A stretch of DNA of 64,000 nucleotides from the NCBI GenBank assembly GCA_041494685.1, contig JBGQBE010000006.1, forward strand, positions 16,064 through 80,063. Reading direction: 5' to 3'. Position 1 is the stretch's first letter, and every line of letters starts with the position of its first letter. The translations under genes and the position numbers were made by a program. Positions 1 through 64,000 of the stretch are shown piece by piece. Source of the DNA: Dehalococcoidia bacterium. Its GTDB lineage: Bacteria; Chloroflexota; Dehalococcoidia; DSTF01; JACRBR01. The notes beneath the pieces are model-generated. The model was given only the letters and a program-made list of their open reading frames with translations. It ran no database searches and was not told the origin of the DNA.

Positions 1-1006
1 TCCAGTCATCGTGGCGGACGGTGCGCGCGCCAAGTTCGGCGGTGATCTGGAGCAGCGCGTTGCGCGGGTCGCCTTCGATGCCGATGTCGATGCCGCGGTT
101 GCGGCCGAGTTCGGTGGGGTCGATGTCGATCGAGATCACCTTCGCGTTGGGGTTGACGCTGCGGCCGTAGCGCAAGCGGAAGTCGATCATCGTGCCGGAG
201 AAGAGGACGACGTCGGCCTCGCCGAAGGCGGTGCGCCGCGTGCGGCTCATGAACTGCGGGTGGTCCTGGTGCACCATGCCGCGGCCCATGTCGTTGAGGT
301 AGATCGGCGCGCCGACCTTCTCTGCCAGCTCTTGCAGCGCGCCGCCGGCGTCGGCCCAGTAGACGCCGGTACCGCCCATGACGGCGGGGCGCTCGGCGGT
401 CGCCAGGAGCTGCGCCGCCTGCTTGATCAGCGCGAAGTCGCCCTGCGTGCGGCCCTCGGTGCGGTAGCCGGTGGGCAGCGGCACGTCGCTCTCTTCGACG
501 CGGCCGAAGAGGATGTCGGACGGGATCTCCAGGAAGACGGGGCCGTAGCGGCCCGTGAGCGCGATGCGGAACGCTTGCGCGAGGTAGTCGGGGATGCGGC
601 GGGTGAAGGGGATGGTGGCGGCCCACTTGGTGATGGGCTTCATCATCTCGACGGTGCCGGGGATCTCCTGCAGGGCGCCCATCAGCGACGTGCCGAGCGG
701 CGCCGCGCCGCCGATGACGAGCATCGGGGAAGCATTCTGGTAGGCGGTCGCGACGGCGGTGACGACGTCGGTGACGCCGGGCCCGGCCGTGACGACGGCG
801 ACGCCGCACTTGCGGGTGAGACGGCCGTAGCCCTCGGCGGCGTGGCCGGCGGACTGCTCGTGGCGGGTGTCGATGACGCGGATGCCCTCGTCAAGGCAGC
901 CGTCGTAGATGTTCTGGACGTGGCCGCCGGAGAGGGTGAAGATCGTGTCGATCCCCTCGCGCTTGAGCATGCGCGCGATGAGGTCGCCGCCATCGATCTG
1001 GGCCAT
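1..1006 (-). CDS. thiamine-pyrophosphate-dependent enzyme, acetolactate-synthase-like (N-terminal ~335 aa; gene continues past window start)
   Basis: Frame absent from ORF track because it runs off the window edge; ATG at 1006..1004 preceded by GGAG; translation MAQIDGGDLIARMLKREGIDTIFTLSGGHVQNIYDGCLDEGIRVIDTRHEQSAGHAAEGYGRLT...VVTAGPGVTDVV...MLVIGG matches the TPP-enzyme N-terminal and central domains. Confidence 0.8.
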   Translation of the reverse strand, partial: MAQIDGGDLIARMLKREGIDTIFTLSGGHVQNIYDGCLDEGIRVIDTRHEQSAGHAAEGYGRLTRKCGVAVVTAGPGVTDVVTAVATAYQNASPMLVIGGAAPLGTSLMGALQEIPGTVEMMKPITKWAATIPFTRRIPDYLAQAFRIALTGRYGPVFLEIPSDILFGRVEESDVPLPTGYRTEGRTQGDFALIKQAAQLLATAERPAVMGGTGVYWADAGGALQELAEKVGAPIYLNDMGRGMVHQDHPQFMSRTRRTAFGEADVVLFSGTMIDFRLRYGRSVNPNAKVISIDIDPTELGRNRGIDIGIEGDPRNALLQITAELGARTVRHDDW

Positions 1007-1179
1007 GGGATCGCTCCTTGTGCTGGGCGCGCCGGGAGGGCGCGGCTGGTCCGGGATGGGCGCCGGTGGCGCATCGTGAGTGTACGAGGGGCGGGCGCTG
1101 GACGCGAGAGGGGCGGGGTGTACCGGGAAGCGGATTTGTGGTTTCGGGAAGTCTCCGGACCGTTTCCGCAGCACAAAGA

Positions 1180-1221
1180 GGCATGTCTACTTCCCGTTTC
1201 CGTTCGTGTGTCCTTATAATG
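1180..1221 (+). promoter_or_regulatory. candidate sigma70-type promoter upstream of mreB (perfect TATAAT hexamer)
   Basis: TATAAT at ~1215..1220 in a ~70% GC background, ~70 nt upstream of the mreB start; -35 is weak (TTCCCG). Confidence 0.3.
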
Positions 1222-1289
1222 CCCCACGCTGCGCCCTGCGCACCGGTGCGGCGGCGCCCATCTATCCCGGAACCGAAGGAACGGACGCG

Positions 1290-2351
1290 TTGATCAACCC
1301 CCTGACCGCGCTGCTCGGGCTCTTCTCCCACGATGTGGGGATCGACCTTGGCACAGCGAATACGCTCGTCTTGGTGAAGGGGCGCGGCATCGTCATCGAC
1401 GAGCCGTCAGTCGTGGCCATCGACCGGCAGACGAAGAAGATCCTGGCGATCGGCGCGGAAGCCAAGCGGATGGTGGGACGGACGCCGTCCAGCATCGTGG
1501 CGGTACGGCCATTGAAGGACGGCGTGATCTCGGACTTCGAGGTGACGGAACGGATGCTCCAATACTTCATCCGCTCGGTCCACGACCGGTTCGGGTTCGG
1601 TATCCCGCGGCCCCGGGTGGTCATCGGCATCCCCAGCGGCGTGACGGAAGTGGAGAAGCGCGCGGTGCACGACGCGGCGCTGAACGCCGGCGCCCGCTCC
1701 GCGTACCTGATCGAGGAGCCGATGGCGGCGGCGATCGGCGCCGGGCTGCCGATCATGGAGCCGAACGGCTGCATGATCGTGGACATCGGCGGCGGCACGA
1801 CGGAGGTCGCGGTGATCGCGCTGGGCGGCGTCGTGGTGAGCACGTCGATCCGCACGGCGGGCGACGAGATGGACCAGGAGATCATGGCCTACGCGCGCCA
1901 GGTGCATAACATGCTGATCGGCGAGCGCACGGCGGAAGAGATCAAGATGGAGGCGGGCTCAGCGTACCCGCTGGACGAAGAAGGCACCGTCGAGATCCGC
2001 GGCCGCGACCTGGCGACGGGGCTGCCGAAGTCGGTCGAGGTGAGCACGGTGGAGATCCGCGACGCGCTCTCGGGCAGCATCAACGCCGTGATCGACGCGG
2101 TGCGGTCCACGATCGAAGTGACGCCGCCGGAGCTGGTGGCGGACCTGATGTACCGCGGCATCGCGCTGGCGGGCGGCGGGGCGATGCTGCGCGGGCTGGA
2201 CCGGCGGCTGGCGCAGGAGACCCGCTTCCCCGTGTACGTGGCCGAGGACCCGCTGCTCTGCGTGGTGAAGGGCACGGGCGAGGTGCTGGAAGAAGCGAAG
2301 ATGCTGCAGAAGGTGCAGTCGGCGCTCGCGACGCGCAAGCCGCCGCGGTAA
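1290..2351 (+). CDS. mreB: rod-shape determining protein MreB (actin homologue)
   Basis: ...LLGLFSHDVGIDLGTANTLVLVKGRGIVIDEPSVVAI...PSGVTEVEKRAV...IVDIGGGTTEVAVI...; ORF track 1080..2351 carries an N-terminal shadow extension; probable TTG start at ~1290 after a GAAGGAA RBS (start uncertain). Confidence 0.9.
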   Translation: MINPLTALLGLFSHDVGIDLGTANTLVLVKGRGIVIDEPSVVAIDRQTKKILAIGAEAKRMVGRTPSSIVAVRPLKDGVISDFEVTERMLQYFIRSVHDRFGFGIPRPRVVIGIPSGVTEVEKRAVHDAALNAGARSAYLIEEPMAAAIGAGLPIMEPNGCMIVDIGGGTTEVAVIALGGVVVSTSIRTAGDEMDQEIMAYARQVHNMLIGERTAEEIKMEAGSAYPLDEEGTVEIRGRDLATGLPKSVEVSTVEIRDALSGSINAVIDAVRSTIEVTPPELVADLMYRGIALAGGGAMLRGLDRRLAQETRFPVYVAEDPLLCVVKGTGEVLEEAKMLQKVQSALATRKPPR

Positions 2352-2586
2352 CACCGGGGCCGCTGCACGCCAGAAGGCACCCGCTCTTTGGCCCGGCGAA
2401 CCTGACCCCTCCTCTTCCCGAAGCGGAGGTGCGATCCTGTGTGCGCCGCTGCAGGTGCTGGCCTTGGATCGCTCGTGATTCCGCCCAGTGCCCCGACGGG
2501 CGCCTTGCGAGGGCGAGCCGTTACGAGCGATGCTGGCGATCATGGATCACGTACGACGCACGTATCGCGCCGGCTGGCAGCAGTTG

Positions 2587-3186
2587 ATGCGCGCGCCCGC
2601 CGCGGCGATCGCCGCGGCGCTGCTGCTCTGCGGCTCGCTGATCGCGGCGGCGTGCGCGAGCACGGCGGAGTCGCCGGAGCACACGCCCGCGCCGGCGGCG
2701 ACGCCCACGAGCGCGACGCGCAGCACGGGCATCGCGGCGCTTGACGCGATCATCGCGGCGGCCGTGCGCGGCGACACGGCGGCGCTGCAGGCGGCGATCC
2801 AGTACACACCGACGGCATGCGTCACCACGCAGGAGGGCATCGGCGCGCCGCCGCTCTGCCGCGCCGGCGAGGCGGATGGTACGAAGGTGGACGTGATCCC
2901 GCTGGCGCAATGCGAGGGATTCTTCGCGCGCGCCGACGAGTGGCGGCTGGACGCGGGCGCGGCGTCGCTGTACGGCGTGTACCGCGCGAGCGCGGCGGAA
3001 CAGTTCCCGCCGGGGAAGTACTGGGCCATCTTCGGGCGGAGCGACGCAAACAACCCATCGCCGGCGTTCGCGATCGTCATGAACGACGACCACATCGTGG
3101 GGATCCACTTCGGCTGCGCGATGAAGCCGGCGCAGATGGTGGAGTTCGAGCGGCTGACCGACGTGGTGGTGGCGCCTCCGCCGTAG
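2587..3186 (+). CDS. hypothetical secreted/lipoprotein (signal peptide MRAPAAAIAAALLLCGSLIAAACAS)
   Basis: Strong GC3 codon bias in this frame, signal peptide, no recognisable domain; alternative starts at 2488/2530/2545 are in frame. Confidence 0.45.
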   Translation: MRAPAAAIAAALLLCGSLIAAACASTAESPEHTPAPAATPTSATRSTGIAALDAIIAAAVRGDTAALQAAIQYTPTACVTTQEGIGAPPLCRAGEADGTKVDVIPLAQCEGFFARADEWRLDAGAASLYGVYRASAAEQFPPGKYWAIFGRSDANNPSPAFAIVMNDDHIVGIHFGCAMKPAQMVEFERLTDVVVAPPP

Positions 3187-3212
3187 CCGCGCAGACCAGC
3201 CGCACCGGGCCG

Positions 3213-3878
3213 CTACCCCGCGGCCGCGCCGCCGCTCGCCCGCTTCTCGCCGCCCCTGCCAATGCGCGGCTCCGTCCCCGCCAGCAGCCGCCCGATGTTC
3301 GCGCGGTGCCGGAAGACGATGATGGCTGCAGCGCCGGTCGCGTACACCGCGTAGGCCGGCGGGCTGATCGCCATGACGGCCAGGATAATGAAGAAGAGCG
3401 CCATCAGGATCGTCATCAGGATCGTCATCATTGACATGATCCGCGTGGTCGCGACGATCACGGCCGCCACGGGCAGCATCGCCACCGCGGCCAGCGGGTT
3501 CATCGCCAGCGCGGCGCCGTAGCCGCTGGCCACGGCCTTGCCGCCGCGGAAGCCGGCGTACACCGGCCAGACGTGGCCGCACACCGCGGCGAAGGCGCCG
3601 GCCGCAGCGCACCAGGCGCGCTCGTCGTGGTCCAGGCCGGCCGCGTGTCCCAGCAGGAGGCCCAGGTAGAACGGCGCGATCCCTTTCGCGATGTCCAGCA
3701 CGATCACCAGCACGCCCGCCTTCGCACCCGCCGTGCGGATGACGTTCGTCGCGCCCGTCGCGCCGCTGCCGTAGTCGCGGATGTCCACGCCGCGCGTGAT
3801 CCGCCCCACGATCAACCCGAACTGGATCGACCCGATCAGGTACCCGATGACCGCGCTGACGGGAATCGCCCACCACAT
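3213..3878 (-). CDS. plsY: glycerol-3-phosphate acyltransferase PlsY
   Basis: MWWAIPVSAVIGYLIGSIQFGLIVGRI...DIRDYGSGATGATNVIRTAGAKAGVLVIVLDIAKG; GSG(A/N)xGATN motif; ATG at 3878 after GGAGG; ORF track N-terminal extension (to 4265) is R-rich shadow. Confidence 0.85.
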   Translation of the reverse strand: MWWAIPVSAVIGYLIGSIQFGLIVGRITRGVDIRDYGSGATGATNVIRTAGAKAGVLVIVLDIAKGIAPFYLGLLLGHAAGLDHDERAWCAAAGAFAAVCGHVWPVYAGFRGGKAVASGYGAALAMNPLAAVAMLPVAAVIVATTRIMSMMTILMTILMALFFIILAVMAISPPAYAVYATGAAAIIVFRHRANIGRLLAGTEPRIGRGGEKRASGGAAAG

Positions 3879-4018
3879 CGTCCTGCCTCCTCGCTGGCTC
3901 CAGCTTACCGCGCACAGCGTACCCGCCGAGCGACAGAAGCGGGAACCGCGCGGCGCACGGACAAAGGCCGCGGGTGCGTACTGCGCCCGCGGCCTCGTGA
4001 ACTCCCGCGCCGTCCCGG

Positions 4019-6328
4019 CTACGGCGCCCGCCGGCTCCCCGGCAGGTATCCTCCGCTGCCCGTGTCCGGTCCCGCGATCGATCCGCCCGGCGACGGCGCA
4101 CCCGGTCCCGTGTCCGGTCCTCCGTTCCAGTCGGGCGCGCACCCGGCCGCGGGGCAGTCGAAGCGCATGTTCAGCGTGCCCGTCGCGCCGCTGTAGCCGC
4201 CCGCCTGCACGTAGTAGACCGTGTTCGCGGCCAACTCCGCCGTCAGGCTCCCGGCGTCGCTGCACGCCAGCGGCGTCAGCGCGCCGGGGGGTGACATGCC
4301 GTCCATCCGGTACAACGCCATCACTGCTCGGAAGTCACTACCGGCCGCGTCGACCGTCAGCGTCCCGCCACGCTCTCCCGTCGTTGAGCGGTACCACACC
4401 GTTGCGCCGATGTCGCCGCACGGTTGCGCCTCGCCCACCTCCAGCGTCGCCCCGCGCGTGTCAGCGCTGGTCGCATAGGCCGATGGCGAGATCCATTCCG
4501 CGCTGCGGCTGTTGTCGTTATGCGGCGGGCACAATGGGTCGCACTTCCCCTGCACCATCAGCTGGCCGCCAACGCCGTGGACGCCGCCGATCTGGACCCA
4601 CACCTGCGTGTTCGCCTTCACCGCCACCGCCACACGCGCCCGCCCGCCGCTGCCCGGCGCGTCGCACGCCAGCCGCTGCGCCGCCGCGCCCGGTGGTGAC
4701 GATGGCGGCGCGTCGTACACGGCGATCGCCGTGTCGAAATCGCTCTGCGCCGTGTCGAGGACGACGCGCGCGTCGACTTCCGCGTACAGCGTGAACCACA
4801 CGGTGCGGCCCATGGCACCGCAGTCCAGCGCCTCACCCGTCTCCGTCGTCGCGCCGCGCGTGTCGGCCCCGGTGTCGAACGGCTGGTTGCCCGACACGTA
4901 CAATCCGTTTGGCTGCGCCGAACTGTCGCCCCACGGCGGACAGAACTCCGGCAGGCAGTTCCCTGACAGTTGGAGCATGCCCGCGGCCCCGTCGTGCCCG
5001 CCCACTTGCACGAAGTAGTGCTTCAGCGCCTGTGTCGCGAAGGTGACGCGCGCCTGCGCTCCGCCCGCGTCGTCTACGCACTTCAGTGTGCGCAGATCGC
5101 TGAACGCCCGCGACCCGTCCTCCGGCGCCTCGTACACCGCGATGACCGTGTCGAAGCTGCTGGCCGCCGTGTCGAGCATCACGCTGGTGTCACCCGGCAT
5201 CGACAGGTCGTACCAGGTCGTCCGCCCGATGCCGCCGCACGGCTGCGGCTCTCCCGCCTGCGTCGTCGCGCCGACGGTCGAGATCTGATCTTCCCACGGT
5301 CCCGACCCGAACGTGCTTGCACCGTCCAGGTTGTCGTTGTACGGCGGACATCCCGGCTTGCACGCCATGTTCAGCACCAGCCGCCTGTGCGCACCGCCCG
5401 CGCCGCCCGCCTGGATCCAGAACGTCTGGTTGCCCTCGAGGTGCACCGACAGGCTCGATGCCTTGCCGCCGCCGCTGTTGTCGTCGCACGCCAGCGGCGT
5501 CAGCCCGCCCGGAGGTGAGATCGAGACGTCGTTGTAGGCGAAGACCGCCAGCGTCGTGTCGAAGTCGCTGCCGCTCGTGTCCAGCGCCAGGGTCATGCTG
5601 CTCGCGGCGTAGAACGAGTACCACACGGTAGCGCCCGCATTTCCGCATGCTCGCGACTCGCCCGGCTCCAGTGTCGCTGCCGTCGTGTCGGCGCGGTACT
5701 CCACGGCCGGCCGGTACGCGTCCAGGTACGTGTAGGTGCTCATCGCCAGGTCGTCGTTGCCCGGCTTGCACGCCGGGTCGCACGCCGCGTGCAGCTCCAG
5801 CTGCCCGGTCGCGCCCGCCTTGCCCCCGATCTGGATGAAGTACTGCTCGCTCGGCGTCACCGCCAGCGTCAGCGCCGATGTCTGGCCGCCGCCGCTATTG
5901 TCGTCGCAGCCCGCGCTCACCAGGTTCTGTCCGGGCGGCGACGGCACGAAGCCTGTCGCCGTGTAGACCGTCAGCACGGTGTCGAAGTCGCTGCCCGCCG
6001 TCGTGATCGTGATCGTGCCCGGCTGCTCCGGCCGGTACGCGTACCACACCGTCGCGCCCGTCGCCGCGCACGGCGCACTTTCGCCGTCCTCCAGTGTCGC
6101 GCCGGCCGTCGACTGGCTGGCGTCGTACGGCAGCGCGTCGCCGAACTCGGTCTGGCGGATGTCCGTGCCGCGGTTGAAGTTGTCGTTGCCCGGCGGGTCC
6201 GCGGCGTGCGCCGCTGGCGCCCGCCACGGCGCCGTATCGCGGAACGCGGCGAAGAGCGCCGCCACCAGGATGGCGAGCGCGATCGAGAGGATTGCCGCAG
6301 CCGTACGGGATGTGTGTGTGTTGTGCAT
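4019..6328 (-). CDS. large secreted protein with six tandem PPC-like (pre-peptidase C-terminal) beta-sandwich repeats
   Basis: Signal/anchor MHNTHTSRTAAAILSIALAILVAALFAAF (ATG 6328 after GAGGTGG). Six ~115-aa repeats, each with PxNDNF..A..I, DTxGATxExGE(P)xPCG, TVWY, GSDFDT(V/A)LAVY, LACDDNSGGG, YFIQ(V/A)GG..GATGxL motifs, bounded by CxPxC spacers. Confidence 0.8.
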   Translation of the reverse strand: MHNTHTSRTAAAILSIALAILVAALFAAFRDTAPWRAPAAHAADPPGNDNFNRGTDIRQTEFGDALPYDASQSTAGATLEDGESAPCAATGATVWYAYRPEQPGTITITTAGSDFDTVLTVYTATGFVPSPPGQNLVSAGCDDNSGGGQTSALTLAVTPSEQYFIQIGGKAGATGQLELHAACDPACKPGNDDLAMSTYTYLDAYRPAVEYRADTTAATLEPGESRACGNAGATVWYSFYAASSMTLALDTSGSDFDTTLAVFAYNDVSISPPGGLTPLACDDNSGGGKASSLSVHLEGNQTFWIQAGGAGGAHRRLVLNMACKPGCPPYNDNLDGASTFGSGPWEDQISTVGATTQAGEPQPCGGIGRTTWYDLSMPGDTSVMLDTAASSFDTVIAVYEAPEDGSRAFSDLRTLKCVDDAGGAQARVTFATQALKHYFVQVGGHDGAAGMLQLSGNCLPEFCPPWGDSSAQPNGLYVSGNQPFDTGADTRGATTETGEALDCGAMGRTVWFTLYAEVDARVVLDTAQSDFDTAIAVYDAPPSSPPGAAAQRLACDAPGSGGRARVAVAVKANTQVWVQIGGVHGVGGQLMVQGKCDPLCPPHNDNSRSAEWISPSAYATSADTRGATLEVGEAQPCGDIGATVWYRSTTGERGGTLTVDAAGSDFRAVMALYRMDGMSPPGALTPLACSDAGSLTAELAANTVYYVQAGGYSGATGTLNMRFDCPAAGCAPDWNGGPDTGPGAPSPGGSIAGPDTGSGGYLPGSRRAP

Positions 6329-6374
6329 GTACCACCTCTTGCGCCCGGTGGTACTCATACAACGCTCCAGCCTG

Positions 6375-6402
6375 TAAAAAGGTGAACGGCTCAACAGCCG
6401 TT
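6375..6402 (-). terminator. rho-independent terminator of the lipoprotein gene 6391..7848
   Basis: On the minus strand, hairpin AACGGCTgttgAGCCGTT (7-bp stem) overlaps the stop codon and is followed by CACCTTTTTA. Confidence 0.55.
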
Positions 6403-7848
6403 GTGTTCCGCTGCCGGGCACACCGCGTAGAACGCCGCCGCGCCCCGCTGCCAGCCGTCCCGCGTTCGCGCGTCCAGCGCCGCCGCGCCGTCTTTCCGCC
6501 AGCGATAGACCGGCGCCGTGCGCACCGCGCCGCCCGCGGCCGCCGCGTACGCGTAGAACGCCGCCGGGCCGCCGCCCGCCGCGTCGAGCGTGTAGTCCCC
6601 GTCGCGCTCGTACACCGCCGCCAGCCCGGGCGCCGGCCCGGCCGACGCGTAGAACGCCACGCCGCCGTCACCGTAGCCGTCGCCGGGCGACGCCGCCGCG
6701 TAGCGCGGCGCTCCGCTGTCCGGCAGCCACTCGTGGATCGCCACGCCCAGGTGCAGTTCCACGAGCGTCACGTCGTACGGCTGCTGGCTCGAAAACGTCA
6801 GATACACCGTCGCCAGATCCTGCGTCAGCTCGTGGTGCAGCTCCGCGCTGTAGCAGTATGGGTACACGTCCTGTACCAGGGGCCGGCAGTCGAACCACGC
6901 CGTCGGTGCGGACCACGGCCCCCACGGCTGCGGCGCCGTGCGCACCTCCACGCTCGCCATCGACGCGCTCACCACCGCCAGCCACTGCCCGCTCGCCGCG
7001 TCGAAGCTGACGTTCGCCCCGTTGTCCGCCGGGAACGCCGTCGCCGGCGACGTCCAGAGCGGCTGCGCATCCTGCGCACGCGGCGACCACGCCGTGCCGG
7101 TCCAGTAGGTGTAGGCCGCCGCCTCGCCCATCCGCGCGATCGGCGCGCGCGCGGCGTAGTTGTTGCCCCCGTCAGTGTGCAGGAACACGACCACGTCGTC
7201 GCCCACTCGCACCGGCGACCGCGCGCCCGACACCCGCGACCCGAAGCCGCTGCGCTCGTCCCAGATCGTCTCTACCTCGCGCGTGCCGTTCGTCGTGCCC
7301 GCCGCCATCCGCCCCATGCCGACGCCGCTCACGTACCACGCGAACGGCGACGTCCGCGTCACCTTCACCATGTAGAACGCGATGCTGCCATCGTCCAGCG
7401 CCAGCACGCCATCTGGCCACGCCGTCGTCTCGCTCAGCCGCGGGAACATCGGCTCGGCGAGGCCGCCCGCCTTCTTGAAGTCGAGCTTCACGCAGTCGTG
7501 CGCATCAACGTCCGCCGACGTCGCGATCGCCGCCGGGATCACCTCCTGCCGGCCGCCGGGGCCGTCGCGCAGGGTATCGCCGAAGAACCAGTAGTCGCGC
7601 CCGCCCACGGCCACGCTGGGCGCGCCGTCCGCGCCGCGCACTTGCGCCACTACCGAGTCCGGGTTGTCGGCTACGAGACGGCAGACCGTGCGCATCGCCA
7701 CGACGACGGGTGCGGTGCTCTCGGTCGCGGCGTCAGGGCGTGTGGTTGGACCCGCGGCGTGCCCACCGGGCGAGTTGGAACACGCCGCGAGCCACGCGGC
7801 GACGACGCACAGCGCGAACGCCATCCGGGGAGCGGGATGTCGTGTCAT
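6391..7848 (-). CDS. secreted lipoprotein, beta-propeller/glycosyl-hydrolase-like (possibly DUF4185-like; family uncertain)
   Basis: Lipoprotein signal MTRHPAPRMAFALCVVAAWLAACSNS (ATG 7848 after GGAAGGGGGA); YWFFGDT motif; W/Y-rich mature region; coding-like codon bias. Confidence 0.6.
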   Translation of the reverse strand: MTRHPAPRMAFALCVVAAWLAACSNSPGGHAAGPTTRPDAATESTAPVVVAMRTVCRLVADNPDSVVAQVRGADGAPSVAVGGRDYWFFGDTLRDGPGGRQEVIPAAIATSADVDAHDCVKLDFKKAGGLAEPMFPRLSETTAWPDGVLALDDGSIAFYMVKVTRTSPFAWYVSGVGMGRMAAGTTNGTREVETIWDERSGFGSRVSGARSPVRVGDDVVVFLHTDGGNNYAARAPIARMGEAAAYTYWTGTAWSPRAQDAQPLWTSPATAFPADNGANVSFDAASGQWLAVVSASMASVEVRTAPQPWGPWSAPTAWFDCRPLVQDVYPYCYSAELHHELTQDLATVYLTFSSQQPYDVTLVELHLGVAIHEWLPDSGAPRYAAASPGDGYGDGGVAFYASAGPAPGLAAVYERDGDYTLDAAGGGPAAFYAYAAAAGGAVRTAPVYRWRKDGAAALDARTRDGWQRGAAAFYAVCPAAEHNGC

Positions 7849-7922
7849 GATCCCCCTTCCGGGCAGAGCCTCGTCGTACGATAAACGCCCCACATGCGAA
7901 AAAGGTAAACCACGCGCTGATC

Positions 7923-9725
7923 TTGCGCCGGCCCGCCGCGCCACTGCCCTGTTCGACAGCCGCCGCCGCTGCTGTTAGACTCGGCCCCATGACCACTCCC
8001 GCCGCGCAGGACAGGACGTCCGCGCCCGCCGCGGACGCGCCGCGACGCCGCCGCTGGCGCGCTCGACCCCGCGCCGACGCCGTCCCCCAGGGCGACTGGC
8101 CGGATCTCGCGGCCCGTATCCTCAGCCTCCGTGGCATCACCGACGCCGGCGCTGCCGCCGCGTTCCTGGCGCCGGCCGGCCCCGCGCCCGACCCCTATGC
8201 CCTGCCCGCCCTCCACGCCGCCGTCGAGCGCCTGCTCCACGCGGTCGAGACGCGGGAGACCGTCGCCGTCTATGGCGACTTCGACGTGGACGGCATCACG
8301 TCCGCCGCCCAGCTCGCGCAGGCGCTCTCGGCGCTCGGCGCCGCGCCCGTGCCCTACATCCCGGACCGCTTCAGCGAGGGCTACGGCCTCAACATCCCCG
8401 CCATCGAGCGGCTCCACCACGATGGCGCGACGCTGCTGGTCACGGCCGACTGCGGCACGAGCTCCGTCGACGAGATCGCCCGCGCCCGCGAGATCGGCAT
8501 GGACGTGGTCGTGCTCGACCATCACACCGTGCCGCCCGTCCTGCCCGATGCGAACATCCTGGTGAACCCCAAGCTGCCCGGCGCCACGCCCGGCGGCTTG
8601 CTCGAACTCGCCACCGCCGGCCTCGCGTTCCACGTCGCCGCCGCACTGCACGAGGCCGCCGGCCGCCCGTTCGACGCCGACGCTTACCTCGACATCGCCG
8701 CGCTCGGCACCGTCTGCGACATGGCGCCGCTGGCCGACGAGAACCGCCGCCTGCTGCGCGCCGGCCTGCCCGCGCTCGCCCGCACGAAACGCCCCGGCCT
8801 GCGCGCGCTGATGGACGTCGCCCGCATCAACGCGCCGTCCGTCTCCGCGGAGGACATCGGCTACAAGCTGGGGCCGCGGCTCAACGCCGCCGGCCGCATC
8901 GCCCACGCGAAACTCGCGCTGGAGCTGCTGATGACGCAGGACGAAGAGCGCGGCCGCGAACTGGCGATGCAGCTCGACGCGCTGAACCGCGAGCGGCAGG
9001 ACCGCACGCAGCAGGCCGTCAACCTGGCCGTCCGGTTGGTCGAGGAGCGCGCCGGCGCGGAGTTGCCGCCGCTGATCATGGTCGGCCACGCCGACTTCTC
9101 GTCAGGCGTGGTCGGTCTCATCGCGTCTAAGCTCGTCGACCTGTACGGCCGCCCCGCGGTCGTCTACGAGATCGGGCCGGAGACGAGCCGCGCCAGCTGC
9201 CGCAGCATCGACGAGTTCCACATCACCGACGCGCTGCGCGTCCGTCCGGAGCTGTTCGAGCGTTTCGGCGGCCACCGCGCCGCCGCCGGCTTCACCGCCC
9301 GCAACGACCGCATCGAAGACGTGCGCGCGCTTCTCGTCCAAGAGGCCGGGCGCGCGCTCGCCGGCCGCGACCTGGCGCCGGTGCTGGAGATCGACTGCAA
9401 CCTGCCGCTGCGCTCGCTGCGCGGCGAAGAGATCCGCTGGCTCGCGCGCATCGGCCCGTTCGGCGTCGGCAACCCGGAGCCGACCTTCCTCGCCCGCAAC
9501 GTCACCGTCGTCGACGCGCGCCTCGTCGGCAACGGCGAGAAGCACCTGAAGCTGCGCCTGCGCGATGGCGGCCTCACCTGGTCCGCCATCGCCTTCGGCC
9601 TCGGAGCGTTCGCCTGCCAGCCCGGCGACCGCGTCGACGTCGTCTACTGCCTCAACAACGACGCGCGCCCCGACGCCCCCCTGGAGATCCGCGTCGAGGA
9701 CATCCGCCCCGCGGAGCCGGCGTAG
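7923..9725 (+). CDS. recJ: single-stranded-DNA-specific exonuclease RecJ (DHH/DHHA1)
   Basis: ...ILSLRGITDAGAAAAFL...VAVYGDFDVDGITSAA...LLVTADCGTSSVDEIARAREIGMDVVVLDHH...; TTG start at 7923 per ORF track; alternative ATG at 7989. Confidence 0.9.
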   Translation: MRRPAAPLPCSTAAAAAVRLGPMTTPAAQDRTSAPAADAPRRRRWRARPRADAVPQGDWPDLAARILSLRGITDAGAAAAFLAPAGPAPDPYALPALHAAVERLLHAVETRETVAVYGDFDVDGITSAAQLAQALSALGAAPVPYIPDRFSEGYGLNIPAIERLHHDGATLLVTADCGTSSVDEIARAREIGMDVVVLDHHTVPPVLPDANILVNPKLPGATPGGLLELATAGLAFHVAAALHEAAGRPFDADAYLDIAALGTVCDMAPLADENRRLLRAGLPALARTKRPGLRALMDVARINAPSVSAEDIGYKLGPRLNAAGRIAHAKLALELLMTQDEERGRELAMQLDALNRERQDRTQQAVNLAVRLVEERAGAELPPLIMVGHADFSSGVVGLIASKLVDLYGRPAVVYEIGPETSRASCRSIDEFHITDALRVRPELFERFGGHRAAAGFTARNDRIEDVRALLVQEAGRALAGRDLAPVLEIDCNLPLRSLRGEEIRWLARIGPFGVGNPEPTFLARNVTVVDARLVGNGEKHLKLRLRDGGLTWSAIAFGLGAFACQPGDRVDVVYCLNNDARPDAPLEIRVEDIRPAEPA

Positions 9726-9862
9726 CTGCTCGGCATGGGCACACCGCGCGGCCGAAGGTGACGCACTGGAGCTGACACGCGTATGGGCACGTCAACGGAG
9801 CGGGGAGCGAACAAGGGCGCTCTTAGGCATATGTGCCATGCCGGCCCGGAAAGCGAGTCCTG

Positions 9863-11152
9863 ATGACGGCGTCATTTCGCCGCTACCGGCGCTGGTTGAT
9901 CGCCATCGCCATTCCCTGCTTCGTGGTGTCCGTCGCGGCGAATTGCCGCGACACTTCGTCGCCCACCGCGCCGACAGATGCCTCTGTCACTGAGCAGGCG
10001 TCAGCCACACCCCAGCCAACGGCCACAGATGAGCCGACCGCGACGCCAACGGCAATCGACCGCAGCCGGCTGCCGGTGCAGTTGCATATCCCGGGCGCTC
10101 CGGACGAAAGCGGGACGCCGGTCGCCGCATCACCCACCGACTTCGGTGATTACCTTCACGTCGTCGATCTGGCTGAAGGAACGGCGCGCCTCGTTGGGAG
10201 CGCTCGGCTCGCGGCCAAGCCCGACTCGTTCAACCGGCCGCTTCTGTCACCTGATCACACCCACATCGCCTATCCTTCGCGGCGCAGCATCGTCGTGATC
10301 GAGGTCGCGACCGGACGCGAGCAGGCGTTCCCGCTCCCGGCAGCTCCGCCTTCAGCGACCCCTTGCGGCCCCATTGGCATCGGGCTGTCGTGGGCGCCGG
10401 ATTCGGCGAGCCTCGCCATCAACACTGAGGACGCGCTACTCGTGCTGGACAGAGTCTCCGGTTCGTATCGCGAGATTGTCCACAATACCGGAACGCCGGG
10501 GGCGTGCGCGGTCGCCTGGTCGCCCGACGCAGAATGGATCGTGTTCTCAAACCACTTCGCCCTCCTCCGCGTTCGTCCGGACGGCTCCGATCGACTCGAG
10601 GGCTCTACATACTACGGCGGCCCGTCCGGATTCATTTGGGCCCCCGACTCAACACGGTTCTTCTTCAGCGGCATCGGCGGCGGAACGAGCCAGAGTTCGT
10701 TTGTCTCGGACCCGGACCTCCGTGTGCAGGGTATCCCGGATCTGCCGCTCATCCAGGCGCTTTCCACGTCGGGCACCAGGGTCGCCTACCACCACTCTGA
10801 GCACGACGAGAAATGGAACTGGACCTCGTACATCGAGACACGAGATGTTGACGGCACAAACAGCCGAACCCTTGTCACGAGCCGTAACAGCGGCAGCGTC
10901 GCCTACACCTTGCTCTGGTCCGCGGATGACGCGTTCATCGCGTACCCGCAGCGCGTGAGCGGCGGTGGCGCGGCCCCCTGGGGCAGCGTCCGCGTCGTCA
11001 ACTCGACCACCGGCGAGGACCTGACGGCCGCATTGGGGCCTGCCTCGATCAGGTTCAGCGAGTGGAGTTGGGTGGTATGTGACGTCAATGTCGTCGGCTG
11101 GCTTTCTACGACAAGTCTGGTCACGTGGACCACGTGCGAGACGAGCATCTGA
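9863..11152 (+). CDS. TolB-like/PD40 beta-propeller repeat protein with N-terminal signal/anchor
   Basis: MTASFRRYRRWLIAIAIPCFVVSVAANC; repeated (S/A)PD..(I/V)(A/V)(F/Y) blades (LSPDHTHIAY, SWAPDSASLAI, AWSPDAEWIVF, IWAPDSTRFFF, LWSADDAFIAY); GC clearly lower (~60%) than neighbours. Confidence 0.7.
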   Translation: MTASFRRYRRWLIAIAIPCFVVSVAANCRDTSSPTAPTDASVTEQASATPQPTATDEPTATPTAIDRSRLPVQLHIPGAPDESGTPVAASPTDFGDYLHVVDLAEGTARLVGSARLAAKPDSFNRPLLSPDHTHIAYPSRRSIVVIEVATGREQAFPLPAAPPSATPCGPIGIGLSWAPDSASLAINTEDALLVLDRVSGSYREIVHNTGTPGACAVAWSPDAEWIVFSNHFALLRVRPDGSDRLEGSTYYGGPSGFIWAPDSTRFFFSGIGGGTSQSSFVSDPDLRVQGIPDLPLIQALSTSGTRVAYHHSEHDEKWNWTSYIETRDVDGTNSRTLVTSRNSGSVAYTLLWSADDAFIAYPQRVSGGGAAPWGSVRVVNSTTGEDLTAALGPASIRFSEWSWVVCDVNVVGWLSTTSLVTWTTCETSI

Positions 11153-11168
11153 CGAATCAAGCCGGACC

Positions 11169-12026
11169 CTACGTGAACAGCGGGGTCATGGCGCGCTGCT
11201 CGACGAGGGCGCGCATGGCGGCGTCGTCCGGGCGCACGGTGAAGCGGTGCGCGGCGTCGAGGATCTTCTCGAGCAGGCCCAGGTCGCTGGCCGTGTTGAG
11301 GAAGACGCCTGGGCGGCCGAGCACCCAGTGGACGGCGCGGTCGATCTCCGCCTGCTCCGTCAGCGGCTCGTACCACGTGCCGTGCGTGTGCTCCTTCTCG
11401 TTCCACGGGCCCAGCGTGATGCCCTTGATCGTCTGCATGGCGATACCGCGCTCGGCGCAGACGCGCGACAGCGCCTCGAAGTCCGCGGCGTACTGCGGGT
11501 TCTGCATCATCACGTAGTTGTAGGGCAGCAGCACGGAGTCGAACGGGAAGCGTTCGAGGCTGCGGAGGTGCATCGCCGCCACGGTGACGCCGTGGCCGGT
11601 GACGCCGATGAAGCGCGTCAGCCCGGCGTCGCGCGCCTCGACCGCCGCTTCGAGCGCGCCGCCGGGCGCGAACGCCGTCTCCCACTCCTGCTCGTCGACC
11701 AGGTTGTGCAACTGGATCAGGTCGAGGTGGTCGGTCTGCAGGCGCTCGAGCGACTTGCGGATGCCGGCGCGTGCGCCGTCGGCGATGCGCTCGCCGGTCT
11801 TGGTGGCGAGGAAGAAGCGGTCGCGGTGGCCCGGCATCCACGCGCCAACGCGCCGCTCGGAGCGGCCGTAGGCGGCGGCGGTGTCGATGTGGTTGAGGCC
11901 GTTGGCGAGCACCATCGCGAGCGCGCGTTCGCCGTCCTCTTCGGACGCGCCCCAGAGCGCGGCGGCGCCGAAGATGATGCGCGTGCTGTCGTGGCCGGTC
12001 TTGCCGAAGGGCTGCGTCGGGATCAT
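11169..12026 (-). CDS. aldo/keto reductase family oxidoreductase
   Basis: [26 protein letters not shown]...[12 protein letters not shown]...LDLIQLHN; ATG at 12026 after GAGGGAAGG; upstream part of track ORF (to 12443) is S/R-rich shadow. Confidence 0.8.
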
Positions 12027-12066
12027 GTGCGTGCCAGCCTTCCCTCGTCGATCGCCGTCCGCGCCG

Positions 12067-13074
12067 CTAGACGCGGTACGGGTGCGGTCCGAACTCCGCC
12101 TCATAGAACGGGGCGACGCTGTCGCCGCGGCGGATGATGCGGTTGATCTGCTTGCGGTCGTCGTCGGTGATCTCGACGGCGAGCGCGCCCAGGTTGTCGG
12201 TGTACTGCTCCATCGTGCGCGGGCCGATGATCGGGCTGGTGACGCCGGGCTGGCGCAGCACCCAGGCGAGCGCGAGCTGCGAGAGCGTGCAGCCCTTCTC
12301 CTGCGCGATCGGTTGCAGGCCGTCGACGACGTCGTAGATGCGGTCGTTGAGGCGGCGGCGGTAGATCGGGTTGCTGGCGTCGGCGAAGCGCGCGCCCTCC
12401 GGCGGCTCCTCGCCGCGCTTGTACTTGCCGGTGAGCAGGCCACCGCCGAGCGGGCTCCACGGGATGACCGCCATGCCGTACGTCTGCGCCATCGGCAACA
12501 GCTCGCGTTCGATGCGGCGGTCCAGCAGGTTGTAGGGCGGCTGTTCGCAGATGAAGCGGTTGAGTCCCAGCTCCTTCGACACGGCGAACGACTCGACGAT
12601 CTGCCAGGCGGCGAAGGTGCTGCTGCCGAGGTAGCGCACCTTTCCGGCGCGCACGAGGTCGTCGAGCGCGCGCAGCGTCTCGTCGATCGGGATGTCGGGC
12701 TGCGGTCGGTGGATCTGGTAGAGGTCGATGTAGTCGGTCTGGAGGCGCCGCAGCGAGGCCTCGCACTGCTGGATGATATGACGGCGACTGTTGCCCTGCA
12801 TGTTGGGGTCGGCGCCGCTCATGACGCCGTGGACCTTCGTGGCGAGGACGATCTTGTCGCGCTTGCCGTTGCGCTTCAGCGCCTCGCCCGTCACCTCTTC
12901 GCTGCGGCCGACGGAGTAGACGTTGGCCGTGTCGATGAAGTTGATGCCGTCATCGATCGCCTTGTCGATGATGTCGTACGAGTCGCCGGGCGGCGTCTTG
13001 CCGCCGAACATCATGCAACCCAGGCAGAGTGCGCTGACCTTGACGCCGGTGCGTCCGAGCGATCGGTATTCCAT
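12067..13074 (-). CDS. aldo/keto reductase (Tas/IolS-like)
   Basis: [25 protein letters not shown]...[15 protein letters not shown]...[19 protein letters not shown]...[11 protein letters not shown]; canonical AKR motifs. Confidence 0.9.
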
Positions 13075-13241
13075 GTCGGTCCTCCTTCAGCGCCGCGAGG
13101 GCGCGTGCGTGCGGTGAGGGTACGCGGCGTCGCGCCGCGTGGATCGATCATAGGCGAGGGCGCGGGCGGGCGGAAGCGGGATGCCGGCGACCGGGTGGGC
13201 GCGGCGGGCGGTGCCGATGCGCATCAGATGCGCGCACCCTG

Positions 13242-14114
13242 CTACGGCAGTACCTTCAGCGACCAGACGGGATGGATCTCGTTGTGGCCGTGGACGGTGT
13301 CCGTGACCCAGGGGCCGGTGACGCGGATGCGCTCGCCTTCGACCGGGACGGGCAGGGCCGCGCGGTCGAGCGGGACGATCTCGAGGTGCAGCCAGCCGTG
13401 CATGTTCTGGCGGTTTACGTCGTTGAGCAGGCGCTGGTCGCCGGGGGCGAGCTCGAGGTTGAACGAGAGGTCGCCGTCGTTCTCGCGATCATCCGGCCGC
13501 TCGACCTCGCGCACGGTGGCTTCGATCGTCACGCAAGGTTCCAGCACCTTGAGCCGCGACGGGAGGTAGACGCCGGCGAGGACATCGCCCTCCACGCAGC
13601 CGTCGGCGCGGAAGACGCGCGGCTTCGCGGGCGGCGGGCCGAGTCCGCCGGCGGCGAGCGCGGTCTGCAGGAAATGGTCGGCGAGGCGCCACTGCCCGTC
13701 TTCGAGCTGCATGAACGCGACGTCGGTGAGAGGGAACTGCTTGCCCTGGTAGCCGATGCTCAGCGTGAGGTCGAACTGCGCCTGCGTGCCGTTGACCGCG
13801 GGCTCGCCCGCTGTATCGATCGTGATGCGGAAGTTGGGGTCGCCGCCGACGAGCTTCGTCACGAGCGCCTGCACCTGCGCGCTGGAGAGATCCTTCTTCG
13901 CTTCAGACGAGAGACGCGCATACACGCCGGCGGCGTCGCGAGCGTTGATCGCGTCGAGCAGGATCTTGAAGCTCTCGACCGGGCCCTCGGCGGGGGCTTT
14001 CGGCGACGCCACCGCGGCCGGAGTCGCCGCCGGCTTCGTCGAATAGCTCGACGAACCGCAGGCGACGCCTGTTATGGCGATGGCGCAGATCATGGCGCCG
14101 CAGCCCCACGTCAT
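13242..14114 (-). CDS. hypothetical secreted/lipoprotein
   Basis: MTWGCGAMICAIAITGVACGSSS signal; start overlaps the stop of the upstream UPF0104 gene (ATGA); no recognisable domain. Confidence 0.55.
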   Translation of the reverse strand: MTWGCGAMICAIAITGVACGSSSYSTKPAATPAAVASPKAPAEGPVESFKILLDAINARDAAGVYARLSSEAKKDLSSAQVQALVTKLVGGDPNFRITIDTAGEPAVNGTQAQFDLTLSIGYQGKQFPLTDVAFMQLEDGQWRLADHFLQTALAAGGLGPPPAKPRVFRADGCVEGDVLAGVYLPSRLKVLEPCVTIEATVREVERPDDRENDGDLSFNLELAPGDQRLLNDVNRQNMHGWLHLEIVPLDRAALPVPVEGERIRVTGPWVTDTVHGHNEIHPVWSLKVLP

Positions 14115-15133
14115 CGCTTCGCCGCCACGGCGTCAGGGCGCGCCGCGGACGCCGGCAGGGCTGTCGCACCGAGAGCGGCGGCGCCGTAGCCGAGGCGCGC
14201 CGCCATCTCGATTGCGAGGAGACCGGCGCCGTTCACGGCGATCAGCAGCAGGCCGAGCGCGAAGCCGGCCGATGCGCCCTGCGCCGCCGTGGCGCCGGCG
14301 TGCTTGAGCAGGCCCGAGAAGCTCGACTCGCGCACGCCGAGGCCGCCGAGCGTGATCGGGAGCAGCACGGCAACGGCGGCGACCCACGTGATGAATGCCC
14401 AGTACCACCACGAGACGTGGATGCCGAGCGCGCGGCCGGCGAGGGCGATGGTCGAGATGTAGAGGGCCTGGATGGCGACCGAGAAGACGGACATCTGGTA
14501 GACGGCGATCAGCTCGCGGCGATGGGCGAGGAGGTTGCGCAGGAAGTGGTCGTGGCGCACGGCGGGGAACGGCATGCGCGGCAGCACGAGGGCCAGCAGC
14601 AGCGCGGCGGCGCCGCCGGCGGCGAACGCGAGCAGGCCGATGGCCGCCTCGCCGTAGTAGAACGCGGCGCCCAGCGCGCCGAGGCACGTCATAGCCCCGT
14701 AGCCGGTGGCACGCTCGTAGAGCACGCTCATCGTGACGTCGGCGGCGCGGGCGTTGGCCTCGCGCTGGATGCGGTAGACGCGATAGACGTCGCCACCGAC
14801 GGCGGTGGGCAGGACGTTGCTGAGCAGGTTGCCGACGCAGTAGGCGCGGACGACGTGCGCGAGCGGCGCGTGGACGTCGCGGGCGCGCATGAGCAGCACC
14901 CACTTCACGACGACCAGCGCCTGCACGACGAGCATGAGCGCGAGGGCGGCTGCGAGGAGCCCGATGTTGGCGTGGCGGAAGGTATCGGCGAGGTCGCCGG
15001 GGGACAGCTTGAAGACGAGCCCGGCGACCACTGCCAGCGTGGCGATCAGGCGGATCGCAGCGAAGGCGCGGCCGCGCAACAGGCCGGAGCCGCCGTCAGG
15101 TGCGTCTGCGTTTACGTCTGTGGCCAAGGACAC
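14111..15133 (-). CDS. UPF0104 / lysylphosphatidylglycerol-synthase-TM-like (flippase-like) membrane protein
   Basis: Multi-TM protein ...LSPGDLADTFRHANIGLLAAALALMLVVQALVVVKWVLLMRAR...VGNLLSNVLPTAVGGDVYRVYRI...; start overlaps the rodA 3' end by ~38 nt (start uncertain). Confidence 0.7.
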   Translation of the reverse strand: MSLATDVNADAPDGGSGLLRGRAFAAIRLIATLAVVAGLVFKLSPGDLADTFRHANIGLLAAALALMLVVQALVVVKWVLLMRARDVHAPLAHVVRAYCVGNLLSNVLPTAVGGDVYRVYRIQREANARAADVTMSVLYERATGYGAMTCLGALGAAFYYGEAAIGLLAFAAGGAAALLLALVLPRMPFPAVRHDHFLRNLLAHRRELIAVYQMSVFSVAIQALYISTIALAGRALGIHVSWWYWAFITWVAAVAVLLPITLGGLGVRESSFSGLLKHAGATAAQGASAGFALGLLLIAVNGAGLLAIEMAARLGYGAAALGATALPASAARPDAVAAKR

Positions 15134-16211
15134 TCTGCACGATACCTAAGGCGCCCAACACCGTGATCAGCGAACTGCCGCCCTGGCTGACCAGGGGCAG
15201 CGGGACGCCGGTCACCGGTACCAGTCTAATGTTTACGCCGATGTTCACAAAGACGTGGTACAGGATCAGTACCATGATGCCCACGGCGATGAGGCGGCCG
15301 AAGACGTCGTCGGCGAGGCCGGCGACACGCACGCAGCGGAAGAGCAGCATGATGAAGAGGCCGAAGAGCAGCATCGCGCCGATGAAGCCGAGCTCCTCCG
15401 CCCCGACGCTGAAGACGTAGTCGGTGGTCTGCGTGCGCAGGTAGTCGAGCTGCGTCTGCGTGCCATGCGTGAAGCCCTTGCCGAAGAGACCGCCCGAGCC
15501 GATGCTGATCTCCGCCTGGAGGATGTTGAAGCCGGCGCCGAGCGGGTCCTTCTCCGGATGCAGCCAGGAGTCGATGCGGCTTCGCTGGTAGTCGTGCGAG
15601 ATGGCGTAGATCGCGCCCGGCATCAGGGCCAGCACCATCATCGCGAAGCCGGCAAGGTGCAACGGGCGCGCGCCGGCGACGACCACCATGCCGAGCCAGA
15701 TGACGCCGAAGACCATGGCCGAGCCGAGGTCGGGCTCGACCAGCACCAGCGCGGCGGGGACAAGAGCGATCAGTAGCGAGCCGACGAAGACGCGCAGCGA
15801 GTTCATGCGCTGCTCGTTATCGGAGAAGAACTTCGCGAGCATGATGACGGTGCAGACCTTCGCGATCTCGGACGGCTGCACCTGCGTGCCGCCGACGACG
15901 ATCCAGCGGCGCGAGCCGTAGGCGCTGGCGCCGACGGCGAGCACGAAGAGGAGGCCGGCGATCGAGAGGATATAGAGCGCGAGGCTCGCCGGGGCGAAGA
16001 GGCGGTAATCGATGCGCGAGAGCAGCGCCATCGTGACGAGGCCGACGGCGGCGAAGGCGAGCTGACGCGAGACGGGGTGCGAGAGCGCCTGCGCCCCCGA
16101 CCCGTACGTCGCGAGGCTGCCGCTGTAGATCAGCATCGCGCCGCAGGCGGTGAGCGCGAGCGCGGCGAACAGCATGATGAAGTCGAACTCGCGCGTGGGC
16201 GTGTTGCGCAT
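15096..16211 (-). CDS. rodA: rod shape-determining protein RodA (SEDS family peptidoglycan glycosyltransferase)
   Basis: MRNTPTREFDFIMLFAALALTACGAMLIYS...GSRRWIVVGGTQVQPSEIAKV...PVTGVPLPLVSQGGSSLI; ATG 16211, 2 nt after the mrdA stop; track extension to 16502 is shadow. Confidence 0.9.
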   Translation of the reverse strand: MRNTPTREFDFIMLFAALALTACGAMLIYSGSLATYGSGAQALSHPVSRQLAFAAVGLVTMALLSRIDYRLFAPASLALYILSIAGLLFVLAVGASAYGSRRWIVVGGTQVQPSEIAKVCTVIMLAKFFSDNEQRMNSLRVFVGSLLIALVPAALVLVEPDLGSAMVFGVIWLGMVVVAGARPLHLAGFAMMVLALMPGAIYAISHDYQRSRIDSWLHPEKDPLGAGFNILQAEISIGSGGLFGKGFTHGTQTQLDYLRTQTTDYVFSVGAEELGFIGAMLLFGLFIMLLFRCVRVAGLADDVFGRLIAVGIMVLILYHVFVNIGVNIRLVPVTGVPLPLVSQGGSSLITVLGALGIVQSVLGHRRKRRRT

Positions 16212-16213
16212 GT

Positions 16214-18151
16214 TCACGGCGTCACCCCGCTGGTTGCGGGCGCGGCGCCGGCCGCCTGCTGGCCGCCGCGCGTGAAGTAGTAGTGGAGGATCTGCGCCGC
16301 CAGCGGGGCGGCGTTGGTCGCGCCGATGCCGTGCTCCAGAAACACGGTGATGGCGACCTGCGGGTTGTTCGCGGGTGCGAAGCCGCTGAACCAGCCGTGC
16401 GTGTCGTAGCTGCCGTCGGGGTGGCGCTCGCCGAACTCGGCCGTGCCGGTCTTGCCGCCGATCGCGAGGTCGTCGAGGTGCGCGGGGTTCGCGCTGCCCC
16501 ACGCGACGGCCTGGCCCATCGCGTCGCGCAGGATGGCGAAGTTCTCCGGGCTGACGGGGATGTGGCTTTCGATCTTCGGGTCGTTCCCGACGATCACGTG
16601 GCCCTGCTGGTCGCGCACTTCGCGGACGACGCGCGGCGTGAGCAACGTGCCACCGTTCGCGACGGCTGCGGTCACGCGCACCATCTGGATCGGCGTGGCG
16701 GCGACGAAGCCCTGGCCGATGCCCATGTTGTACGTGTCGCCCAGCCGCCAGTCGTCACCAAAGGTCGCCCTCTTCCAGGCCGGGCTCGGCAGAATGCCGT
16801 CGGCCTCGCCGGCGATATCGATGCCCGTCGGGCGGCCGATACCGAAGTAGCCGGCGTAGCGCACAAGGCGGTCGATACCGAGGCCGTCGAAGTTCTGGCC
16901 GAATGCGTGGTAGCCGCCGGAGAGATAGTAGAAGTAGACGTCGGAGGACATCGCGACGCCCCCGTAGAAGTTGAGCGTCCCCAGCGTGCGCCAGTCGCGG
17001 AACGTGTAGAGGATCGACGGGTTGTACTCGTTCGGGATCTGGATGTAGCCGTTGCTGGTGATCGTCGTGCCGGGGTTGGCGACACCCTCCTGCAGCGCGG
17101 CGGAGCCGGTGATCTGCTTGAAGATCGATCCGGGCGCGTACTGCTCCGAGAGCGCGTGGTTGACCAGTGGCTTCTTGGGGTCGTCGAGATACTGTTGCAG
17201 GCGCGCCTCGTCGACCTTGCCCGAGAGGGCGTTGTCGTCGTATTGCGGCAGCGAGACGAGCGCGAGCACCTCGCCGGTGTGGACGTCCATGACGATGGCG
17301 GCGGCTTGCTGGCCGGGCGCGGCGGCTTGCACGAGCTCCGTCGCCTTCTTCTGCAGATCGAGGTCGATCGAGAGGACGAGGTCGTTGCCGGGCTTCGCGG
17401 GCTCCTCGTCGAGGGTGCGGATCTCGCGGCCGGAGGCGTCCTTCTCGATCTCCTTGCGGCCGGGCGTGCCGCGCAGGTAGCTCTCGTACGCCGACTCCAC
17501 GCCCGCCTTGCCGATGCGGTCGCTGGCGATGTAGCCCTTGTCCTTCAGCGTTGCGAAGTCCTCGGCGTCGACGCGGCCGGTATAACCCAGCACGTCCGCG
17601 AGCAGGCTGCCAGCGATGTACTTGCGCACGGGCAGCGTGACGATCTGGACGCCGGGCATCTTCGGCAACTGCTCGCGCAGGCTGAAGGTCGTGGTCGCGT
17701 CGAGGCTGTCCTTGAGAATGACGGGCGTGAACGGGTCGTTGGACTGGCGCGCCGCCTCGATCTTCATGAGCGATTCCATGGCCGGCACGCCCAGCATCTT
17801 CTCGATGTCGCCGGCGATCTCGAGTTCGCGGGCCTTCGGAAGGTCGGCGGCGACGACGGCGGCGGAGAAGCTGGGCACGTTCTGCACGAGGGGCACGCCG
17901 TTGCGGTCGGTGATCAGGCCGCGCGACGGGATGACGGGCTCGATGCGGAGCTGGTTGAACTGGGCGCGCTCCTGGAACTGGGAGCCCTGCACCAGCTGCA
18001 GGCGGGCGAGCTGGATGCCGAGCACGACGAACGCCAGCAGCACGCCGATGCGGAGCGCCCACAGCTTGCGCGTGAGCTCGGCCTTCGGGTCGGGCGTCTC
18101 CGTCTTCTCCGAACGCCAGCGGCGCCGGTTGCCGGTGCTCAGCAGTCCCAT
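16214..18151 (-). CDS. mrdA: penicillin-binding protein 2 (elongasome transpeptidase)
   Basis: 645 aa; N-terminal TM, dimerisation and transpeptidase domains (...APGSIFK..., ...GGKTGTAEF...). Confidence 0.9.
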   Translation of the reverse strand: MGLLSTGNRRRWRSEKTETPDPKAELTRKLWALRIGVLLAFVVLGIQLARLQLVQGSQFQERAQFNQLRIEPVIPSRGLITDRNGVPLVQNVPSFSAAVVAADLPKARELEIAGDIEKMLGVPAMESLMKIEAARQSNDPFTPVILKDSLDATTTFSLREQLPKMPGVQIVTLPVRKYIAGSLLADVLGYTGRVDAEDFATLKDKGYIASDRIGKAGVESAYESYLRGTPGRKEIEKDASGREIRTLDEEPAKPGNDLVLSIDLDLQKKATELVQAAAPGQQAAAIVMDVHTGEVLALVSLPQYDDNALSGKVDEARLQQYLDDPKKPLVNHALSEQYAPGSIFKQITGSAALQEGVANPGTTITSNGYIQIPNEYNPSILYTFRDWRTLGTLNFYGGVAMSSDVYFYYLSGGYHAFGQNFDGLGIDRLVRYAGYFGIGRPTGIDIAGEADGILPSPAWKRATFGDDWRLGDTYNMGIGQGFVAATPIQMVRVTAAVANGGTLLTPRVVREVRDQQGHVIVGNDPKIESHIPVSPENFAILRDAMGQAVAWGSANPAHLDDLAIGGKTGTAEFGERHPDGSYDTHGWFSGFAPANNPQVAITVFLEHGIGATNAAPLAAQILHYYFTRGGQQAAGAAPATSGVTP

Positions 18152-18167
18152 AGGATGCTCACGGACA

Positions 18168-18668
18168 TCAGTACGACAGCCTCCTGCGTGTGGCGTTGGG
18201 CTTTGCGAACCGCATGACCAGGTAGATCGGCGGTGTCAGCATCACATTGACGATCGCGGCCGGCAGCACCGCGCGCGTGAAGGCCGTGGTGAGATCGAGC
18301 ACGCCGCCGGTCGCCATGACGTGGAGCAGCATGATGGTCTCATAGGCAAGCGACGCCGCGAGCACGAGCGCGAGCGTGAGCAATGCATCGCTGTGGATGA
18401 CGTGCAGCTCGCGCAGCAGGCCGAGGCCGGCGATCGGCAGCAGGCCGAGCAGCACGAGGCCGGGCGTCTGCAACCCGACGAGGCCGAGCGTGATGCCGGC
18501 CACGGCGATCATCGGCAGCACGTCGTCCAGGCCGCGCACGACGAGCCACGCGACCAGCAGCACGAGCATGAGGTTCGGCGCGACGCCGACGATCTTGAAC
18601 TGTTCGACGCTGGACGCCTGCAGAAGCGCCAGGACGAAGACGATGAACCCGCCGACCCAGTATCGCAT
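18168..18668 (-). CDS. mreD: rod shape-determining protein MreD
   Basis: MRYWVGGFIVFVLALLQASSVEQFKIVGVAPNLMLVLLVAWLVV... polytopic 166 aa; ATG overlaps the mreC stop (TGATG); track extension to 19001 is R-rich shadow. Confidence 0.8.
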   Translation of the reverse strand: MRYWVGGFIVFVLALLQASSVEQFKIVGVAPNLMLVLLVAWLVVRGLDDVLPMIAVAGITLGLVGLQTPGLVLLGLLPIAGLGLLRELHVIHSDALLTLALVLAASLAYETIMLLHVMATGGVLDLTTAFTRAVLPAAIVNVMLTPPIYLVMRFAKPNATRRRLSY

Positions 18669-19492
18669 CAGGGCGTCTCCAGCCGCTTCGGCTCGAAGGA
18701 CATCAGCACGAGCACGTGATCGAGCTTGGTGAGGCTGGCGAGGTGATCGACCTGCACGGACTGGAAGAGTTCCTGGTCGTTCTTCTGCACCGTCGAGACG
18801 CGGCCGATAGCAATGCCGGGCGGGTAGCCGCCGCCGATGCCGGAGGTGACGACGAAGTCGCCCTGTTTCACCGCGGCGCCCTGCCCCACGAACTCCATGT
18901 TCATCGCCCCGTTGTAGTTGCCGGCAACGACGCCTTCCGCGCGCGACTCCTGCACCATCGCGCTGACCGCGCTCTTCGGATCGGTGATCAGCGTCACCCA
19001 CGCGTAGCCGTCGAGCACCTTCGATACGGTGCCGACCAGGCTGCGGCCCTCCGTGACGACGATCATCCCTTCCCTGATGCCGTCGCCGCGGCCGCGGTCG
19101 ATCGCGACGAGCGAGCGGAGGTTACCGGAATCACGGGAGACGACGCTGGCGGCGAGGAAGGTGTCGTTGGGGAACTGCTGCCGGACCTTGTTGAGGTCCT
19201 GCGCGTTCTGCTGCGCCGCCGCGTCTTCGCGTGCGCGCGCGAGATCGTTGGTGAGGCGTTCGTTCTCGTCGTGCAGGCGCTTGTTCTCGGCGGAGAGGCC
19301 GCGGGCGTCGGTGATGGCGTTGACCCAGTCGGCGATCGGGCGCGTCGCGTTGTGCATCACCGACTGGATGGGCGCGGTGACGCCGAGCGTGAGGTTCTCG
19401 ACCGGATCGAGCAGCGTGAGACGGCTCGCCACCATGAGCACGAATGCCGCGATGGCGATGAAGCCGGTCCAGGCTAGCGTGCGCGCGGTCAT
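18668..19492 (-). CDS. mreC: rod shape-determining protein MreC
   Basis: N-terminal TM, coiled coil (AENKRLHDENERLTNDLARARED) and beta-rich C-domain (GMIVVTEGRSLVGTVSKV...VVTSGIGGGYPPGIAIGRV). Confidence 0.9.
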   Translation of the reverse strand: MTARTLAWTGFIAIAAFVLMVASRLTLLDPVENLTLGVTAPIQSVMHNATRPIADWVNAITDARGLSAENKRLHDENERLTNDLARAREDAAAQQNAQDLNKVRQQFPNDTFLAASVVSRDSGNLRSLVAIDRGRGDGIREGMIVVTEGRSLVGTVSKVLDGYAWVTLITDPKSAVSAMVQESRAEGVVAGNYNGAMNMEFVGQGAAVKQGDFVVTSGIGGGYPPGIAIGRVSTVQKNDQELFQSVQVDHLASLTKLDHVLVLMSFEPKRLETP

Positions 19493-19595
19493 CAGAACGA
19501 CGCTCCTCCCGGCGCGGCGGTGCCGAAAGCATTATGTGAAGACGCGGTCTGGCCCCGCCGTCCGCCTTCGAGGGTTGAGGAGTGGTGTGAGTCAG

Positions 19596-19606
19596 CAGCG
19601 AGTATA
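19596..19606 (-). promoter_or_regulatory. candidate -10 element (TATACT) of the mreCD-mrdA-rodA operon promoter
   Basis: AT-rich hexamer on the minus strand ~100 nt upstream of mreC in an otherwise GC-rich 190-nt intergenic region; weak -35. Confidence 0.2.
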
Positions 19607-19681
19607 GACGATCGACCGCGCGCGCGCGACGCGGCGGCACCCGAAATTCGCGCATGTCCACCAACTCATGCGCCGGACCGA

Positions 19682-20179
19682 TCAGTGTGACGACTTCGGA
19701 TGCTCCGTCACGCCGGCGAGCAGCTCGACGGCGTGCGGCAGGACGCCGAGCACCGCGCTCAAGCTCTCGCGCACGGCCTTCTCACTGCCCGGCAGGTTCA
19801 CGATGAGCGTCCCGCCGCGCGTGACGGCGACGCCGCGGCTGAGCATCGCGCGCGGCGTGTGGCGCATGCCCTCGGCGCGCATCGCTTCGGCAATGCCCGG
19901 CACGAGGCGGTGCGCTATGTCGAGCGTGGCCTCCGGCGTGACGTCCCGCGCGGCGAGGCCGGTGCCGCCCGTCGTGAGCAGCAGGTCGAGCCCGCCTTCG
20001 TCGCACCAGGCGGCGAGCGTGGCCGCGATCTGCTGCCGTTCGTCCGGGACGATCTCGTAGCGCTCGACCGTGGCGTCGATCGTGGCCAGCAGCTCGCGGA
20101 TGGCGGGGCCGCTGGTGTCGGCGCGTTCGCCGCGGCTGCCGGCGTCGCTGACGGTGAGGATGGCTGCGCGGATGGGCAT
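19682..20179 (-). CDS. mog: molybdopterin adenylyltransferase MogA/MoaB
   Basis: MPIRAAILTVSDAGSRGERADTSGPAIRELL...DLLLTTGGTGLAARDVTPEAT...; ATG 20179; track extension to 20326 is shadow. Confidence 0.85.
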   Translation of the reverse strand: MPIRAAILTVSDAGSRGERADTSGPAIRELLATIDATVERYEIVPDERQQIAATLAAWCDEGGLDLLLTTGGTGLAARDVTPEATLDIAHRLVPGIAEAMRAEGMRHTPRAMLSRGVAVTRGGTLIVNLPGSEKAVRESLSAVLGVLPHAVELLAGVTEHPKSSH

Positions 20180-20311
20180 GGGGCGATGGTAGCAGGCGCG
20201 GCGGCGCGGGGTTAGGGCGGTGGGTGTCGCCAGCGGCGCGTCCCCGCCTCCGACATCCGGTCTCTGGCTGCCCAATCCACGGTCCAGTGGGGAATTGTTT
20301 TGTCTACGCGC

Positions 20312-20339
20312 TTGACATCTGCACATTCGATGGTAATCT
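20312..20339 (+). promoter_or_regulatory. dcw cluster promoter (Pmra): -35 TTGACA, ~16-nt spacer, -10 TAATCT
   Basis: TTGACA at 20312..20317 and TAATCT at 20334..20339, ~65 nt upstream of mraZ; divergent from mog. Confidence 0.5.
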
Positions 20340-20375
20340 GTGGGAGTTCGTGGGAAATCTGGCTACGGATGGACC
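20340..20375 (+). promoter_or_regulatory. putative MraZ operator: direct GTGGGA repeats with 10-bp periodicity
   Basis: GTGGGAgttcGTGGGAaatcTGGctacggaTGGac, immediately downstream of the -10 and upstream of mraZ. Confidence 0.45.
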
Positions 20376-20405
20376 CGATGAGCGTCCGGCAGGACACGCG
20401 ATCCA

Positions 20406-20843
20406 GTGTATTTTCTCGGAACCTTCGACTATGCGATGGACGAGAGGGGGCGGGTGCCGCTCCCTCCACGCTATCGCGACCTGTTCCGGGAAGGGGTCGT
20501 GCTCAGCCAGGGTTCCCCGGACACCTGCGTGCGGGTCTCGACGACGAGCGCGTTCGGCGACCAGGCGCGGGAGCACACGGTGGAGTCGCCGCTGCACCGG
20601 CGCGGACGGGTCCTGCGCCGGGCGCTGTTCTCCCGGACGTGGGAGACGGAGCTGGACCGGCAAAGCCGCGTATTGATCCCGCAGCAGCTTCGGGAGTACG
20701 CGGGGCTGTCGGGCAAGGTGCTGGTTGTGGGCACGGGAGACTGGCTGGAGATCTGGGCGCCGGAGACGTACGCGACAGAGATGGCGCGCGTCGACCAGGA
20801 GTTGCCGGGCGCCCAGGAATCGATCGAGCCACGGGACGCATGA
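20406..20843 (+). CDS. mraZ: transcriptional regulator MraZ
   Basis: [27 protein letters not shown]... two MraZ/SpoVT-AbrB repeats; GTG start. Confidence 0.9.
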
Positions 20844-21781
20844 TTATGTCGATTACCAAGCACGTCCCGGTGATGCTGCCAGAAGTGCTGGAAGCCCTGG
20901 CCGTGCGACCGGGCGGCCGTTATGTCGATTGTACGCTCGGCGGCGCCGGCCACGCGGAGGCCATCCTGGAGCGCTCGCAGCCCGGCGGCACGCTCGTCGG
21001 CATCGACGCTGACCCGGCGGCGATCGAGCGCGGCACGGAGCGGCTGGCCAGGTTCGAGGGCGCCTTCCGCCTGGTGCAGGGGAACTTCCGCCAGGTCGGC
21101 GAGATCTGCCGCCAGATGGAGTTCGCGCCGGTACACGGCGTGCTGATGGACCTGGGGCTCTCCTCGTTCCAGCTGGACGAGGGCGAAGGGTTCAGCTTCC
21201 GGCGGGAGACGCCGCTGGACATGCGCTTCGGCGGTACGACCCTGACCGCCGAGGACATCGTGAACAACTACAGCGAGGCCGAACTGGCCGACCTGATCTT
21301 CAAGTATGGAGAGGACCCGGCGAGCAGAAGGATCGCCCGCTTTATCGTCGCGGCACGTCCGGTACGGACCACCGCCCAACTAGCCAAAGCCGTCGAGCAG
21401 GCCGTGGGTAGGAGAGCCAATCTGAAAACCCACCCCGCCACCAGGACGTTCCAGGCTCTCCGCATCGCGGTCAACCAAGAGCTAGACTCTCTAGCCGCCG
21501 CGCTTCCTCAGGCCCACGGCCTGCTCGGCTTTGGAGCACGTCTCGCCGTGCTCAGTTACCACTCGCTCGAGGACCGCATCGTGAAGGAGTACATCCGCCG
21601 CGAGTCGCGGGACTGCATCTGCCCGCCCGGGCTGCCGGAGTGCCGCTGCGGACACAAGGCCACCCTGCGGCCTGTGACGCGCGGCGCCCTGACGCCCGGC
21701 CTCAACGAGATCGCCGCCAACCCGCGGGCGCGCAGCGCGAAGCTTCGCGCCGCGGAGCGTATCGCTGACCACGCAGCCTAG
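20840..21781 (+). CDS. rsmH: 16S rRNA (cytosine1402-N4)-methyltransferase RsmH (MraW)
   Basis: [20 protein letters not shown]...[15 protein letters not shown]...[18 protein letters not shown]...; ATG overlaps the mraZ stop (ATGA); track ORF from 20300 is an in-frame shadow extension. Confidence 0.9.
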
Positions 21782-21790
21782 GAGGCGCAC

Positions 21791-22243
21791 ATGGCCGCGC
21801 TTCACAGGCCCGCCCTGCCACTGCCGCGCAAGCTGGGCGTGCCCGGCCTCGGCAAGGTCCGCTCCGGCCGCCTGCTGCTCTGGGGCGCCATCGCACTGAT
21901 CGTGGTGCTGGCGCTGCTGCAGGTGAACCAGTTCAGCCGGCTGACGAGCACGGGCTACCAGATCGACGAGCTCAACACGCAGCGCGCGGCACGAGAAGCG
22001 GAGAACCACGACCTGGCGGCGCAGGTCGCGCAGTTGTCGTCGCTGGCGCGGGTGGACTGGGAGGCGCGCGTGCGGCTGCACATGGAGCCCGCGCAGCAGA
22101 CGCTGTACGTCGCGGTGAATCAGCCGGTGCCGCAGCAACAGCTCCTGCCGACGCGCTACTTGCCGCCGCAGGGGCCACCGGCGGCGGCGCCCGCCGGGCA
22201 GCGGTCGCTCTGGAAGCGGGCGCTGGACCTGCTGCCGTTCTAA
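21791..22243 (+). CDS. ftsL: cell division protein FtsL-like (single TM plus coiled coil)
   Basis: 150 aa, TM LLLWGAIALIVVLALL followed by a coiled-coil region; canonical position between rsmH and ftsI. Confidence 0.7.
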   Translation: MAALHRPALPLPRKLGVPGLGKVRSGRLLLWGAIALIVVLALLQVNQFSRLTSTGYQIDELNTQRAAREAENHDLAAQVAQLSSLARVDWEARVRLHMEPAQQTLYVAVNQPVPQQQLLPTRYLPPQGPPAAAPAGQRSLWKRALDLLPF

Positions 22244-22315
22244 CGGCGGCGTAATCGGGCGAGGGATCGTGCGCGGCCGCCGCGACGGGCGCGCACGAGG
22301 ACTGCGAGGGATCGC

Positions 22316-24049
22316 ATGTTCGGGCAACGCGGCCATATGAACGCGCGTCTGACGGTGCTTGCGCTGCTCTTCGCGCTGGCCTGCGCCGGCCTCACCGCGC
22401 GCGTGGTCTACATCCAGATCGTCAACGGCAAGCACTACCAGAACGAAGCGCACGACGAGCACTTCGGGCAGCAGGAGGTGCGCGCCGATCGCGGCGCGAT
22501 CCTGGACCGCAACGGATATCCGCTGGCGACGACGGTGGACGCGTACGACGTGTACGTGAACCGCCCGGACTGGCAGGACCTCAACGCGGCGTTCAGCGCC
22601 GCCAGCGTCATCGCGCCGATCATCGGGCAGAAGCCGGATGACCTGGTGAATGCGGTGCGGCAGGAGAAGACCGGGCTGTACCTGGCGTACGGCGGCCTGG
22701 ACTTCGACAAGGGAACCTCGCTGCACGACCTGAAGGCGCCGGGGCTGCGGCTCGTGCAGACGACCAAGCGCTTCTACCCGGAGGGCGACCTGGCGTCGAC
22801 GCTGCTGGGGTTCGTCGGGCGCGACCACGTGGGGCTGACGGGCGTGGAGGCGGACTTCGACCACGAACTCGGCGGCGTGCCGGGCACGATCTACTTCGAG
22901 CACGACAGCATCGGCAACCAGATCGCCCTGGGCAGCGAGCGCGTCGGGCAGAAGCCGCAGCCGGGCGGCAACATCCGGCTGACGATCGACCGCTACATCC
23001 AGCATCTGGTCGAGGGCGAGCTGGACACGCAGATCCACAAGACCGGCGCGCTGGGCGGCACGATCATCGTGATGGACCCCCACACCGGCGCGGTGATGGC
23101 GATGGCGAGCGAGCCGGGATTCCGGCTGTCGCAACTGGACCTGAACCACGCGAACCAGGCGCTCTTCCGCAACCGCGCGGTGACGGACCTCTACGAGCCG
23201 GGGTCGGTGTTCAAGACGCTGACCGCGGCGATGGCGGTCAATGAGGGGCTCGTGACGCCTGAGTCGACGTACAACGACACGGGCGTGGCGCGAATCGGCG
23301 ACAGCACGATCCATAACTGGGACTTCAGCGTAAACGGCATCACGACGGTGACGCAGGTGTTGCAGCACAGCCTCAACACGGGCGCCGTCTGGATGAGCGG
23401 GCTGATCGGGCCGGACAAGTTCTACGAGTACATGAAGGCGTTCGGGCTCGGCTCGAAGACGGGCGTCGGGCTGGGGGGCGATCCGGAAGGACTGGTGCGG
23501 ACGAACGCCGACAGGGCGTGGTCGCCGGTGGACCTGGCGACGAACAGCTTCGGACAGGGGATCGCCGCCACGCCGCTGCAGGTGATCACGGCGATCGCGT
23601 CGCTGGCGAACGGCGGGAAGCTGATGCGGCCGTATATCGTGCAGCAGATAGACACGCCGGAGGGGACGCGCTCGTTCAGCCCGGTGGTAGTGCGGCAGGT
23701 GGTGACGGAGCAAACAGCGAACACGGTGGCCGACATGATGAACCAGGTCGTCGAGGGCATCCCCGGAAACCTGGCGGCGATCAAGGGCTACCATGTCGCC
23801 GGCAAGACCGGCACGACGACCGGGGCGACGCTGGCTGACGGCACGGTGCACGACGGGAACGTAGCTTCGTTCATTGGCTTTGGGCCGACGGTCAACCCGA
23901 AGATGATCATGCTCGTGAAGCTGGACTTCAAGGAAGACAAGCTGGGCGGCATGGTATCGGCCCCGGTCTTCCACGACCTCGCGCCCAGCATCCTCGCGTA
24001 CCTGGGCGTGCGGCCGGATGGCCCGCAGCTCGTACGAACGGGCCGCTAG
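22316..24049 (+). CDS. ftsI: peptidoglycan D,D-transpeptidase FtsI (class B PBP)
   Basis: TM MNARLTVLALLFALACAGL; SVFK, HSLN, KTGT motifs. Confidence 0.9.
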   Translation: MFGQRGHMNARLTVLALLFALACAGLTARVVYIQIVNGKHYQNEAHDEHFGQQEVRADRGAILDRNGYPLATTVDAYDVYVNRPDWQDLNAAFSAASVIAPIIGQKPDDLVNAVRQEKTGLYLAYGGLDFDKGTSLHDLKAPGLRLVQTTKRFYPEGDLASTLLGFVGRDHVGLTGVEADFDHELGGVPGTIYFEHDSIGNQIALGSERVGQKPQPGGNIRLTIDRYIQHLVEGELDTQIHKTGALGGTIIVMDPHTGAVMAMASEPGFRLSQLDLNHANQALFRNRAVTDLYEPGSVFKTLTAAMAVNEGLVTPESTYNDTGVARIGDSTIHNWDFSVNGITTVTQVLQHSLNTGAVWMSGLIGPDKFYEYMKAFGLGSKTGVGLGGDPEGLVRTNADRAWSPVDLATNSFGQGIAATPLQVITAIASLANGGKLMRPYIVQQIDTPEGTRSFSPVVVRQVVTEQTANTVADMMNQVVEGIPGNLAAIKGYHVAGKTGTTTGATLADGTVHDGNVASFIGFGPTVNPKMIMLVKLDFKEDKLGGMVSAPVFHDLAPSILAYLGVRPDGPQLVRTGR

Positions 24050-24146
24050 GCATCGCCCGCCAGAGCGCCGGATCGCACACCGGCCGCGCGCGGAGCAATC
24101 GGGTAACGGGACAGCGCAGCATGCCCGAGGCAGGCGGGCGCCGCTG

Positions 24147-25508
24147 ATGATTACTGCGAAGGAACTGGCTACGACGCTGCGTCCGGCGCTGATCCGCGCG
24201 CCCGCGGTGGGGCCGCTGCGGTTTCGCCACGCCGTCGTGGACTCGCGCAAGGCGCACCGGGGCGACCTCTTCATCGCGCTGAAGGGCGAGCACGTCGACG
24301 GACACGACTACGTCGCGGACGCGACGGCGCGCGGCGCGGCCGGTGCCATCGTCGCACGGCTGCTGGACGTGGACATCGCGCAGTACGTGGTGGCAAGCCC
24401 GCTGGCGGCGCTGCAGGACCTGGCGCGCATGCGGCGGCTCTCGCGGCCGCGGCTGAAGGTCGTGGGCGTCACGGGCAGCGTCGGCAAGACGACGACGAAG
24501 GAGCTGGTGGCGGCGGTGCTGGCGACGCGCTACCCGGTGCTGAAGAGCGAAGGCAACATGAACAGCGAGATCGGCATGCCGCTGGTGCTGCTGGAGCTGA
24601 CGCAGCGGCATCGGCGCGCCGTGCTGGAGATGGGCATGTGGGCGCCCGGCGAGATCGAGTTCCTCGTCGAGATGGCGCAACCGGAGATCGGCGTGGTCAC
24701 GAACGTCGGGCCGTCGCACATGGAGCGCATGGGTACGCTGGACGCGATTGAGAAGGAGAAGGGCGACCTGGTGGCGCTGCTGCCGGAGGACGGCGTCGCG
24801 GTGCTGAACGCGGACGACCCGCGCGTGAAACGGATGGCGGAGCGCACGCAGGCGCACGTGCTCACCTACGGGCTTGGCGACGACGCGGACGTGCGCGCGG
24901 AGGACGTCGAGGGGCACGGGCTCTCCGGCGTGAGCTTCACGCTGGCGCACGGCGGCGACCGCGCGAAGGTGTACTCGCGGCTGCCGGGCCGGGCAATGGT
25001 GTCGAACGCGCTGGCCGCGGCGGCGGTCGGCCTGGTGGACGGGCTGTCGGTCGAGGAAGTGGCGAACGCGCTGACGGAAGCGCAGATCCCTTCGCGGCTG
25101 CACCAGTGCGCGGGCGTGAACGGTTCGATCCTCCTGGACGACAGCTACAACGCCAGCCCCGCTTCGATGATCGCGGCACTGGAACTGCTGGGCGAGGTGC
25201 CCGGACGCAAGATCGCGGTGCTGGGCGATATGCGCGAGTTGGGCGCGGCGGAGGCCGAGGGGCACCGGGAGGTCGGGCGGCGCGCGGCGGAGCTGGCGGA
25301 CGTCATCTACGCGGTGGGCGACCTGGGGCGCTGGATCGGCGACGCCGCCATCCATGCGGGCCACGGCGACGTGCACATCGTGCTGGACAAGGCGGAGATC
25401 GCGCCGTCGCTGGCGCCGCAGCTGGGGCCGGGCGACGTAGTGCTGCTCAAGGCCTCTCGGGCGCTGGAGTTGGAGACGGTGCGCGACGAGTTGAAGGAGC
25501 AGGCATGA
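24147..25508 (+). CDS. murF: UDP-N-acetylmuramoyl-tripeptide--D-alanyl-D-alanine ligase MurF
   Basis: MITAKELATTL...GVTGSVGKTTTKE...DDSYNASPASM; track ORF from 24018 carries a low-complexity extension. Confidence 0.85.
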   Translation: MITAKELATTLRPALIRAPAVGPLRFRHAVVDSRKAHRGDLFIALKGEHVDGHDYVADATARGAAGAIVARLLDVDIAQYVVASPLAALQDLARMRRLSRPRLKVVGVTGSVGKTTTKELVAAVLATRYPVLKSEGNMNSEIGMPLVLLELTQRHRRAVLEMGMWAPGEIEFLVEMAQPEIGVVTNVGPSHMERMGTLDAIEKEKGDLVALLPEDGVAVLNADDPRVKRMAERTQAHVLTYGLGDDADVRAEDVEGHGLSGVSFTLAHGGDRAKVYSRLPGRAMVSNALAAAAVGLVDGLSVEEVANALTEAQIPSRLHQCAGVNGSILLDDSYNASPASMIAALELLGEVPGRKIAVLGDMRELGAAEAEGHREVGRRAAELADVIYAVGDLGRWIGDAAIHAGHGDVHIVLDKAEIAPSLAPQLGPGDVVLLKASRALELETVRDELKEQA

Positions 25509-26473
25509 GCTACGCGCTGATCACGGGCGTCATCGCGGCGATCGTGGCGGTAGCGGCGGGCTATCCGTTCGTGGCGTTCCTGCGCGGCCGGAAGATCGGC
25601 AAGGCGATCAGCAGCGACGGGCCGGAGTCGCACATGCTGAAGCAGGGCACGCCCACGATGGGCGGACTGCTGATCGTCGGCGTGACGGTCGCCGCCGGGC
25701 TGGTCTTCGCGGTGCCGAAGGACCGCAACGTGCTGCTGCCCGTGATCGTGGCGCTGATCATGGGGGCGATCGGCTGGTACGACGACCTCGGGACGCTCGT
25801 GGACCGGGCGCAGCGTGAGGCGCACGACCGCACGGGGATGATCCTGAAGCTCGTGGGCTTCGCCGGGGTCGGCGTGATCTCCGGCTGGATCCTCTACGAC
25901 CGCATCGGCGCGCCGACGTTGCTCGTGCCGCACTCCGGAAGCTACGACATCGGCCCCGTATACGTGGTGATCGTGGTCCTGGTGATGATGTCGATGAACA
26001 GCGCGTTCGGCGTCACGGACGGGCTGGACATGCTGGAGGGCAGCATGTCGGCGGTGGCGTTCACCGCGTTCGGCGCGATCGCGCTGATGCAGGGGCAGAC
26101 GGGCGTGGCCGCGTTCTGCTTCGTCACGGTTGGGGCGCTCTGCGGCTTCCTGTGGTTCAACGCTTACCCGGCGCGCATCTTCATGGGCGAGTCCGGCGCG
26201 CTGCCGCTCGGCGCAACGCTGACGATTGTGGCGTTCATGACCGGGTGGTGGCTGCTGCTGCCGGTGATCGGCGTGATGTTCGTGGTGGAGATCCTGTCAT
26301 CGGTGATCCAGATAGGTTCGTACCGGCTGCGAGGCGGCAAACGGGTGTTCCGCATGGCGCCGATCCACCACCACTTCGAGAAGCTGGGGATGCCGGAAAC
26401 GCAGGTGACGGTGCGGTTCCTGCTGGTCACGGTGGCCGGCGCGCTGGCTGGCGTAGCGCTGGCCGGGTGGTGA
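25505..26473 (+). CDS. mraY: phospho-N-acetylmuramoyl-pentapeptide transferase MraY
   Basis: MSYALITGVIAAIVAVAAGYPFVAFLR...KQGTPTMGG...; ATG overlaps the murF stop (ATGA); track ORF from 25106 is a shadow extension. Confidence 0.9.
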   Translation: MSYALITGVIAAIVAVAAGYPFVAFLRGRKIGKAISSDGPESHMLKQGTPTMGGLLIVGVTVAAGLVFAVPKDRNVLLPVIVALIMGAIGWYDDLGTLVDRAQREAHDRTGMILKLVGFAGVGVISGWILYDRIGAPTLLVPHSGSYDIGPVYVVIVVLVMMSMNSAFGVTDGLDMLEGSMSAVAFTAFGAIALMQGQTGVAAFCFVTVGALCGFLWFNAYPARIFMGESGALPLGATLTIVAFMTGWWLLLPVIGVMFVVEILSSVIQIGSYRLRGGKRVFRMAPIHHHFEKLGMPETQVTVRFLLVTVAGALAGVALAGW

Positions 26474-26517
26474 TTTTGGGGTTGCGACTATCTTGACAAC
26501 AGAATTGATAACGTGAT

Positions 26518-27918
26518 ATGACAGGTGAACGAGACTTCCTGGTGGGGAAACGGGTGACCGTTATCGGTCTCGGCATTGAAGGCGTGGACATGGCGCGCTA
26601 CGCGGCAACGCACGGCGCGCGCGTCACCGTCTCCGATACGAAATCTCCCGCAGCCCTCACCGCTCGTCTGCAGCAGCTAGAGGGCCTTCCCATCGAATAC
26701 GCGCTCGGCAGCCACGACATCGAAGCCATCGCGACGAGCGACGTGGTCTTCGTCTCCCAGAGCGTGCCCCTGGATCAGCCCGCCATGGTCGAGGCGCGGC
26801 GGCGGGGCGTGCCGATCGAGTCGATGCTCCATTACTTCGTGTCGCGTTGCCCGGGACCGATGCTCGGCATCACCGGCAGCAGCGGCAAGACCACGACCAC
26901 CAGCCTCGTCGCGGCGATCATGGCCGCGGACGGCCGCCCCTACCGCGTCGGCGGGAACATCGGCGCCGGGCTGCTAGGGCTGCTCGACGGCATCGACGAG
27001 CGGACGTGGACGGTGCTGGAGATCAGCCACAACCAGCTTCAGCTGGCGGACCGCAGCCCGCACATCGCGGCGGTGTTGAACGTGACGCCGAACCACCTGG
27101 ACCAGTTCACGTGGGAGCAGTACATCGCGCTGAAGCAGAACCTGGTGCGGTACCAGACGGCTGATGATTATGTCGTGCTGAATCTCGACAAAGACATCTC
27201 CGCCGCGATGGCCGCGCTGACGCCCGCGCAGCCGTACTTCTTCACGCTCGGCGCCTCGGTGCCAGGCAACGGCGCCTTTGTGCGCGACGGAGCGATCTTC
27301 CTGCGCCGTGAGAGTGTCGAGGAGATGGTGCTGCCCGTGGACGACGTCCCGCTGCGCGGCATGCACAACGTCGAGAACGTGCTGGCGGCGACGGCGCTCG
27401 GCGCGCTCGCCGGCGTGAAGCTGGACGACATCGCGCGGGCGGTCCGCGGCTTCCAGGCGGTGCCACACCGGCTGGAAGAGGTCGCGATCATCGACGGCGT
27501 CTGTTACGTCAACGACAGCATCGCCTCGACGCCGGAGCGGACGCTGGCGGGGATGCGCTCGTTCGACGAGCGGCTGGTGCTGCTGCTGGGCGGCAAGGAC
27601 AAGGACCTCCCGAAGGACGAGCTGGCGCAGGAAGCGCTGCGGCGTTGCGACGGCATCGTCTTCTTCGGCAAGGACGGGCCGCTGCTGGAAGCGGCGATCG
27701 AGGCGAACGTGGCGACCGTGGCGTACGAGGAGCGGCCGCCGACGGTGCGCGTGGCAACGCTGGCCGAGGCCGTCGCGACGGCCCGCGACATGGCGTCGCC
27801 AGGCGATGTCGTGCTGCTCTCGCCGGCGTGCACGAGCTTCGACGCCTACAACAACTTCGAGGAGCGCGGCGAAGAGTTCCGCCGCCTGGTGCGCGCGATG
27901 CGGACGGAGGGGCGCTGA
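26518..27918 (+). CDS. murD: UDP-N-acetylmuramoylalanine--D-glutamate ligase MurD
   Basis: ...VTVIGLGIEGVDMARY...GITGSSGKTTTTSLVAAIM...NHLD... Confidence 0.9.
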   Translation: MTGERDFLVGKRVTVIGLGIEGVDMARYAATHGARVTVSDTKSPAALTARLQQLEGLPIEYALGSHDIEAIATSDVVFVSQSVPLDQPAMVEARRRGVPIESMLHYFVSRCPGPMLGITGSSGKTTTTSLVAAIMAADGRPYRVGGNIGAGLLGLLDGIDERTWTVLEISHNQLQLADRSPHIAAVLNVTPNHLDQFTWEQYIALKQNLVRYQTADDYVVLNLDKDISAAMAALTPAQPYFFTLGASVPGNGAFVRDGAIFLRRESVEEMVLPVDDVPLRGMHNVENVLAATALGALAGVKLDDIARAVRGFQAVPHRLEEVAIIDGVCYVNDSIASTPERTLAGMRSFDERLVLLLGGKDKDLPKDELAQEALRRCDGIVFFGKDGPLLEAAIEANVATVAYEERPPTVRVATLAEAVATARDMASPGDVVLLSPACTSFDAYNNFEERGEEFRRLVRAMRTEGR

Positions 27919-29189
27919 TGGCAGTCACCGCGCACCCGTCTCGCCTGCGCACCGGCAGCCCCGACTACATGATCCTGGCGGTCGTCGGCGCGCTCGTCGT
28001 GCTGGGCGTGCTGGCCGTGTACAGCTCCAGCTTCGCGCTGGGCCTGGTGGAGTTCGGCGACGCCAACTACTACGTGCTGCGGCAGGTGTTCTTCGCGATG
28101 GCGGGCGCGGCGGTGATGTACGCGCTCATGAAGAGCGACTACCGCAAGCTGCGGGTGATCAGCCCGCTGCTGATGCTGGCGGCGATCTTCGGGCTGGTGG
28201 CGGTGCTGGTGCCGGGCATCGGCTTGGACCGCAACGGCGCGCAGCGCTGGATCGCCGTCGGCGGGCCGGTGCCGCCGATCCAGCCGAGCGAATTCGCGAA
28301 GCTGGCGCTGATCGTCTACGTCTCGGCGTGGCTGGCGGGGCGCGGCGACAATGTGAAGGTGTTCTGGCTGGGCTTTTTCCCGTGCGTCCTGCTGGTCGGC
28401 TTCGTCGCGGGGCTGGTGATGCTGGAGCCCGACATGGGCACGTCGATCGTGCTGGTGCTGACGGCGATGACGCTGGTGTTCGTCGCGGGCGCGTCGCTGC
28501 GGCACGTGGCGGCGTTCGCGTGCATCGCCGGCCTCGTGGCGACGATGCTGATCTTCGCCGGGGAGTACCGCACGGACCGCGTGTTCGCCTTCACGAGCGC
28601 CGAGACCGACCCGGCCGGGCGCGGCTACCAGACGCTGCAACTGCTGATCGCGCTGGGCAGCGGCCGCATCCACGGGCTCGGGCTCGGCGCCAGCCGGCAG
28701 AAGTTCTTCTACGTGCCGGGCGCGCACACGGACGGCATCTTCGCCATCATCGGCGAGGAGCTGGGGTTCATCGGCGCGGCGATCGTCATCGTGCTGTTCG
28801 CTGTGCTGGTGATCCGCGGCTTCCGGGTAATCCTGCGGGCGCGCGACGACTTCGGCTCGCTGCTGGCGGTGGGCGTGATCTCGTGGATCTCCTACCAGGC
28901 GATCATCAACGTCGGCGGCATCACGCGCACCGTGCCGCTGACGGGCATCCCGTTGCCGTTCCTGAGCTACGGCGGCTCGGCGCTGCTCTCGATGCTGGCG
29001 GGCATCGGCATCCTGCTGAGCGTGTCGCGCTACGGCGTGGATGCAAAGTCGATCGGCAAGAAGCCAAAGCCGGTCGACGACTCCGACAAGATCGTGCATC
29101 CGGCGCGGAAGACGACGAACAGGACGCGCCGCGTGGACGCGCGCGCGATGCTGCGCGACGCCTGGCCGGCGCGGAAGGGAGCGCGGTGA
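27918..29189 (+). CDS. ftsW: cell division protein FtsW (SEDS family)
   Basis: MAVTAHPSRLRTGSPDYMILAVVGALVVLGVLAVYSSS...QPSEFAKLALIVY...LTGIPLPFLSYGGSALL; start overlaps the murD stop (TGATG). Confidence 0.9.
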   Translation: MAVTAHPSRLRTGSPDYMILAVVGALVVLGVLAVYSSSFALGLVEFGDANYYVLRQVFFAMAGAAVMYALMKSDYRKLRVISPLLMLAAIFGLVAVLVPGIGLDRNGAQRWIAVGGPVPPIQPSEFAKLALIVYVSAWLAGRGDNVKVFWLGFFPCVLLVGFVAGLVMLEPDMGTSIVLVLTAMTLVFVAGASLRHVAAFACIAGLVATMLIFAGEYRTDRVFAFTSAETDPAGRGYQTLQLLIALGSGRIHGLGLGASRQKFFYVPGAHTDGIFAIIGEELGFIGAAIVIVLFAVLVIRGFRVILRARDDFGSLLAVGVISWISYQAIINVGGITRTVPLTGIPLPFLSYGGSALLSMLAGIGILLSVSRYGVDAKSIGKKPKPVDDSDKIVHPARKTTNRTRRVDARAMLRDAWPARKGAR

Positions 29190-30283
29190 GGGTGATCTTT
29201 GCGGGCGGCGGCACCGGCGGCCACGTGTACCCCAGCCTCTCCGTCGCCCGCGCGCTGGACGCGGCGGCGCGGGAACGCGGCGACACGCTGGAGGCGCTGT
29301 ACATCGGCATCCGCGGCCGCGTGGACGAAACGATCGTGCCGGCGCAGGGGATGACGTTCCGCGCCGTGTCGGCGGGTCCCATGCGCGTGGGATCGCCGCT
29401 GGAGCTGGCAAACAACCTGCTTCGGCTGGCGCGCGGCGTCGTGCAGTCGGCGGGGATCATCCGCAGCTTCCGGCCGCAGGTGGTGTTCGCGACGGGCGGC
29501 TACGCCAGCGTACCGGTCGGCGTGGCGGCGCGGCTGCTGCGAGTGCCGCTGGTGGTGTACCTGCCGGACGTGACGCCGGGCTGGGCGGTGCGCCTGCTCT
29601 CGCGTCTGGCGACGAAGATGACGACCACGTCCGAGCGCGCGCTGGAGTACCTGCCGAAGCAGAAGACGGCGATCGTCGGGTACCCGGTGCGCGACGAGTT
29701 CTGGAGCGTCAGCCGCGAATCGGCGCGCGCGCGGCTGGGCCTGCCGGCCAAGGGCAAGGTGCTGCTGATCACGGCGGGCAGCCTGGGCGCGCAGCGGATC
29801 AACCGCGCGATCGCGCCGGCGCTGCCGCGGCTGCTGGAGCGCTGCGACGTGCTGCACGTCACCGGCGCGGCTGACGAGGCGTGGGCGAACGAGCAGCGCG
29901 CGGCGCTGACGCCCGCGCAGCAGGCGCGCTACCACGTGCGCGGCTACATGGACGAGATGCCGGCGGCGATGGCGGCGGCGGACCTGGCGGTGAGCCGCGC
30001 CGGTGCCTCGACGCTGGGCGAGCTACCCGCGGCGGGGCTGCCGGCCGTGCTGGTGCCGGGCGAATACGAGGGCTGGTCGCAGGCGCCGAACGCGGAGTAC
30101 CTGCAGTCGCTGGGCGCCGGCGTGATGCTGCGCAACAGCGAGCTGGCGCATCTGCCCGAGCGCGTGTTGACGCTGCTGTCGGACGACGCGCGGCTCGCAA
30201 GCATGCGGGCGGCGATGCGCACGCTGGCGCGGCCGGACGCCGCGCGGGAGCTGGCGCGCATCGTGCGGGAGGTGGCGGCGTGA
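29186..30283 (+). CDS. murG: UDP-GlcNAc--lipid I N-acetylglucosaminyltransferase MurG
   Basis: (M)RVIFAGGGTGGHVYPSLSVARAL...; GTG start overlapping the ftsW stop (GTGA); lies in the track's 27806..30283 composite ORF. Confidence 0.85.
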   Translation: MRVIFAGGGTGGHVYPSLSVARALDAAARERGDTLEALYIGIRGRVDETIVPAQGMTFRAVSAGPMRVGSPLELANNLLRLARGVVQSAGIIRSFRPQVVFATGGYASVPVGVAARLLRVPLVVYLPDVTPGWAVRLLSRLATKMTTTSERALEYLPKQKTAIVGYPVRDEFWSVSRESARARLGLPAKGKVLLITAGSLGAQRINRAIAPALPRLLERCDVLHVTGAADEAWANEQRAALTPAQQARYHVRGYMDEMPAAMAAADLAVSRAGASTLGELPAAGLPAVLVPGEYEGWSQAPNAEYLQSLGAGVMLRNSELAHLPERVLTLLSDDARLASMRAAMRTLARPDAARELARIVREVAA

Positions 30284-31677
30284 CCGAAGGCGCCACCGCG
30301 AAGTTGCCGGAGCGCATCCACATCATCGGCGTGGCGGGGAAGCACATGTCCGCGATCGCGCGCGTGCTGAAGGCGTGGGGGCACGACGTACGCGGCAGCG
30401 ACCAGTACTCGACGCCGCCGATGCAGGAGCTGGCGGCGTTGGGCGTGCGCATCTACACGGGCCACCGGCCGGAAAACGTGGGCGATGCGCAGCTCGTCGT
30501 GTTCACGTCGGCGGCGCGGCAGGACAACGTGGAGATCGTGGAGGCGCACGGGCGCGGCATCGAGGTCATCAAGCGCGACGAGATGGTGGCGCGGATGATG
30601 CAAGGTCGCTTCGGCGTGGCGGTGGCGGGCGCGCACGGCAAGACGACGACGAGTTCGCTGATGGCGCACATGCTGGTGGAGGCGGGGCTGGACCCGATGT
30701 ACCTGATCGGCGGCATCGTGCGGAACCTGGGCCTGAACGCGGCGCCGGGCTCGGGCCGCTACATCGTCGTGGAGGCCGACGAGTACGACCGGGCGTTCCT
30801 GGCCTACCACCCGGACGTGGCAGTGGTGACGAACATCGACCCGGAACACCTGGACGTGTTCGGCACGATCGAAGAGATGCAGCGCTGCTTTGCTGAGTTC
30901 ATGGGCAACGTGCCGGAGAGCGGTCACATCGTCGCCTGCACGGACAGCCCGCGCGTGGCGCAGACGGTGGCTGCGGGCGGCTTCGCGGCGCGCGACATCC
31001 AGACGTACGGGCTCGACGCGCCGGCGGCGTGGCGCGCGCACAGCATCACGCAGACGCCCGAGGGGCAGCGCTTCGAGGTGGAGTGCGGAGGCAAGGGCTT
31101 CGGCACCTTCACGATCTTGCTGCCGGGGCGGCACAACGTCGCCAACGCGCTCGCGGGCATCGTCGCGGGGAACGCGATGGGGCTGGAGACGCCGGTGATC
31201 CGCCGTGCGCTGGCCACCTTCCAGGGCGCGGTGCGGCGGTTCGAATACGTCGACGAAGTGGCGGGCGTCACGGTGATGGACGACTTCTCGCACCACCCGA
31301 CGGAGATCCGGGCGCTGGTGGACACGGCGCTGGTGCGCTTCCCGGACCGGCGGCTGGTCGTGCTGTTCCAGCCGAACACGTACTCGCGCAGCAAGTACCT
31401 GCGTGACGAATGGCGGCGCTGCTTCGAACGCGTGGACACGCTGTACGTGTCCGACACCTATGCGGCGCGCGAGACGCCCGAGGCGGGACTCACGAGCGAG
31501 CAGTTCATCAACATCATCGAGACGCCGCGCGCGGTGTACGCGGGCGCGACGGAGGAGGCCGCGGCGGCGGTCGCGGAGGTGCTGCGGCCCGGCGACGTGT
31601 TCTTCACGGTCGGCGCGGGCGATATCGACCGCGCCGACGCGATCGTGATCGAGCGGCTACGGAGCAGGGGCGCGTGA
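30280..31677 (+). CDS. murC: UDP-N-acetylmuramate--L-alanine ligase MurC
   Basis: (M)TEGATAKLPERIHIIGVAGKHMSAIARVL...AGAHGKTTTSSLMAH...; GTG start overlapping the murG stop. Confidence 0.9.
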   Translation: MTEGATAKLPERIHIIGVAGKHMSAIARVLKAWGHDVRGSDQYSTPPMQELAALGVRIYTGHRPENVGDAQLVVFTSAARQDNVEIVEAHGRGIEVIKRDEMVARMMQGRFGVAVAGAHGKTTTSSLMAHMLVEAGLDPMYLIGGIVRNLGLNAAPGSGRYIVVEADEYDRAFLAYHPDVAVVTNIDPEHLDVFGTIEEMQRCFAEFMGNVPESGHIVACTDSPRVAQTVAAGGFAARDIQTYGLDAPAAWRAHSITQTPEGQRFEVECGGKGFGTFTILLPGRHNVANALAGIVAGNAMGLETPVIRRALATFQGAVRRFEYVDEVAGVTVMDDFSHHPTEIRALVDTALVRFPDRRLVVLFQPNTYSRSKYLRDEWRRCFERVDTLYVSDTYAARETPEAGLTSEQFINIIETPRAVYAGATEEAAAAVAEVLRPGDVFFTVGAGDIDRADAIVIERLRSRGA

Positions 31678-32657
31678 GCGGGGCGGACGTGATCGCCGGG
31701 GCGCTGGCGCGCGGCGGCGATGGAAAGCAGGAGATGGACGACCGGCTGATCGCACGGCTGCGGGCCATTGCGCCGCTGAAGACGGGGGAGCCGCTGTCGC
31801 GGCACACCACGTTCGGCATCGGCGGGCCGGCCGACGTCTTCGTGACGGTGCGCAACGCGCGCGAGCTCGCGGAGGCGGTGCTCGCGGCGCGCGAGAGCGC
31901 CGTGCCCGCGTTCGTGCTGGGCGCCGGTAGCAACATCCTCGTCGGCGACCTGGGCATCCGCGGCGTCGTGATCGACAACGAGGCGCGTGGCATCGAGGGG
32001 CCGCGTGAGCTGGCCGGCGAGTACGTGCTGCGCGCGGAGTCGGGCGTCGCCTTTGCGACGCTGGCGCGCAACCTGACGAAGCGCGGCTACAGCGGCGTCG
32101 AGTGGGCGTGCGGCATCCCGGGCACGCTGGGCGGCGCGGCCGTCTACAACGCGGGCGCGTACGGCGGCTGCCTGGCCGACGTGCTGCGCCGCGTCACGGT
32201 GCTGGACGCGGAGGGCCGCGAGCGCGAGCTGGACGCGGCGGAGCTGGGGCTGCGCTACCGCAGCAGCGCCTTCACGCGCGGCGAGCTGCCCGGGACGGTC
32301 GTGCTGAGCCTCGAGATCACGGTGACGCCGGGCGACAGCGTCGGCCTGCAGCGGACGATCGCCGAATACGACGCGCAGCGGCTGGACGCGCAGCCGCGGG
32401 GCCGCAACTCCGGCAGCACGTTCAAGAACCCGCCCGGGCAGCAGGCGTGGGAGCTGATCGAAAGCGTCGGGCTGCGCGGCCATCGCATCGGCGACGCGCG
32501 GATCAGCGAGAAGCACTGCAACTTCATCGAGAACCTGGGCGAGGCGAGCGCGGCCGACGTACACGCCTTGATGCGCGAGGTGCAGCGCCGCGTACAGGAG
32601 CAGTTCGGCATCGCGCTGGAGAACGAGGTGGAGCTGGTGGGCGAGGGGTTCGCATGA
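31674..32657 (+). CDS. murB: UDP-N-acetylenolpyruvoylglucosamine reductase MurB
   Basis: ...PLKTGEPLSRHTTFGIGGPADVFV...VLGAGSNILVGD...; GTG start overlapping the murC stop; alternative ATG at 31734. Confidence 0.85.
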   Translation: MSGADVIAGALARGGDGKQEMDDRLIARLRAIAPLKTGEPLSRHTTFGIGGPADVFVTVRNARELAEAVLAARESAVPAFVLGAGSNILVGDLGIRGVVIDNEARGIEGPRELAGEYVLRAESGVAFATLARNLTKRGYSGVEWACGIPGTLGGAAVYNAGAYGGCLADVLRRVTVLDAEGRERELDAAELGLRYRSSAFTRGELPGTVVLSLEITVTPGDSVGLQRTIAEYDAQRLDAQPRGRNSGSTFKNPPGQQAWELIESVGLRGHRIGDARISEKHCNFIENLGEASAADVHALMREVQRRVQEQFGIALENEVELVGEGFA

Positions 32658-33724
32658 CGGAGAAGCTGCGCCTGGGCGTGGTCTTCGGCGGGCAGTCGGT
32701 GGAGCACGAAGTCTCCGTCGTGTCCGCGATGGAGCTGCTCCAGGCGGCGGACCCCGCGCGCTTCGAGACGGTGCCGTTCGGCGTGACGCGCGTCGGCCGC
32801 TGGCTGACGCCGGCGGAGACGCGCGCGCAACTCGCCCGCGAGGAGCCGCTCTTCCGCAAGCGGATGGAGGCGGATGTGCCGCCGCTGCTGCAGCGCGACG
32901 AGGTGCTGCGCGAGCTGCGCGGCGTGGACGTGGTGTTCCCGCTGGTACACGGCGTGAACGGTGAGGACGGCACGCTACAGGGGATGCTCGAGATGTTCGG
33001 CATCGCCTACGCGGGCTGCGGCGTCGCGGCGAGCGCGGTGGGCATGGACAAGGCGCTGCAGAAGCGCATCCTGGCGCAGGCCGGACTGGACGTCGCGCGC
33101 TTCTCGACCGTGGGCGCGCGGGGCTGGGCGGAGCACGGGGCCGACGTGGTGCAGTCGGTGGAGCGGTCGTACGGGTACCCCTGCTTCGTGAAGCCGGCCA
33201 ACGGCGGCAGCAGCGTCGGCGTCAGCAAGGTGCGCTCACGCGAGGACTTCGACGGCGCGATGCAAGCAGCGTTCGACGTGGACCGCAAGGTGCTGATCGA
33301 AGAGGCGGTGGCCGGGCGCGAGGTCGAGTGCGGCGTGCTGGGCAACGACGCGAAGGAGACGTCGCCGATCGGCGAGATCGTGACGAGCGGCGAGTTCTAC
33401 GACTACGGCGCGAAGTACCTGGACGAGAGCGCACGCATCGTCGCGCCGGCGGACGTGCCGGCGGGCATCGCGGCGACGCTGCAGGCGCGGGCGGTCGAGG
33501 CGTTCGACGCGATCGACGGCGCCGGCTTCGCGCGGGTGGACTTCTTCCTGACGCCGGAGGGGCGTCCGATCGTCAACGAGATCAACACGCTGCCGGGATT
33601 CCGCCCGGTCAGCATGTTCCCGCGGCTGTGGGCGGTGGCGGGCGTGACCTACCGCGAGTTGATCAGCCGCATCGTGGACCTGGCGGTCGAGCGGTTCCGT
33701 GAAGGGAGGCAGCGCGGTGGCTAG
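32654..33724 (+). CDS. ddl: D-alanine--D-alanine ligase
   Basis: MTEKLRLGVVFGGQSVEHEVSVVSA...FPLVHGVNGEDGTLQGMLE...NEINTLPGF; ATG overlaps the murB stop (ATGA). Confidence 0.9.
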   Translation: MTEKLRLGVVFGGQSVEHEVSVVSAMELLQAADPARFETVPFGVTRVGRWLTPAETRAQLAREEPLFRKRMEADVPPLLQRDEVLRELRGVDVVFPLVHGVNGEDGTLQGMLEMFGIAYAGCGVAASAVGMDKALQKRILAQAGLDVARFSTVGARGWAEHGADVVQSVERSYGYPCFVKPANGGSSVGVSKVRSREDFDGAMQAAFDVDRKVLIEEAVAGREVECGVLGNDAKETSPIGEIVTSGEFYDYGAKYLDESARIVAPADVPAGIAATLQARAVEAFDAIDGAGFARVDFFLTPEGRPIVNEINTLPGFRPVSMFPRLWAVAGVTYRELISRIVDLAVERFREGRQRGG

Positions 33725-34577
33725 CACCGGCACTCCTTCCAGGTGGCCGTACCGCGCGGCCAAGCCGGGGCGCTCGCGCCGCGTCATCAAGACGCGCGAC
33801 ACGTCCGCGCCGCGCGGCGTGCACCGGCCGGCGCCGCCGGAGCCGCGCTTCCGCATCACCCGGAAGCAGGCGCGGCTGGCGCTGGCGTTCGCGGTGCTGG
33901 CGATGCTGGGGTCGGCCGCCTGGTGGGGCTACCACGCGCCGTGGGTGACCGTGCAGCACGTGACGATCAGCGGCACGTTGCAGGTCCCACCGTCGCAGGT
34001 GAGGGATGCGGCGGCACTCGACGGGGAGAGCGTCTTCGGGCTGGACCTGCGGGGCGCGCAGCAGCGCGTCGCGGCGCTGCCCATGGTACGCACCGCGACC
34101 GTGCGCAAGGACGGCTGGAACGTCGTCGTGATCGACGTGCAGGAGCGCACGGCGTGGGGTTCCTGGCAGATGAACGGCGTCAACGTGCCGATCGACGCAG
34201 AAGGCTACGTGCTGGGCGGACCGCCGGCGCCCGATGGCTCGCCCGTGATCATCGAGGTGGGGCCGCAGCGCGTGCTGAACGCGGGCGACCGCATCGACCC
34301 CGGCGCGGTGGACCTGGCGGCGCGTCTGGTGAAAGAGTCGCAGTCGGCATTCGGGCGGAACGTGCTGGCGCTGGTCTACCGGCAGGACAACGGGCTGACC
34401 GCGGTGCTGGGCGGCAGCGACGTGGACGGCGCGCCGATCTGGGCGACGTTCGGCGATTCGCGCGACTACGAGTTCAAGGTGGCCGCGCTGTACGTGCTTA
34501 TCCAGCAGGCGCAAGAACAGGAGCTGGCGTTGAACGCGGTGGACCTGCGTTTCGGCGACCGGTTGAGCTTCAGGTAG
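33717..34577 (+). CDS. ftsQ: cell division protein FtsQ (POTRA)
   Basis: TM LALAFAVLAMLGSAAWWGY followed by a POTRA/beta domain; GTG 33717 seven nt after AAGGGAGG; track start 33699 is an alternative. Confidence 0.8.
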   Translation: MASTGTPSRWPYRAAKPGRSRRVIKTRDTSAPRGVHRPAPPEPRFRITRKQARLALAFAVLAMLGSAAWWGYHAPWVTVQHVTISGTLQVPPSQVRDAAALDGESVFGLDLRGAQQRVAALPMVRTATVRKDGWNVVVIDVQERTAWGSWQMNGVNVPIDAEGYVLGGPPAPDGSPVIIEVGPQRVLNAGDRIDPGAVDLAARLVKESQSAFGRNVLALVYRQDNGLTAVLGGSDVDGAPIWATFGDSRDYEFKVAALYVLIQQAQEQELALNAVDLRFGDRLSFR

Positions 34578-34592
34578 AAGCAGGAGGCAGCC

Positions 34593-35834
34593 ATGAGCCG
34601 TGGGGGAACGTTCGCCTCAATCGACATCGGCACGACGAAGATCTGTACCGTCGTGGGAGAGGTGCACGAGGATGACATGCGCATCCTCGGCGTGGGCGTC
34701 GCGCCGTCGGAGGGGCTCTCGCGCGGCATGGTGGAGAACATCCGCGACGCGACGGAGAGCATCCGGTCGTCCGTCGAGAAGGCGGAGCGCTCGAGCGGGA
34801 CGCGCATCCTCTCGGCGCACGTCGGCATCGCGGGACAGCACATCGCCTGCCTCAACAACCGGGGGATCGTGGCGATCCCGGACCGGACGCGGCCGATCAT
34901 GCCGGACGACGTGACGCGGGTGCTGGACGGGGCGCGGGTGGTGAGCATCCCGACGAACCGGCAGATCATCCACGTGATCCCGCGCTACTACGTCGTGGAC
35001 GGGCAGGACAACGTGTCCGACCCGGTGGGGATGTTCGGTTCGCGGCTGGACGTGGAGACGCACATCGTCACGGGCGTGGACAGCGCGATCCAGAACCTGA
35101 CGAAGTGCGTCGAGAACGTGGGCGTGCAGGTGGACGGCCTGATCCTGGAGCCGCTGGCCGCCGCCGAGGCGGTGCTGGACGCGGAGGAGAAGGAGCAGGG
35201 CGTGGTGCTCGTCGACATCGGCGGCGGCACGACGGACATCGCACTGTTCATCGAGGGCAGCGTGTACCACACGGCGGTGCTGCCGGTGGGCAGCAACCAC
35301 GTGACGCGCGACATCGTCGTGGGGCTGCGCGCGCCGTACCAGGCGGCGGAAGACGCGAAGCGGAAGTGGGGGCACGCGATCCCCAGCATGGTGGACGCCC
35401 GCGAGGAGATCACGATCGAGGCGTTCGGCTCCGAAGGATCGAAGACGGAGCTGCGGCGCCGCCTGTGCGAGATCGCGCAGGCCCGCATGGAAGAAGTGCT
35501 GGAGATGGTGACGGCAGAGGTGAAGCGGGTCGTCCACGACGACATCGTCAGCGCGGGCATCGTGCTGACGGGCGGCGGGGCGAAGCTGGCGGGCATCGAC
35601 CTGCTGGCGGAGCAGGTGACGGGGTGGCCGGCGCGCGTCGGGATGCCGCGCAACCTGCACGGCCTGACGGACCTGCTCATCGACCCGGCGTACGCGACGA
35701 GCGTCGGGCTGCTGCAGTGGGCGGTAAACGAAGCCGAGGCCAGCTCGTGGCACCGGCCGGCGCGTGCGTCGTTCGACGTGGGGAGCATCTGGCGCCGCGT
35801 CGGCAACTGGGCGCGGGTGTTGCTGCCGGAGTAG
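34593..35834 (+). CDS. ftsA: cell division protein FtsA
   Basis: MSRGGTFASIDIGTTKICTVVGEV...LVDIGGGTTDIALF...; AGGAGG RBS. Confidence 0.95.
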   Translation: MSRGGTFASIDIGTTKICTVVGEVHEDDMRILGVGVAPSEGLSRGMVENIRDATESIRSSVEKAERSSGTRILSAHVGIAGQHIACLNNRGIVAIPDRTRPIMPDDVTRVLDGARVVSIPTNRQIIHVIPRYYVVDGQDNVSDPVGMFGSRLDVETHIVTGVDSAIQNLTKCVENVGVQVDGLILEPLAAAEAVLDAEEKEQGVVLVDIGGGTTDIALFIEGSVYHTAVLPVGSNHVTRDIVVGLRAPYQAAEDAKRKWGHAIPSMVDAREEITIEAFGSEGSKTELRRRLCEIAQARMEEVLEMVTAEVKRVVHDDIVSAGIVLTGGGAKLAGIDLLAEQVTGWPARVGMPRNLHGLTDLLIDPAYATSVGLLQWAVNEAEASSWHRPARASFDVGSIWRRVGNWARVLLPE

Positions 35835-35970
35835 GAGTCAGCGGTTAGCGGTCGGGGACGGAGCTGGCGGAGGAGGCAGGGATTAGGGGCTGGGGACTGG
35901 CGGTGAGCGCCGTGGCGTTCGCCACCAATCACCAGAAACCAATCACGAGGCGACCAGCGGAGGAGGCTGA

Positions 35971-37179
35971 ATGCCTGAATACCAGCAGACGGTGATGTTC
36001 GAAGCGGAAGTGCGAGAGCTGAAGCAGGAAGAAGAGCGTAGGGAGGCCATCATGAGCAGGGGGTACACGGACGGACTGCCACCGATCAAGGTCGTCGGCG
36101 TGGGCGGCGGCGGCTGCAACGCCGTCAACCGCATGATCGCCGAGAAGGTGCCGGGGGTGCAATTCGTGGCGGTGAACACGGACGCGCAGGCGCTGCAGCA
36201 GTCGCAGGCGGAGGTGAAGATCCGCATCGGCGACAAGCTGACGAAGGGGCTGGGCGTCGGCGGCGACCCGAACCGCGGCCTGCGGGCGGCGGAGGAGAGC
36301 CGCGACGAGCTGCTGGAGGCCGTGCGCGGCTGTGAGATGGTGTTCGTGACGGCCGGCATGGGCGGCGGCACGGGCACGGGCGCGGCGCCCATGGTGGCCG
36401 AGGTGGCGAAGGAGGCCGGCGCGCTGACGATCGGCGTCGTCACGAAGCCGTTCGGCTTCGAGGGCGCGAAGCGGCGCGCGCAGGCGGAAGAGGGCATCCA
36501 GCGCCTGCAGGACAAGGTCGACACGCTGATCATCATCCCGAACGACCGGCTGCTCCAGATCTGCGACGAGAAGGCCACGGTCGAGGACGCGTTCCGCACG
36601 GCGGACAACATCCTGCTCCAGGGCATCCGCGGCATCAGCGAGATCATCACGCTGCCCGGGGAGATCAACCTGGACTTCGCGGACGTGCGGAAGATCATGT
36701 CGGACGCGGGTCCGGCGCTGATGGCGATCGGCCGGGCGAGCGGCGCGAACCGGGCGGCGGACGCGGCGATGATGGCGATCAGCAGCCCGCTGCTGGAGGT
36801 GTCGATCGACGGCGCGCGCGGCGTGCTGTTCAACATCAGCGGCGGCAAGAACCTGGGGCTGCACGAGATCAACGCGGCGGCGCAGGTGATCCAGGACGTG
36901 GTGGACCCGAACGCGGAGATCATCTTCGGCACGGCGATCGACCCGTCGCTGGGCGACGAGGTGCAGATCACGCTGATCGCGACCGGGTTCGCGCGACCCG
37001 TGGCGGTGCACCCGATCCCGGAGCAGTACCGCAAGCGGAACCCGGACGACGACGCGGGCACGGACGGCGACGAGCCGGCCGAGCAGGAGCCCGCACACGC
37101 GCAGGCGCAGGCGGCGACGCCGGACCCGCGCGACACCGAGCTACCGACGTTCCTGCGCCGCACCGTCGCGGCGCGCTAA
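35971..37179 (+). CDS. ftsZ: cell division GTPase FtsZ
   Basis: [17 protein letters not shown]...; GGGTGTG tubulin signature; GGAGGAGG RBS. Confidence 0.95.
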
Positions 37180-37255
37180 GGGGCGTTTGTAGGAAGTTGG
37201 AGGAAAGGAGGAGCCTGTCTAGCCAGTCGGTCCCGGAGTAGAGGTGCTTCGGGAA

Positions 37256-37322
37256 CTTTCCCCCACCAGGGAAAGAACAGGGCCGTGAGCGTCGTAATTG
37301 GGAGATGACGACGCTCACGGCC
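37256..37322 (+). terminator. two consecutive GC-rich stem-loops downstream of ftsZ (likely dcw-cluster terminator region; no U-tract)
   Basis: CTTTCCCccaccaGGGAAAG (37256..37275) and the perfect 15-bp stem GGCCGTGAGCGTCGTaattgggagatgACGACGCTCACGGCC (37281..37322). Confidence 0.45.
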
Positions 37323-37543
37323 TACCCATCTCCCCGAGAGGAGAAGAGAAGCGGCCCGACCCGGTGGAGCGGCATGGGCAGACGCCACAAGACCGGGAGC
37401 CTGGGCCACGGGGGGAATTGTAGCGGTTTCGGCAGTAGTTATGTAGTGGGGCGAGGTCGTCAGCCGGCCAGCTCGTCAGCGGGTCAGCCGATCGGCTGGT
37501 TAGCCTGTCGACCAGTCTTCAGTCTCCATCACCAGGTGACCAG

Positions 37544-37606
37544 CACTACATCTAGCGCCACGTTCACTCAGAAGCCGTTGACAAGCACTAGATGTAGTGC
37601 TAACCT
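37544..37606 (+). promoter_or_regulatory. two NrdR boxes overlapping a sigma70-like promoter (-35 TTGACA 37578..37583, -10 TAACCT 37601..37606) upstream of nrdR
   Basis: Box1 CACTACATCTAGCG (37544..37557) and box2 CACTAGATGTAGTG (37586..37599) match the NrdR-box palindrome aCACwAtATaTwGTGt; centres 42 bp apart; box2 lies in the -35/-10 spacer. Confidence 0.6.
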
Positions 37607-37686
37607 CTGCTACCAGCGCAGCCCTTGATCTGTGAAGGCGCTTGACCGATTGATCAGGGGCGAGCGGTCCGAGGGATACGAGAACC

Positions 37687-38334
37687 ATGCAGTGCCCATT
37701 CTGCAGCAACCCCGACTCCCGCGTGGTGGACTCCCGCGACGTTGACGGCGCGATCCGCCGCCGGCGCGAGTGCCTGAACCCGGCGTGCGCGTCGCGTTTC
37801 ACCACGTACGAGCGGGTGCAGGCGGTGGCGATCTACGTCGTGAAGAAGGACGGGCGCCGCGAAGAGTTCTCGCGCGAGAAGCTGCTGGGCGGGCTGCGGA
37901 GAGCCTGCGAGAAGCGGCCGCTGGCCGCGGGCGCGGTCGAGGCGCTGGCCGCGGACATCGAGTCCGCGCTGTACGCGTCGAACGCGGCGGAGGTGCCGTC
38001 CAGCGTTGTGGGTGAACTGGTGATCGAGCGGCTGCGCGACCTGGACCCGGTCGCCTACGTACGGTTCGCCAGCGTGTACCGCCAGTTCGCCGATGTCGAT
38101 TCGTTCCGGGAAGAACTGGAGGCGCTGGCTTCCGGCACGCGGCCCGCACAGGCCCAACTGCCGTTGCTGGACGCGGAGTTCTCCCCCACCTCTCTTCGGC
38201 TGCGACCGGCCGCACCGAATTCACGAACCCGTACCCGCCGCCCGGTGCGGCCGGTGCAGACTCCTGTCTCCATTGCGGAGCAGGCTGCGCCGCGGGGGCC
38301 GTCGAAGAGGGCGAAGAACGCGCGCCAGGCGTAG
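37687..38334 (+). CDS. nrdR: transcriptional repressor NrdR (zinc ribbon + ATP-cone) with an unusual ~55-aa low-complexity C-terminal extension
   Basis: MQCPFCSNPDSRVVDSRDVDGAIRRRRECLNPACASRFTTYERV...VVKKDGRREEFSREKLLGGLRRACEKRP... then tail ...RPAAPNSRTRTRRPVRPVQTPVSIAEQAAPRGPSKRAKNARQA. Confidence 0.9.
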   Translation: MQCPFCSNPDSRVVDSRDVDGAIRRRRECLNPACASRFTTYERVQAVAIYVVKKDGRREEFSREKLLGGLRRACEKRPLAAGAVEALAADIESALYASNAAEVPSSVVGELVIERLRDLDPVAYVRFASVYRQFADVDSFREELEALASGTRPAQAQLPLLDAEFSPTSLRLRPAAPNSRTRTRRPVRPVQTPVSIAEQAAPRGPSKRAKNARQA

Positions 38335-38373
38335 GACAGCCCGCCGCGGCGGGAGTGCAAGGAGAGCAATCGC

Positions 38374-38763
38374 GTGCGCATGGAAGGCAAGCTGACGAAC
38401 GCAGGCGGCGAGTTCATCGCCAGCGGCCCGTGTGAGGTGAACCGGGACCGCGGCGAGGTGACGATGTGGCCCTCGTGGGAGTTGCACATGCTGGAGCGCG
38501 AGCGCGGCGCCCTGACGCTGGAGCTTGAGGACGGCACGCAGCTGGCGATCAGCGACAAGCATTTGACGTTCAAGCTGCGCGGCCCGGCCGAGCAGCGGAT
38601 CTCCGTGTACCGGCTGCGCGTGATCGAGCGCGTGCCGGAGCACCTGGCCACGGGGTACGCCGCACCGGCGCAGGATGCGCCGGCCGCGGCGGCCGACGCG
38701 GAAGACGCCGCGGCCGTGCCCGACAACGTGGTGCGCATGGAGCGCACACAGCCTTCCCAATAG
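38374..38763 (+). CDS. hypothetical protein (129 aa), nrdR-nrdJ operon member
   Basis: GTG start 7 nt after GGAGAG; strong GC3 bias; MRMEGKLTNAGGEFIASGPCEVNRDRGEVTMWPSWELHMLERERGALTLELEDGTQLAISDKHLTFKLRGP...; no recognised domain. Confidence 0.55.
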   Translation: MRMEGKLTNAGGEFIASGPCEVNRDRGEVTMWPSWELHMLERERGALTLELEDGTQLAISDKHLTFKLRGPAEQRISVYRLRVIERVPEHLATGYAAPAQDAPAAAADAEDAAAVPDNVVRMERTQPSQ

Positions 38764-38802
38764 CAGCACGGCCCGCGATGTGCGGGGCGCAGGAGGCAGG
38801 GA

Positions 38803-39093
38803 GTGCCGAACGTCGAGCTCTTCATGGATGAAGTCGTGACCGGACTCCGGCGGCGTCTCGCGCTGCTGGGCGACAGCGGCGACCGCCGCGCGATCGAGGA
38901 TGGCATCGCGCTGCTGACCCGCTACCGTCTGCGCGGCATGGATGAAGCGCGGTTTGAGATGCTGCTCTCGACCCTGCGCGCGGGGCGCACGCCGGACGGT
39001 CAGCCCGTGCTGAAGCCGGCCCTGCTGGCCGGAGAGCTGGCGCGGCGGTGGGACGCCTTCGCCGGAGGCACCGCCTACCCGGCACGGAACTAG
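38803..39093 (+). CDS. hypothetical protein (96 aa), nrdR-nrdJ operon member
   Basis: GTG start after AGGAGG; GC3 bias; predicted helical MPNVELFMDEVVTGLRRRLALLGDSGDRRAIEDGIALLTRYRLRGMDEARFEMLLSTLRAG... Confidence 0.55.
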   Translation: MPNVELFMDEVVTGLRRRLALLGDSGDRRAIEDGIALLTRYRLRGMDEARFEMLLSTLRAGRTPDGQPVLKPALLAGELARRWDAFAGGTAYPARN

Positions 39094-39193
39094 AAGCAGC
39101 AAGCACGGCGCCGTCCAATCGCTGCGGGGCGAGGGCGGCGCCGATGTATTGCGGGGAAGCGTGGACTTAGCGCTTCGATAGGTGGGAGGAAAC

Positions 39194-39463
39194 TTGAGCG
39201 CGACTGTTGCAATGGACCCGGCGTTAAATCAGGCTGTGGCTGACCTGAGCGCGGACGTGATCGCGTTCCTGCAACAGGTCCACGACGGCGTCGCCGAGGA
39301 CGTGCGCGCGACCGCCGCATACCACCAGCGGAGACTGCGGGAGTTCGTGCGCGCCACGGGTGTGACGCTCAACGACCTCCCCGCATGGCAGGCGAACAGC
39401 ACGGCATGGCGCGCCATCGCGAGGCTCGCCAGTCCGGTGATGACGGCAACACAGGCAGGCTAG
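39194..39463 (+). CDS. hypothetical protein (~89 aa), nrdR-nrdJ operon member
   Basis: TTG start 4 nt after GGTGGGAGG (track start 39182; alternative ATG 39212); (M)SATVAMDPALNQAVADLSADVIAFLQQVHDGVAEDVRATAAYHQRRLREFVRATG... Confidence 0.5.
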   Translation: MSATVAMDPALNQAVADLSADVIAFLQQVHDGVAEDVRATAAYHQRRLREFVRATGVTLNDLPAWQANSTAWRAIARLASPVMTATQAG

Positions 39464-39485
39464 CAAGCGAAAGGAATCCCGCGTC

Positions 39486-42272
39486 ATGGTCCTCCAGGCC
39501 GAGCCCGAAGCCCGCAGATCGCTGAACGGAACCGCATGCACCGTCGAGCGCTTCTTCACGCGCTCCGGGGATGATCCGTTCAACGATCTCGCGTGGGAAT
39601 ACCGGACGGCCGTCATCGCCGACGAGACGGGCAACGCGTTCTTCGAGCAGAAGGACGTGGAGATCCCGAAGGCGTGGTCGCAGACCGCGACCAACGTCGT
39701 CGTGTCGAAGTACTTCCGCGGCCCGCTCGGCACCGACCGGCGCGAGCGCAGCGTGAAGCAGATGATCGGCCGCGTGTCCGACACGATCACCCGCTGGGGC
39801 GTGAAGGACGACTATTTCGAGAGCGCTGAAGAGGCGCAGACGTTCCATGACGAGCTGACGCACCTGCTGGTCCACCAGAAGATGGCGTTCAACAGCCCGG
39901 TGTGGTTCAACGTCGGCGTCGAAGAGAAGCCGCAGTGCTCGGCGTGCTTCATCCTCTCCGTGGACGACACGATGGAGTCGATCCTCGACTGGTGCAAGAC
40001 GGAGGGCATGATCTTCAAGGGCGGATCGGGCAGCGGCATCAACCTGTCGCCGATCCGGTCCAGCAAGGAGCAGCTGTCCGCCGGCGGCCAGGCAAGCGGG
40101 CCGATCTCCTTCATGCGCGGCGCGGACTCGATCGCCGGATCGATCAAGTCGGGCGGCAAGACGCGGCGCGCGGCGAAGATGGTGGTGCTGAACGTCGACC
40201 ACCCGGACGTCGAGGAGTTCATCGACTGCAAGGTGAACGAGGAGCGGAAGGCGCTGGCGCTGGGCGAGGCCGGCTGGGACATGTCGTTGAACGGCGACGC
40301 CTGGTCGTCGATCCAGTTCCAGAACGCCAACAACTCCATCCGCGTGTCCGACGAATTCATGCGCTCGGCGGTCGAAGGCCGCCCCTGGCAGCTTCGATCG
40401 GTGCGAGATGGCTCGGTAGCGAACGAAGTCAACGCCCGCGATCTGCTGAACCGGATGGCGGCCGCGGCGTGGGCCTGCGGCGACCCCGGCATGCAGTACG
40501 ACACGACGATCAACGACTGGCACACGTGCGCGAACACGGCGCGGATCAACGCGAGCAACCCGTGCTCGGAGTACATGCACGTGGACAACAGCGCGTGCAA
40601 TCTGGCGTCGCTCAACCTGATGAAGTTCATCGATGACGACGGCGTCTTCGACTCCGAGTCGTTCCGACGCGCGGTGACGGTGACGATCTGGGCGCAGGAG
40701 ATCATCGTCGGCAACTCCAGCTATCCGACGCCGAAGATCGCGGCGAACACGATCGCGATGCGTCAGCTCGGCCTCGGCTACGCGAACCTCGGCGCGCTGC
40801 TGATGTCGCTGGGACTTCCGTACGACTCCGACGCGGGCCGCGCGTACGCCGCGGCGATCACCGCGCTGATGACGGGACACGCGTACGCGACGTCCGCCGC
40901 GATCGCGCAGCGGGTCGGCCCGTTCGACGCCTTCCACCTGAATCGCGAGCCGATGTTGCGGGTAGTTGCGAAACATCGTGACGCTTCGCGTACAATACAG
41001 ACGGCGCATGTGCCGTCGGCGTTGATCGGCGCAGCGCAGCAAGCGTGGGATGACGCGTTGGAGTCTGGACAGAAGTTTGGTTACCGCAACGCGCAGGCGA
41101 CGGTGCTGGCACCGACCGGGACGATCGCGTTCATGATGGACTGCGACACCACGGGCGTGGAGCCGGACATCGCGCTGGTGAAGTACAAGAAGCTCGTCGG
41201 CGGCGGCATGATCAAGATCGTCAACCAGACGGTGCCGCGCGCGTTGAAGCGCCTGGGCTACGGTGCGCCGGAAGTCGAGCAGATCGTGAAGCACATCGAC
41301 GCCACCGGCACGATCGAGGGCGCGCCCGGCCTGCGCGACGAGGACCTGGCGGTCTTCGACTGCGCGTTCAAGGCGGAGAACGGCAAGCGCTCGATCCACC
41401 ACATGGGCCACATCAAGATGATGGGCGCAACGCAGCCGTTCATCTCCGGCGCGATCAGCAAGACGGTGAACCTGCCGAACGAGGCGACCGTCGAGGACGT
41501 GGCGGACACGTACGTGGAAGCGTGGCGGCACGGCGTCAAGGCAATCGCCATCTACCGCGACGGCTCGAAGACGGTGCAGCCGCTCTCGACGTCGAAGTCG
41601 TCATCCGGGACGGGCGCCGCGGCGGCGGAGCCGGCGCAGCCCGTGCGGCGGAAGATGCCGGACACCCGAAGCTCGCTGACGCATAAATTTTGCATCGAGG
41701 GCCACGACGGCTACATCACCGTCGGGCTGTACGACGACGGCACGCCAGGGGAGATCTTCCTCTCGATGGCGAAGCAGGGCTCGACGGTGAGCGGCCTGAT
41801 GGAGGCGTTCGGCCGGGCGATCTCGTACACGCTCCAGTACGGCGTGCCGGTGCAGGACCTGGTGCGGAACTTCGCGCACATGCGGTTCGAGCCGATGGGC
41901 CGGACGGAGAACCGGGACATCCCGGTGGCGCAGTCGATCATCGACTACGTGTTCCGCTGGCTTGCGAGCCGCTACATGTCGCCCGGCGACGCGTACGAAG
42001 TCGGCGTGATGACGCCGGAGATCAAGGCCGCGCTGGCGGCCGGACAGTACCCGCTGCCATTGGCGGGAGCGGTCGCGCCGGTGGCGGGTGGCAGCGAGAG
42101 CGCGCCAGCCGCGACGCTGGGCGCGGGGACGGCCGTGCCGGCGATGTACCAGGCGCCGCGTGCCAACGGGCACGCCGATGCGCCTGCGTGCGCCAGCTGC
42201 GGCTGGATCATGATTCGGTCGGGGACGTGTTACCGCTGTGAGAACTGCGGTAGCACGAGTGGCTGCTCCTAA
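39486..42272 (+). CDS. nrdJ: adenosylcobalamin-dependent (class II) ribonucleoside-diphosphate reductase NrdJ
   Basis: 928 aa; ...FEQKDVEIPKAWSQTATNVVVSKYFRG...PQCSACFILSVDDTMESILDWCKTEGMIFKGGSGSGINLSPIRS...; C-terminal Cys-rich zinc ribbon CASCGWIMIRSGTCYRCENCG. Confidence 0.95.
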   Translation: MVLQAEPEARRSLNGTACTVERFFTRSGDDPFNDLAWEYRTAVIADETGNAFFEQKDVEIPKAWSQTATNVVVSKYFRGPLGTDRRERSVKQMIGRVSDTITRWGVKDDYFESAEEAQTFHDELTHLLVHQKMAFNSPVWFNVGVEEKPQCSACFILSVDDTMESILDWCKTEGMIFKGGSGSGINLSPIRSSKEQLSAGGQASGPISFMRGADSIAGSIKSGGKTRRAAKMVVLNVDHPDVEEFIDCKVNEERKALALGEAGWDMSLNGDAWSSIQFQNANNSIRVSDEFMRSAVEGRPWQLRSVRDGSVANEVNARDLLNRMAAAAWACGDPGMQYDTTINDWHTCANTARINASNPCSEYMHVDNSACNLASLNLMKFIDDDGVFDSESFRRAVTVTIWAQEIIVGNSSYPTPKIAANTIAMRQLGLGYANLGALLMSLGLPYDSDAGRAYAAAITALMTGHAYATSAAIAQRVGPFDAFHLNREPMLRVVAKHRDASRTIQTAHVPSALIGAAQQAWDDALESGQKFGYRNAQATVLAPTGTIAFMMDCDTTGVEPDIALVKYKKLVGGGMIKIVNQTVPRALKRLGYGAPEVEQIVKHIDATGTIEGAPGLRDEDLAVFDCAFKAENGKRSIHHMGHIKMMGATQPFISGAISKTVNLPNEATVEDVADTYVEAWRHGVKAIAIYRDGSKTVQPLSTSKSSSGTGAAAAEPAQPVRRKMPDTRSSLTHKFCIEGHDGYITVGLYDDGTPGEIFLSMAKQGSTVSGLMEAFGRAISYTLQYGVPVQDLVRNFAHMRFEPMGRTENRDIPVAQSIIDYVFRWLASRYMSPGDAYEVGVMTPEIKAALAAGQYPLPLAGAVAPVAGGSESAPAATLGAGTAVPAMYQAPRANGHADAPACASCGWIMIRSGTCYRCENCGSTSGCS

Positions 42273-42316
42273 CGGTAGGGGCAAACAGGTCAAGGAAGAC
42301 AGGAGGCAGGGAAAGA

Positions 42317-42565
42317 ATGGCTGTAGCAGCGAAGAAGCCGGCAGCGAAGAAGCCGGCCGCCAAGAAGAAGCCAGCGGCCAAGAAGGCTGCGGCGAAGAAG
42401 CCGGCCGCCAAGAAGGCTGCCCCCAAGAAGAAGCCGGCGGCGAAGAAGCCGGCCGCCAAGAAGAAGCCGGCCGCCAAGAAGGCTGCCCCCAAGAAGGCAG
42501 CAGCGGCGAAGTCCCGAACCGCCAAGAAGCCGGCCGCGAAGCGCAAGCCGGCGGCGAAGAAGTAA
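42317..42565 (+). CDS. histone H1/AlgP-like lysine-alanine-rich nucleoid-associated protein (KAPA/AKKPAAKK repeats)
   Basis: MAVAAKKPAAKKPAAKKKPAAKKAAAKKPAAKK... 82 aa; strong RBS GGAGG; DNA is a tandem 24-30-nt repeat; the opposite-strand ORF (AAGFF repeats) is its shadow. Confidence 0.8.
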   Translation: MAVAAKKPAAKKPAAKKKPAAKKAAAKKPAAKKAAPKKKPAAKKPAAKKKPAAKKAAPKKAAAAKSRTAKKPAAKRKPAAKK

Positions 42566-42573
42566 ATGGCTCG

Positions 42574-42666
42574 GGTGGCGGCAGTCCCCGGCCGCCACCC
42601 GCACGCCTTCTCCCCGACAGGCGTGTAAGACATGTGGTCTGGCCCCGAGGTTCGGGGCCAGACCAC
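42574..42666 (+). terminator. two GC-rich hairpins after the histone-like gene (likely terminator; no U-tract)
   Basis: GGTGGCGGCagtccccgGCCGCCACC (42574..42599) and the perfect 15-bp stem GTGGTCTGGCCCCGAggttCGGGGCCAGACCAC (42634..42666). Confidence 0.45.
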
Positions 42667-42709
42667 ACCCTCACAGCGGGGCAGCCGGCAAGCACAGGGA
42701 GCCATCCCC

Positions 42710-42868
42710 ATGCCGTTGTTCATCGCCCTCAGCGCCCTCGTCGCCATCTCCACCGCCATCCTGCTGCACCAGTACCGGCATCGCGCCTTCGACGCGTCCG
42801 CGTCCGAAGACACCGCGGCCGCGGACGCTGAGGGCGGCGCCGGCGCGACGACCTCCCGCGCCGCCTGA
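42710..42868 (+). CDS. hypothetical small membrane protein (52 aa)
   Basis: MPLFIALSALVAISTAILLHQYRHRAF...; AGGGAG RBS 8 nt upstream; weak evidence. Confidence 0.3.
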   Translation: MPLFIALSALVAISTAILLHQYRHRAFDASASEDTAAADAEGGAGATTSRAA

Positions 42869-42979
42869 GACGGGCGCTTCCTCACAGGCGCCTCACAGCG
42901 CGCGCATCCGTCCGAAAAATCCACATAATATCCGCGCTCTCGCGCCGCCCGCTGGGGTAGTATCTGCACACGACGAAGC

Positions 42980-43052
42980 AACCCGCCGAAGGGTCAGGTG
43001 GCGTCCTGAGCAGGGACGCTCCCCGCCGCCCCCTTCGGCGGGTTTTGCTCTC
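42980..43052 (+). promoter_or_regulatory. structured RNA leader / terminator-like element upstream of the modE-like-tupABC operon (possible riboswitch-like attenuator)
   Basis: 14-bp closing stem AACCCGCCGAAGGG...CCCTTCGGCGGGTT enclosing two hairpins (TCAGGtggcgtCCTGA; GGGAcgcTCCC), followed by TTTTGCTCT; AT-rich -10-like CATAAT/TAATAT at 42924..42932 upstream. Confidence 0.4.
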
Positions 43053-43104
43053 CCCCCGCGAGCGCCCCTGTAACGAGTCACCCGTTCGCTGTAACCTTCC
43101 CCGC

Positions 43105-43440
43105 ATGGAGCCACGCGCCAAGGTCTGGGTGGAGAAGGACGGCCGCATCGTCCTGAGCGACTATCGCGTGCGGCTGCTCGCGCTGATCGACGAGACCGGC
43201 TCGCTGTCCGAGGCGGCAGGACGGATGCAGCTCTCGTACCGGCGGGCGTGGGGCAAGGTGAAAGAGATCGAGCAGAACCTGGGAGCCAAGCTCGTCGAGA
43301 GCGCCACCGGCGGCGCCGGCGGCGGCGGCTCGAAGCTGACGCCCGAGGGGCGGCGGCTGGTCGAGACGTACGAGCGCTTCCGTACGGCGGCGGAGCAGGA
43401 CCTGACGCGCGACTTCACACGCGCATTCCGGGGCGACTGA
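43105..43440 (+). CDS. ModE-like N-terminal winged-helix (molybdate/tungstate-responsive) transcriptional regulator, standalone DNA-binding domain
   Basis: MEPRAKVWVEKDGRIVLSDYRVRLLALIDETGSLSEAAGRMQLSYRRAWGKVKEIEQNLGAKLVESATGG...KLTPEGRRLVETYERF; track ORF from 43045 has a short extension. Confidence 0.75.
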   Translation: MEPRAKVWVEKDGRIVLSDYRVRLLALIDETGSLSEAAGRMQLSYRRAWGKVKEIEQNLGAKLVESATGGAGGGGSKLTPEGRRLVETYERFRTAAEQDLTRDFTRAFRGD

Positions 43441-43507
43441 GCGGCCCGGGCCAGCTGACAGCCCACAGCGCTTCTCATTCGTGCTAGACGGTGGCTCGCG
43501 GCGGCGC

Positions 43508-43525
43508 TATGCTCGCGGGAGCATA
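43508..43525 (+). promoter_or_regulatory. 18-bp palindrome TATGCTCgcggGAGCATA upstream of tupA (candidate operator)
   Basis: 7-bp perfect arms ~30 nt upstream of the tupA start, downstream of the modE-like gene. Confidence 0.35.
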
Positions 43526-43553
43526 TCCGATTGCAGTTGAGGGAGGAGCCCCC

Positions 43554-44471
43554 GTGAGACTACGGACGATGGCGCTGGCGGCGGTTGCGCTGCTGGCACT
43601 GATAACAGCGGCCGCGTGCGGCGGCGACAGCAAGAGCAGCGCGACGGCGACACCCGCCGCGACGAGCGGACCGACCACCGCGCCGACGCCGGCGATCACG
43701 AAGGCGAGCGGCACGCTGATCCTGGCGACCACGACGAGCACGCAGGACAGCGGCCTGCTGGACCTGCTCGTACCGATGTTCCAGGACCAGTACGGGTACA
43801 CCGTGAAGACCGTCGCCGTCGGCTCCGGGCAGGCGATCCAGCAAGCGTCCAACGGCGACGCCGACGTGGTGCTGGTGCACTCGCCGGCGGCGGAGCAGAA
43901 GATGGTCGATGCGGGCGAAGGCATCGAGCGGACGCTCGTCATGCACAACGACTTCATCATCGTCGGGCCGAAGGACGACCCGGCGGGCGTGGCCGCGGCG
44001 AAGACGACGAACGAAGCGATGCAGGCGATCGCGACGAAGGGTGCTCATTTCATCAGCCGCGGCGACAATTCCGGCACGAACGCGCTGGAGCTGACCCTCT
44101 GGAAGGCGATCAGCGTGACGCCGAAGGGGCAGCCGTGGTACGAGGAGTCGGGGCAGGGGATGGGCGCGACGCTGCAGATCGCGAACCAGAAGAACGCGTA
44201 CACGATCAGCGATCGGGCGACGTTCCTGGCGCAGAAGTCGCAGCTTTCGCTGCAGATCCTGTTCCAGAAGGACAGGGCGCTGCTGAATGTCTACCACGTG
44301 ATCGTCGTGAACCCGGCGAAGCACCCGAACATCAACCTGGCGGCCGCGCGCGCGTTCGCGGCGTTCCTGGTGCGGCCGGACGTGCAGGCGGCCATCGGCA
44401 ACTTCGGCGTGGACAAGGCGGGCGAGCCGCTGTTCGTCGCGGACGCCGGCAAGCCCGACCCGACGAAGTAA
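43554..44471 (+). CDS. tupA: tungstate/molybdate ABC transporter substrate-binding lipoprotein, TupA-like
   Basis: GTG start 5 nt after GGAGGGAGGAG; signal MALAAVALLALITAAACGG; TupA signature LILATTTSTQDSGLLDLL. Confidence 0.8.
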   Translation: MRLRTMALAAVALLALITAAACGGDSKSSATATPAATSGPTTAPTPAITKASGTLILATTTSTQDSGLLDLLVPMFQDQYGYTVKTVAVGSGQAIQQASNGDADVVLVHSPAAEQKMVDAGEGIERTLVMHNDFIIVGPKDDPAGVAAAKTTNEAMQAIATKGAHFISRGDNSGTNALELTLWKAISVTPKGQPWYEESGQGMGATLQIANQKNAYTISDRATFLAQKSQLSLQILFQKDRALLNVYHVIVVNPAKHPNINLAAARAFAAFLVRPDVQAAIGNFGVDKAGEPLFVADAGKPDPTK

Positions 44472-44558
44472 GTCGCGGCAGGGCCGCGTTCGTAGTACGT
44501 TGCGGCGGCCGGAGCGATTCCGGCCGCCTGTACTAGCCGGGCTGTTCGGAGGGACGCC

Positions 44559-45329
44559 GTGGAGCTGATCTGGGAGGGCCTGCGCGACGCGCTGCGCATG
44601 CTGGCGCACAACGAGGGCCACGTCTACGAGATCGCGTGGCGGTCGGTCTACGTGTCCGGCACGGCGACGATCATCAGCCTCCTGCTGGGCGTCGGCGCCG
44701 GGGCAGTGATCGCCTTCCGGCGGTTCCCGGGGCGGCTGGTCGTGCTGACGCTCGTGAACACGGGCATGGGCTTCCCGCCCGTCGTCGTCGGACTCGTGGT
44801 GGCGATCCTGCTCTGGCGGAGCGGGCCGCTGGGCGACCTCGGCTGGATCTACACGCCGCGGGCGATGATCATCGCGCAGGTCGTGATCGCGACGCCGGTG
44901 ATCGTCGGATTCACCGCTGCGTCGCTGGCGGCGCTGCCGGCGAAGCTGCGGCTGCAGGTATACGCGCTCGGCGCTTCCCGGCTGCAGATGCTGTGGATCG
45001 TGCTGCAGGAGGTGCGGCTGCCGCTGCTGGCGGCGATCATGGCGGGCTTCGGCGCGGCGATCTCGGAAGTGGGCGCCTCGGTGATGGTGGGCGGCAACAT
45101 CTCGGGGCAGACGCGCGTGCTGACCGGCGCGATCCTGCTGGAGCAGAGCAAGGGCAACTTCGGCATCGCGCTGGCACTGAGCATCGTATTGCTGGCGATG
45201 ATGGTGGCGGTGAACGCCCTGTTCACCTGGGTGCAGTTCAGCGCGCGGCGTGACCGCTGGCGCGCAGCGGGAGACGACGCGCACGACGGCGGCGCGCGGC
45301 CGATCTCATCACCATGGCTGCCGCGCTGA
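44559..45329 (+). CDS. tupB: tungstate/molybdate ABC transporter permease
   Basis: Polytopic ABC permease (...RLQMLWIVLQEVRLPLLAAIMAGFGAAISEVGASVMVGGNI...); assigned by family and operon context. Confidence 0.75.
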   Translation: MELIWEGLRDALRMLAHNEGHVYEIAWRSVYVSGTATIISLLLGVGAGAVIAFRRFPGRLVVLTLVNTGMGFPPVVVGLVVAILLWRSGPLGDLGWIYTPRAMIIAQVVIATPVIVGFTAASLAALPAKLRLQVYALGASRLQMLWIVLQEVRLPLLAAIMAGFGAAISEVGASVMVGGNISGQTRVLTGAILLEQSKGNFGIALALSIVLLAMMVAVNALFTWVQFSARRDRWRAAGDDAHDGGARPISSPWLPR

Positions 45330-46402
45330 CCGTGCCAAAGCTGGCCGTGCGCGGGCTGATCGTACGACGCGACGGCCGCGCGATCGTCGACGTGCCGTCG
45401 CTGGACGTGCGCGCGGGCGAGGTGCTGGCGGTGATCGGGCCGAACGGCGCGGGCAAGAGCACGCTGCTGCTGCACCTGGCGCTGCTGGAGCGCCCGGATG
45501 CCGGCGAGGTGCTGTTCGCGGGCGCGCCGGCGCGCCGGCGCGATCTCGCGCTGCGGCGGCGGATGGCGGTGGTCTTCCAGGAGCCGCTGCTGTTGGACCG
45601 CGGCGTCCTGGCGAACGTCGAGACGGGGCTGCGCCTGCGCGGCGTGCCGCACAACGAGCGGCGGCAGCGAGCGCTGCGCTGGCTGGCACGCTTCGGCGTC
45701 GATGCGCTGGCGGGGCGGGCCGCCCACACGCTGAGCGGCGGCGAGGCGCAGCGCGTGAGCCTGGCGCGAGCGTTCGCGCTGCAACCGGAGGTGCTGCTGC
45801 TCGACGAGCCGTTCAGTGCGCTGGACACGCCGACGCGCGAGGCGATCACCGGCGACCTGGCCGGCGCGCTGCGGGAGACGCACGTGACGACGGTCATCGT
45901 GACGCACGACCACGACGAAGCCGCGCGGCTGGGCGAACGCGTCGCGGTGCTCATCGGCGGCCAGATCCGGCAGACGGGGACGCCGGCGGAGGTTTTCGGC
46001 GCGCCGGCGGACGAGGACGTTGCGGCGTTCGTCGGCATCGAAACGATCTTCCTGGCGACCGTCACCTCGCGGGCTGACGGCATGGTGACGCTGGCGGCGG
46101 GCGCGCACACGATCGAGACCGTGGACGCGGGCAGCTTCGGCGCGGCGCTGGTGTGCCTGCGGCCCGAGGACATCAGCATCTCCGCGCCTGGCGAGCGGCC
46201 GGCGGACAGCGCGCGCAACCGGCTCGCGGGCCGCGTGCGGCGGGTCGTGCGCACGGGCGCGGACGCGCGCGTGGAGGTGGACTGCGGCGTCGTGGTGACC
46301 GCGCGCGTGACGCGGCGGTCGCTCGACGAGCTGGCGATCGCCGAGGGCGCCGAGGTGGTGGCGTCGTTCAAGGCGACGGCGGTGCACCTGATCCCGAAGT
46401 AG
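45314..46402 (+). CDS. tupC: tungstate/molybdate ABC transporter ATP-binding protein with C-terminal TOBE/Mop domain
   Basis: Walker A GPNGAGKST, signature LSGGEAQRV, Walker B LLLDEPFSALD; C-terminal TOBE region. Confidence 0.85.
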   Translation: MAAALTVPKLAVRGLIVRRDGRAIVDVPSLDVRAGEVLAVIGPNGAGKSTLLLHLALLERPDAGEVLFAGAPARRRDLALRRRMAVVFQEPLLLDRGVLANVETGLRLRGVPHNERRQRALRWLARFGVDALAGRAAHTLSGGEAQRVSLARAFALQPEVLLLDEPFSALDTPTREAITGDLAGALRETHVTTVIVTHDHDEAARLGERVAVLIGGQIRQTGTPAEVFGAPADEDVAAFVGIETIFLATVTSRADGMVTLAAGAHTIETVDAGSFGAALVCLRPEDISISAPGERPADSARNRLAGRVRRVVRTGADARVEVDCGVVVTARVTRRSLDELAIAEGAEVVASFKATAVHLIPK

Positions 46403-46406
46403 GCGG

Positions 46407-47084
46407 TCAGCGCGGCCGGCGCAGCGTGGCGACCAGATCGACGTCGTCGGAGATGATGGCGTCCACGCCCATCGCGAGCAGCTCCTCGGCGCGGTGGCGC
46501 GTGTTCACCGTCCACGCGAACACTTCCAGGCCCTCGCTGTGCAGCCGTCGGATGACGTCCGGCGATAGCAGCGTGTGCCGGATCGAGACGCCGGCGGGCC
46601 GGACGCCGCTGCGGCGGAGCAGCCCGTCGATCGCCGAGCGCCTGCCAATCGAGTAGTACATGCGCATCTCAGTGCCGGCGGCAGCGAGCTGGTCGAGCAG
46701 CTTCCACTGCCGCGACGAGACGAGCGTGCGCGGCATCATCGACTCGTTGTCGTGATAGAGCTGGAGGACGGAGTCAGCGGCGCGCGGCGTGGCGGACTTG
46801 ATGTCGAGGAAGAGCTCGGCGCGAAAGTTGATCTGGCGCAACAGCTCCGGCAGGTCGAGGTGCCCCAGGCCGAAGCGGATATACCACTTGTCGTACACGA
46901 CGGGCAGCGCCGGCAGCTTGCGCTCGTGGCGCAGCGTCAGGCGGCCGCGGTCGTGCCAGAAGTCGCACTCGATGGCATCGACGCCGGCCGCGAGCGCCTG
47001 TTCCAGGTGATGCAGGTTGTTGCCAGCGCGATGGGCGATCGCGTAGAACCCGCGGTCGGAGCGGGAGGCGGCGGCACGGTTCAC
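46407..47084 (-). CDS. glycerophosphodiester phosphodiesterase (GDPD family)
   Basis: FYAIAHRAGNNLHHLEQALAAGVDAIECDFW...; track ORF extends to 47201, but that S-rich N-terminus overlaps yjbQ; probable GTG start ~47084 (uncertain). Confidence 0.7.
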   Translation of the reverse strand: MNRAAASRSDRGFYAIAHRAGNNLHHLEQALAAGVDAIECDFWHDRGRLTLRHERKLPALPVVYDKWYIRFGLGHLDLPELLRQINFRAELFLDIKSATPRAADSVLQLYHDNESMMPRTLVSSRQWKLLDQLAAAGTEMRMYYSIGRRSAIDGLLRRSGVRPAGVSIRHTLLSPDVIRRLHSEGLEVFAWTVNTRHRAEELLAMGVDAIISDDVDLVATLRRPR

Positions 47085-47100
47085 CCGGGTGCGGCTGCGG

Positions 47101-47607
47101 TCAGGCGGTACCGACAACGTTGACCAGCACACGGCGCAGGCGCGGGTGGTCGAGCTCGACCAGGAAGACGCGCTGCCAGGTGCCCAGGGCGATGCGGCCA
47201 TCGATGATCGGGATGGTCTCGCTGGCGCTCAGGAACAGGTGCTGGACGTGGGCGTGGCCGTTCGCGCACTCATCCTCGTTCATGTTGACGGTGCGGCGGG
47301 TGAAGTCGTTGTGCTCGTAGTAGGCGGCGGGCGGCGCGAACTGGCGCAGCACGCGGGCCATATCGCGCAGCAGAAGCGGCTCGTGCTCGTTGATCTTGAT
47401 GGCGGCGGTGGTGTGCTGAGAGAAGGCGGTTACCTGGCCGAACTGGACGCCGGACGCATCGACGATGCGGACGATGTCATCGGTTATGTCGATGAACTCG
47501 GGAGCTCCGGTCGTTTCGTACTCGATAGCCTCACAGAGGACTTGCGTCGCCGGAGCATCGGCCCGGGCCACAATCTCGCGCCGGGCTTCCACAACTGATC
47601 GTTCCAT
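47101..47607 (-). CDS. yjbQ: secondary thiamine-phosphate synthase enzyme YjbQ (UPF0047)
   Basis: MERSVVEARREIV...EFIDITDDIVRIV...GQVTAFSQHTTAAIKINEHEP...; ATG after GAAGGCGG. Confidence 0.8.
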   Translation of the reverse strand: MERSVVEARREIVARADAPATQVLCEAIEYETTGAPEFIDITDDIVRIVDASGVQFGQVTAFSQHTTAAIKINEHEPLLLRDMARVLRQFAPPAAYYEHNDFTRRTVNMNEDECANGHAHVQHLFLSASETIPIIDGRIALGTWQRVFLVELDHPRLRRVLVNVVGTA

Positions 47608-47754
47608 CACACCGCCTTCACACAGAGGATCGCCCAATCTGCCGACATTCTGGGGGAGGCCCCTTCTAAGCGCAATTCTGGCCGCGCATAAGGCGAGCCT
47701 GAGCGCCGTATCTATGGGATTGCGCCCATCCCCTGGGGTCAGCAGCTACGCGAC

Positions 47755-47780
47755 GAGGGCCTGATCCGGATCAGGCCCTC
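47755..47780 (-). terminator. perfect 26-bp palindromic hairpin downstream of the cupredoxin gene
   Basis: GAGGGCCTGATCCGGATCAGGCCCTC; bidirectionally foldable; no clear U-tract. Confidence 0.4.
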
Positions 47781-47809
47781 GTGTCTGGTAGTTGGATCCG
47801 GTGCGGCGG

Positions 47810-48385
47810 CTACTTTACGGTAAGCGTGCCCGACATGGTGGCGACGTGTACATCGCACTGGAAGTAGTAGCTGCCGGCCTCCAGCGTCACGTCGAGCTCG
47901 TCCTTGGCCGGCCCGACGTTGATCGGCGTCATGCCCATGTCCTTCCCGGTCGTATCCTTGCCCAGATAGAGGTGGAAGTTGTGGGGCAGGCCGCCGTCCT
48001 TGTTCTCGAAGATGATCTTGACGGCGCCCGGCGACGCCGTAAGCGTGCTCTTGTCGAAGAGCGTGTTGGACGCCGTGATCGTCAGGCTCGTGCCACCGGT
48101 GGACGGCGAGCCCCCGGCGGCGGGCGTGCCGCTGGCAGCCGTCGGCGTACCCGCCGCGGCGGTGGGAGTACCGGCGACGGACGGGGTGCCGGCGGCGGTC
48201 GGAGTGCCGGCCGGCTTCGTGGCAGCGGCCGTCGCCGAGGCGGGCTGCGTGCCCGACGCGGGCGTGATCTTGAACTTGGTGACCGGCGTGGGGTCCGCGG
48301 GCTCGCCGCTGCTGCAGGCCACGGCGCCCAGCATCAGGCCCGCCAGCAACAGCAGCGCCGCCGCGGTGATTCCCTTCATTCTCAT
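47810..48385 (-). CDS. lipoprotein cupredoxin (type-1 blue copper protein, plastocyanin/amicyanin-like)
   Basis: MRMKGITAAALLLLAGLMLGAVACSS lipobox; A/P/T-rich linker; T1 Cu ligands H..C..H..M (HNFHL...CDVHVATM); GAGGGAGG RBS. Confidence 0.8.
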   Translation of the reverse strand: MRMKGITAAALLLLAGLMLGAVACSSGEPADPTPVTKFKITPASGTQPASATAAATKPAGTPTAAGTPSVAGTPTAAAGTPTAASGTPAAGGSPSTGGTSLTITASNTLFDKSTLTASPGAVKIIFENKDGGLPHNFHLYLGKDTTGKDMGMTPINVGPAKDELDVTLEAGSYYFQCDVHVATMSGTLTVK

Positions 48386-48552
48386 CAGGCCTCCCTCTTG
48401 GCTCCCGCACCCGTCTCACGTTGGGCGCTTCACATGTGTGTCGGAATCGTATCGGCGTTGCCGTCCGAGAACAAAGGTACCGTACGCCCGTGTTTGGGGA
48501 CGTTCGGCACGTTGTGCGTCGGCGGCCAGCCGGGCACGAGCGCCGCGAGGCG

Positions 48553-48945
48553 CTACAGGGGCTGGCGTCCGGCGAAGCCGGCGTCGATCTCGTGCCACCA
48601 GGCGATGCGGTCCTCGCCGGCGCGCCAGCAGAGGTACACGACGCGGCCGTCGCGCTCACTGGGAAAGTCGAGCAGGCCCTCGTCGACGCCCTTGAGTTCG
48701 ACGCCCCAGCCGTTGACGCGGAGCAGCCGCTCGTTGAGCTGATCGACGAGCTCTTCAGCGCGGCGGCGCTGCCCCGCGAGAGCGCTCTCGTCCTTCACGT
48801 GGCCGTTGCCCGTGGACGATTCGGCCACGTGCGTCATCTGCGCGCGGAGGGCGTCGAGTTCGCGCTTGGCGGCCTGCATCGCTAGCAGTTCGTCGCGCAC
48901 CTGCGGCAGCAGGGCTTCGGCCTGTTCGAGCGTGAAGAGGATCAT
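48553..48945 (-). CDS. conserved hypothetical protein (possibly DUF2203 family)
   Basis: MILFTLEQAEALLPQVRDELLAMQAAKRELDAL...GWGVELKGVDEGLLDFPSERDGRVVYLCWRAGEDRIAWWHEIDAGFAGRQPL. Confidence 0.55.
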   Translation of the reverse strand: MILFTLEQAEALLPQVRDELLAMQAAKRELDALRAQMTHVAESSTGNGHVKDESALAGQRRRAEELVDQLNERLLRVNGWGVELKGVDEGLLDFPSERDGRVVYLCWRAGEDRIAWWHEIDAGFAGRQPL

Positions 48946-48986
48946 GCAGGTCCGATCTGGCTACGCCGCTGCCACCGCGGCTGACG

Positions 48987-50336
48987 CTATGTCTCGCTGA
49001 CGCCCGTGAACTCCCACTGCGCGATCTTGAGCGCGGGCACGCTGCGCACCCCGCCGCCGATATCGCCGAGCACGAGCGCGGCGGCGCGCCCCACCATATC
49101 GACGTGGTTCAGCGCGGCGACGTAGTCCTGGGTGAAGCGCAGGTTGCGGACGGGCGCGACGACCTGGCCGTCTTCGATCAGGAACGTGCCATCGCGGGTC
49201 ATGCCCGTGGTAACGACGTTGAGCGGGTGCACCGTGCGGGTGTACCAGAAGCGGCTAACCCAGATGCCGTGCTTCGTCGCGCGGACCATGTCGTCGACGG
49301 TGGCGTCGCCCGTGCCCATGAACATGTGCAACGGCAGCGGGCCGATCGTGTTGCCCGCCGGCAGCGCGTGGCCGGTCGAGCGCGTGTCGCCGCCCTGCTT
49401 GCCGGCGTAGTAGCTGTCCCAGACGACCTCGCGCGCGATGCCGTGGTCGATGAAGTCGACGCGGCGCTTCGGCACGCCCTCGAAGTCGAACGGCGATGGG
49501 ATGCCCGCCGGCGAGAGGCCGTCGTCCCAGATGCTGACGTTCTCGCCCATGACGCGCTCGCCCAGGCGGCCGGCCATGAAGCTGCGCTTCTCGGTGTACG
49601 GCAACGCGCCGAACGAGAGGTACGAGAAGAAGTCGAGCAGGTCGGCCACGGCGTAGGGCTCCAGGATCACCTCGTACACGCCGGGCTCGACGGTGCGCGG
49701 GTCCACGCCGCGCAGCGCGCGGTCCACGGCCTCGCGGGCGACGGCGTCGCCGTCGATGTCGCCGGCGTCCTTGCTGACGCGCGCCGCGTAGCCGCTGGAG
49801 GTCTCAGACATGACGACGGTGTTGATGTCGGCCTGGGTCTCGCGGTGGCGGGCGAAGACGCCGAGCGAGTTGGCGACGGCGTGCTCCGTAGCGGCGGTCT
49901 GGAACGCGCCGGCGGCGGTGAGCCCGGCGCGCGAGGCGGCGTCGCAAATCTGCGCGACGACGGACGCGCGCTCCTCGGGGCCGCAGCGCGCGGTGGCGTC
50001 GGCGAAGGCCGCGGCCCCGGCGACGGGCCGGGGGCGCGGCAGCGAGCGGAAGTCCTCGTTCTCGCGCTGGTGTTGCGCCAGGTCGAACGCCTTCGCCGCG
50101 AGGCGGCGCAGCGCCTCCTCGTCAATCTCGTTGGACGAGGCGATGCCGATCTTCTGGCCGATGACGGCGCGGATCGTGACACCTACGTCGGTCTGCTCGA
50201 CGTTCTGGTGGATGTAGTTGTTGGCGAACCGCGTGAGCGACGAGTGGGTTGCGGAGACGGCGACCTCGGTCTGGTCAGCGCGGCTGGCGGCCAGCACGGT
50301 CTGCGCGATGCGCGTGATCTCGGATTCGCCCAGCAT
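48987..50336 (-). CDS. TldD/PmbA family metalloprotease
   Basis: MLGESEITRIAQTVLAASRADQTEVAVSATHSSLTRFANNYIHQNVEQTDVGVTIRAVIGQKIGIASSNE...; track start 50381 is an alternative. Confidence 0.8.
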   Translation of the reverse strand: MLGESEITRIAQTVLAASRADQTEVAVSATHSSLTRFANNYIHQNVEQTDVGVTIRAVIGQKIGIASSNEIDEEALRRLAAKAFDLAQHQRENEDFRSLPRPRPVAGAAAFADATARCGPEERASVVAQICDAASRAGLTAAGAFQTAATEHAVANSLGVFARHRETQADINTVVMSETSSGYAARVSKDAGDIDGDAVAREAVDRALRGVDPRTVEPGVYEVILEPYAVADLLDFFSYLSFGALPYTEKRSFMAGRLGERVMGENVSIWDDGLSPAGIPSPFDFEGVPKRRVDFIDHGIAREVVWDSYYAGKQGGDTRSTGHALPAGNTIGPLPLHMFMGTGDATVDDMVRATKHGIWVSRFWYTRTVHPLNVVTTGMTRDGTFLIEDGQVVAPVRNLRFTQDYVAALNHVDMVGRAAALVLGDIGGGVRSVPALKIAQWEFTGVSET

Positions 50337-50389
50337 GGGGCAACTATAGCGGCTGGGCCGCGGAGGCTGGAGGCCGGGCACGGTTCAGT

Positions 50390-51085
50390 TCAGTCGGCGC
50401 GGGCGAAGGTAAGGCAGCGGACGTCGCGGGCGCCCGCCGCGAGCAGCGCCGACGCGCAGGCATCGAGCGTGGCGCCGGTGGTGACGACGTCGTCCACCAG
50501 GAGGACGCGGCGGCCTTCGACGCGGCGCGCGTCAGCGGCAAACGCGCCGGCGACGATGGCGCGGCGCTCATCACGGTGCATCGTCCGCGCCAGCGGTGCG
50601 GTGTCGCGGATGCGGCGGGCAGCGCGCGCCTCGCACGGCAGCCCGGCCACCGCGGCGATCCGGCGGGCGATAGCCGCGGACTGATTGTAGCCGCGCGACC
50701 GCTCGCGAGAGGGGTGCAGCGGTACCGGCGCGACGAGGTCAGCCCCCGGCACGCCGCAGCGCGCGGCGACGAGCGCGGCCATCGGCTCCGCCAGCGACGT
50801 CAGCCCCTCGTACTTCAACTCGTGCACCAGGCGGCGCGCCCCCTCCTCCATCACGAAGGCGGCGCGGATCGACGCGAACGCCGGTGGCGCATCAACGCAG
50901 TGGCGGCAGACGGGGCCGAAGGGCAGCGGCATCCAGCAGCGCTCGCAGCGGCGGCCGACTGCGGCGGGCAGTGCCACGGCGCAGGCGTCGCAGAGCAACG
51001 CGCCGCCGCGGTCGCAGAGGGCGCACCGCGGCGGGAAGAGCAGGTCGAGCGCGGCGCGGGAGGCGCGTTCGATAACGTTCGGCAT
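50390..51085 (-). CDS. comF: ComF family protein (zinc finger + phosphoribosyltransferase domain)
   Basis: MPNVIERASRAALDLLFPPRCALCDRGGALLCDAC...; PRT motif VLLVDDVVTTGATL; track extension to 51412 is R-rich shadow. Confidence 0.8.
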   Translation of the reverse strand: MPNVIERASRAALDLLFPPRCALCDRGGALLCDACAVALPAAVGRRCERCWMPLPFGPVCRHCVDAPPAFASIRAAFVMEEGARRLVHELKYEGLTSLAEPMAALVAARCGVPGADLVAPVPLHPSRERSRGYNQSAAIARRIAAVAGLPCEARAARRIRDTAPLARTMHRDERRAIVAGAFAADARRVEGRRVLLVDDVVTTGATLDACASALLAAGARDVRCLTFARAD

Positions 51086-51196
51086 CGTGCGGCGAGTATA
51101 CGCCCGCGAACGCGGCGCGTGAACCCCGCGCGGCGGGAATGCGGCATGGCGGGCGCTCGCTACAATGGGCCTGCTGCGAGAGAGACAGGAGCGGGC

Positions 51197-51457
51197 ATGA
51201 CGACGGTGAGCATCCGCCTGTACGCCGGGCTGCAGGGCCTGATCGGCGCACGCGACATCAGCATGGAGCTGCCGCCGGGCGCGACGGTCGGCACGCTGCG
51301 CGAGCGGCTGGGCGAGTTGTACCCGGCCGTGCTGGCGTTCCTGCCGACGCTGGTGTGCGCGGTGGACGAGGAGTACGTGCCGCCTGAGCACGTGCTGCGG
51401 GACGGCGACCACGTGGCGCTGATCCCGCCGGTGAGCGGAGGCTGCGCATGTTCGTGA
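51197..51457 (+). CDS. moaD: molybdopterin synthase sulfur-carrier subunit MoaD (C-terminal GG followed by CACS)
   Basis: MTTVSIRLYAGLQGLIGARD...VALIPPVSGGCACS; AGGAG RBS; overlaps the moaE start. Confidence 0.8.
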   Translation: MTTVSIRLYAGLQGLIGARDISMELPPGATVGTLRERLGELYPAVLAFLPTLVCAVDEEYVPPEHVLRDGDHVALIPPVSGGCACS

Positions 51458-51885
51458 TCACGGAGCAGCCGCTGGATCCGGCGCCGCTGGTGGAGTCGGT
51501 CCGGCGCGACGAGAGCGGCGCCGTCGCGCTGTTCTACGGCATGGTGCGGAACGAGAACATGGGCCGGGCGGTGCGGTACCTGGAGTACGACGCTTACCCG
51601 GAGATGGCGCTGAAGAAGATGCGCGAGGTAGCGGACGAGGTGCGCGCGAAGTTCGACGTGACGGGCGTGGGCGTGATGCACCGGACGGGGCGGCTCGAGA
51701 TCGGCGAGACGAGCCTGCTGGTGGCGGTGTCGTCGGCGCACCGCGCGGCGTCGTTCGAAGCGTGCCACTACGCGGTGGACCGCATCAAGCAGATCGTGCC
51801 GGTGTGGAAGAAGGAAGTCTGGGAGGACGGCGAAGAGTGGATCGAGGGCCACGTGCCGGAGATCCCGGGGACGGCGTCGCCCTAA
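51448..51885 (+). CDS. moaE: molybdopterin synthase catalytic subunit MoaE
   Basis: MFVITEQPLDPAPLVESVRRDESGAVALFYGMVRNEN...VPVWKKEVWEDGEEW. Confidence 0.85.
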   Translation: MFVITEQPLDPAPLVESVRRDESGAVALFYGMVRNENMGRAVRYLEYDAYPEMALKKMREVADEVRAKFDVTGVGVMHRTGRLEIGETSLLVAVSSAHRAASFEACHYAVDRIKQIVPVWKKEVWEDGEEWIEGHVPEIPGTASP

Positions 51886-52370
51886 CCGCGCCCGCGCGCC
51901 TGCCAGGCGGCGTACGTCGCCGCTACCTGCTCGATGTGCTCCTCGACGTGGTCGCTGTAGATGCGCAGCCAGTCGGCCGCGGTGTACCGGCCCGATTCGC
52001 TGTGCGTGCCGGCCGCGGCCCACGCCTCTTCGGGCAGGCGGCGCAGGATCGGCACTGTGTTCGCGCGGACGGCCTCGACCGCCGCCAGCGCCGCCTCGAG
52101 CGGATGGCTTTGGTAGCCGAGCACCACGGCCCAGTTCATCGGGTCGTAGCCCAGGATCACGGGCTCCTTCTCGGCGACGAGGTAGCGGATGCGTGCGGCG
52201 GCGTTCGTCTCGGAGTCGGCGCAGTGGCAGGCGATCTCGTGGACGGAGAACTCCTCCGGAGATGGCCGCCAGGCACGCGCCTCGGCGGGCACGCGGGCGA
52301 CGGCATCGCGCAAGCGCTGCGCGCCGGTGGCGTACCGCTCGATGCGGCGCTGGCGCTCGTCGGCGGTCAT
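51882..52370 (-). CDS. DinB/YfiT-like (DinB_2) family protein
   Basis: 162 aa four-helix-bundle signature ...EFSVHEIACHCADSE...DHVEEHIEQ... Confidence 0.7.
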   Translation of the reverse strand: MTADERQRRIERYATGAQRLRDAVARVPAEARAWRPSPEEFSVHEIACHCADSETNAAARIRYLVAEKEPVILGYDPMNWAVVLGYQSHPLEAALAAVEAVRANTVPILRRLPEEAWAAAGTHSESGRYTAADWLRIYSDHVEEHIEQVAATYAAWQARGRG

Positions 52371-52496
52371 GCGTGCGAGTCCTTTCGTCGATCCAGGTGG
52401 CGCCGCGAGTGTATCAGCCGCCCGCGTAGCAGAAGTCCGGCACAGAACCGGCCACCTGACGCGCTGACAAGCGGACTGGCTGACCGGCTTATCCGC

Positions 52497-52886
52497 TCAC
52501 CCGGCGACGGCGGTGGATTCGCGCGCCTGCTCGAAGCAGCTGCTGCAGTACACCGGCCGGTCTAGCCGCGGCACAAACGGTACACTGGCGTCGCCGCCGC
52601 AGTTGGCGCAGGGGACCGTCGTGAGTTCGCGGCCGTTAGTGGCGCTGCGCTCACGGCGCCGGCTGGCGCGGCAGGTCGGGCAGCGCTGGGGTTCGTTCAA
52701 CAATCCTTTTTCCAGATAGAACCCCTGTTCGCCCGCCGTAAAGACGAACATCGACTCACAATCGCGGCAGGTCAATGACTTATCCTCGAAAGCCACCTTC
52801 GTTCCTCCTTGAGACAGGTGTGCGGCCCGCGTGGATGCCCACGGACCTTGGGCGCGAGTGTAGGCGAGCATCAAACTTGAAGTCAA
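52497..52886 (-). CDS. zinc-ribbon domain protein (two CxxC pairs), unknown function
   Basis: ...KVAFEDKSLTCRDCESMFVFTAGEQGFYLEKGLLNEPQRCPTCRASRR...CANCGG...CSSC; true start may be internal. Confidence 0.55.
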   Translation of the reverse strand: MTSSLMLAYTRAQGPWASTRAAHLSQGGTKVAFEDKSLTCRDCESMFVFTAGEQGFYLEKGLLNEPQRCPTCRASRRRERSATNGRELTTVPCANCGGDASVPFVPRLDRPVYCSSCFEQARESTAVAG

Positions 52887-52923
52887 GCATTTCGGTAGCG
52901 AACATCATAATTGCGCCTGCAGG

Positions 52924-53451
52924 ATGTCAATCGTGTCACCAGAACGGCTCGTAACCCCCCGGTTTTGCCTCGTGTGCGGCGGCTCGCTCGTCGAACGCTT
53001 CATCGCGTCCGAGGGGCGGCGAAGGTACCAGTGCGAGGCGTGCGAGTACATCCACTACGAGAACCCCAGGGTCGTGGCGGCCGTCATCATCGAGCACGGC
53101 GGCAGGCTCCTGCTGCAGCAGCGGGCGATGGAGCCGCGGACAGGCTTCTGGACGTTCCCGGGCGGCTTCCTCGAGGTCGGCGAGCGGCCACAGGACGGCG
53201 CAGTGCGCGAGGCGAACGAGGAGGTCGGGCTGGACGTGACGGTACGGTCGCTCCAGGGCGTCTACTGCCGGCCGGAAGTGGGCATCGTGCTCGTAGTGTA
53301 CGAGGGGACCAGTTCGACCGATGAGGCCGTCGTGGCGGACTGGGAGTCGACCGCGGTGCGCTGGTACGGCATCGACGAGATCCCGTGGCCGGAGCTGGCG
53401 TTCGTGACCACGGAGGCGGCGCTGCGGGACTGGGTCGCCGCGCACGGGTAG
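52924..53451 (+). CDS. NUDIX hydrolase with N-terminal zinc ribbon (NudC-like architecture)
   Basis: CLVCGGSL...YQCEACEY zinc ribbon; Nudix box [24 protein letters not shown]. Confidence 0.85.
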
Positions 53452-53462
53452 CGGGACGGCGG

Positions 53463-53490
53463 CCAGTCTCCAGTCTCCAGTCTCCAGTCT
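53463..53490 (+). repeat. heptanucleotide tandem repeat (CCAGTCT)x4 immediately upstream of/overlapping the trmD start
   Basis: ggCCAGTCTCCAGTCTCCAGTCTCCAGTCTCCATGagc; a related 17-mer occurs upstream of nrdR (37512..37530). Confidence 0.8.
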
Positions 53491-53492
53491 CC

Positions 53493-54638
53493 ATGAGCTA
53501 CCCTCACGGCATGCGGATCGACATCCTGACGCTGTTCCCGGAGATGTTCTCCGGGCCGTTTGACGCAAGCATCATCGCGCGGGCGCGGCAGAGCGGCGTG
53601 CTGGAGATCGCCCTCCACAATCCACGCGACTACACCGGCGACAAGCACCACGTCGTGGACGACTATGCGTACGGCGGCGGGCCCGGCATGGTGATGAAGC
53701 CGGAGCCGCTGTTCGACTGCGTGGACGCGGTGCGGGCGCTGGCCGCCCCGCGCGGCAAGGTCGTGCTGTTGACGCCGCAGGGCCGCCTGCTGGATCACGC
53801 GGTGGCGGCGGAGCTCGCGCGCGAAGAGCGGCTGATCGTGATCTGCGGCCACTACGAGGGCGTGGACGAGCGCGTGCGCGAGTTCCTGGCGGACGACGAG
53901 ATCAGCATCGGCGACTACGTGCTGTCCGGCGGCGAGCCGGCGGCGATCGTGCTGGTCGACGCGGTGGCGCGGCACCAGCCGGGCGTGCTGGGGTCGGAGG
54001 CGTCGCTGGAGGAGGAGTCACACGCGCAGGGGCTGCTGGAGTACCCGCAGTACACCCGGCCGCCGCTGTACCGCGAGATGGCGGTGCCGGAGATCCTGCT
54101 CTCGGGCCACCACGCCGAGATCGAGAAGTGGCGGCGCCAGCAGAGCGTGCTCCGCACGGCGCGGCGCCGCCCCGACCTGCTGGCGAAGGCGACGCTGACG
54201 GCGGCCGAGCGGCGGTTGGTCGAGGCGGAGCGCGGCGGCGAGGCGGCCGTGACGCCGGCGCTGCTGCGGGTCGTCATGCCGGTGAGCGACATCGAGCGCG
54301 CGGCGGCGTTCTACGCGGCGGCGCTCGGCACGCCGGGCGCGCGCGTCTCTCCGGGACGCCACGACTTCGACTGCGGCGGCGTCGTGCTGGCGTGTGTCGA
54401 TCCGCGCGCGGACGGCGAAGACCGCGACGCCCGGCCGAACGCCGAGCACGTCTGCTTCGCCGTGCCAGACCTGGCCGCGGCGTTCGAGCGCGTGCGCGGG
54501 GCTGGCTGCCAGTGGATCGAACGGCGCCCAAAGACGCGCGACGGCGGCGAGCGTTCGTTCCGCGCGCGGGACCCGTTCGGCAACCCGATCTGCTTCGTGG
54601 ACGAGCGCACGGCGCGCGGCGGCGGGCTGAAGGAGTAG
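53493..54638 (+). CDS. trmD: tRNA (guanine37-N1)-methyltransferase TrmD fused to a C-terminal glyoxalase/VOC domain
   Basis: (MSYPHG)[42 protein letters not shown]...[12 protein letters not shown]...YVLSGGE... then, without a stop, [23 protein letters not shown]...[22 protein letters not shown]...[13 protein letters not shown]; alternative ATG 53511. Confidence 0.85.
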
Positions 54639-54642
54639 CGGC

Positions 54643-55419
54643 ATGGGTACACGGCTGGCTGGCAAGGTCGCGATCGTGACGGGCGCGGGCGCGGCGGAAG
54701 ACGGCATCGGCAACGGGCGCGCGGCGGCGATCCTGTTCGCGCGGGAGGGCGCGAAGGTGCTGCTGGTGGACCGCAAGCCGGAGCTGGCGGAGCGCACGCG
54801 CGAGATGATCGCCGCGGAGGATGGCGAGTCAGCCGCGATGGCCGCGGACGTGACGAGCGCGGAGGACTGCGCCGCGATGGTGCGTGCGGCGATCGAGCGC
54901 TGGGGGCGGCTCGACATCCTGCAGAACAACGTCGGCATCGGCGGGCCGGGACGCGTGACCGACGTCGAGGAACGCGACTGGGAGCGCGTGATGCGGATCA
55001 ACGTGACGGGGATGATGCTGGCCGCGAAGCACGCGATCCCGGCGATGGTCGAGAGCGGCGGCGGCGCGATCGTCAACGTGTCGTCCATCGCGGCGGCGCG
55101 ACCGTGGCGGATGACGCCCTACGCGACGTCGAAGGGCGCGGTGGAGGCGCTGACGCGCGGCATGGCCGCCGACTACGCGCGCGACGGCATCCGCGTCAAC
55201 TGCATCGAGCCGGGGATGATGTACACGCCGCTGGTGTACGCGGGCGGCCGCATGAGCGCCGACGAGCGTGAGCGGCGGCGGAAGGCGGCGCCCCTGGGCA
55301 TCGAGGGGACGGGCTGGGACGTGGGGTACGCGTCGTTGTTCCTGGTGTCGGACGAGGCGAAGTTCATCACGGGCGTAGTGCTGCCGGTGGACGGCGGCGC
55401 GCTGCTGACTGTGCGGTAG
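54643..55419 (+). CDS. short-chain dehydrogenase/reductase (SDR)
   Basis: GKVAIVTGAGAAEDGIGNG Rossmann motif; NNVG; catalytic Y..K (YATSKGAV). Confidence 0.9.
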   Translation: MGTRLAGKVAIVTGAGAAEDGIGNGRAAAILFAREGAKVLLVDRKPELAERTREMIAAEDGESAAMAADVTSAEDCAAMVRAAIERWGRLDILQNNVGIGGPGRVTDVEERDWERVMRINVTGMMLAAKHAIPAMVESGGGAIVNVSSIAAARPWRMTPYATSKGAVEALTRGMAADYARDGIRVNCIEPGMMYTPLVYAGGRMSADERERRRKAAPLGIEGTGWDVGYASLFLVSDEAKFITGVVLPVDGGALLTVR

Positions 55420-55494
55420 GGATCAGGAGCGCAACGCATGCCAGGGCCGCATGACGCGGGGCGGCGGATCTTGGTACGCTGATGTGACAGCAGA

Positions 55495-55605
55495 TCGTTC
55501 TGCGGGAGCTGGGAGATGCCCGGCTGAGAGGGCCGCCGGCGCGGCCGACCGCCGAACCTGACCCGGGTAATGCCGGCGCAGGGAGTGGACACCGGCCCGC
55601 CTCGC
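55495..55605 (+). promoter_or_regulatory. TPP riboswitch (THI element) controlling the thiD-thiG-thiE-thiS-thiO operon
   Basis: Conserved CTGAGA (55523..55528) and ACCTGAcccGGgTAATGCCggCGcAGGGA (55555..55583), ~30 nt upstream of the thiD ATG. Confidence 0.85.
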
Positions 55606-55630
55606 GCCCGCCGCCCAAGGCGCACACCTC

Positions 55631-56518
55631 ATGACCAGCCCACCCGACTTCGAACAGGCGCCGCGCGCGCTCACGATCGCCGGCAGCGACTCCGGCGGCG
55701 GCGCCGGCATCCAGGCTGACCTCAAGACCTTTGCCGCGTTCGGCGTGTACGGCACGTCCGCGATCACTGCCGTGACGGCGCAGAACACCCGCGAGGTCAC
55801 CGACTGGCTGGCGATGCCGCCGGATCTGGTGGCGAAGCAGATCGACGCCGTGATGAGCGACATCGGCGCGGGCGCGGTGAAGACCGGGATGCTGGCGAAC
55901 GCCGGCATCATCGAGACGGTGGTGGCGAAGCTGCGCGAGCACGGCGTCGAGAACCTGGTGGTGGACCCGGTGATGGTCGCGAAGGGCGGCCACAAGCTGC
56001 TGGAGGACGACGCTGTGAGCGCGCTGATCCGCGAGCTGCTGCCGCTGGCGCTCGTCGTGACGCCGAACCTGCCGGAGGCCGAGGTGCTGACCGGCCACGC
56101 GATCCGCAACTGGGACGACGCGAAGACCGCCGCACAGGAGATCTCCGCGATGGGCGCGCGCAGCGTCGTGATCAAGGGCGGCCACTTCGAAAGCGATGCG
56201 AACGCGACGGACCTCTACTTCGACGCGCGCGGCTTCCGCGACTTCACGTCGGTGCGGATCGATTCGACGAGCACGCACGGGACCGGCTGCACGTTCGCGT
56301 CGGCGGTCGCGGCGGGGCTGGCGAAGGGGATGGCGACGGCGGACGCCGTGGCGCTGGCGAAGTCGTACGTGACGCTGGCGATCCAGCACGCCTACGCGAT
56401 CGGCCACGGGCACGGGCCGGTGCATCACTTCTACCGCTACTGGCAGCCGATGGGGCCGAGGTACAAGGCCGGCGCGCGCATCGTGCCGGCGTCGCCGCGG
56501 CCGGCGGAGGACGCATGA
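55631..56518 (+). CDS. thiD: hydroxymethylpyrimidine/phosphomethylpyrimidine kinase ThiD
   Basis: [41 protein letters not shown]... Confidence 0.9.
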
Positions 56519-56760
56519 ACCTGCTGTGGCGCCGCTACTCGCGCTCCGGCTACGCGCCGCCGTGGTTCTACGCGGCGCTGACGGTCGGGTTCGCGGCGTT
56601 CGCGGTGTGGGGCGCGGTGCAACACGACTGGGCCGTCGCGGCGATCGCGGCGGCGATGGCGCCGGTGACGGTCGGCGGGGCGGCGCTGATGCGACGGCTG
56701 GGCGCCGCGGCGGAGGCATCGCGGCGCGCGGTGGAAGCACGGAGGGACGAGCATGAGTGA
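56515..56760 (+). CDS. hypothetical small membrane protein (81 aa, 2 TM) embedded in the thi operon
   Basis: Start overlaps the thiD stop (ATGA) and its stop overlaps the thiG start (ATGA); [35 protein letters not shown]... Confidence 0.45.
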
Positions 56761-57547
56761 CACGCTGACGATCGCGGGAAAGCAGTTCTCATCGCGGCTG
56801 TTCCTGGGCACCGGCAAGTACGCCAGCCCGGAGCAGACGCTGGCGGCGCTGGAGGCGTCGGGCACCGAGATGGTGACGGTGGCGATCCGCCGGCTCGACC
56901 TGGACAACCCGAACGCGCGGACGGAACTGGACTACATCGACTGGTCGCGCTACACGGTGCTGCCGAACACCGCCGGCTGCAAGACGGTGGACGAGGCGCT
57001 GCTCACGGCACGCCTGGGCCGCTCGGTGACGGGCAGCAACTGGGTGAAGCTGGAAGTGATCCCGGACCCGAAGTACCTGCTGCCGGACCCGATCGGCACC
57101 CTGCGCGCGGCGGAGCAGTTGATCGCGGAGGGCTTCGTGGTGCTGCCGTACATCCACGCCGACCCGGTGCTGGCGAAGCACCTGGAGGAGGCGGGCTGCG
57201 CGACGGTGATGCCGCTGGGGTCGGCGATCGGCTCCGGCCAGGGGATCCTGACGCTGGACGAGATCAAGATCATCATCGAGAACGCGAAGGTGCCCGTCGT
57301 GGTGGACGCCGGCATCGGCGCGCCCAGTGACGCGGCGCTGGCGATGGAGGTCGGCGCGGACGCGGTGCTGGTGAACACGGCCGTGGCGAAGTCGCAGGAT
57401 CCGCCGCTCATGGCGGCGGCGATGAAGCTGGGCGTCGAGGCGGGGCGCGCCGCCCACCTTGCGGGGCGCATCGACCGCAAGCCGTACGCGTCGGCGAGCA
57501 GCCCGACGGAGGGCGTCGCGCAGGCCGCGCCCATCGCGCGGGCGTGA
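56753..57547 (+). CDS. thiG: thiazole synthase ThiG
   Basis: [27 protein letters not shown]...[14 protein letters not shown]... Confidence 0.9.
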
Positions 57548-58200
57548 TGGACGCCGACGGGCGGCGGGCGCGGCTCGCGCGCTATCTGCCGGTGGTGATG
57601 CTGGTGACCGACGCGTCGCGGCTGCGCGGCCGCACGATGGCCGGCGTGGTGCGCGCGGCGGTCGATGGCGGCGTCAACATCGTGCAGCTCCGTGAGACGG
57701 CGCTATCGCACGACGAGCGACTCGCGCTCGCCAGCGAGGTCCGCGACGCGGCAGCGGGGCGAGCGCTCCTGCTGGTCAACGATGACGCGGATGCGGCGAT
57801 CACGGCCGGCACGGACGGCCTGCACCTTCGATCCGACGACACGACCACGCGCCGTGGCGACATCCCCCAACACATCCTGATCTCGCGGGCGGTACACGGC
57901 GTCGAAGCGGCGGTCGCGGCAGAGCGCGACGGCGCGGACATGCTCGTGCTCGGCACCATCTTCGCGTCGGGGTCGCATCCGGGCGGCGCCACGATCGGCC
58001 TCGCCGGCGTGCGCGCCGTCTGCGACGCCGTGCGCGTGCCCGTGGTCGCGATCGGCGGCATCACGGCGGCGAACGCCGGCGGCGTGATGCGCGCGGGCGC
58101 GAGCGGCATCGCGGTGATCGGCGCCATCTTCGACGCGGAGGACGCGCGCGCGGCGGCGGCGGAACTGTGCGCGGCCGTGGAAACGGGGGCGCGCCCGTGA
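57544..58200 (+). CDS. thiE: thiamine-phosphate synthase ThiE
   Basis: ...[35 protein letters not shown]...; start overlaps the thiG stop. Confidence 0.85.
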
Positions 58201-58409
58201 CGCTGCGGATCACGGTCAACGGGAAAGATCGCGAGATCGAGGCGGAAGTCGCGCTGCCAGACTTCCTGCGCGCGCACGACATCAACCCGCGCCTGGTGGC
58301 CGTCGCGATCAACGGCGAGGTCATCCCGAAGGACCAGTACGCCGGCATCACCGTGCGCGACGGCGACGCGCTGGAGATCGTGCGCATGGTCGGCGGCGGC
58401 GCGTCGTGA
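58197..58409 (+). CDS. thiS: sulfur-carrier protein ThiS (C-terminal ...VGGGAS)
   Basis: (M)[23 protein letters not shown]...; GTG start overlapping the thiE stop (GTGA); track start 58167 is in frame. Confidence 0.75.
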   Translation: MTLRITVNGKDREIEAEVALPDFLRAHDINPRLVAVAINGEVIPKDQYAGITVRDGDALEIVRMVGGGAS

Positions 58410-59512
58410 GCGACGTCGTCGTCATCGGCGGCGGCATCGTCGGCTGCGCGTGCGCGTACGAGCTGGCGAAGGGCGGCGCGCGCGTGACGTTGCTGGAGTA
58501 CGGCAAGACCGGCATGCAGGCGACGAATGCCGCGGCCGGGATGCTGGCGCCGCTGATCGAGGCGGACGGCGTGGGGCCGATGCTGCGGTTCGGCGCGCAG
58601 GCGCTGCGCGAGTACGCGGACGGCGTCGCGGAGGTGGAGCGCGCGTGCGGCTTCGACGTCGAGTACCGCCCGCACGGCATCCTGAAGGCCGCGTTCGACG
58701 AAGCCGGCGCGGACAGGCTGCGCCGGCGTTTCGCGTGGCAGCGCACGCAGGGGTTTCCGATCGAGTGGCTGGACCGCGATCTTTGCCGCGAGCTGGAGCC
58801 TCGGCTGAGCCCGCGCGTCGCCGCCGGCGTGTTCTCGGCGTCCGAGGGATCGGTCAGCAACCAGCTGCTGGCGCTCGGGCTGGAGCGCGCGGCGGGCGCG
58901 CTGGGCGCTGATATCCGCGACCGCACGCCCGTCACCGGCTTCCGGACGCGCGCCGGGCGCGTCACGGCCGTGCGATCGGGCCACGCCGAGTTCGCGTGCG
59001 ACGCGGTGGTGCTGGCGGCGGGCGCGCGATCGGGCCAGATCGCCGCGAAGCTGCCCGCGCGCGTGCCGGTGCGGCCGGTGCGCGGACAGATGATCGCGCT
59101 GGGCGGCATGAGCGCGCCGATCCGGCACATCGTCTGGGGGCCGGACGGCTACCTGGTACCGCGCGCCAACGGCCTGGTATTCGCCGGCGCGACGGTGGAG
59201 GACGTGGGGTTCCGGCGCCACACCACGAAGGCGGGCCTGCGCCGGTTGCGGTCGATGGCAAACGCCCTGGTGCCGCAGCTCGCGGCGGCGGCGCTGCACT
59301 TCGACTGGGCCGGGCTGCGGCCCGGCACGCCGGACGCGCTGCCGATCATCGGGCCGCTGCCGGAGTGGGAGAACGTGGCGGCGGCGACGGGGCACTACCG
59401 CAACGGCATCCTGCTGGGGCCGCTGACGGGCAGAGTCGTCGTGCGCGGCGTGCTGGAGCGCGACTGGAGCGGCGTGCCTGCCGAGTTCGCGCCGTCGCGG
59501 TTCGGTGCCTGA
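58406..59512 (+). CDS. thiO: glycine oxidase ThiO (FAD-dependent)
   Basis: MSDVVVIGGGIVGCACAYELAKGGARVTLLE; GTG start overlapping the thiS stop. Confidence 0.85.
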   Translation: MSDVVVIGGGIVGCACAYELAKGGARVTLLEYGKTGMQATNAAAGMLAPLIEADGVGPMLRFGAQALREYADGVAEVERACGFDVEYRPHGILKAAFDEAGADRLRRRFAWQRTQGFPIEWLDRDLCRELEPRLSPRVAAGVFSASEGSVSNQLLALGLERAAGALGADIRDRTPVTGFRTRAGRVTAVRSGHAEFACDAVVLAAGARSGQIAAKLPARVPVRPVRGQMIALGGMSAPIRHIVWGPDGYLVPRANGLVFAGATVEDVGFRRHTTKAGLRRLRSMANALVPQLAAAALHFDWAGLRPGTPDALPIIGPLPEWENVAAATGHYRNGILLGPLTGRVVVRGVLERDWSGVPAEFAPSRFGA

Positions 59513-59527
59513 GCGTCACTTCGGACA

Positions 59528-59550
59528 AGCCCCGGCTCCCTGGCGGGGCT
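59528..59550 (+). terminator. hairpin downstream of thiO
   Basis: AGCCCCGgctccctggCGGGGCT; no U-tract. Confidence 0.35.
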
Positions 59551-59603
59551 ATCCAGCGTGGATCACATTCATTACACTGGCCCCGTTCAGGAGGAGGAGA
59601 TCC

Positions 59604-60170
59604 ATGCCAGAGTCCGCGGAAATCGGCATCTTTTTGCACATCCTGGGGGTGTTCGGGCTGGGGGGCGCGACAGCGATCTCGCTGGTCGTGTTCAGTATGG
59701 CGCGCCGGGCGCAGACCACGCAGGAGTTGAGGCACTGGATGGGCCTCGGTGCGCTGCTGGGCAAGTACTACGTGTTCCCGGCCGCAGGACTGTTGTTGCT
59801 GCTCACAGGCGGCTACCTGGTGGACAAGGTACACGAGGACTGGGGCACCGGCTGGATCGGCATATCCGCACTGGCGCTGATCGCGGCGGTAGCCGTCGGC
59901 TTCTTCGTGAACACGCCCCGGATGAAGGCGATCGGCATGGCCGCCGGGCCGGCGCCGGACGGCCCCGTGCCGGGTAACATTACGGCGCTGCTGAACGATC
60001 CTGTGTTGTTCGCCGGCATCCACGGCGCGACGATGGCGTCGATCGCGATCCTGTGGAACATGACGACGCGCCCGGGCGGGCTTGGCGCACTGCTGGCCAT
60101 CGTCGTCCTGGTGGGCATCGGCGTCGGCTCAGCGTATCCGGCGTACCAGCGGCAGCAGGCCCAGGCCTAG
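59604..60170 (+). CDS. integral membrane protein (DUF2269-like; family uncertain), paralogue 1
   Basis: MPESAEIGIFLHILGVFGLGGATAISL...; 4-TM; GGAGGAGGAG RBS; track start 59505 is an extension. Confidence 0.7.
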   Translation: MPESAEIGIFLHILGVFGLGGATAISLVVFSMARRAQTTQELRHWMGLGALLGKYYVFPAAGLLLLLTGGYLVDKVHEDWGTGWIGISALALIAAVAVGFFVNTPRMKAIGMAAGPAPDGPVPGNITALLNDPVLFAGIHGATMASIAILWNMTTRPGGLGALLAIVVLVGIGVGSAYPAYQRQQAQA

Positions 60171-60239
60171 CCGGGCAACGGACGGCAGGGCGCATCCATT
60201 ACACTGCCCCCACTCGCAGCACGTAGGAAGAGGAGAGCC

Positions 60240-60806
60240 ATGCCGGACAGTTGGGAAATCGCGATATTCATCCACGTCGTCGGGGTGTTCGGGTTCGGCG
60301 GAGCCGCCATCACAGAGCTGTTCGCGATGACGATGGCGCGCCGGGCGACGAAGGTTCAGGACGTGCGGCTGTGGTCCGGACTGGGCGTGATAGTCGGGCC
60401 CATCTTCCCGGCGTTGTCGCTGCTGCAGCTGCTGACGGGAGCCTACCTGGTGGACAAGCTCCACTACGAGTTCAGCGACGGCTGGGTCGGCTGGTCAGCG
60501 CTGGCGCTGATCGTCGCGACCATCATCGGCTTCGTGATCAACAAGCAGCGCATCGACGCGATGCACGCGGCGGCCGAAGCGGCGCCGGACGGGCCGCTTA
60601 CGCCTGAGATGGCCGCGCAGGTGATGGACCCGATCCTGTTTGGCAGCATGCACGCGCTGACGCTGACGGTGCTCGGGATCATGTGGAACATGACAACGAA
60701 GCCGGGTGGATTCGAAGCGTTCTGGGTCATCGCGCTGTTTGCCGTCATCGGCGCAGGCTCGGCATACCCGATGATCAAGCGGCAGCAGGAGATCCTCGGC
60801 GGCTGA
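60240..60806 (+). CDS. integral membrane protein, tandem paralogue 2 (~45% identical to 59604..60170)
   Basis: MPDSWEIAIFIHVVGVFGFGGAAITEL...ILWNMTTKPGG...GSAYP...QRQQE shared with paralogue 1. Confidence 0.7.
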   Translation: MPDSWEIAIFIHVVGVFGFGGAAITELFAMTMARRATKVQDVRLWSGLGVIVGPIFPALSLLQLLTGAYLVDKLHYEFSDGWVGWSALALIVATIIGFVINKQRIDAMHAAAEAAPDGPLTPEMAAQVMDPILFGSMHALTLTVLGIMWNMTTKPGGFEAFWVIALFAVIGAGSAYPMIKRQQEILGG

Positions 60807-61004
60807 CGGCGCCGCGGCAGACGACCTGACAGCAGGCAACAGACAACAGAGGACCGCGACCGCGGCAGGGGATCGCGGCTGTGGCCCGCAGCGTCTTTGC
60901 CGGGCGGGCCAAGGGAGTTCCCTGATCCGCCGCCGGCTCCAGCAGGGCGATCATCCTGCGGGTGAACCTCGCAGGATGCGCGGACGCCCGGTTCGCCGGA
61001 GCCG

Positions 61005-62783
61005 ATGGCCTCATTCGCAGCCGCTCTGTCCCGATCGCCGCTCGCGCGCCTCGACGCGCTGCGCCGCTACGCGCCCGCCCTGCTCTTCGCCGCCATCGGC
61101 GTCGAACTGCTGGTGCTGGGCACGTGGCTGCCCGACACGCTGGACGTCTGGTTTCACCCGGACACGACCGGCTACGGCGACTTCCCGGCGTTTTACGGCG
61201 CGGCCAAGCACATCAGCCTGAACGCGACCTACAGCCCCGCGCTCTCGGTGTTGATGCACCCGCTGACGTACTTCAGCCAGCGCGTCGCGTTCCAGATCTA
61301 CTTCGGCGTTAACGTCGCCTCGCTCCTGGGCGTCGCGGCGATCGCGCAATCGGCCGCACGCTCGCTGCCGGCGAAGCTCGCCATCGCGCTCGGCGTGCTG
61401 GCGCTGCCGCAGACGCACTGGGCGTTGCGCGTCGGTCACTTCACGGAGATCCTGTCGCTGGCGGCGCTGGCCGGCCTGCTCGTCTCGGAGCGGAGGCCGG
61501 TGCTGGCGGGACTGCTGCTGGGGATGCTCGCGCTCAAGCCGCAGTACCTGCCGGTGCCGCTGCTCTACCTGGCGTGGTCGCGCAACTGGCGCGCCGTGGC
61601 ATCGTGCGTCGGCATGCTGGCGCTGCTGGCCGTGTTCGGCGTCCTGGGGATGGCGATGAAGGAAGGCCACGACATCATCCCCTACATCGCGCATTACTAC
61701 AGCAGTTCCGTGAGCATCATCGCGTACCACGTGACGTTCGGCCAGCAGAAAGAGATGTACGTGCAGGGGTGGCAGTACTCCTGGTACGGCTTCCTCGTCA
61801 GCATCGGCGCCGAGCCGAACCCGCTGATCGCCGGCGACCTCCTGCTGCTCAGCCTCGGCGCCATGGTCCTCGCGTGGTGGAAGTGCACGCCGTCGGTCGC
61901 GAAGGCGGCGACGGTGCTGGGCATGCTGCTGCTGCAGCCCCATACCACGTTTTACAACTGGAGCATCCTGGCCGCGGGTGCCGCGCTGCTGCTGCGGTCC
62001 GACCTGCGCCCACGTGGCCTCGTGCCGGTGATTGTCGCCGGTCTGGCGCTGGCCGCGGTGGCGACGCAGAACGCCACGCCGTGGCCGATCCCCTACGACC
62101 GCTTCCGCCCGCCGGGCACGCGCGGCTTCTACTGGCTGCAGCCGGCGGCGCTCGCGACGCTGTTCGCGCTGGCGATCGCCGGCGCGCGACAGAATGCGGC
62201 CGCTTCGGACGCATCGGCCACCGTGGAGCGACTTCGGCGCTTCGAGCTGCCGCGCGGCCGCCTCGCGCCAGCGCCCCTCGCGGGCGCGGCGCTTGCGACG
62301 GTCTGCGCGGGATTCCTCGCGGCGGCCTACGTCAGCGGCAGCGGGCCGTTCCGTTCGCCGCAGTTTTTCAACGAAGCGCAGGTCATGCGCGCGCTGCCCG
62401 TAGACTTCCCCGTACCGGCGGAGGCCACCGTCGAACACGCCGGGGCCGGCTCGGTCCTGCCGTACCGCGTCGATTGGCAGACGGACGCCCCGACCAGCGA
62501 CGTAGCCGGCATCCTGCGTGAAAGGCTGGCCGACGGGAGCTGGCGCATCGTGGAGTCGCACGAGGACGGCACGGGGCTGACGCTCCGCACGTCGCGCGGC
62601 GCGAGTCCCGCCGGCGCGCCGATCGTGGCGGACGTGGCGATCACGCCGGAGGGACAGGGGAGCCGCGTGCGGCTCGAATTCACGACACTGCCGACGAGCA
62701 GCGTCCCCGGCTACCAGCGCTGGCTCGAAAGCATCGGCCTCATCGTCCACAACGTCGACCCCGGCGCGGACACCAGCCGCTGA
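61005..62783 (+). CDS. polytopic membrane glycosyltransferase-like protein (GT87/DUF2029-like) with C-terminal extracytoplasmic domain
   Basis: Multi-TM N-terminal 400 aa (...DFPAFYGAAKHISLNATYSP...LALKPQYLPVPLLYLAW...) plus ~190 aa soluble C-domain. Confidence 0.65.
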   Translation: MASFAAALSRSPLARLDALRRYAPALLFAAIGVELLVLGTWLPDTLDVWFHPDTTGYGDFPAFYGAAKHISLNATYSPALSVLMHPLTYFSQRVAFQIYFGVNVASLLGVAAIAQSAARSLPAKLAIALGVLALPQTHWALRVGHFTEILSLAALAGLLVSERRPVLAGLLLGMLALKPQYLPVPLLYLAWSRNWRAVASCVGMLALLAVFGVLGMAMKEGHDIIPYIAHYYSSSVSIIAYHVTFGQQKEMYVQGWQYSWYGFLVSIGAEPNPLIAGDLLLLSLGAMVLAWWKCTPSVAKAATVLGMLLLQPHTTFYNWSILAAGAALLLRSDLRPRGLVPVIVAGLALAAVATQNATPWPIPYDRFRPPGTRGFYWLQPAALATLFALAIAGARQNAAASDASATVERLRRFELPRGRLAPAPLAGAALATVCAGFLAAAYVSGSGPFRSPQFFNEAQVMRALPVDFPVPAEATVEHAGAGSVLPYRVDWQTDAPTSDVAGILRERLADGSWRIVESHEDGTGLTLRTSRGASPAGAPIVADVAITPEGQGSRVRLEFTTLPTSSVPGYQRWLESIGLIVHNVDPGADTSR

Positions 62784-62824
62784 CACGCACAGCCCACGGC
62801 GATCCGGCAGCGCGCGATGCGGCG

Positions 62825-62857
62825 GAAGGCCGGGGCCGTTCCCCGGCCCCGGCCTTC
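62825..62857. terminator. bidirectional GC-rich hairpin between convergent genes
   Basis: GAAGGCCGGGGCCgttccccGGCCCCGGCCTTC. Confidence 0.45.
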
Positions 62858-62877
62858 TCGCGTCCGTCGCGACTGCG

Positions 62878-63501
62878 CTAACGCGCGCGGCGGTGCGCCG
62901 AGCGCCACGACGTGGCAACGGCCGCCGCGACGACGAGCGCTCCCGCGGCGGCCAGCGCCGCAGGCATCCCGCCGAAGCCGATGGCCTCCGCCGCCGACGC
63001 GCCGTCGCCGGTGTTCGGCAGCTTCGCGCCGCCCGTCGTGGCGCCCGCCGCGGGGCCGCCGGTGCCGCGCCGGCCGAGGAAGATGTCCGCCGCGGCCTGC
63101 GCCAGCCCGGGCTCGTTCGGCGCGGCGAAGCTGACGGCCAGCACCGCGTTCTCGTTCCAGTACAGCACCTTGCCGTCGAACTCCTTCGTCGCGGCCTTCG
63201 GCTTCGGGCCGGAGCCGTTCACGGCGCTCCAGTCGTCCAACAGCTTGGCGCGGCTGTCGTAGACGATCAGCTCCACGGCGGCGCTCTGGCCACCCTTGGC
63301 GGCGGTGATCAGCACGCCATCCGCGTGCAGCGACGTGTGCCTGGCCGGCGTGGCGTTGACGGTCACCGTGTTGCCGGCCGACGTCAGCGCCGCCTTGTAC
63401 GCGTCGACGTCCGTGGCCGCCGCCGCGAGCGCAACGCTCGCCAGCACCAACGCGCCCGCGGCCAGCGCCGCGCCCGTGACCAGGGTGATAGTCCGCTTCA
63501 T
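62878..63501 (-). CDS. LPXTG-motif cell-surface protein (sortase substrate)
   Basis: Signal MKRTITLVTGAALAAGALVLASVALAAAATD; C-terminal LPNTG + hydrophobic stretch + RSAHRRAR tail; GGAGGAG RBS; track start 63519 is an alternative. Confidence 0.75.
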   Translation of the reverse strand: MKRTITLVTGAALAAGALVLASVALAAAATDVDAYKAALTSAGNTVTVNATPARHTSLHADGVLITAAKGGQSAAVELIVYDSRAKLLDDWSAVNGSGPKPKAATKEFDGKVLYWNENAVLAVSFAAPNEPGLAQAAADIFLGRRGTGGPAAGATTGGAKLPNTGDGASAAEAIGFGGMPAALAAAGALVVAAAVATSWRSAHRRAR

Positions 63502-63751
63502 GTCGTCTCCTCCGTCCATGTATGTCCGATGTCGTCTGGTTGATCTTCAGCCGTGTGGCGGGCGTCCCCCGCGGTCGTCAGCGCATGTCCCCCTCCGTGC
63601 TCTGTCCCTTGCAGCGGCGAGTATCGCGCGGCTGGCGCAGCCGCTGCCGGACGCGGCGGCTACGCGCGGCCTACGCTTCGTCGACGGAGCCGGACGGGCC
63701 GGGCGGGCGGATGTCGGAGGTCGGAGATCAGGAGGGCGGTCGGTCGGTCGG

Positions 63752-64000
63752 CTATCGCGCGGCGGCGGAGTGGCTGCCGGCCATCAACTCGGCCAGGTCG
63801 TCCGGGCGGAGGAAGGACGCTGGCGGCGGCGGGCCCCACGAGTAGAGCGAGCGCATCCCCTCGAACACCTCCGGCTTCCAGAGCTGGTCGTCCAGGATGA
63901 CGTCCAGGTCGCCGTAGTACTCGCTGAAGTTGCCGGCCGGGTCACGGAAGTACCAGAAGAAGTTGGAGCCGATGGGGTGGCGGCCAAAGCCCCAGACGTG
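63752..64000 (-). CDS. VOC-family (glyoxalase/extradiol dioxygenase-like) protein, C-terminal fragment; N-terminus beyond window
   Basis: Minus-strand translation ...HVWGFGRHPIGSNFFWYFRDPAGNFSEYYGDLDVILDDQLWKPEVFEGMRSLYSWGPPPP... with TAG at 63752..63754; not in ORF track because it runs off the edge. Confidence 0.5.
   Translation of the reverse strand, partial: HVWGFGRHPIGSNFFWYFRDPAGNFSEYYGDLDVILDDQLWKPEVFEGMRSLYSWGPPPPASFLRPDDLAELMAGSHSAAAR

What the first reader, a model, noticed from the sequence alone, without database searches (positions are those of the whole stretch)
37544..37606. Tandem NrdR boxes overlapping a TTGACA/TAACCT promoter
Two 14-16-bp palindromes, CACTACATCTAGCG and CACTAGATGTAGTG, match the NrdR-box consensus. 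Their centres are 42 bp apart (four helical turns), and the second lies in the -35/-10 spacer. This predicts NrdR autoregulation and dNTP-responsive repression of the whole nrdR...nrdJ operon. The usual box spacing is ~31-32 bp, so the 42-bp spacing is unusual.
Basis: partly seen in the sequence, partly recalled or inferred. Interest (0 to 1): 0.5.

Follow-up and report, generated by a model that had tools for sequence, protein, structure and literature searches.

The report
Four-turn NrdR operator at nrdR promoter
Two binding sites for NrdR, the repressor of DNA-precursor synthesis genes, sit on the promoter of its own operon in a Chloroflexota genome; they lie one helical turn further apart than usual, an arrangement already described in streptococci, so this is a solid but largely ordinary regulatory site.

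Summary
Two 16-bp NrdR boxes (37543-37558 and 37585-37600) lie 42 bp centre to centre, a 26-bp spacer. Box 2 exactly fills the 17-bp gap between TTGACA (37578-83) and TAACCT (37601-06), 86 bp upstream of nrdR.

- **Motif strength.** A PWM built only from other organisms' boxes ranks these two first and second in the 64-kb window (20.5 and 15.6 bits; next best 8.1). The same PWM recovers the experimentally studied E. coli boxes.
- **Published criteria.** Both boxes carry all six key positions (C4, A6, A8, T9, T11, G13).
- **Conservation.** In 15 of 15 members of this Chloroflexota clade the layout box1 / 18 variable nt / TTGACA / box2 / TAnnnT is kept. The spacing is always 42 bp, although the flanks are randomised and the 5' UTR varies from 49 to 86 nt. 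The nearest outgroup has the same layout with a 30-bp distance.

The NrdR-operator reading is therefore well supported. The "unusual" spacing belongs to a published minority class: 24-27-bp spacers, equal to four helical turns (Shahid et al. 2025).

Not shown here: the transcription start, actual binding, and co-transcription through to nrdJ. Three unknown ORFs and a conserved hairpin lie between nrdR and nrdJ.

Verdict: a new member of a known kind, of modest interest.

The parts
37543..37558 (.). NrdR box 1 (GCACTACATCTAGCGC), the promoter-distal box
   Evidence: Sequence. PWM score 15.6 bits, rank 2 in the window. C4, A6, A8, T9, T11 and G13 are all present; 75% A+T between C4 and G13. Positionally conserved in 15/15 relatives.
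37559..37584 (.). 26-bp inter-box spacer. The first 18 nt are variable in sequence but fixed in length; the last 8 nt are GTTGACAA.
   Evidence: Length is 26 in 15/15 clade members. Pairwise identity of the 18 variable nt is 0.31, against 0.28 for the upstream flank.
37578..37583 (+). -35-like hexamer TTGACA
   Evidence: Sequence. TTGACA is invariant in 15/15 relatives, within (G/A)TTGACA(A/G).
37585..37600 (.). NrdR box 2 (GCACTAGATGTAGTGC), which fills the -35/-10 spacer
   Evidence: PWM score 20.5 bits, rank 1 in the window. All six key positions present. Conserved in 15/15 relatives.
37601..37606 (+). -10-like hexamer TAACCT (TAnnnT), 17 bp after the -35
   Evidence: Sequence. TAnnnT is kept in 15/15 relatives as TAACCT, TAATCT, TACTCT, TACATT or TACGTT. 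It fails the generic promoter scanner because only 3 of 6 bases match TATAAT.
37687..38334 (+). nrdR (215 aa): Zn-ribbon plus ATP-cone core (aa 1-148) and a clade-specific basic C-terminal tail (aa 149-215)
   Evidence: Pfam PF22811 and PF03477. TIGR00244 scores 183 bits against a cutoff of 125. Matches PDB NrdR chains at 3e-37. D15 and R17 are present. Tail motif RLRPAAPxxRTRTRRPVRPVQTP is close to invariant across the clade.
38374..38763 (+). orfA (127-129 aa), a conserved hypothetical protein
38803..39093 (+). orfB (96 aa), a conserved hypothetical protein
   Evidence: No family hit. tblastn finds it at 52-93% identity, in the same position, in 12 of 13 clade loci tested.
39099..39152 (+). 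GC-rich hairpin just after the orfB stop; possible attenuator or RNA-stability element
   Evidence: MFE of the 111-nt region is -51.2 kcal/mol, z = -3.7. A strong hairpin follows the orfB stop in most of the 12 clade loci folded, with different stem sequences.
39182..39463 (+). orfC (83-93 aa; start codon uncertain), a conserved hypothetical protein
   Evidence: No family hit above threshold. A gene was called in the public assembly. tblastn detects it in 7 of 13 clade loci.
39486..42272 (+). nrdJ, class II (B12-dependent) ribonucleotide reductase, 928 aa
   Evidence: Pfam PF08471, PF02867 and PF12637. NF005122 scores 1428 bits against a cutoff of 859.
37280..37323 (+). Strong hairpin about 100 nt after the ftsZ stop; probably ends the ftsZ transcript upstream of the nrdR promoter
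   Evidence: 18-nt arms, 94% complementary. MFE -36.3 kcal/mol, z = -6.25. It has no U-tract, so its role as a terminator is inferred.

Best explanation
The site is the operator-promoter of an autoregulated nrdR-(orfA-orfB-orfC)-nrdJ gene cluster in an uncultured Chloroflexota bacterium (MAGs labelled Dehalococcoidia).

**Proposed mechanism.** A sigma-70-type promoter (TTGACA, 17 bp, TAACCT) drives nrdR. When dATP rises relative to ATP, NrdR forms the dATP/ATP-loaded tetramer. One dimer binds box 2, which occupies the whole -35/-10 spacer. The other dimer binds box 1, four helical turns (42 bp) upstream on the same face of the DNA. RNA polymerase is thereby excluded. With ATP only, NrdR forms larger oligomers that cannot bind DNA, and the promoter is free.

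**What is distinctive.** The operator belongs to the published 'long-spacer' class (24-27 bp). In this clade the four-turn geometry is fixed. It looks like the three-turn layout of the nearest outgroup with about 12 bp added between box 1 and the -35.

**Shown here:** the motifs, their significance, their conservation, the gene identities and the conserved gene order.

**Inferred:** binding, nucleotide dependence, the transcription start (about 37612-37614) and co-transcription through to nrdJ.
For: 1. **Statistics.** The boxes and promoter hexamers are at the stated coordinates and are far above chance.
2. **Independent PWM.** A PWM trained without the window ranks the boxes 1st and 2nd in 64 kb. 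The same PWM recovers box pairs 31-32 bp apart in the E. coli nrdAB, nrdHIEF and nrdDG promoters, and the recovered sequences match those listed in PMC13584703.
3. **Key positions.** The six positions C4, A6, A8, T9, T11 and G13 defined experimentally (PMC13584703) are invariant in 30 of 30 boxes from 15 clade members. A+T between C4 and G13 is 75%, above the published 63% lower limit.
4. **Phylogenetic footprint.** Pairwise identity is 0.68 and 0.76 for the boxes, 0.94 for the -35 octamer and 0.76 for the -10 heptamer, against 0.28-0.34 for flanks and spacer. The centre distance is 42 bp in 15/15, while the distance from box 2 to the ATG ranges from 49 to 86 nt.
5. **The promoter travels with nrdR.** The upstream neighbour differs in L067, L068, L070 and L071.
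6. **Cognate repressor.** NrdR is present with the DNA-contact residues D15 and R17 (contacts from PMC9110341).
7. **Spacing is a known functional class.** Four NrdR proteins show a second affinity optimum at 24-27-bp spacers, i.e. an integer number of turns (PMC12051234). Linker length matters, not linker sequence (PMC13584703 abstract).
8. **Outgroups.** L008 has box1, 14 bp containing TTGACA, then box2. Other phyla show 30-33 bp.
9. **No second operator.** There is no other NrdR-box pair in the window or in any clade locus, and no cryptic third box near the pair.
Against: - No transcription start, binding or expression data exist for this organism.
- TAACCT matches TATAAT at only 3 of 6 positions, and the generic promoter scan did not report it.
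- Long spacers bound 7- to 70-fold worse than optimal short ones for three of the four NrdRs tested in vitro, so the strength of repression here is unknown.
- A stable hairpin after orfB, seen in most clade loci folded, is followed by a short U-containing stretch. It could terminate part of the transcripts before nrdJ.
- Only a 64-kb window, not the whole genome, served as background.
Confidence: 0.85

Rival explanations
1. The operator is real but controls only nrdR-orfA-orfB. The conserved hairpin after orfB would terminate transcription, and orfC-nrdJ would be expressed from a separate, unrecognised promoter or element lying in the conserved ~30-nt motif at 39156-39187.
For: A GC-rich hairpin follows the orfB stop in most clade loci folded, usually followed by GTTATG or GTATTG. 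A DNA-level conserved motif, GAAGCGTGGAnTTAGCGCTTCGAnAGGTGG, precedes orfC.
Against: - No hairpin followed by a T-run is predicted on the + strand between 37100 and 42700.
- The conserved motif contains no sigma-70-like -35/-10 pair (reading; one search finds no TTGACA-N-TANNNT there).
- There is no NrdR box near nrdJ in any locus, so the only RNR in the neighbourhood would escape its dedicated repressor.
- Gene gaps are short (22-118 bp) and the gene order is conserved.
- In Streptomyces, nrdR and nrdJ share one promoter region and are treated as a single nrdRJ unit (PMC9110341).
Confidence: 0.25
2. The two arms are not protein-binding sites. They would instead form a 17-nt inverted repeat making an RNA or DNA hairpin, for example a terminator for read-through from ftsZ, or a cruciform.
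For: In the window the arms at 37542-37558 and 37585-37601 are 94% complementary.
Against: - Complementarity between box 1 and box 2 is 8-13 of 16 in the 14 relatives; the window, at 15, is the extreme.
- What is conserved instead is the six palindrome-consensus positions within each box.
- The 26-nt 'loop' contains an invariant TTGACA.
- A much stronger dedicated hairpin already follows ftsZ at 37280-37323.
- The element accompanies nrdR even where ftsZ is not the upstream gene.
Confidence: 0.03
3. The palindromes are bound by a different transcription factor with a similar half-site, and the match to NrdR boxes is coincidental.
For: No binding data exist, and many dimeric regulators recognise AT-centred 14-16-bp palindromes.
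Against: - All six NrdR-specific positions are exact, with the correct 8-bp distance between C4 and G13.
- The boxes are in tandem at an integer number of helical turns.
- They lie in front of nrdR/nrdJ.
- The PWM cross-recognises the E. coli nrd promoters studied experimentally.
Confidence: 0.04

Closest known systems
Streptomyces coelicolor nrdRJ operator (NrdR tetramer on two boxes; cryo-EM, Rozman Grinberg et al. 2022, PMC9110341)
   Same: - nrdR is the first gene and a class II nrdJ lies downstream on the same strand.
- Two 16-bp boxes lie in the promoter region, which implies autoregulation.
- NrdR has a Zn-ribbon plus ATP-cone with D15 and R17.
- The box sequences are close: window box 2 matches the S. 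coelicolor nrdAB box 2 (GCACAAGATGTAGTCT) at 13 of 16 positions.
   Different: - The spacer is 26 bp (four turns) instead of 15-16 bp (three turns).
- Three unknown ORFs and a hairpin separate nrdR from nrdJ.
- NrdR aligns to E. coli NrdR without a gap between the two domains, whereas S. coelicolor NrdR is 3 residues shorter over the same 148. This suggests an E. coli-length interdomain linker rather than the short Streptomyces one.
- NrdR carries a different, clade-specific basic C-terminal tail.
Streptococcus pneumoniae nrdHEF and nrdDG long-spacer NrdR sites (Shahid et al. 2025, PMC12051234)
   Same: The spacer between boxes is 25-26 bp, so the centres are about 42 bp, or four helical turns, apart. 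The long spacer is conserved across most of a genus or clade.
   Different: - Different phylum (Bacillota against Chloroflexota) and different RNR classes (Ib and III against II).
- In S. pneumoniae, box 2 includes the -35 (nrdDG) or both hexamers lie downstream of box 2 (nrdHEF). Here the -35 lies inside the inter-box spacer and box 2 fills the -35/-10 gap.
- The site studied here is in front of nrdR itself. The S. pneumoniae sites described are in front of the RNR operons.
E. coli nrdHIEF, nrdDG and nrdAB NrdR operators
   Same: The same box consensus: the PWM from this study recovers them at 12.8-17.3 bits, except the weaker downstream nrdAB box at 6.3 bits. They also show the two-box requirement.
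   Different: Centre distance is 31-32 bp. nrdR is not adjacent to these operons.
Nearest outgroup Chloroflexota locus L008 (JAJYLG010000010.1, NrdR 59% identical)
   Same: Identical layout: box 1, then a spacer containing TTGACA directly abutting box 2, with box 2 in the -35/-10 gap.
   Different: The spacer is 14 bp (30 bp centre to centre). NrdR is 190 aa with an unrelated tail. The downstream RNR is only 33% identical.

Membership tests
NrdR operator (tandem NrdR boxes) | A 16-bp partially palindromic box with C4, A6, A8, T9, T11 and G13 (PMC13584703) | tested here: met
   Both window boxes carry all six positions. They are invariant in 30/30 boxes from 15 clade members.
NrdR operator (tandem NrdR boxes) | 8 bp between C4 and G13, and at least 63% A+T between them | tested here: met
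   C-N8-G in both boxes. A/T is 6 of 8 (75%) in both (criteria).
NrdR operator (tandem NrdR boxes) | Two boxes whose centres are an integer number of helical turns apart (usually 3; 4 tolerated) | tested here: met
   42 bp is 4.0 turns at 10.5 bp per turn. The distance is 42 in 15/15 relatives. The class is described in PMC12051234.
NrdR operator (tandem NrdR boxes) | Motif score above background with an NrdR-box PWM | tested here: met
   Ranks 1 and 2 of 64 kb (20.5 and 15.6 bits against 8.1 for the next best). The PWM was validated on the E. coli nrd promoters. The RegPrecise PWM itself was not available.
NrdR operator (tandem NrdR boxes) | Lies in the promoter region of an RNR operon and overlaps the RNA polymerase binding site | tested here: inconclusive
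   Box 2 fills the gap of a conserved TTGACA-17-TAnnnT, and nrdJ lies downstream on the same strand. However, the promoter is predicted only; no transcription start data exist.
NrdR operator (tandem NrdR boxes) | A cognate NrdR (Zn-ribbon plus ATP-cone, DNA-contact residues D15 and R17) is encoded in the genome | tested here: met
   (TIGR00244 equivalog, 183 bits against a cutoff of 125).
NrdR operator (tandem NrdR boxes) | Binding by the NrdR tetramer that depends on dATP plus ATP | not testable with these tools
   Requires EMSA or MST with purified protein.
Autoregulated nrdRJ operon (Streptomyces type) | nrdR and nrdJ are co-transcribed from the NrdR-controlled promoter | tested here: inconclusive
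   For: same strand, gaps of 22-118 bp, conserved gene order, and no T-run terminator. Against: three extra ORFs and a conserved hairpin intervene.
Long-spacer NrdR sites (24-27 bp; Shahid et al. 2025) | The core-regex pair C.[AT].A[AT].[AT].G is separated by 30-33 nt | tested here: met
   The published regex matches 37546-37597 with a core spacer of 32, which equals a box distance of 26 (method).

The most novel reading that the evidence does not exclude
This Chloroflexota clade has fixed a four-turn NrdR operator in 15 of 15 members. Its NrdR carries a clade-specific C-terminal motif that is almost invariant and rich in Arg and Pro (RLRPAAPxxRTRTRRPVRPVQTP). The nearest three-turn outgroup lacks this motif.

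If the tail is what adapts the tetramer to the longer spacing, it would be the first natural protein determinant of NrdR spacing preference. It could act by contacting the extra spacer DNA or by changing the angle between the two dimers. Shahid et al. 2025 raised this idea only as speculation.

In addition, the three unknown ORFs kept between nrdR and nrdJ could be new accessory factors of class II RNR under NrdR control.
Probability: 0.15. Interest if true: 0.55.

Novelty: new member of a known kind. Interest (0 to 1): 0.33.

Why it matters
The result gives a clean, comparatively validated example of the four-turn NrdR operator outside Bacillota, in a mostly uncultured Chloroflexota lineage. 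There the geometry is strictly fixed and is coupled to a defined promoter layout.

This supports the helical-phase rule proposed from in-vitro work.

It also suggests that the published survey may have missed this site, because it extracted only the 500 nt upstream of genes annotated as RNRs. Here the operator lies about 1.9 kb upstream of nrdJ, in front of nrdR.

Finally, it offers a natural pair for testing what sets NrdR's spacing preference: the clade NrdR with its conserved basic tail and 26-bp spacer, against the outgroup with a 14-bp spacer. None of this changes the understanding of how NrdR works.

Tried and rejected
- **Generic promoter/terminator scan, 37100-42700.** It reported no promoter because TAACCT fails its 4-of-6 rule. 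It is therefore uninformative about internal promoters, and I used conservation and a TTGACA-N16-18-TANNNT search instead.
- **Published loose regex alone.** It gives 132 single-box strand hits and several chance 'pairs' in coding DNA. It was too permissive, so I replaced it with a PWM.
- **Hidden third box.** I searched offsets of 19-55 bp on both sides of each box, and the whole of 37400-37700, for a box that would restore 31-32-bp spacing. Nothing scored above 2.6 bits.
- **Hairpin or cruciform reading of the inverted repeat.** Rejected, because inter-box complementarity is not conserved.
- **Direct repeat D2** (TGACCAGCAC... / TGACAAGCAC...) as a duplicated promoter. The upstream TGACCA is not conserved in relatives.
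- **Rfam scan of the whole window.** It found only a TPP riboswitch at 55492-55602 and nothing near the operon.
- **RNAalifold on the orfB-orfC intergenic region.** It failed because the MAFFT alignment does not put the stems in register. The hairpin is positional, not sequence-conserved.
- **Pfam and NCBIfam for orfA, orfB, orfC and the NrdR tail.** No significant hit.
- **Literature and supplement search for a per-phylum spacer table or any mention of Chloroflexota.** Nothing retrievable.
- **P0112.** The locus has no DNA available.

Full report
**What is in the sequence.** Reading 37200-38100 confirms the finding's coordinates. CACTACATCTAGCG is at 37544-37557 and CACTAGATGTAGTG at 37586-37599. 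With one flanking base on each side they form the canonical 16-mers GCACTACATCTAGCGC (37543-37558) and GCACTAGATGTAGTGC (37585-37600). The centres are 42 bp apart, which gives a 26-bp spacer. TTGACA is at 37578-37583 and TAACCT at 37601-37606. The 17-bp gap between them is one base plus the whole of box 2.

The next ORF, 37687-38334, encodes a 215-aa NrdR. It has a Pfam Zn_ribbon_NrdR domain and an ATP-cone. It scores 183 bits on TIGR00244 against a cutoff of 125 and matches solved NrdR structures at 3e-37. The DNA-contact residues D15 and R17 are present (contacts from PMC9110341). ftsA and ftsZ lie upstream. A 928-aa class II reductase, NrdJ, is at 39486-42272.

Between nrdR and nrdJ are three small same-strand ORFs with no family match: orfA (38374-38763), orfB (38803-39093) and orfC (about 39182-39463). 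An identical NrdR is encoded in the MAG assembly GCA_041478795.1. The closest relatives are MAGs labelled Dehalococcoidia or Chloroflexi.

**Is it more than chance?**
- The 14-mer with up to 3 mismatches gives 6 strand-matches against 1.18 expected. No shuffle out of 100 reaches 6, and four of the six matches are these two sites.
- The published NrdR regex (PMC12051234) matches both boxes with a core spacer of 32, which is the authors' 'long' class. On its own it is permissive.
- I therefore built a 16-bp palindromic PWM from 20 boxes found upstream of nrdR in other loci and excluded the window. It scores the two boxes 20.5 and 15.6 bits, ranks 1 and 2 in the window, with the next best at 8.1. 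In 200 Markov-simulated 64-kb sequences, 0.045 hits per sequence reached 15.6 bits and none had a pair within 60 bp.
- As a positive control, the same PWM recovers the box pairs of E. coli nrdHIEF, nrdDG and nrdAB at 31-32 bp. The recovered sequences are those tabulated in PMC13584703.
- TTGACA-N16-18-TANNNT occurs twice in the window against 0.03 expected.

**Published box criteria.** PMC13584703 defines six highly conserved positions (C4, A6, A8, T9, T11, G13), 8 bp between C4 and G13, and at least 63% A+T between them. Both window boxes meet all of these, with 75% A+T.

**Comparative evidence.** Relatives came from three sources: genome contigs, metagenome contigs, and look-ups of homologues from the protein search.

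All 14 further clade members for which DNA was retrieved (NrdR 67-96% identical, 212-225 aa where complete) have the same layout as the window. This layout is box 1, then 18 variable nt, then (G/A)TTGACA(A/G), then box 2, then TAnnnT. The centre distance is exactly 42 bp in every case.

| Segment | Mean pairwise identity |
|---|---|
| Box 1 | 0.68 |
| Box 2 | 0.76 |
| -35 octamer | 0.94 |
| -10 heptamer | 0.76 |
| 18 nt upstream of box 1 | 0.28 |
| 18 variable nt of the spacer | 0.31 |
| 18 nt downstream of the -10 | 0.34 |

The distance from box 2 to the ATG ranges from 49 to 86 nt. So the spacer is free to change in sequence but not in length. This agrees with the published statement that the linker is constrained in length only. 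The six key positions are invariant in 30 of 30 boxes. The element stays with nrdR where the upstream gene differs.

Outside the clade the distances are 30-33 bp: L008 has 30, an Armatimonadota locus 31, and CPR loci 32-33. The nearest outgroup, L008 (NrdR 59% identical), has the same layout with only 14 bp between the boxes. The -35 is again inside the spacer and abuts box 2. The clade's operator therefore looks like that layout with about 12 bp, one helical turn, added between box 1 and the -35. No cryptic third box exists at any offset that could restore a 31-32-bp pair.

**Mechanism.** What follows rests on established NrdR biology (PMC9110341; PMC12051234). The dATP/ATP-loaded tetramer binds two boxes through its Zn-ribbons. 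ATP-only oligomers cannot bind DNA. Binding is best when the box centres are an integer number of turns apart; three turns is usual, and a second optimum lies at 24-27-bp spacers.

Applied here, one dimer on box 2 would occupy the entire -35/-10 spacer. The other would sit four turns upstream, with the -35 in the DNA between them. RNA polymerase would be excluded when dATP is high. Because nrdR is the first gene, the circuit is autoregulatory. The motifs, their conservation and the gene content are shown. Binding, nucleotide dependence and the start site (about 37612-37614) are inferred.

**How far the regulation reaches.**

For a single transcription unit:
- The genes share a strand and the gaps are 22-118 bp.
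- The order nrdR-orfA-orfB-(orfC)-nrdJ is conserved across the clade.
- No hairpin followed by a T-run is predicted on the + strand.
- No NrdR box lies near nrdJ in any locus.

Against a simple operon:
- A GC-rich hairpin directly follows the orfB stop (39099-39152; the 111-nt region folds at -51.2 kcal/mol, z = -3.7).
- Most clade loci folded have such a hairpin, with different stem sequences, usually followed by GTTATG or GTATTG.
- A ~30-nt DNA-conserved motif then precedes orfC.

This could be an attenuator, a processing or stability element, or something else. I could not resolve it. I put full co-transcription at roughly 0.6-0.7. A separate strong hairpin after ftsZ (37280-37323, z = -6.25) probably insulates the nrdR promoter from ftsZ read-through.

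**Rivals.** The arms are 94% complementary in the window, which suggests a hairpin or cruciform. In the relatives, however, inter-box complementarity is only 8-13 of 16, while the within-box consensus positions are invariant. That reading is rejected. A different regulator is very unlikely, given the exact NrdR criteria and the cross-recognition of E. coli sites.

**Comparison with what is known, and novelty.** NrdR operators, autoregulated nrdRJ units (Streptomyces) and long 25-26-bp spacers (most Streptococcus) are all published. Shahid et al. 2025 also surveyed spacer lengths in all GTDB species genomes by phylum. Only their figure shows the per-phylum result, and I could not read it.

That survey took 500 nt upstream of genes annotated as RNRs. 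Here the operator is about 1.9 kb upstream of nrdJ, in front of nrdR, so it may have been missed. This is an inference. I found no paper that discusses NrdR sites in Chloroflexota.

I file this as a new member of a known kind. It is a well-supported operator of the long-spacer class, in a new lineage and with a defined promoter layout.

**What could make it more interesting.** The clade's NrdR carries a ~67-aa C-terminal extension containing an almost invariant motif, RLRPAAPxxRTRTRRPVRPVQTP. The outgroup L008 has an unrelated tail. The literature calls NrdR C-terminal parts variable and of unknown function. It speculates that the interdomain linker and the C-termini set spacing tolerance. The co-occurrence of tail and four-turn spacing is a single phylogenetic event, so it is a lead and not evidence.

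**Verdict.** Confidence that this is a functional NrdR operator-promoter is about 0.85. Interest is about 0.33.

Noticed in passing
[not shown]
   Followed up: partly
window 39099-39187: A GC-rich hairpin lies directly after the orfB stop. Most clade loci folded have one, with different stem sequences. It is followed by a DNA-level conserved motif, GAAGCGTGGAcTTAGCGCTTCGAtAGGTGG, just before orfC. Possible attenuator, processing site or unrecognised regulatory element inside the operon.
   Followed up: partly
window 38131-38331 (NrdR aa 149-215): A clade-specific C-terminal extension of NrdR carries an almost invariant Arg/Pro-rich motif, RLRPAAPxxRTRTRRPVRPVQTP. It is absent from the 30-bp-spacing outgroup L008 and from the E. 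coli NrdR chains in the PDB (151-162 aa, little beyond the ~148-aa core).
   Followed up: partly
window 37280-37323: A very stable hairpin (18-nt arms, -36 kcal/mol, z = -6.25) lies about 100 nt after the ftsZ stop and has no U-tract. It is probably the end of the ftsZ transcript.
   Followed up: partly
window 37443-37506: Five overlapping 24-nt copies in an 8-bp register, i.e. about six to eight tandem octamers resembling GTCAGCNG, lie just upstream of box 1. They are not obviously conserved in relatives' upstream regions.
   Followed up: no
window 37432-37449; L047 at -251 relative to nrdR: The 95%-identical relative L047 has a third box-like site (CCACCTTATGTAGTGT, 15.7 bits) 107 bp upstream of box 1. 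The window keeps only the right half (TATGTAGTGG), and the best PWM score there is 2.6 bits.
   Followed up: partly
window 55492-55602: A TPP riboswitch (RF00059, 55.2 bits, just above the gathering threshold) on the + strand.
   Followed up: no
window 20312-20339: The only other TTGACA-N16-18-TANNNT match in the window (TTGACA...TAATCT, + strand). Possibly another strong promoter.
   Followed up: no
window about 42300-42600: Just downstream of nrdJ the DNA has a very high A-over-T skew (AT skew up to 0.83) and contains the repeat CAAGAAGAAGCCGGCGGCGAAGAAGCCGGCCGCCAAGAAGAAG (42424-42466).
   Followed up: no
loci L009, L016, L021-L023, L027, L028 and the window: ftsZ lies immediately upstream of nrdR not only in this clade but also in distant Chloroflexota, an Armatimonadota MAG and a Phascolarctobacterium MAG. 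This is a recurrent adjacency of the cell-division cluster and nrdR.
   Followed up: no
loci L029, L054, L058 (CPR / Doudnabacteria-like): In these loci box 1, not box 2, lies in the -35/-10 gap (TTGACA-ga-box1-TATATT) and box 2 covers the predicted start site. The register of the operator relative to the promoter therefore differs between lineages.
   Followed up: no

Follow-up and report, generated by a model that had tools for sequence, protein, structure and literature searches.

A small protein family tied to nrdR in the nrdR-nrdJ loci of Dehalococcoidia, with a tentative role as a partner of the NrdR repressor

Most bacteria rely on NrdR as the master repressor of dNTP synthesis, and the protein is being studied as an antibacterial target. 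In the window analyzed here, a 64,000-nucleotide stretch of DNA from a Dehalococcoidia bacterium, the genes for this repressor and for a class II ribonucleotide reductase (RNR) lie on the plus strand with three small open reading frames between them, in the order nrdR, orfA, orfB, orfC, nrdJ. Are the three small frames genes and, if they are, do they serve the repressor, the reductase or neither? The initial annotation had suggested that they could be RNR accessory or regulatory factors. Such a role would follow from the gene neighborhood, as fold and sequence comparison of the small ORFs revealed no similarity pointing to a biochemical function.

The two flanking genes are firmly assigned by their profile matches. 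The 215-aa product of 37687..38334 (plus strand) is NrdR, with a predicted Zn-ribbon (aa 1-42), an ATP-cone (aa 49-136) and, over aa 148-215, a basic tail that is conserved. It scores 183.1 bits against TIGR00244 (cut-off 124.65) over residues 1-147 and exceeds the cut-offs of PF22811 and PF03477. The 928-aa product of 39486..42272 (plus strand) is NrdJ, the adenosylcobalamin-dependent class II RNR, scoring 1428 bits against NF005122 (cut-off 859) and matching PF08471, PF02867 and PF12637 (class II N-domain and barrel). It carries a TSCPD domain and a Cys-rich C-terminal end, and a Pfam search found no ATP-cone in it.

The intervening frames are orfA (38374..38763, 129 aa, GTG start), orfB (38803..39093, 96 aa, GTG start) and orfC (39194..39463, 83-93 aa depending on the start), all on the plus strand. 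Long spurious ORFs do arise in high-GC DNA, here about 70% GC, and several minus-strand ones overlap the nrdR-nrdJ region. The start of orfC is ambiguous (GTG 39182, TTG 39194 or ATG 39212; the public gene call uses ATG and gives 83 aa), and about a third of loci lack this ORF or have only fragments of it. The GC pattern by codon position, however, fits the plus-strand frames and not the overlapping minus-strand ones: GC3 is 0.92, 0.87 and 0.80 in orfA, orfB and orfC as against 0.87-0.96 in nrdR, nrdJ and ftsZ, and all three show the minimum at the second codon position that is typical of real genes. Each start is preceded by a Shine-Dalgarno-like sequence. The dN/dS ratios lie below one (0.27, 0.46 and 0.58, versus 0.18-0.23 for nrdJ, nrdR and ftsZ), AF2 folds are confident for orfA and orfB, and there are hundreds of protein-level homologs with common invariant motifs (302 for orfA, 99 for orfB and 13 for orfC), all labeled hypothetical and all from Dehalococcoidia/Chloroflexota MAGs. 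That some or all of the small ORFs are chance open frames is thus very improbable; orfA, orfB and orfC are real, conserved, unannotated genes. The initial description of them as RBS-bearing, GC3-biased ORFs without recognizable domains holds, since profile searches against Pfam, NCBIfam, PHROGs, PADLOC and the PDB returned no match for any of the three. Conservation in relatives, codon signal and matches to unrelated families were all looked at, and none spoke against that description.

The layout of the region suggests that the five genes form one transcript. An inverted repeat on the plus strand at 37281..37322, about 100 nt past the ftsZ stop (18-bp stem, 6-nt loop, 94% complementary, without a U-tract), is a candidate terminator that may separate the dcw/ftsZ transcript from the nrd operon. 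Downstream of it a box scan and conservation in the clade identify NrdR box 1 (core CACTACATCTAGCG, 37544..37557, plus strand), followed by box 2 (CACTAGATGTAGTG, 37586-37599, plus strand). The latter sits in the 17-nt spacer between TTGACA (37578-83) and TAACCT (37601-06), hexamers that define a putative promoter at 37578..37606 (plus strand). Its -10 element is weak and TAACCT was not called by a consensus promoter scan. These two are the only good NrdR boxes in the region and both lie 5′ of nrdR; the pair is restricted to this position in nearly all loci. Typical RNR promoters carry tandem palindromic NrdR boxes about three helical turns apart. Here the spacing is 42 bp, or about four helical turns, and in 29 of 30 clade loci box 2 is preceded by a box at 41-43 bp. 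The published NrdR-box linker is 15-16 bp (PMC12176259). No plus-strand terminator was predicted from nrdR to nrdJ and an Rfam search of the region was empty. Gene order, the short gaps (22-100 bp), the lack of internal boxes and predicted terminators, and conservation together make it probable that nrdR-orfA-orfB-orfC-nrdJ is transcribed from one promoter overlapped by the box pair, as had been proposed at the outset.

Comparison of genomes separates orfA from its two neighbors. The order ftsZ-nrdR-orfA-(orfB)-(orfC)-nrdJ recurs in 29/29 species-representative Chloroflexota/Dehalococcoidia loci, a figure that applies to orfA carriers as the loci were collected through orfA matches; such recurrence in species-level genomes is more than chance. 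Among distant orfA relatives (25-47% identity), all nine retrieved contigs place orfA directly 3′ of nrdR, and in three of these pairs the genes overlap by 4-11 bp. The distant nrdR products are 204-241 aa long in the seven complete genes, the other two contigs cutting the 5′ end of nrdR. At 80 diverse control NrdR loci, where NrdR mostly measures 148-170 aa, orfA was absent (0/80). Altogether orfA was seen next to nrdR in 38 of 38 contexts and nowhere else. The expectation that the trio is conserved beside nrdR and nrdJ is therefore borne out in many related genomes for its members, but the trio is not a unit and only orfA is universal: orfB occurs in 28/30 loci and orfC in about 20/30, in some as mere fragments. 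Thus orfA is a conserved element tied to nrdR over distant lineages, and orfB and orfC are optional genes confined to the clade.

It could be argued that the small genes are unrelated passengers, for instance division- or nucleoid-related, exploiting a replication-coupled promoter. The dcw/ftsZ cluster is adjacent, an H1-like gene is present, and in the clade, as in some of the distant loci (L041, L125), ftsZ lies 5′ of nrdR. Different lineages also have different unrelated small ORFs between nrdR and nrdJ, including orfB, orfC, a Cys-rich fourth gene (orfD, seven loci) and 69-90-aa ORFs in distant lineages. For orfB and orfC, whose constraint is relaxed, a passenger explanation is plausible. 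The product of orfB is a predicted four-helix bundle (AF2, pLDDT 83) and that of orfC the least conserved of the three small proteins; we propose that both are younger, clade-restricted and dispensable additions to the nrdR-nrdJ module. As an account of the small genes as a whole the passenger reading is unlikely. In four of the nine distant contigs a gene other than ftsZ lies upstream of nrdR (Tad/TadE on the opposite strand in P0259 and L039, Oxidored_molyb in L034, an NRD1_2-family gene in L038), yet orfA stays 3′ of nrdR, and its 38/38 association is much tighter than hitch-hiking predicts.

The orfA product is a genuine, strongly constrained protein with a confidently predicted β-barrel core of about 95 residues followed by a disordered, acidic Ala/Pro-rich tail. 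It defines a new, small family, with 44 clusters at 50% identity in a set of 1.84 billion proteins. Residue C20 and the segments TMWPSWE, SDKHLTFKL and RISVYRLR are invariant in the clade. A Foldseek search of the model against the PDB gave nothing with E<0.03. A PilZ domain (PF07238) was considered and rejected: there is no Pfam match, and the RxxxR and [DN]xSxxG signatures occur jointly in 0/52 family members. PilZ-type barrels score about the same as FMN-binding split barrels and protease half-barrels. With a weak fold match and the PilZ signatures missing, the term "adaptor" for orfA rests on context and not on homology.

A role on the reductase side would make orfA, possibly together with orfB and orfC, a class II-specific accessory that loads or protects adenosylcobalamin, docks a reductant at the Cys-rich NrdJ C-terminus or acts in trans as an activity regulator replacing the ATP-cone that this NrdJ lacks. 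The operons of the other RNR classes encode small helpers, and C20 of orfA is nearly invariant, being kept even in distant members. In 28/28 clade loci with a long enough contig a class II RNR is found downstream, and in six of the nine distant contigs it follows immediately or after one small ORF, so that a role directed at NrdJ fits the synteny nearly as well as one directed at NrdR. Against it, orfA abuts nrdR and is separated from nrdJ by variable, unrelated ORFs; in one distant contig (L038) nrdR and orfA remain adjacent while the RNR is displaced by about 3.4 kb, past opposite-strand genes; many control nrdR-nrdJ loci, other Dehalococcoidia included, are devoid of orfA; and redox (CxxC), flavin and corrinoid-binding signatures were looked for in the small ORFs and not found. 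We consider action on NrdJ rather than NrdR less likely and the accessory reading on the whole rather doubtful. Were it correct, orfA would be, to our knowledge, without precedent among class II RNRs as an operon-encoded helper.

The repressor encoded next to orfA is itself unusual. Its four Cys form a first knuckle C3-x2-C6 and an uncommon second knuckle C29-x4-C34. The C-x4-C form is found in 27/27 clade NrdRs, as opposed to C-x2-C in 80/80 controls and in 6/6 distant orfA-linked NrdRs. A clade combining this Zn-ribbon with the 42-bp box spacing offers a natural experiment on NrdR tetramer geometry versus operator geometry. The initial annotation had also noted an atypical basic tail of about 55 aa. 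The tail is present and basic (mean net charge +9 across relatives), but extends about 68 aa past the end of the TIGR00244 model. Among relatives its identity is 67%, compared with 75% for the NrdR core, and it contains fixed motifs. One is Q157-L-P-L-L161 (38155..38169, plus strand), followed by D and then EF, with the Q and the +3 residue (L or F) aligned in 34/34 orfA-linked NrdRs. Another is an Arg-rich part at 38191..38268 (plus strand), comprising SLRLRPAAP (aa 169-177) and RTRTRRPVRPVQTPV (aa 180-194), which is nearly invariant within the clade. A C-terminal extension of NrdR is already known, and recent structural papers state the role of this variable part as unknown; what is new here is the strongly conserved linear motifs. 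The same QLPLL-plus-basic architecture occurs without orfA in a long-tailed NrdR (L050) and in shorter forms (L045, L048, L049), so the tail does not depend on orfA.

The β-clamp-binding pattern is Q-φ-x-[LM]-[FL], with negative charge favored after the motif (PMC11139829). A second form of this sliding-clamp-binding motif is Q-φ-x-[LM]-x-[FL], and such motifs are expected in an accessible or disordered segment. As a sequence pattern, QLPLL at aa 157-161 fits, which makes it a candidate clamp-binding motif. In an alignment of the 34 NrdRs, about half have the canonical motif at this position; 27/34 fit a relaxed form and 7/34 deviate. The tail could conceivably be a functional hub, in which Q-L-P-L-L docks the repressor on the sliding clamp and the Arg-rich segment and orfA modulate the docking, but we rate this as distinctly improbable. 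If true, the presence of active replisomes would act directly on the repression of the sole RNR operon, alongside dATP/ATP sensing; orfA would be the first dedicated NrdR co-factor and the C-terminal part would gain a role.

The reading that we tentatively prefer, at somewhat below even confidence, is that orfA acts on NrdR as a protein-protein adaptor, the locus being a Chloroflexota form of the nrdR-nrdJ operon already known to be autoregulated by NrdR. The promoter with its overlapping box pair would drive all five genes as one transcript, and the position of orfA directly after, or overlapping, nrdR suggests that it and the long-tailed NrdR are made together in fixed proportion. The adaptor may then bind NrdR, plausibly through the highly basic tail, to which its own average net charge of about -6 is complementary. 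Binding would tune the nucleotide-dependent switch in NrdR oligomeric state, or DNA binding, and thereby shift the point at which repression of the class II RNR operon is lifted. Contact between the two proteins, and the direction of any effect, are presumed. With phylogeny controlled, co-variation of orfA with the NrdR tail is nil (partial r 0.02); the values for the NrdR core and for NrdJ are 0.30 and 0.16. The analysis identifies a lineage in which a long, motif-bearing NrdR tail is genetically coupled to a family found only beside nrdR, and the nrdR-orfA pair is a handle on whether partner proteins, besides nucleotides, modulate NrdR.

Among known systems, PilZ-domain and split β-barrel adaptors (PlzA, YcgR, MotI and PilZ proteins that do not bind c-di-GMP) differ from orfA, which has no Pfam PilZ match. 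The putative clamp motif of the NrdR tail, Q-L-P-L-L with an acidic residue after it in a disordered stretch, resembles those of Pol II, Pol IV, Pol V, Hda and MutL in fitting the published pattern. Unlike these ligands, about a fifth of relatives break position 5 (QLPLS, QLPFR, QLSFK) and tail conservation extends well beyond the five motif residues. No paper mentioning both NrdR and the sliding clamp was found in the literature searched, and NrdR is not known to have been reported as a clamp ligand. Small RNR helpers encoded in nrd operons are the flavodoxin NrdI and the redoxin NrdH (class Ib), the ferredoxin YfaE (class Ia) and the activase NrdG (class III), which the catalytic subunit requires for its reduction or for the assembly of its cofactor; we know of none for class II. 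Like them, orfA, orfB and orfC are small and kept inside an nrd operon, but orfA tracks nrdR and not the catalytic gene. The three do not belong to these helper families, as they have no Pfam or NCBIfam match, no CxxC and no sequence or fold relationship to them.

The closest parallel is the nrdRJ operon of Streptomyces coelicolor, the original study of which is reportedly that of Borovok in 2004. PMC9110341, citing earlier work, describes an NrdR repressor co-transcribed with a class II RNR and NrdR boxes that overlap the promoter, so that the repressor controls both itself and the reductase. The present locus shares the order (nrdR first, nrdJ downstream), a probable single transcript and two palindromic boxes at the putative promoter, and both repressors combine a Zn-ribbon (a predicted one here) with an ATP-cone and a further C-terminal part. 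In contrast to S. coelicolor, the boxes lie 42 bp apart instead of about 31 bp, the second knuckle is C-x4-C and not C-x2-C, the NrdR tail is longer (about 68 aa) with conserved linear motifs, and one to four small protein genes stand between nrdR and nrdJ.

The nrd genes of the window lie in a region of about 67-72% G+C, downstream of a complete dcw cluster (murD ... ftsQ, ftsA) on the + strand whose last gene is ftsZ (35971-37179). After a spacer of 507 bp, five closely set + strand genes follow: nrdR (37687-38334), orfA (38374-38763), orfB (38803-39093), orfC, which ends at 39463 and has an ambiguous start, and nrdJ (39486-42272). From nrdR to nrdJ the intergenic gaps are 39, 39, 88-118 (varying with the orfC start) and 22 bp. 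Between nrdR and nrdJ a consensus scan calls no terminator on the + strand, and no riboswitch or other RNA element of Rfam matches the intergenic regions. The conserved module from nrdR to nrdJ is probably a single transcript. A hairpin with an 18-bp stem, a 6-nt loop and no U-tract (37281-37322), about 100 nt past the ftsZ stop, may serve as a terminator or as a processing site that divides the dcw and nrd transcripts. At the other end, 44 bp past nrdJ, an 82-aa Lys/Ala/Pro-repeat protein with AAKKPAAKK repeats is encoded on the + strand (42317-42565); its HC2/H1-like matches are weak and under the cut-off, and its gene may belong to the nrd transcript. A similar gene is also found downstream of nrdJ in three retrieved loci (L009, L028 and L031). 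Downstream of the nrd operon (~43045-46400, +), Pfam calls on the identical public contig JBGOWU010000007.1 (MAG GCA_041478795.1) identify a gene for a ModE-like HTH protein and an ABC transporter of the molybdate/tungstate type, made up of a periplasmic binding protein, a permease and an ATPase with TOBE domains.

The small ORFs orfA, orfB and orfC are real genes. The initial annotation had described them as GC3-biased with ribosome-binding sites, and both features hold: Shine-Dalgarno-like sites (GGAGA, AGGAGG, GGGAGGA) stand ahead of them, and the GC at codon positions 1/2/3 is 0.72/0.48/0.92 for orfA, 0.77/0.51/0.87 for orfB and 0.69/0.51/0.80 for orfC. ftsZ, nrdR and nrdJ have the same pattern, which is absent from the minus-strand ORFs that overlap these genes. 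Among 5.8 billion proteins there are 302 homologues of orfA, 99 of orfB and 13 of orfC, all unnamed or 'hypothetical' and from Dehalococcoidia or Chloroflexota MAGs and metagenomes. Their alignments contain invariant blocks (TMWPSWE.HMLER, SDKHLTFKL and RISVYRLR in orfA; LALL.D.GDRRAIEDGIALL in orfB; LNQAVADLS and TGWRAIARLA in orfC). Median pairwise dN/dS (Nei-Gojobori) is 0.27 for orfA, 0.46 for orfB and 0.58 for orfC, with 0.18 for nrdJ, 0.20 for the nrdR core and 0.23 for ftsZ by the same method; these values are comparative only, as dS is probably underestimated in codon-biased, high-GC DNA. The constraint on orfA is therefore about equal to that on the adjacent housekeeping genes, and that on orfB and orfC is lower. 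It is plausible that orfB and orfC are passengers of the operon; for orfA such a status is unlikely.

A scan with an orfA alignment as query, taking one genome per GTDB species, retrieved 29 related loci. All come from uncultured Chloroflexota/Dehalococcoidia and are MAGs, bar one small contig binned as Thermoanaerobaculia. The order ftsZ-nrdR-orfA-...-nrdJ on one strand is kept in every locus where the contig permits, and the clade NrdR is 212-224 aa long throughout. HMM searches of the nrdR-nrdJ interval in the 30 loci, window included, find orfA in 30/30 of this orfA-seeded set, orfB in 28/30 and orfC in about 20/30, several of the latter fragmentary. In 7/30 loci (L007 at 5714-5986, L011, L012, L015, L017, L026 and L032) a gene of a fourth family, orfD, separates nrdR from orfA; it encodes a Cys-rich protein of 91-97 aa with a TAWVR motif and conserved pairs of Cys (CxxC ... 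C.C), and it is missing from the window. Given these counts, the 'trio' is one configuration of a variable slot; its presence beside nrdR and nrdJ in relatives, raised in the initial annotation, thus holds for orfA and not for a fixed set of three.

When 1.84 billion representative proteins were searched exhaustively by profile, the orfA family came to only 44 clusters, including distant relatives of 25-47% identity that have in common a reduced core signature (N9, E13, A16, G18, C20, G45, L47, L49, L51, G54, Y79-R80). One supposed relative of 1977 aa (P0274) was rejected as a spurious match to Ig-like repeats. Ten distant relatives were looked up, and nrdR is immediately upstream of orfA in 9/9 with records. 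The seven fully sequenced NrdRs are 204, 204, 213, 214, 214, 216 and 241 aa long; on the L033 and L037 contigs nrdR is truncated at the 5′ end and retains the tail. In three pairs (the contig of protein P0259, L039 and L125) nrdR and orfA overlap by 4-11 bp. The upstream neighbour of nrdR is not ftsZ in four distant contigs, with Tad/TadE genes on the opposite strand (P0259 contig, L039), Oxidored_molyb (L034) or an NRD1_2-family gene (L038) in its place. A class II RNR comes next, or after one unrelated small ORF, in 6/9 (L033, L034, L037, L043, L125 and L126). In L038, nrdR and orfA are together and RNR fragments lie ~3.4 kb off, past opposite-strand genes. None of the distant orfA loci examined has orfB, orfC or orfD. 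Two of these loci have further peculiarities. The 514-bp nrdR-orfA spacer of L033 (530-1043) consists of several copies of a GC-rich ~100-bp repeat with palindromes (GGGAGTGCAGAG..GCGCAGCGCC..CCGGGGGG) and looks like a REP/MITE-like element inserted into the operon. The class II RNR past orfA in L034 (4269-7844) contains an intein that includes a LAGLIDADG endonuclease (Pfam Intein_splicing, LAGLIDADG_3).

A control set of 80 diverse NrdR loci was obtained by scanning metagenomes for generic NrdR peptides. Its NrdRs are mostly 148-170 aa, and an orfA-family match on either strand occurs in 0/80. Wherever orfA is found, a long NrdR is encoded immediately upstream (38/38 contexts). The association is one-directional, and long or motif-bearing NrdR tails are also found without orfA (L050, L045, L048, L049). 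In this conserved module the gene of the new family thus has a fixed place at the 3′ end of a long-tailed nrdR.

Genes set this tightly, at times with the stop codon of one overlapping the start of the next, typically encode proteins that are made in a fixed ratio and act together. The orfA product is acidic (net charge about -6) and electrostatically complementary to the strongly basic NrdR tail. On the strength of adjacency and complementary charge, the tentatively favoured role for orfA is that of an NrdR-binding adaptor. NrdR switches between oligomeric states in a nucleotide-dependent manner and binds its operator (PMC9110341); the adaptor would bind NrdR and, once bound, would alter either this switching or operator binding. 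The main rival, a helper directed at NrdJ, is a rather doubtful reading; in its favour, orfA nearly always has a class II RNR downstream, and the NrdJ of the window has no ATP-cone. Weak mirror-tree correlations (orfA partial r 0.30 with the NrdR core, 0.16 with NrdJ and 0.02 with the NrdR tail) do not discriminate between NrdR- and NrdJ-directed roles. In the literature searched, neither the three small proteins nor any partner protein of NrdR is described. Distant orfA proteins end, after a long disordered linker, in short conserved (G)ET[PS]AAR or PPE[LF]RR peptides, one per group (P0257, P0259, P0265, P0266, P0270, P0273; P0247, P0249, P0250), which look like C-terminal docking peptides. 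The orfA of the window's clade has a weaker VR.ER motif at this position.

The small proteins were initially annotated as having no recognisable domain, and profile searches of Pfam, NCBIfam, PADLOC, PHROGs and PDB were indeed empty for all three; sub-threshold matches to DUF2063, EAD1 and NigD_N were inconsistent between members and were dropped. AlphaFold2 with a 30-sequence alignment models orfA residues 1-90 as an all-beta barrel (per-block pLDDT 72-91) and residues 100-129 as a disordered tail. The structure search proposed at the outset gave no significant resemblance, the Foldseek matches to orfA reaching at best E=0.036 or TM 0.43. No orfA-family member matches the Pfam PilZ model and the PilZ c-di-GMP motifs occur together in 0/52 members; orfA is thus predicted to be a small beta-barrel, PilZ-like in topology at best and not a member of the PilZ family. 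A metal site of one Cys and three His in orfA was rejected, the His being invariant in the clade only and lost in distant members. orfB and orfC are unrelated to each other. That they are pieces split from an N-terminal extension of NrdJ (~130 aa) was rejected by HMM and hhalign comparison (probability <1%). In lower-GC Dehalococcoidia-like contigs (L045 from 958, L046 from 1975, L048, L049 from 3050, and L080) nrdR is directly followed by nrdJ. Their NrdR, of 174-184 aa, has a motif of the QLPLIP type and finishes in a short basic stretch, and their NrdJ has the conserved ~130-aa extension (ARIVF..AESMGI.DR.L.EKLT..V..RLE ... PLPGMEELV).

The NrdR tail was initially annotated as atypical and basic. 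It is basic (mean net charge +9) and carries conserved motifs; a C-terminal extension of NrdR is already known, and what is new is its conserved motif content in this lineage. The consensus common to 28 clade NrdRs is AQLP[LF]xD.PEF.P.SLRLRPAAP..RTRTRRPVRPVQTPV, with a mean pairwise identity of 0.67 in the tail versus 0.75 in the core and a tail dN/dS of 0.47. All orfA-linked NrdRs, distant ones included, have Q and an L or F three residues on at the aligned position, in variants QLPLL, QLALL, QLTLI, QPPLI, QPTLL, QPPLL and QLPLF, then an acidic or Pro residue and later an Arg-rich run. The canonical beta-clamp-binding motif is Q-phi-x-[L/M]-[F/L] or Q-phi-x-[L/M]-x-[F/L]; it mostly lies in disordered segments, and a negative charge just after it is favourable (PMC11139829). 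In the window, Q157-L-P-L-L161-D (within the peptide AQAQLPLLDAEF, which holds Q157, L160 and L161) fits this pattern exactly. Among 34 NrdRs the aligned position fits the strict pattern in about half and the relaxed one in 27; seven are off it (QLPLS, QLPFR, QLSFK, QLPFA, QLPLP, QLPLD). The literature searched holds no paper linking NrdR to a clamp-binding motif, and the tail motif is a candidate of this kind, a lead and not a result.

The nrd part of the window has just two sequences that match the NrdR-box core well (37544-37557 and 37586-37599), forming a 17-nt inverted-repeat pair 26 nt apart. Box 2 falls exactly within the 17-nt spacer between TTGACA (37578-83) and TAACCT (37601-06). Because the -10 hexamer is weak, we only infer that these hexamers are the nrd promoter. 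The boxes overlap it in the same layout as at the S. coelicolor nrdRJ promoter, where NrdR boxes also overlap the promoter (PMC9110341). No internal box lies between nrdR and nrdJ in the window or in the 29 related loci, which agrees with the single NrdR-box promoter first annotated for this one-strand operon; an internal promoter ahead of nrdJ was rejected, none being found in any locus. The box spacing is 42 bp (~4 turns) in 29/30 clade loci; the literature describes a 15-16-bp linker (PMC12176259). The spacing was rejected as a correlate of orfA, since it is 30-31 bp in the distant orfA loci. It is instead characteristic of the clade and goes together with the second zinc knuckle of NrdR, which is C-x4-C (CLNPAC, codons 29-34, 37771-37788) in 27/27 clade NrdRs and C-x2-C in 80 control and six distant orfA-linked NrdRs (C-x4-C in 0/86). 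The joint occurrence of both traits in the clade (L004-L032) suggests that the DNA-binding domain and the geometry of the operator have adapted to each other. In control locus L068, an 831-aa frame to ~4870 contains an NrdR-like match (2379-2846, Zn-ribbon and ATP-cone) that continues in frame into a long anaerobic (class III) RNR-like sequence; either a gene fusion or an artefact of assembly could account for it.

Among described systems, the Streptomyces nrdRJ operon comes closest. The window differs from it in the genes intercalated between nrdR and nrdJ, the 42-bp box spacing and the C-x4-C second zinc knuckle of its clade, and a motif-rich NrdR tail. The window thus has a new variant nrdRJ operon, which includes with orfA a protein family that had not been annotated before and is specific to the surroundings of nrdR.

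Follow-up and report, generated by a model that had tools for sequence, protein, structure and literature searches.

Why should a housekeeping gene be preceded by a run of perfect heptanucleotide repeats that ends in an ATG, and why does a piece of nearly the same sequence stand upstream of a second gene? Both questions arise in the window, by which we mean the whole stretch of 64,000 nt (64 kb) analyzed here, where CCAGTCT units precede trmD and a closely related site precedes nrdR. Comparison with the orthologous spacers of related lineages leads us to a reading that we consider probable, namely, that the trmD array is a rapidly evolving product of slippage and not a conserved regulator site.

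Results

The tandem CCAGTCT repeat that the earlier note had placed before trmD is indeed there: Tandem Repeats Finder scores it at 62, with a period of 7, 4.4 copies, and 100% matches, and the last partial unit holds an ATG (Table 1). The array begins 12 nt past the stop codon of a NUDIX hydrolase gene, takes up most of the 59-nt NUDIX-trmD spacer, and is non-coding, being flanked by the NUDIX stop at 53451 and the conserved trmD start at 53511. The gene labeled trmD so far is more precisely a TrmD-glyoxalase fusion. An independent JGI metagenome contig (L001, from JGI 3300053059) carries a 4.4-copy array identical to that of the window, which is therefore not an assembly artifact. Two open reading frames that run into the array were set aside. 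One, starting at GTG 53385, overlaps the NUDIX gene in another frame and is not credible as evidence of a protein-coding array; the other runs antisense to the NUDIX gene at 53087-53494, its first residues METGDW being encoded by the reverse-complemented array, and was treated as a spurious high-GC open reading frame.

Table 1. Heptamer sites of the window and the genes and control elements around them
Feature	Position	Strand	Basis or remark
Two-unit copy (CCAGTCT, TCAGTCT, then CCAT) upstream of NrdR box 1, in a hypervariable spacer	37512..37529	+	Lineage specific
Conserved nrdR control region	37542..37606	+	Heptamer copy lies outside
NrdR-box-like palindromes	37542-37558 and 37585-37601		Inverted repeat, 17-nt arms, 94% complementary
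nrdR -35 (TTGACA) and -10 (TAACCT)	37578-37583 and 37601-37606		
Third, weaker match CAGaCTCCtGTCTCCAT inside nrdR	38257..38273	+	17-mer search
CCTCCAGCCTCC of the comF-tldD spacer (53 nt), two units of CCAGCCT type	50362..50373	-	
NUDIX hydrolase gene, codirectional, upstream of trmD	52924..53451	+	Pfam PF00293 and PF14803; stop TAG 53449-53451
Heptanucleotide tandem array (CCAGTCT)x4.4	53463..53493	+	100% perfect; Tandem Repeats Finder
ATG made by the last partial unit of the array	53493..53495	+	Start chosen by gene callers, 381-aa product
Putative -10 box TACCCT, 6 nt before the conserved ATG (leaderless layout)	53499..53504	+	Conservation and spacing
trmD-glyoxalase/VOC fusion gene, from the conserved start	53511..54638	+	Pfam PF01746 (1.9e-63) and PF00903 (4.1e-13); homologue N-termini
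Degenerate array of heptamers that resemble CCTCCGA as read on the minus strand, 76% matches over 4.4 copies	63708..63739	-	Tandem Repeats Finder

The N-terminus of nearly all TrmD homologues listed is MRIDI, VRIDI, or a close variant, and for this reason ATG 53511 is most likely the physiological start of trmD, lying 18 nt past the ATG formed by the repeat. The latter has no counterpart in L004 and L213, and the six codons that it would add (53493 to 53511) differ between the window and L002 by two substitutions, both of them non-synonymous; it is probably not a physiological start. As the array lies upstream of either ATG, gain or loss of units cannot shift the reading frame, and the proposal that changes in copy number would do so has to be given up.

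What is retained between array and gene is a short box. The arrangement TAC[C/T/G]CT-N6-ATG is found in the window, L002, L004, and L005, its counterpart in L213 is TAACCT-N6-ATG, and L131, L139, and L145 have TAnnnT-N6/7-start. A TACNCT box exactly 6 nt before the ATG suggests a leaderless trmD mRNA, and we infer from its conservation and spacing that it would be the -10 element of a trmD promoter without a recognizable -35. A strict σ70 promoter scan of 53300-53650 found none. No Shine-Dalgarno-like sequence precedes either trmD ATG, while many neighboring genes have GGAG or GAGG at -7 to -14. Canonical promoters are also present in the window, as in TTGACA-N17-TAACCT at nrdR and TCGACA-N17-TAGACT-N7-ATG at 7989. 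If the box is read as a -10 element, the array falls at about -48 to -18 of the trmD promoter. In phase-variable contingency genes, which typically have a surface or host-interaction function, a change in the repeat switches the gene on or off. We rejected such a switch here: the array is upstream of the start, the sequence beside the -10 box is unaffected by the number of units, and the gene is trmD.

The comparison that carries our reading is that of the same spacer between lineages. A heptamer array occupies the NUDIX-trmD spacer in four of five related lineages with that gene order, with a different unit in each: CCAGTCT (4.4 copies) in the window, CCAGCCT (4.3 copies) and a decayed CCNNCCY array in two lineages that are roughly equally close, and CCTAYAA (4.6 copies) in a more distant one. 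TrmD is 88.5 to 90.6% identical among the window, L002, and L004, which are about equidistant, and the change to CCAGCCT in L002 (from JGI 3300032163) is present in all four copies. The four spacers measure 59, 64, 70, and 48 nt, which argues against a constraint on length. Both the window and L002 have four full copies, and copy number is equal in the window and L001 as well as in L002 and L003, a small sample of two lineages with two independent assemblies each. A metagenome scan for TrmD returned mostly distant relatives and two further loci of the fusion clade, one with the NUDIX-trmD order but no spacer (L132) and one with another upstream region (L131).

This outcome, different but homogeneous units in one orthologous spacer, is what points to slippage. 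Replication slippage would both make the array and keep it homogeneous: it adds and removes units, and through it a mutation in one unit can come to be shared by the others. The array would sit in a part of the promoter that is free of sequence constraint, which would explain why a repeat is tolerated before a housekeeping gene, and the ATG in its last partial unit would be a by-product. Gain or loss of units would only move the NUDIX stop codon relative to the trmD promoter, since in a periodic array a change in copy number leaves the sequence beside the -10 box unaltered. The trmD array is probably near-neutral.

A second spacer of the window behaves similarly. In the comF-tldD spacer, CCTCCAGCCTCC lies 13 nt upstream of TATAGT (50343-50348), which is itself 6 nt upstream of the tldD ATG (50334-50336). 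Here, too, the array turns over, with GTCTGTT/GTTTGCT (3.6 copies) in L002 and CCCCCGT (3.7 copies) in L004, and its distance to TATAGT varies: the L004 array abuts the box, and the L002 array ends 16 nt before it. In L213, the box TATAGT of tldD is kept despite an added 38-nt leader with GGAG after the box.

The position of these arrays also invites a functional reading, in which the trmD array is a tunable promoter module that supplies the -35 region (TCCAGT at -35 to -30) and in which changes by 7-bp units modulate transcription or insulate the gene from read-through. It would account for an array directly upstream of a conserved -10 box, for the tldD promoter with CTCCAGCCTCC at equal spacing (CTCC-N13-TAnnnT-N6-ATG, with TCCAGC at -35 to -30), for the retention of arrays in orthologous spacers of four lineages, and for the four full copies shared by the window and L002, and it has a precedent in the control of hmw1A by a 7-bp repeat in Haemophilus influenzae (PMC12721329). 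We nevertheless consider it unlikely. At tldD, neither the register of the array nor its distance to the -10 box is conserved (L004, L002); the units are unrelated between lineages (GTTTGCT, CCCCCGT, CCTAYAA); and TCCAGT matches TTGACA at only two of six positions, although the genome uses TTGACA-type -35 boxes. Periodicity keeps the sequence beside the -10 box constant whatever the copy number, the copy number is equal between the two assemblies in each of two lineages, and trmD is a housekeeping and not a contingency gene.

A wider version of the same idea concerns the whole clade. The trmD units share a 7-nt register with the box C-TACCCT (C-CAGTCT, C-CAGCCT, C-CAACCT, A-TAACCT), and in L213, the last unit of the trmD array is itself the -10 box TAACCT. 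Heptamer arrays could form a recurrent, evolvable module joined to -10 boxes where short codirectional spacers precede leaderless housekeeping genes; there they would set promoter strength or insulate from read-through and so allow fast tuning of essential genes; such arrays may even be born by stuttering duplication of a heptamer that contains the -10. We regard this as speculative and rather improbable. Should a functional link between arrays and leaderless promoters exist, slippage as a way of tuning the expression of essential genes could be put to the test here. Against near-neutrality, arrays persist in both the trmD and the tldD spacers across four lineages, and four full copies stand in the window as well as in L002, which could reflect selection instead of neutral persistence.

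By analogy, the repeat might instead act in RNA, as an unstructured, non-self-complementary, pyrimidine-rich CCAGUCU landing pad for ribosomal protein S1 or a binder of the Csp/CsrA type that, within a NUDIX-trmD read-through transcript, would enable initiation without a Shine-Dalgarno sequence. A role of this landing-pad type has been proposed for the TAACTGA repeats of Beggiatoaceae, whose anatomy the array would resemble (PMC4679880). The missing Shine-Dalgarno sequence at either ATG and the lack of a terminator-like site between NUDIX and trmD would agree with it, as would the arrays of the CCAGTCT unit in other phyla, which abut plausible starts (in L059 and L104 the ATG lies within CCATG; in L014, L098, and L074 the start is 2, 10, and 26 nt away). 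Against this, the conserved start is 18 nt past the array, and a leaderless transcript from TACNCT-N6-ATG would exclude the array altogether. Spacers from three lineages fold no better or worse than shuffled sequences (z = -0.46, +0.67, and -1.41), the minimum-energy fold pairs the array with the NUDIX 3' end and does not leave it open, and the differences in unit between lineages make a sequence-specific binder unlikely. Taken together, these points render an RNA-level action distinctly improbable. A stem between the array and GGAGGC/GGGACUGG of the NUDIX 3' end, considered as a structure in its own right, finds no support in the same comparison with shuffles.

Very unlikely, in our judgment, is a role in ending the NUDIX transcript, whether as a C-rich, rut-like Rho-loading site or as a terminator, or an origin as part of a MITE. 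Four arrays of the window are C rich on the strand that is sense for their flanking genes, and three of these arrays begin 12 to 17 nt after the upstream stop, as termination would have it. However, the C-minus-G skew at the trmD array is ordinary (78th percentile among 40-nt windows, 30th among 78-nt windows), the array measures just 31 nt and has G-rich flanks, and some orthologous arrays are GU rich or purine rich. A search of 53300-53650 for an intrinsic terminator, that is, a GC-rich hairpin followed by a T-run, found none. Near the trmD array and the nrdR copy, we found no inverted partner array or terminal inverted repeats, which speaks against a MITE. Rfam has no family at or near the heptamer sites; at gathering level, it matches just a TPP riboswitch (55492-55602) in the window.

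We now turn to nrdR, upstream of which CCAGTCTtCAGTCTCCAT lies at 37512-37529. The site reads CCAGTCTTCAGTCTCCAT, with one mismatch to the 3' end of the trmD array; 18 of 19 positions are identical, including the terminal T of CCAT that breaks the periodicity of the array, and the sequence common to the two sites is limited to these 18 nt. With up to three mismatches allowed, the 17-mer has five matches in the window compared to 0.06 expected, and none of 100 dinucleotide-preserving shuffles reaches five. The near-identical 17-mer that had been reported upstream of NrdR box 1 is thereby confirmed, and its relation to the trmD array goes beyond chance.

This relation had been taken to suggest a direct repeat bound by a regulator common to trmD and nrdR. 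The near identity of the two sites and their location upstream of genes are what such a CAGTCTC operator would predict, but the comparative evidence makes it extremely improbable. None of the three close relatives compared (L125, L211, and L126; NrdR 91 to 96% identical) has the nrdR-upstream copy, the region there being full of indels, whereas the NrdR boxes and the TTGACA-N17-TAACCT promoter beside the missing copy are conserved in the same relatives. Within this control region, the four to six lineages compared do not differ in the -35 hexamer or in most of box 2, and the -10 and box 1 vary at few positions. In L002/L211, the trmD array is now CCAGCCT, yet neither CCAGCCT nor CCAGTCT occurs upstream of nrdR. 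The positions differ as well, the repeat lying at about -48 to -18 at trmD and ∼72 to 89 nt upstream of the -10 box, or about -100 to -80, at nrdR; moreover, direct repeats spaced by 7 bp would not present successive sites on the same helical face. NrdR boxes are 16-bp palindromes of the CACTA..TAGTG type, arranged as tandem pairs that overlap the promoter; the heptamer copy lies outside both conserved palindromes and was rejected as an NrdR box.

Under the slippage reading, the 18-mer upstream of nrdR would be a young two-unit patch that arose in this lineage only, in a spacer prone to indels and duplications that also shows a deletion of about 65 nt, either copied from the 3' end of the trmD array or made by the same unit-biased slippage. 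The shared identity, with its non-periodic T, is more than independent slippage suffices to produce, and an extra copying event is needed. A third site, CAGACTCCTGTCTCCAT inside nrdR, closes an 82-nt block (38192-38273) at its 3' end, and four lineages have this block without any change. Unlike the trmD and nrdR-upstream sites, the third site is ancestral and conserved, and it may be unrelated to them (by our estimate, about 0.01 such matches are expected by chance).

The alternative proposal of a small dispersed repeat held in part. A dispersed class of heptamer arrays does exist, represented in the window by the tldD site and by the degenerate array at 63708-63739, which lies 12 to 43 nt past the stop of the upstream minus-strand gene, and, outside the window, by CCAGTCT arrays in many genomes of other Chloroflexota; the features of a MITE were not found. 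CCAGTCT arrays also occur in Bacteroidota and Cyanobacteria. Within the window, the density of the class looks low, with one clean array of at least three copies in 64 kb and no more than about four related sites, all short. As a single heptamer, CCAGTCT shows no enrichment there (7 found compared to 4.8 expected), and the six matches to the CTCCAGYCTCC family at up to one mismatch, compared to 3.1 expected, are not significant alone, as 13 of 100 shuffles reach six. Period 7 is the commonest among clean arrays, accounting for 8 of 16 in the loci of the clade and, across 295 kb of unrelated trmD loci, for 6 of 19, in agreement with the survey of Mrazek et al. (2007) as far as it is related in PMC4679880 and PMC4692102. 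A weak CCAG[TC]CC similarity in the ftsA-ftsZ spacer is partly conserved and forms no array; it was dropped.

Discussion

The trmD array consists of head-to-tail 7-nt units beyond chance, is non-coding, and changes fast between relatives, as expected of an intergenic simple-sequence repeat (SSR). It is probably a heptanucleotide SSR, that is, a bacterial microsatellite of the STRR or long-SSR kind. Heptanucleotide intergenic repeats are already known from other bacteria (STRR, TAACTGA, and GGGAATC), and the array at this locus adds to that class. If our main reading is right, the annotation of trmD, like that of its L002 orthologue, probably places the start 18 nt too far upstream, and the repeat should not be handled as a regulatory motif or a frameshift switch; these consequences are modest. 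On that reading, the locus is a clean natural case of concerted microsatellite evolution in bacteria, in which every unit changed between sister lineages. Chloroflexota thereby joins the phyla with heptamer arrays just upstream of starts that lack a Shine-Dalgarno sequence, a class that is widespread and poorly understood.

Among known systems, the STRR (short tandemly repeated repetitive) sequences are by definition cyanobacterial and reach very high numbers in a genome. The unit of STRR1, attributed to Mazel and coworkers in 1990, is reportedly CCCCAGT, and those of STRR2 and STRR3 are TTGGTCA and CAACAGT. Like the STRRs of heterocystous cyanobacteria, the CCAGTCT arrays form a dispersed family of tandem heptamers, and CTCCAGT, a rotation of the trmD unit, is one base from STRR1. 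A Chamaesiphon metagenome-assembled genome (L104) even has five CCCCAGT units that run into CTCCAGT units ending in the CCATG start of a permease gene. The trmD array differs from STRRs in its Dehalococcoidia-like host, which the source names of homologues place in Chloroflexota, and in that only a handful of short arrays is seen in the 64-kb window. It was rejected as a cyanobacterial STRR because its unit is not identical to STRR1, STRR2, or STRR3 and its host is not a heterocystous cyanobacterium. Three tandem heptanucleotides are on record for Calothrix PCC 7601 as cited in PMC4692102.

The long SSRs of prokaryotes offer another parallel. As reported from Mrazek et al. (2007) in PMC4679880 and PMC4692102, they include intergenic heptanucleotide repeats such as GGGAATC of Xanthomonas and Nostoc, for which the same two sources give polymerase slippage as the proposed origin. 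In Xanthomonas, GGGAATC arrays lie between the same codirectional gene pairs in related species, vary extensively in length and sequence, and are located near the end of the upstream open reading frame (PMC4692102). The trmD array shares with them the 7-nt unit, the perfect or near-perfect copies, and the intergenic position, mostly between codirectional genes and near the end of the upstream frame. Unlike GGGAATC, its unit CCAGTCT/CCAGCCT cannot form a G-quadruplex, and unlike the known long SSRs, it resides in an uncultured high-GC Chloroflexota host and adjoins the putative -10 box of a leaderless housekeeping gene.

In H. influenzae, (ATCTTTC)n upstream of hmw1A and hmw2A is a phase-variable 7-bp repeat (PMC12721329, PMC8262952), and HMW1A expression is inversely proportional to its length (PMC12721329). 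The likeness is that of a heptanucleotide repeat upstream of a gene start, where slippage could in principle grade expression. The hmw arrays, however, have at least 11 units, are transcribed into a 5'-UTR hairpin that is processed by RNase III, serve a surface adhesin, and vary within populations (PMC12721329, PMC8262952), whereas the trmD array has four units, no hairpin partner, a housekeeping gene downstream, and no variation observed between the two assemblies per lineage. Hairpin-type arrays of the form (GGAGACT)n ... (AGTCTCC)n occur in metagenome-assembled genomes of Anaerolineae/Caldilineae, Acidobacteriota, and Bacteroidota. They belong to the same unit family, A[GA]TCTC[CT], are intergenic, and number several per genome in Chloroflexota, but they form inverted pairs in which long hairpins are possible, in contrast to the arrays of the window, which are purely direct and lack any inverted partner within 120 nt.

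Still other heptamers are the TAACTGA direct repeats (MacGregor 2015, PMC4679880), which precede start codons in Beggiatoaceae and in some Cyanobacteria and Bacteroidetes. They comprise two to six forward copies that end a few nucleotides from the start, usually without a ribosome binding site and with some essential genes downstream, and their positions are strain specific, with indels in 7-nt steps (PMC4679880). The trmD array, too, consists of forward heptamers in a spacer, but its unit is CCAGTCT. It ends in an ATG without a Shine-Dalgarno sequence, yet the conserved start comes 18 nt farther on, past a -10-like box. This box points to a DNA-level promoter context for the array and not to a 5'-UTR element.

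Results

Sequence reading and tandem-repeat search agree on the heptamer array in the 59-nt spacer between the NUDIX hydrolase gene and trmD (see the table), and two bases directly 3' of it complete an ATG at 53493-53495. An identical array in L001, an independent JGI metagenome contig, rules out an assembly artefact, so that the four copies and the ATG-containing partial copy reported in the earlier note are real; the near-identical copy upstream of NrdR box 1 is likewise present, with one mismatch to the array's 3' end, and shares with it a final T that is off the 7-nt period. Searched for with as many as three mismatches allowed, the 17-mer matches the window five times where chance predicts 0.06, a number reached in none of 100 shuffles, and the single heptamer on its own is not enriched within the window.

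The source of the window is a Chloroflexota bacterium of high GC content that has not been cultured, and close homologues are labelled Dehalococcoidia or Chloroflexota MAGs. The gene 3' of the array encodes a TrmD-glyoxalase/VOC fusion with a C-terminal VOC domain (Pfam), an architecture common to more than 50 homologues, and stands downstream of the NUDIX gene, outside the usual rpsP-rimM-trmD-rplS cluster. Gene callers start it at the ATG within the repeat (381 aa). The true start is most likely ATG 53511, 18 nt past the array, because nearly all TrmD homologues listed begin with MRIDI, VRIDI or a close variant, two related lineages (L004 and L213) lack the upstream ATG, and the six extra codons differ between the window and L002 by two substitutions, both nonsynonymous. 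Whichever ATG is used, the array lies upstream of the start, which disposes of the suggestion that copy-number change would shift the frame.

Repeat arrays and neighbouring features (L handles, other loci or contigs compared; L002 and L003, two assemblies of one lineage)
Feature	Locus	Position	Sequence or unit
trmD array	window	53463-53493	CCAGTCT x4, perfect, then CCA; (CCAGTCT)4.4
trmD-VOC fusion	window	53511-54638	
NUDIX-trmD spacer	L002, L003		(CCAGCCT)4.3; all units altered at one same position
NUDIX-trmD spacer	L004		CGCCTCC AACCTCC GACCCCC (decayed)
NUDIX-trmD spacer	L213		CCTACAA CCTATCA CCTGCAA CCTATAA; last junction makes -10 box TAACCT
NUDIX-trmD order, no spacer	L132		
Heptamer copy at nrdR	window	37512-37529	CCAGTCTTCAGTCTCCAT
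Weaker third match, within nrdR	window	38257-38273	CAGACTCCTGTCTCCAT
Block in 3' part of nrdR	window	38192-38273	perfect 13-bp hairpin ACCGGCCGCACCG / CGGTGCGGCCGGT
Three-hairpin element	window	~37200-37325	
Possible third NrdR-like half box	window	37433-37449	ATGTAGTG, complementary to box 1
16-nt tandem duplication	window	37457-37488	TCGTCAGCCGGCCAGC / TCGTCAGCGGGTCAGC
tldD start (minus strand)	window	50334-50336	TATAGT-N6-ATG
Upstream of tldD TATAGT	window	50362-50373	CCTCCAGCCTCC
tldD spacer	L002		GTCTGTT GTCTGCT GTTTGCT GTTTGCT
tldD spacer	L004		CCCCTGT CCCCCGT CCCCCGT
Canonical promoter	window	7989	TCGACA-N17-TAGACT-N7-ATG
TPP riboswitch	window	55492-55602	
Imperfect tandem repeat	window	42325-42562	GAAGAAGCCGGCCGCCAAGAAG-type; periods 15, 33 and 66
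Arrays in trmD coding sequence	L173	569-598	
	L182	483-549	
	L188	525-557	
	L195	2776-2802	
Array near 647-aa ORF	L005	14-160	(AAGAGCA), 21 copies

NUDIX-trmD gene order is retained in five related lineages, and comparison of their spacers revealed a heptamer array in four of the five, with spacer lengths of 59, 64, 70 and 48 nt; the window, L002 and L004 are roughly equidistant (TrmD identity 88.5-90.6%). The array as such is retained, but its unit turns over and its length is unconstrained, a pattern characteristic of slippage and concerted evolution.

Exactly 6 nt before ATG 53511, the window, L002, L004 and L005 carry TAC[C/T/G]CT; the equivalent is TAACCT-N6-ATG in L213 and TAnnnT-N6/7-start in relatives farther away. 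The gene has no Shine-Dalgarno sequence; many neighbouring genes have one. The window genome has canonical promoters at nrdR (TTGACA-N17-TAACCT) and at 7989, and a strict consensus scan of 53300-53650 found no promoter. Our inference is that trmD is transcribed from a promoter of its own that lacks a recognisable -35 element, and that its mRNA is leaderless; the array would span about -48 to -18 of this putative promoter. A role as an RNA landing pad, for translation of read-through transcripts without a Shine-Dalgarno sequence, is suggested by an anatomy like that of TAACTGA repeats, whose arrays of 2-6 copies end a few nucleotides before start codons without a ribosome-binding site, some of them of essential genes (PMC4679880), but neither the conserved putative -10 box nor the predicted folds support this role, and we consider it improbable.

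The spacer in front of tldD follows the trmD pattern, with a different unit upstream of TATAGT in each of the window, L002 and L004. At tldD, L213 retains TATAGT despite a 38-nt leader with GGAG added 3' of the box, which supports TATAGT as a real -10 box. The register of the array relative to this box varies among lineages, which argues against a fixed functional spacing. That the arrays are tunable promoter modules would fit their retention across lineages and the CTCC-N13-TAnnnT spacing common to trmD and tldD; the variable register, the unrelated units and the housekeeping function nevertheless make it an unlikely alternative.

Upstream of nrdR, two NrdR-box-like palindromes and the promoter are conserved in four to six lineages. 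The heptamer copy, which directly precedes box 1 where indels and local duplications abound, is absent from the relatives L125 (NrdR 96% identical), L211 (L002 lineage) and L126, and the L002 lineage has no CCAGCCT copy at nrdR to match its changed trmD array. We therefore reject the common regulator-binding site, or shared operator, proposed for trmD and nrdR, which is now scarcely credible. The copy is a young, lineage-specific event; short templated copying from the trmD array is plausible because it has the array's nonperiodic end. The 16-nt duplication immediately upstream of it marks this spacer as prone to slippage. The possible third half box, ~100 nt upstream of box 1, contains GTAGTTATGTAG, also found in L125 and L211.

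The weaker match within nrdR is different in kind: an 82-nt block, identical throughout in four lineages (overall invariant fraction, 0.83), has this match as its 3' end. The block has a second hairpin (fold z = -2.3) and no Rfam match, and an RNA or DNA element may be embedded here. The three-hairpin element directly after ftsZ, conserved down to 81% NrdR identity with one compensatory pair, also has no Rfam match. Elsewhere in the window, the riboswitch (55.2 bits; gathering score, 54.3) precedes thiamine biosynthesis genes, and the imperfect repeat would encode Lys/Ala-rich repeats in one possible reading frame.

Period 7 was commonest among clean tandem arrays (at least 85% matches over at least 3 copies), both in the clade loci (8 of 16) and in unrelated trmD loci totalling 295 kb (6 of 19). 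A scan for CAGTCTNCAGTCTCCAT in one genome per species returned at least 118 stretches; among the matches listed, at least 38 lie within longer arrays, at least 14 adjoin an inverted array and at least ~22 are from Chloroflexota, which shows that the class exists, not that it is enriched, the query itself being a repeat. Several matching Chloroflexota MAGs have two or three matches each, and every 8 kb holds many further arrays of period 7. In a few genomes a CCAGTCT-type unit runs up to a plausible start codon, ending in it or no more than 26 nt before it; one Chamaesiphon MAG has CCCCAGT units that run into CTCCAGT units ending in the start ATG. Inverted pairs, (GGAGACT)n ... (AGTCTCC)n, occur in Anaerolineae/Caldilineae, Acidobacteriota and Bacteroidota MAGs (L014, L021, L041, L057, L078, L098, L107 and L121), several per 8 kb; they could form long hairpins, and most differences among their units are transitions. 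Other metagenomic trmD genes contain perfect in-frame heptamer arrays in a variable loop (e.g., AATCAAA x4.7), where adding or dropping a single unit would put an essential gene out of frame. The L005 array ends ~28 nt upstream of its ORF, which has no Pfam domain.

Discussion

The best-supported reading, which we hold to be probable, is that the array would be a slippage-made, near-neutral microsatellite occupying the upstream half of a putative leaderless trmD promoter, where the sequence is unconstrained. Regulator and frameshift interpretations of the array are not supported, and a Rho-loading site, terminator or MITE is contradicted by the data and very improbable. The importance of the array is modest, and would be higher only if such arrays were functionally tied to leaderless promoters.

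The array itself is new and belongs to an already known class. Heptanucleotide repeats are described as the most abundant long simple-sequence repeats of prokaryotes, with polymerase slippage as their proposed cause (Mrazek et al. 2007, as cited in PMC4679880 and PMC4692102). GGGAATC arrays of Xanthomonas and Nostoc are intergenic, mainly between co-directional genes and near the end of the upstream ORF, and keep the same flanking genes in related species while varying extensively in length and sequence (PMC4692102). At hmw1A, an upstream (ATCTTTC)n array grades expression via a 5'-UTR hairpin (PMC12721329).
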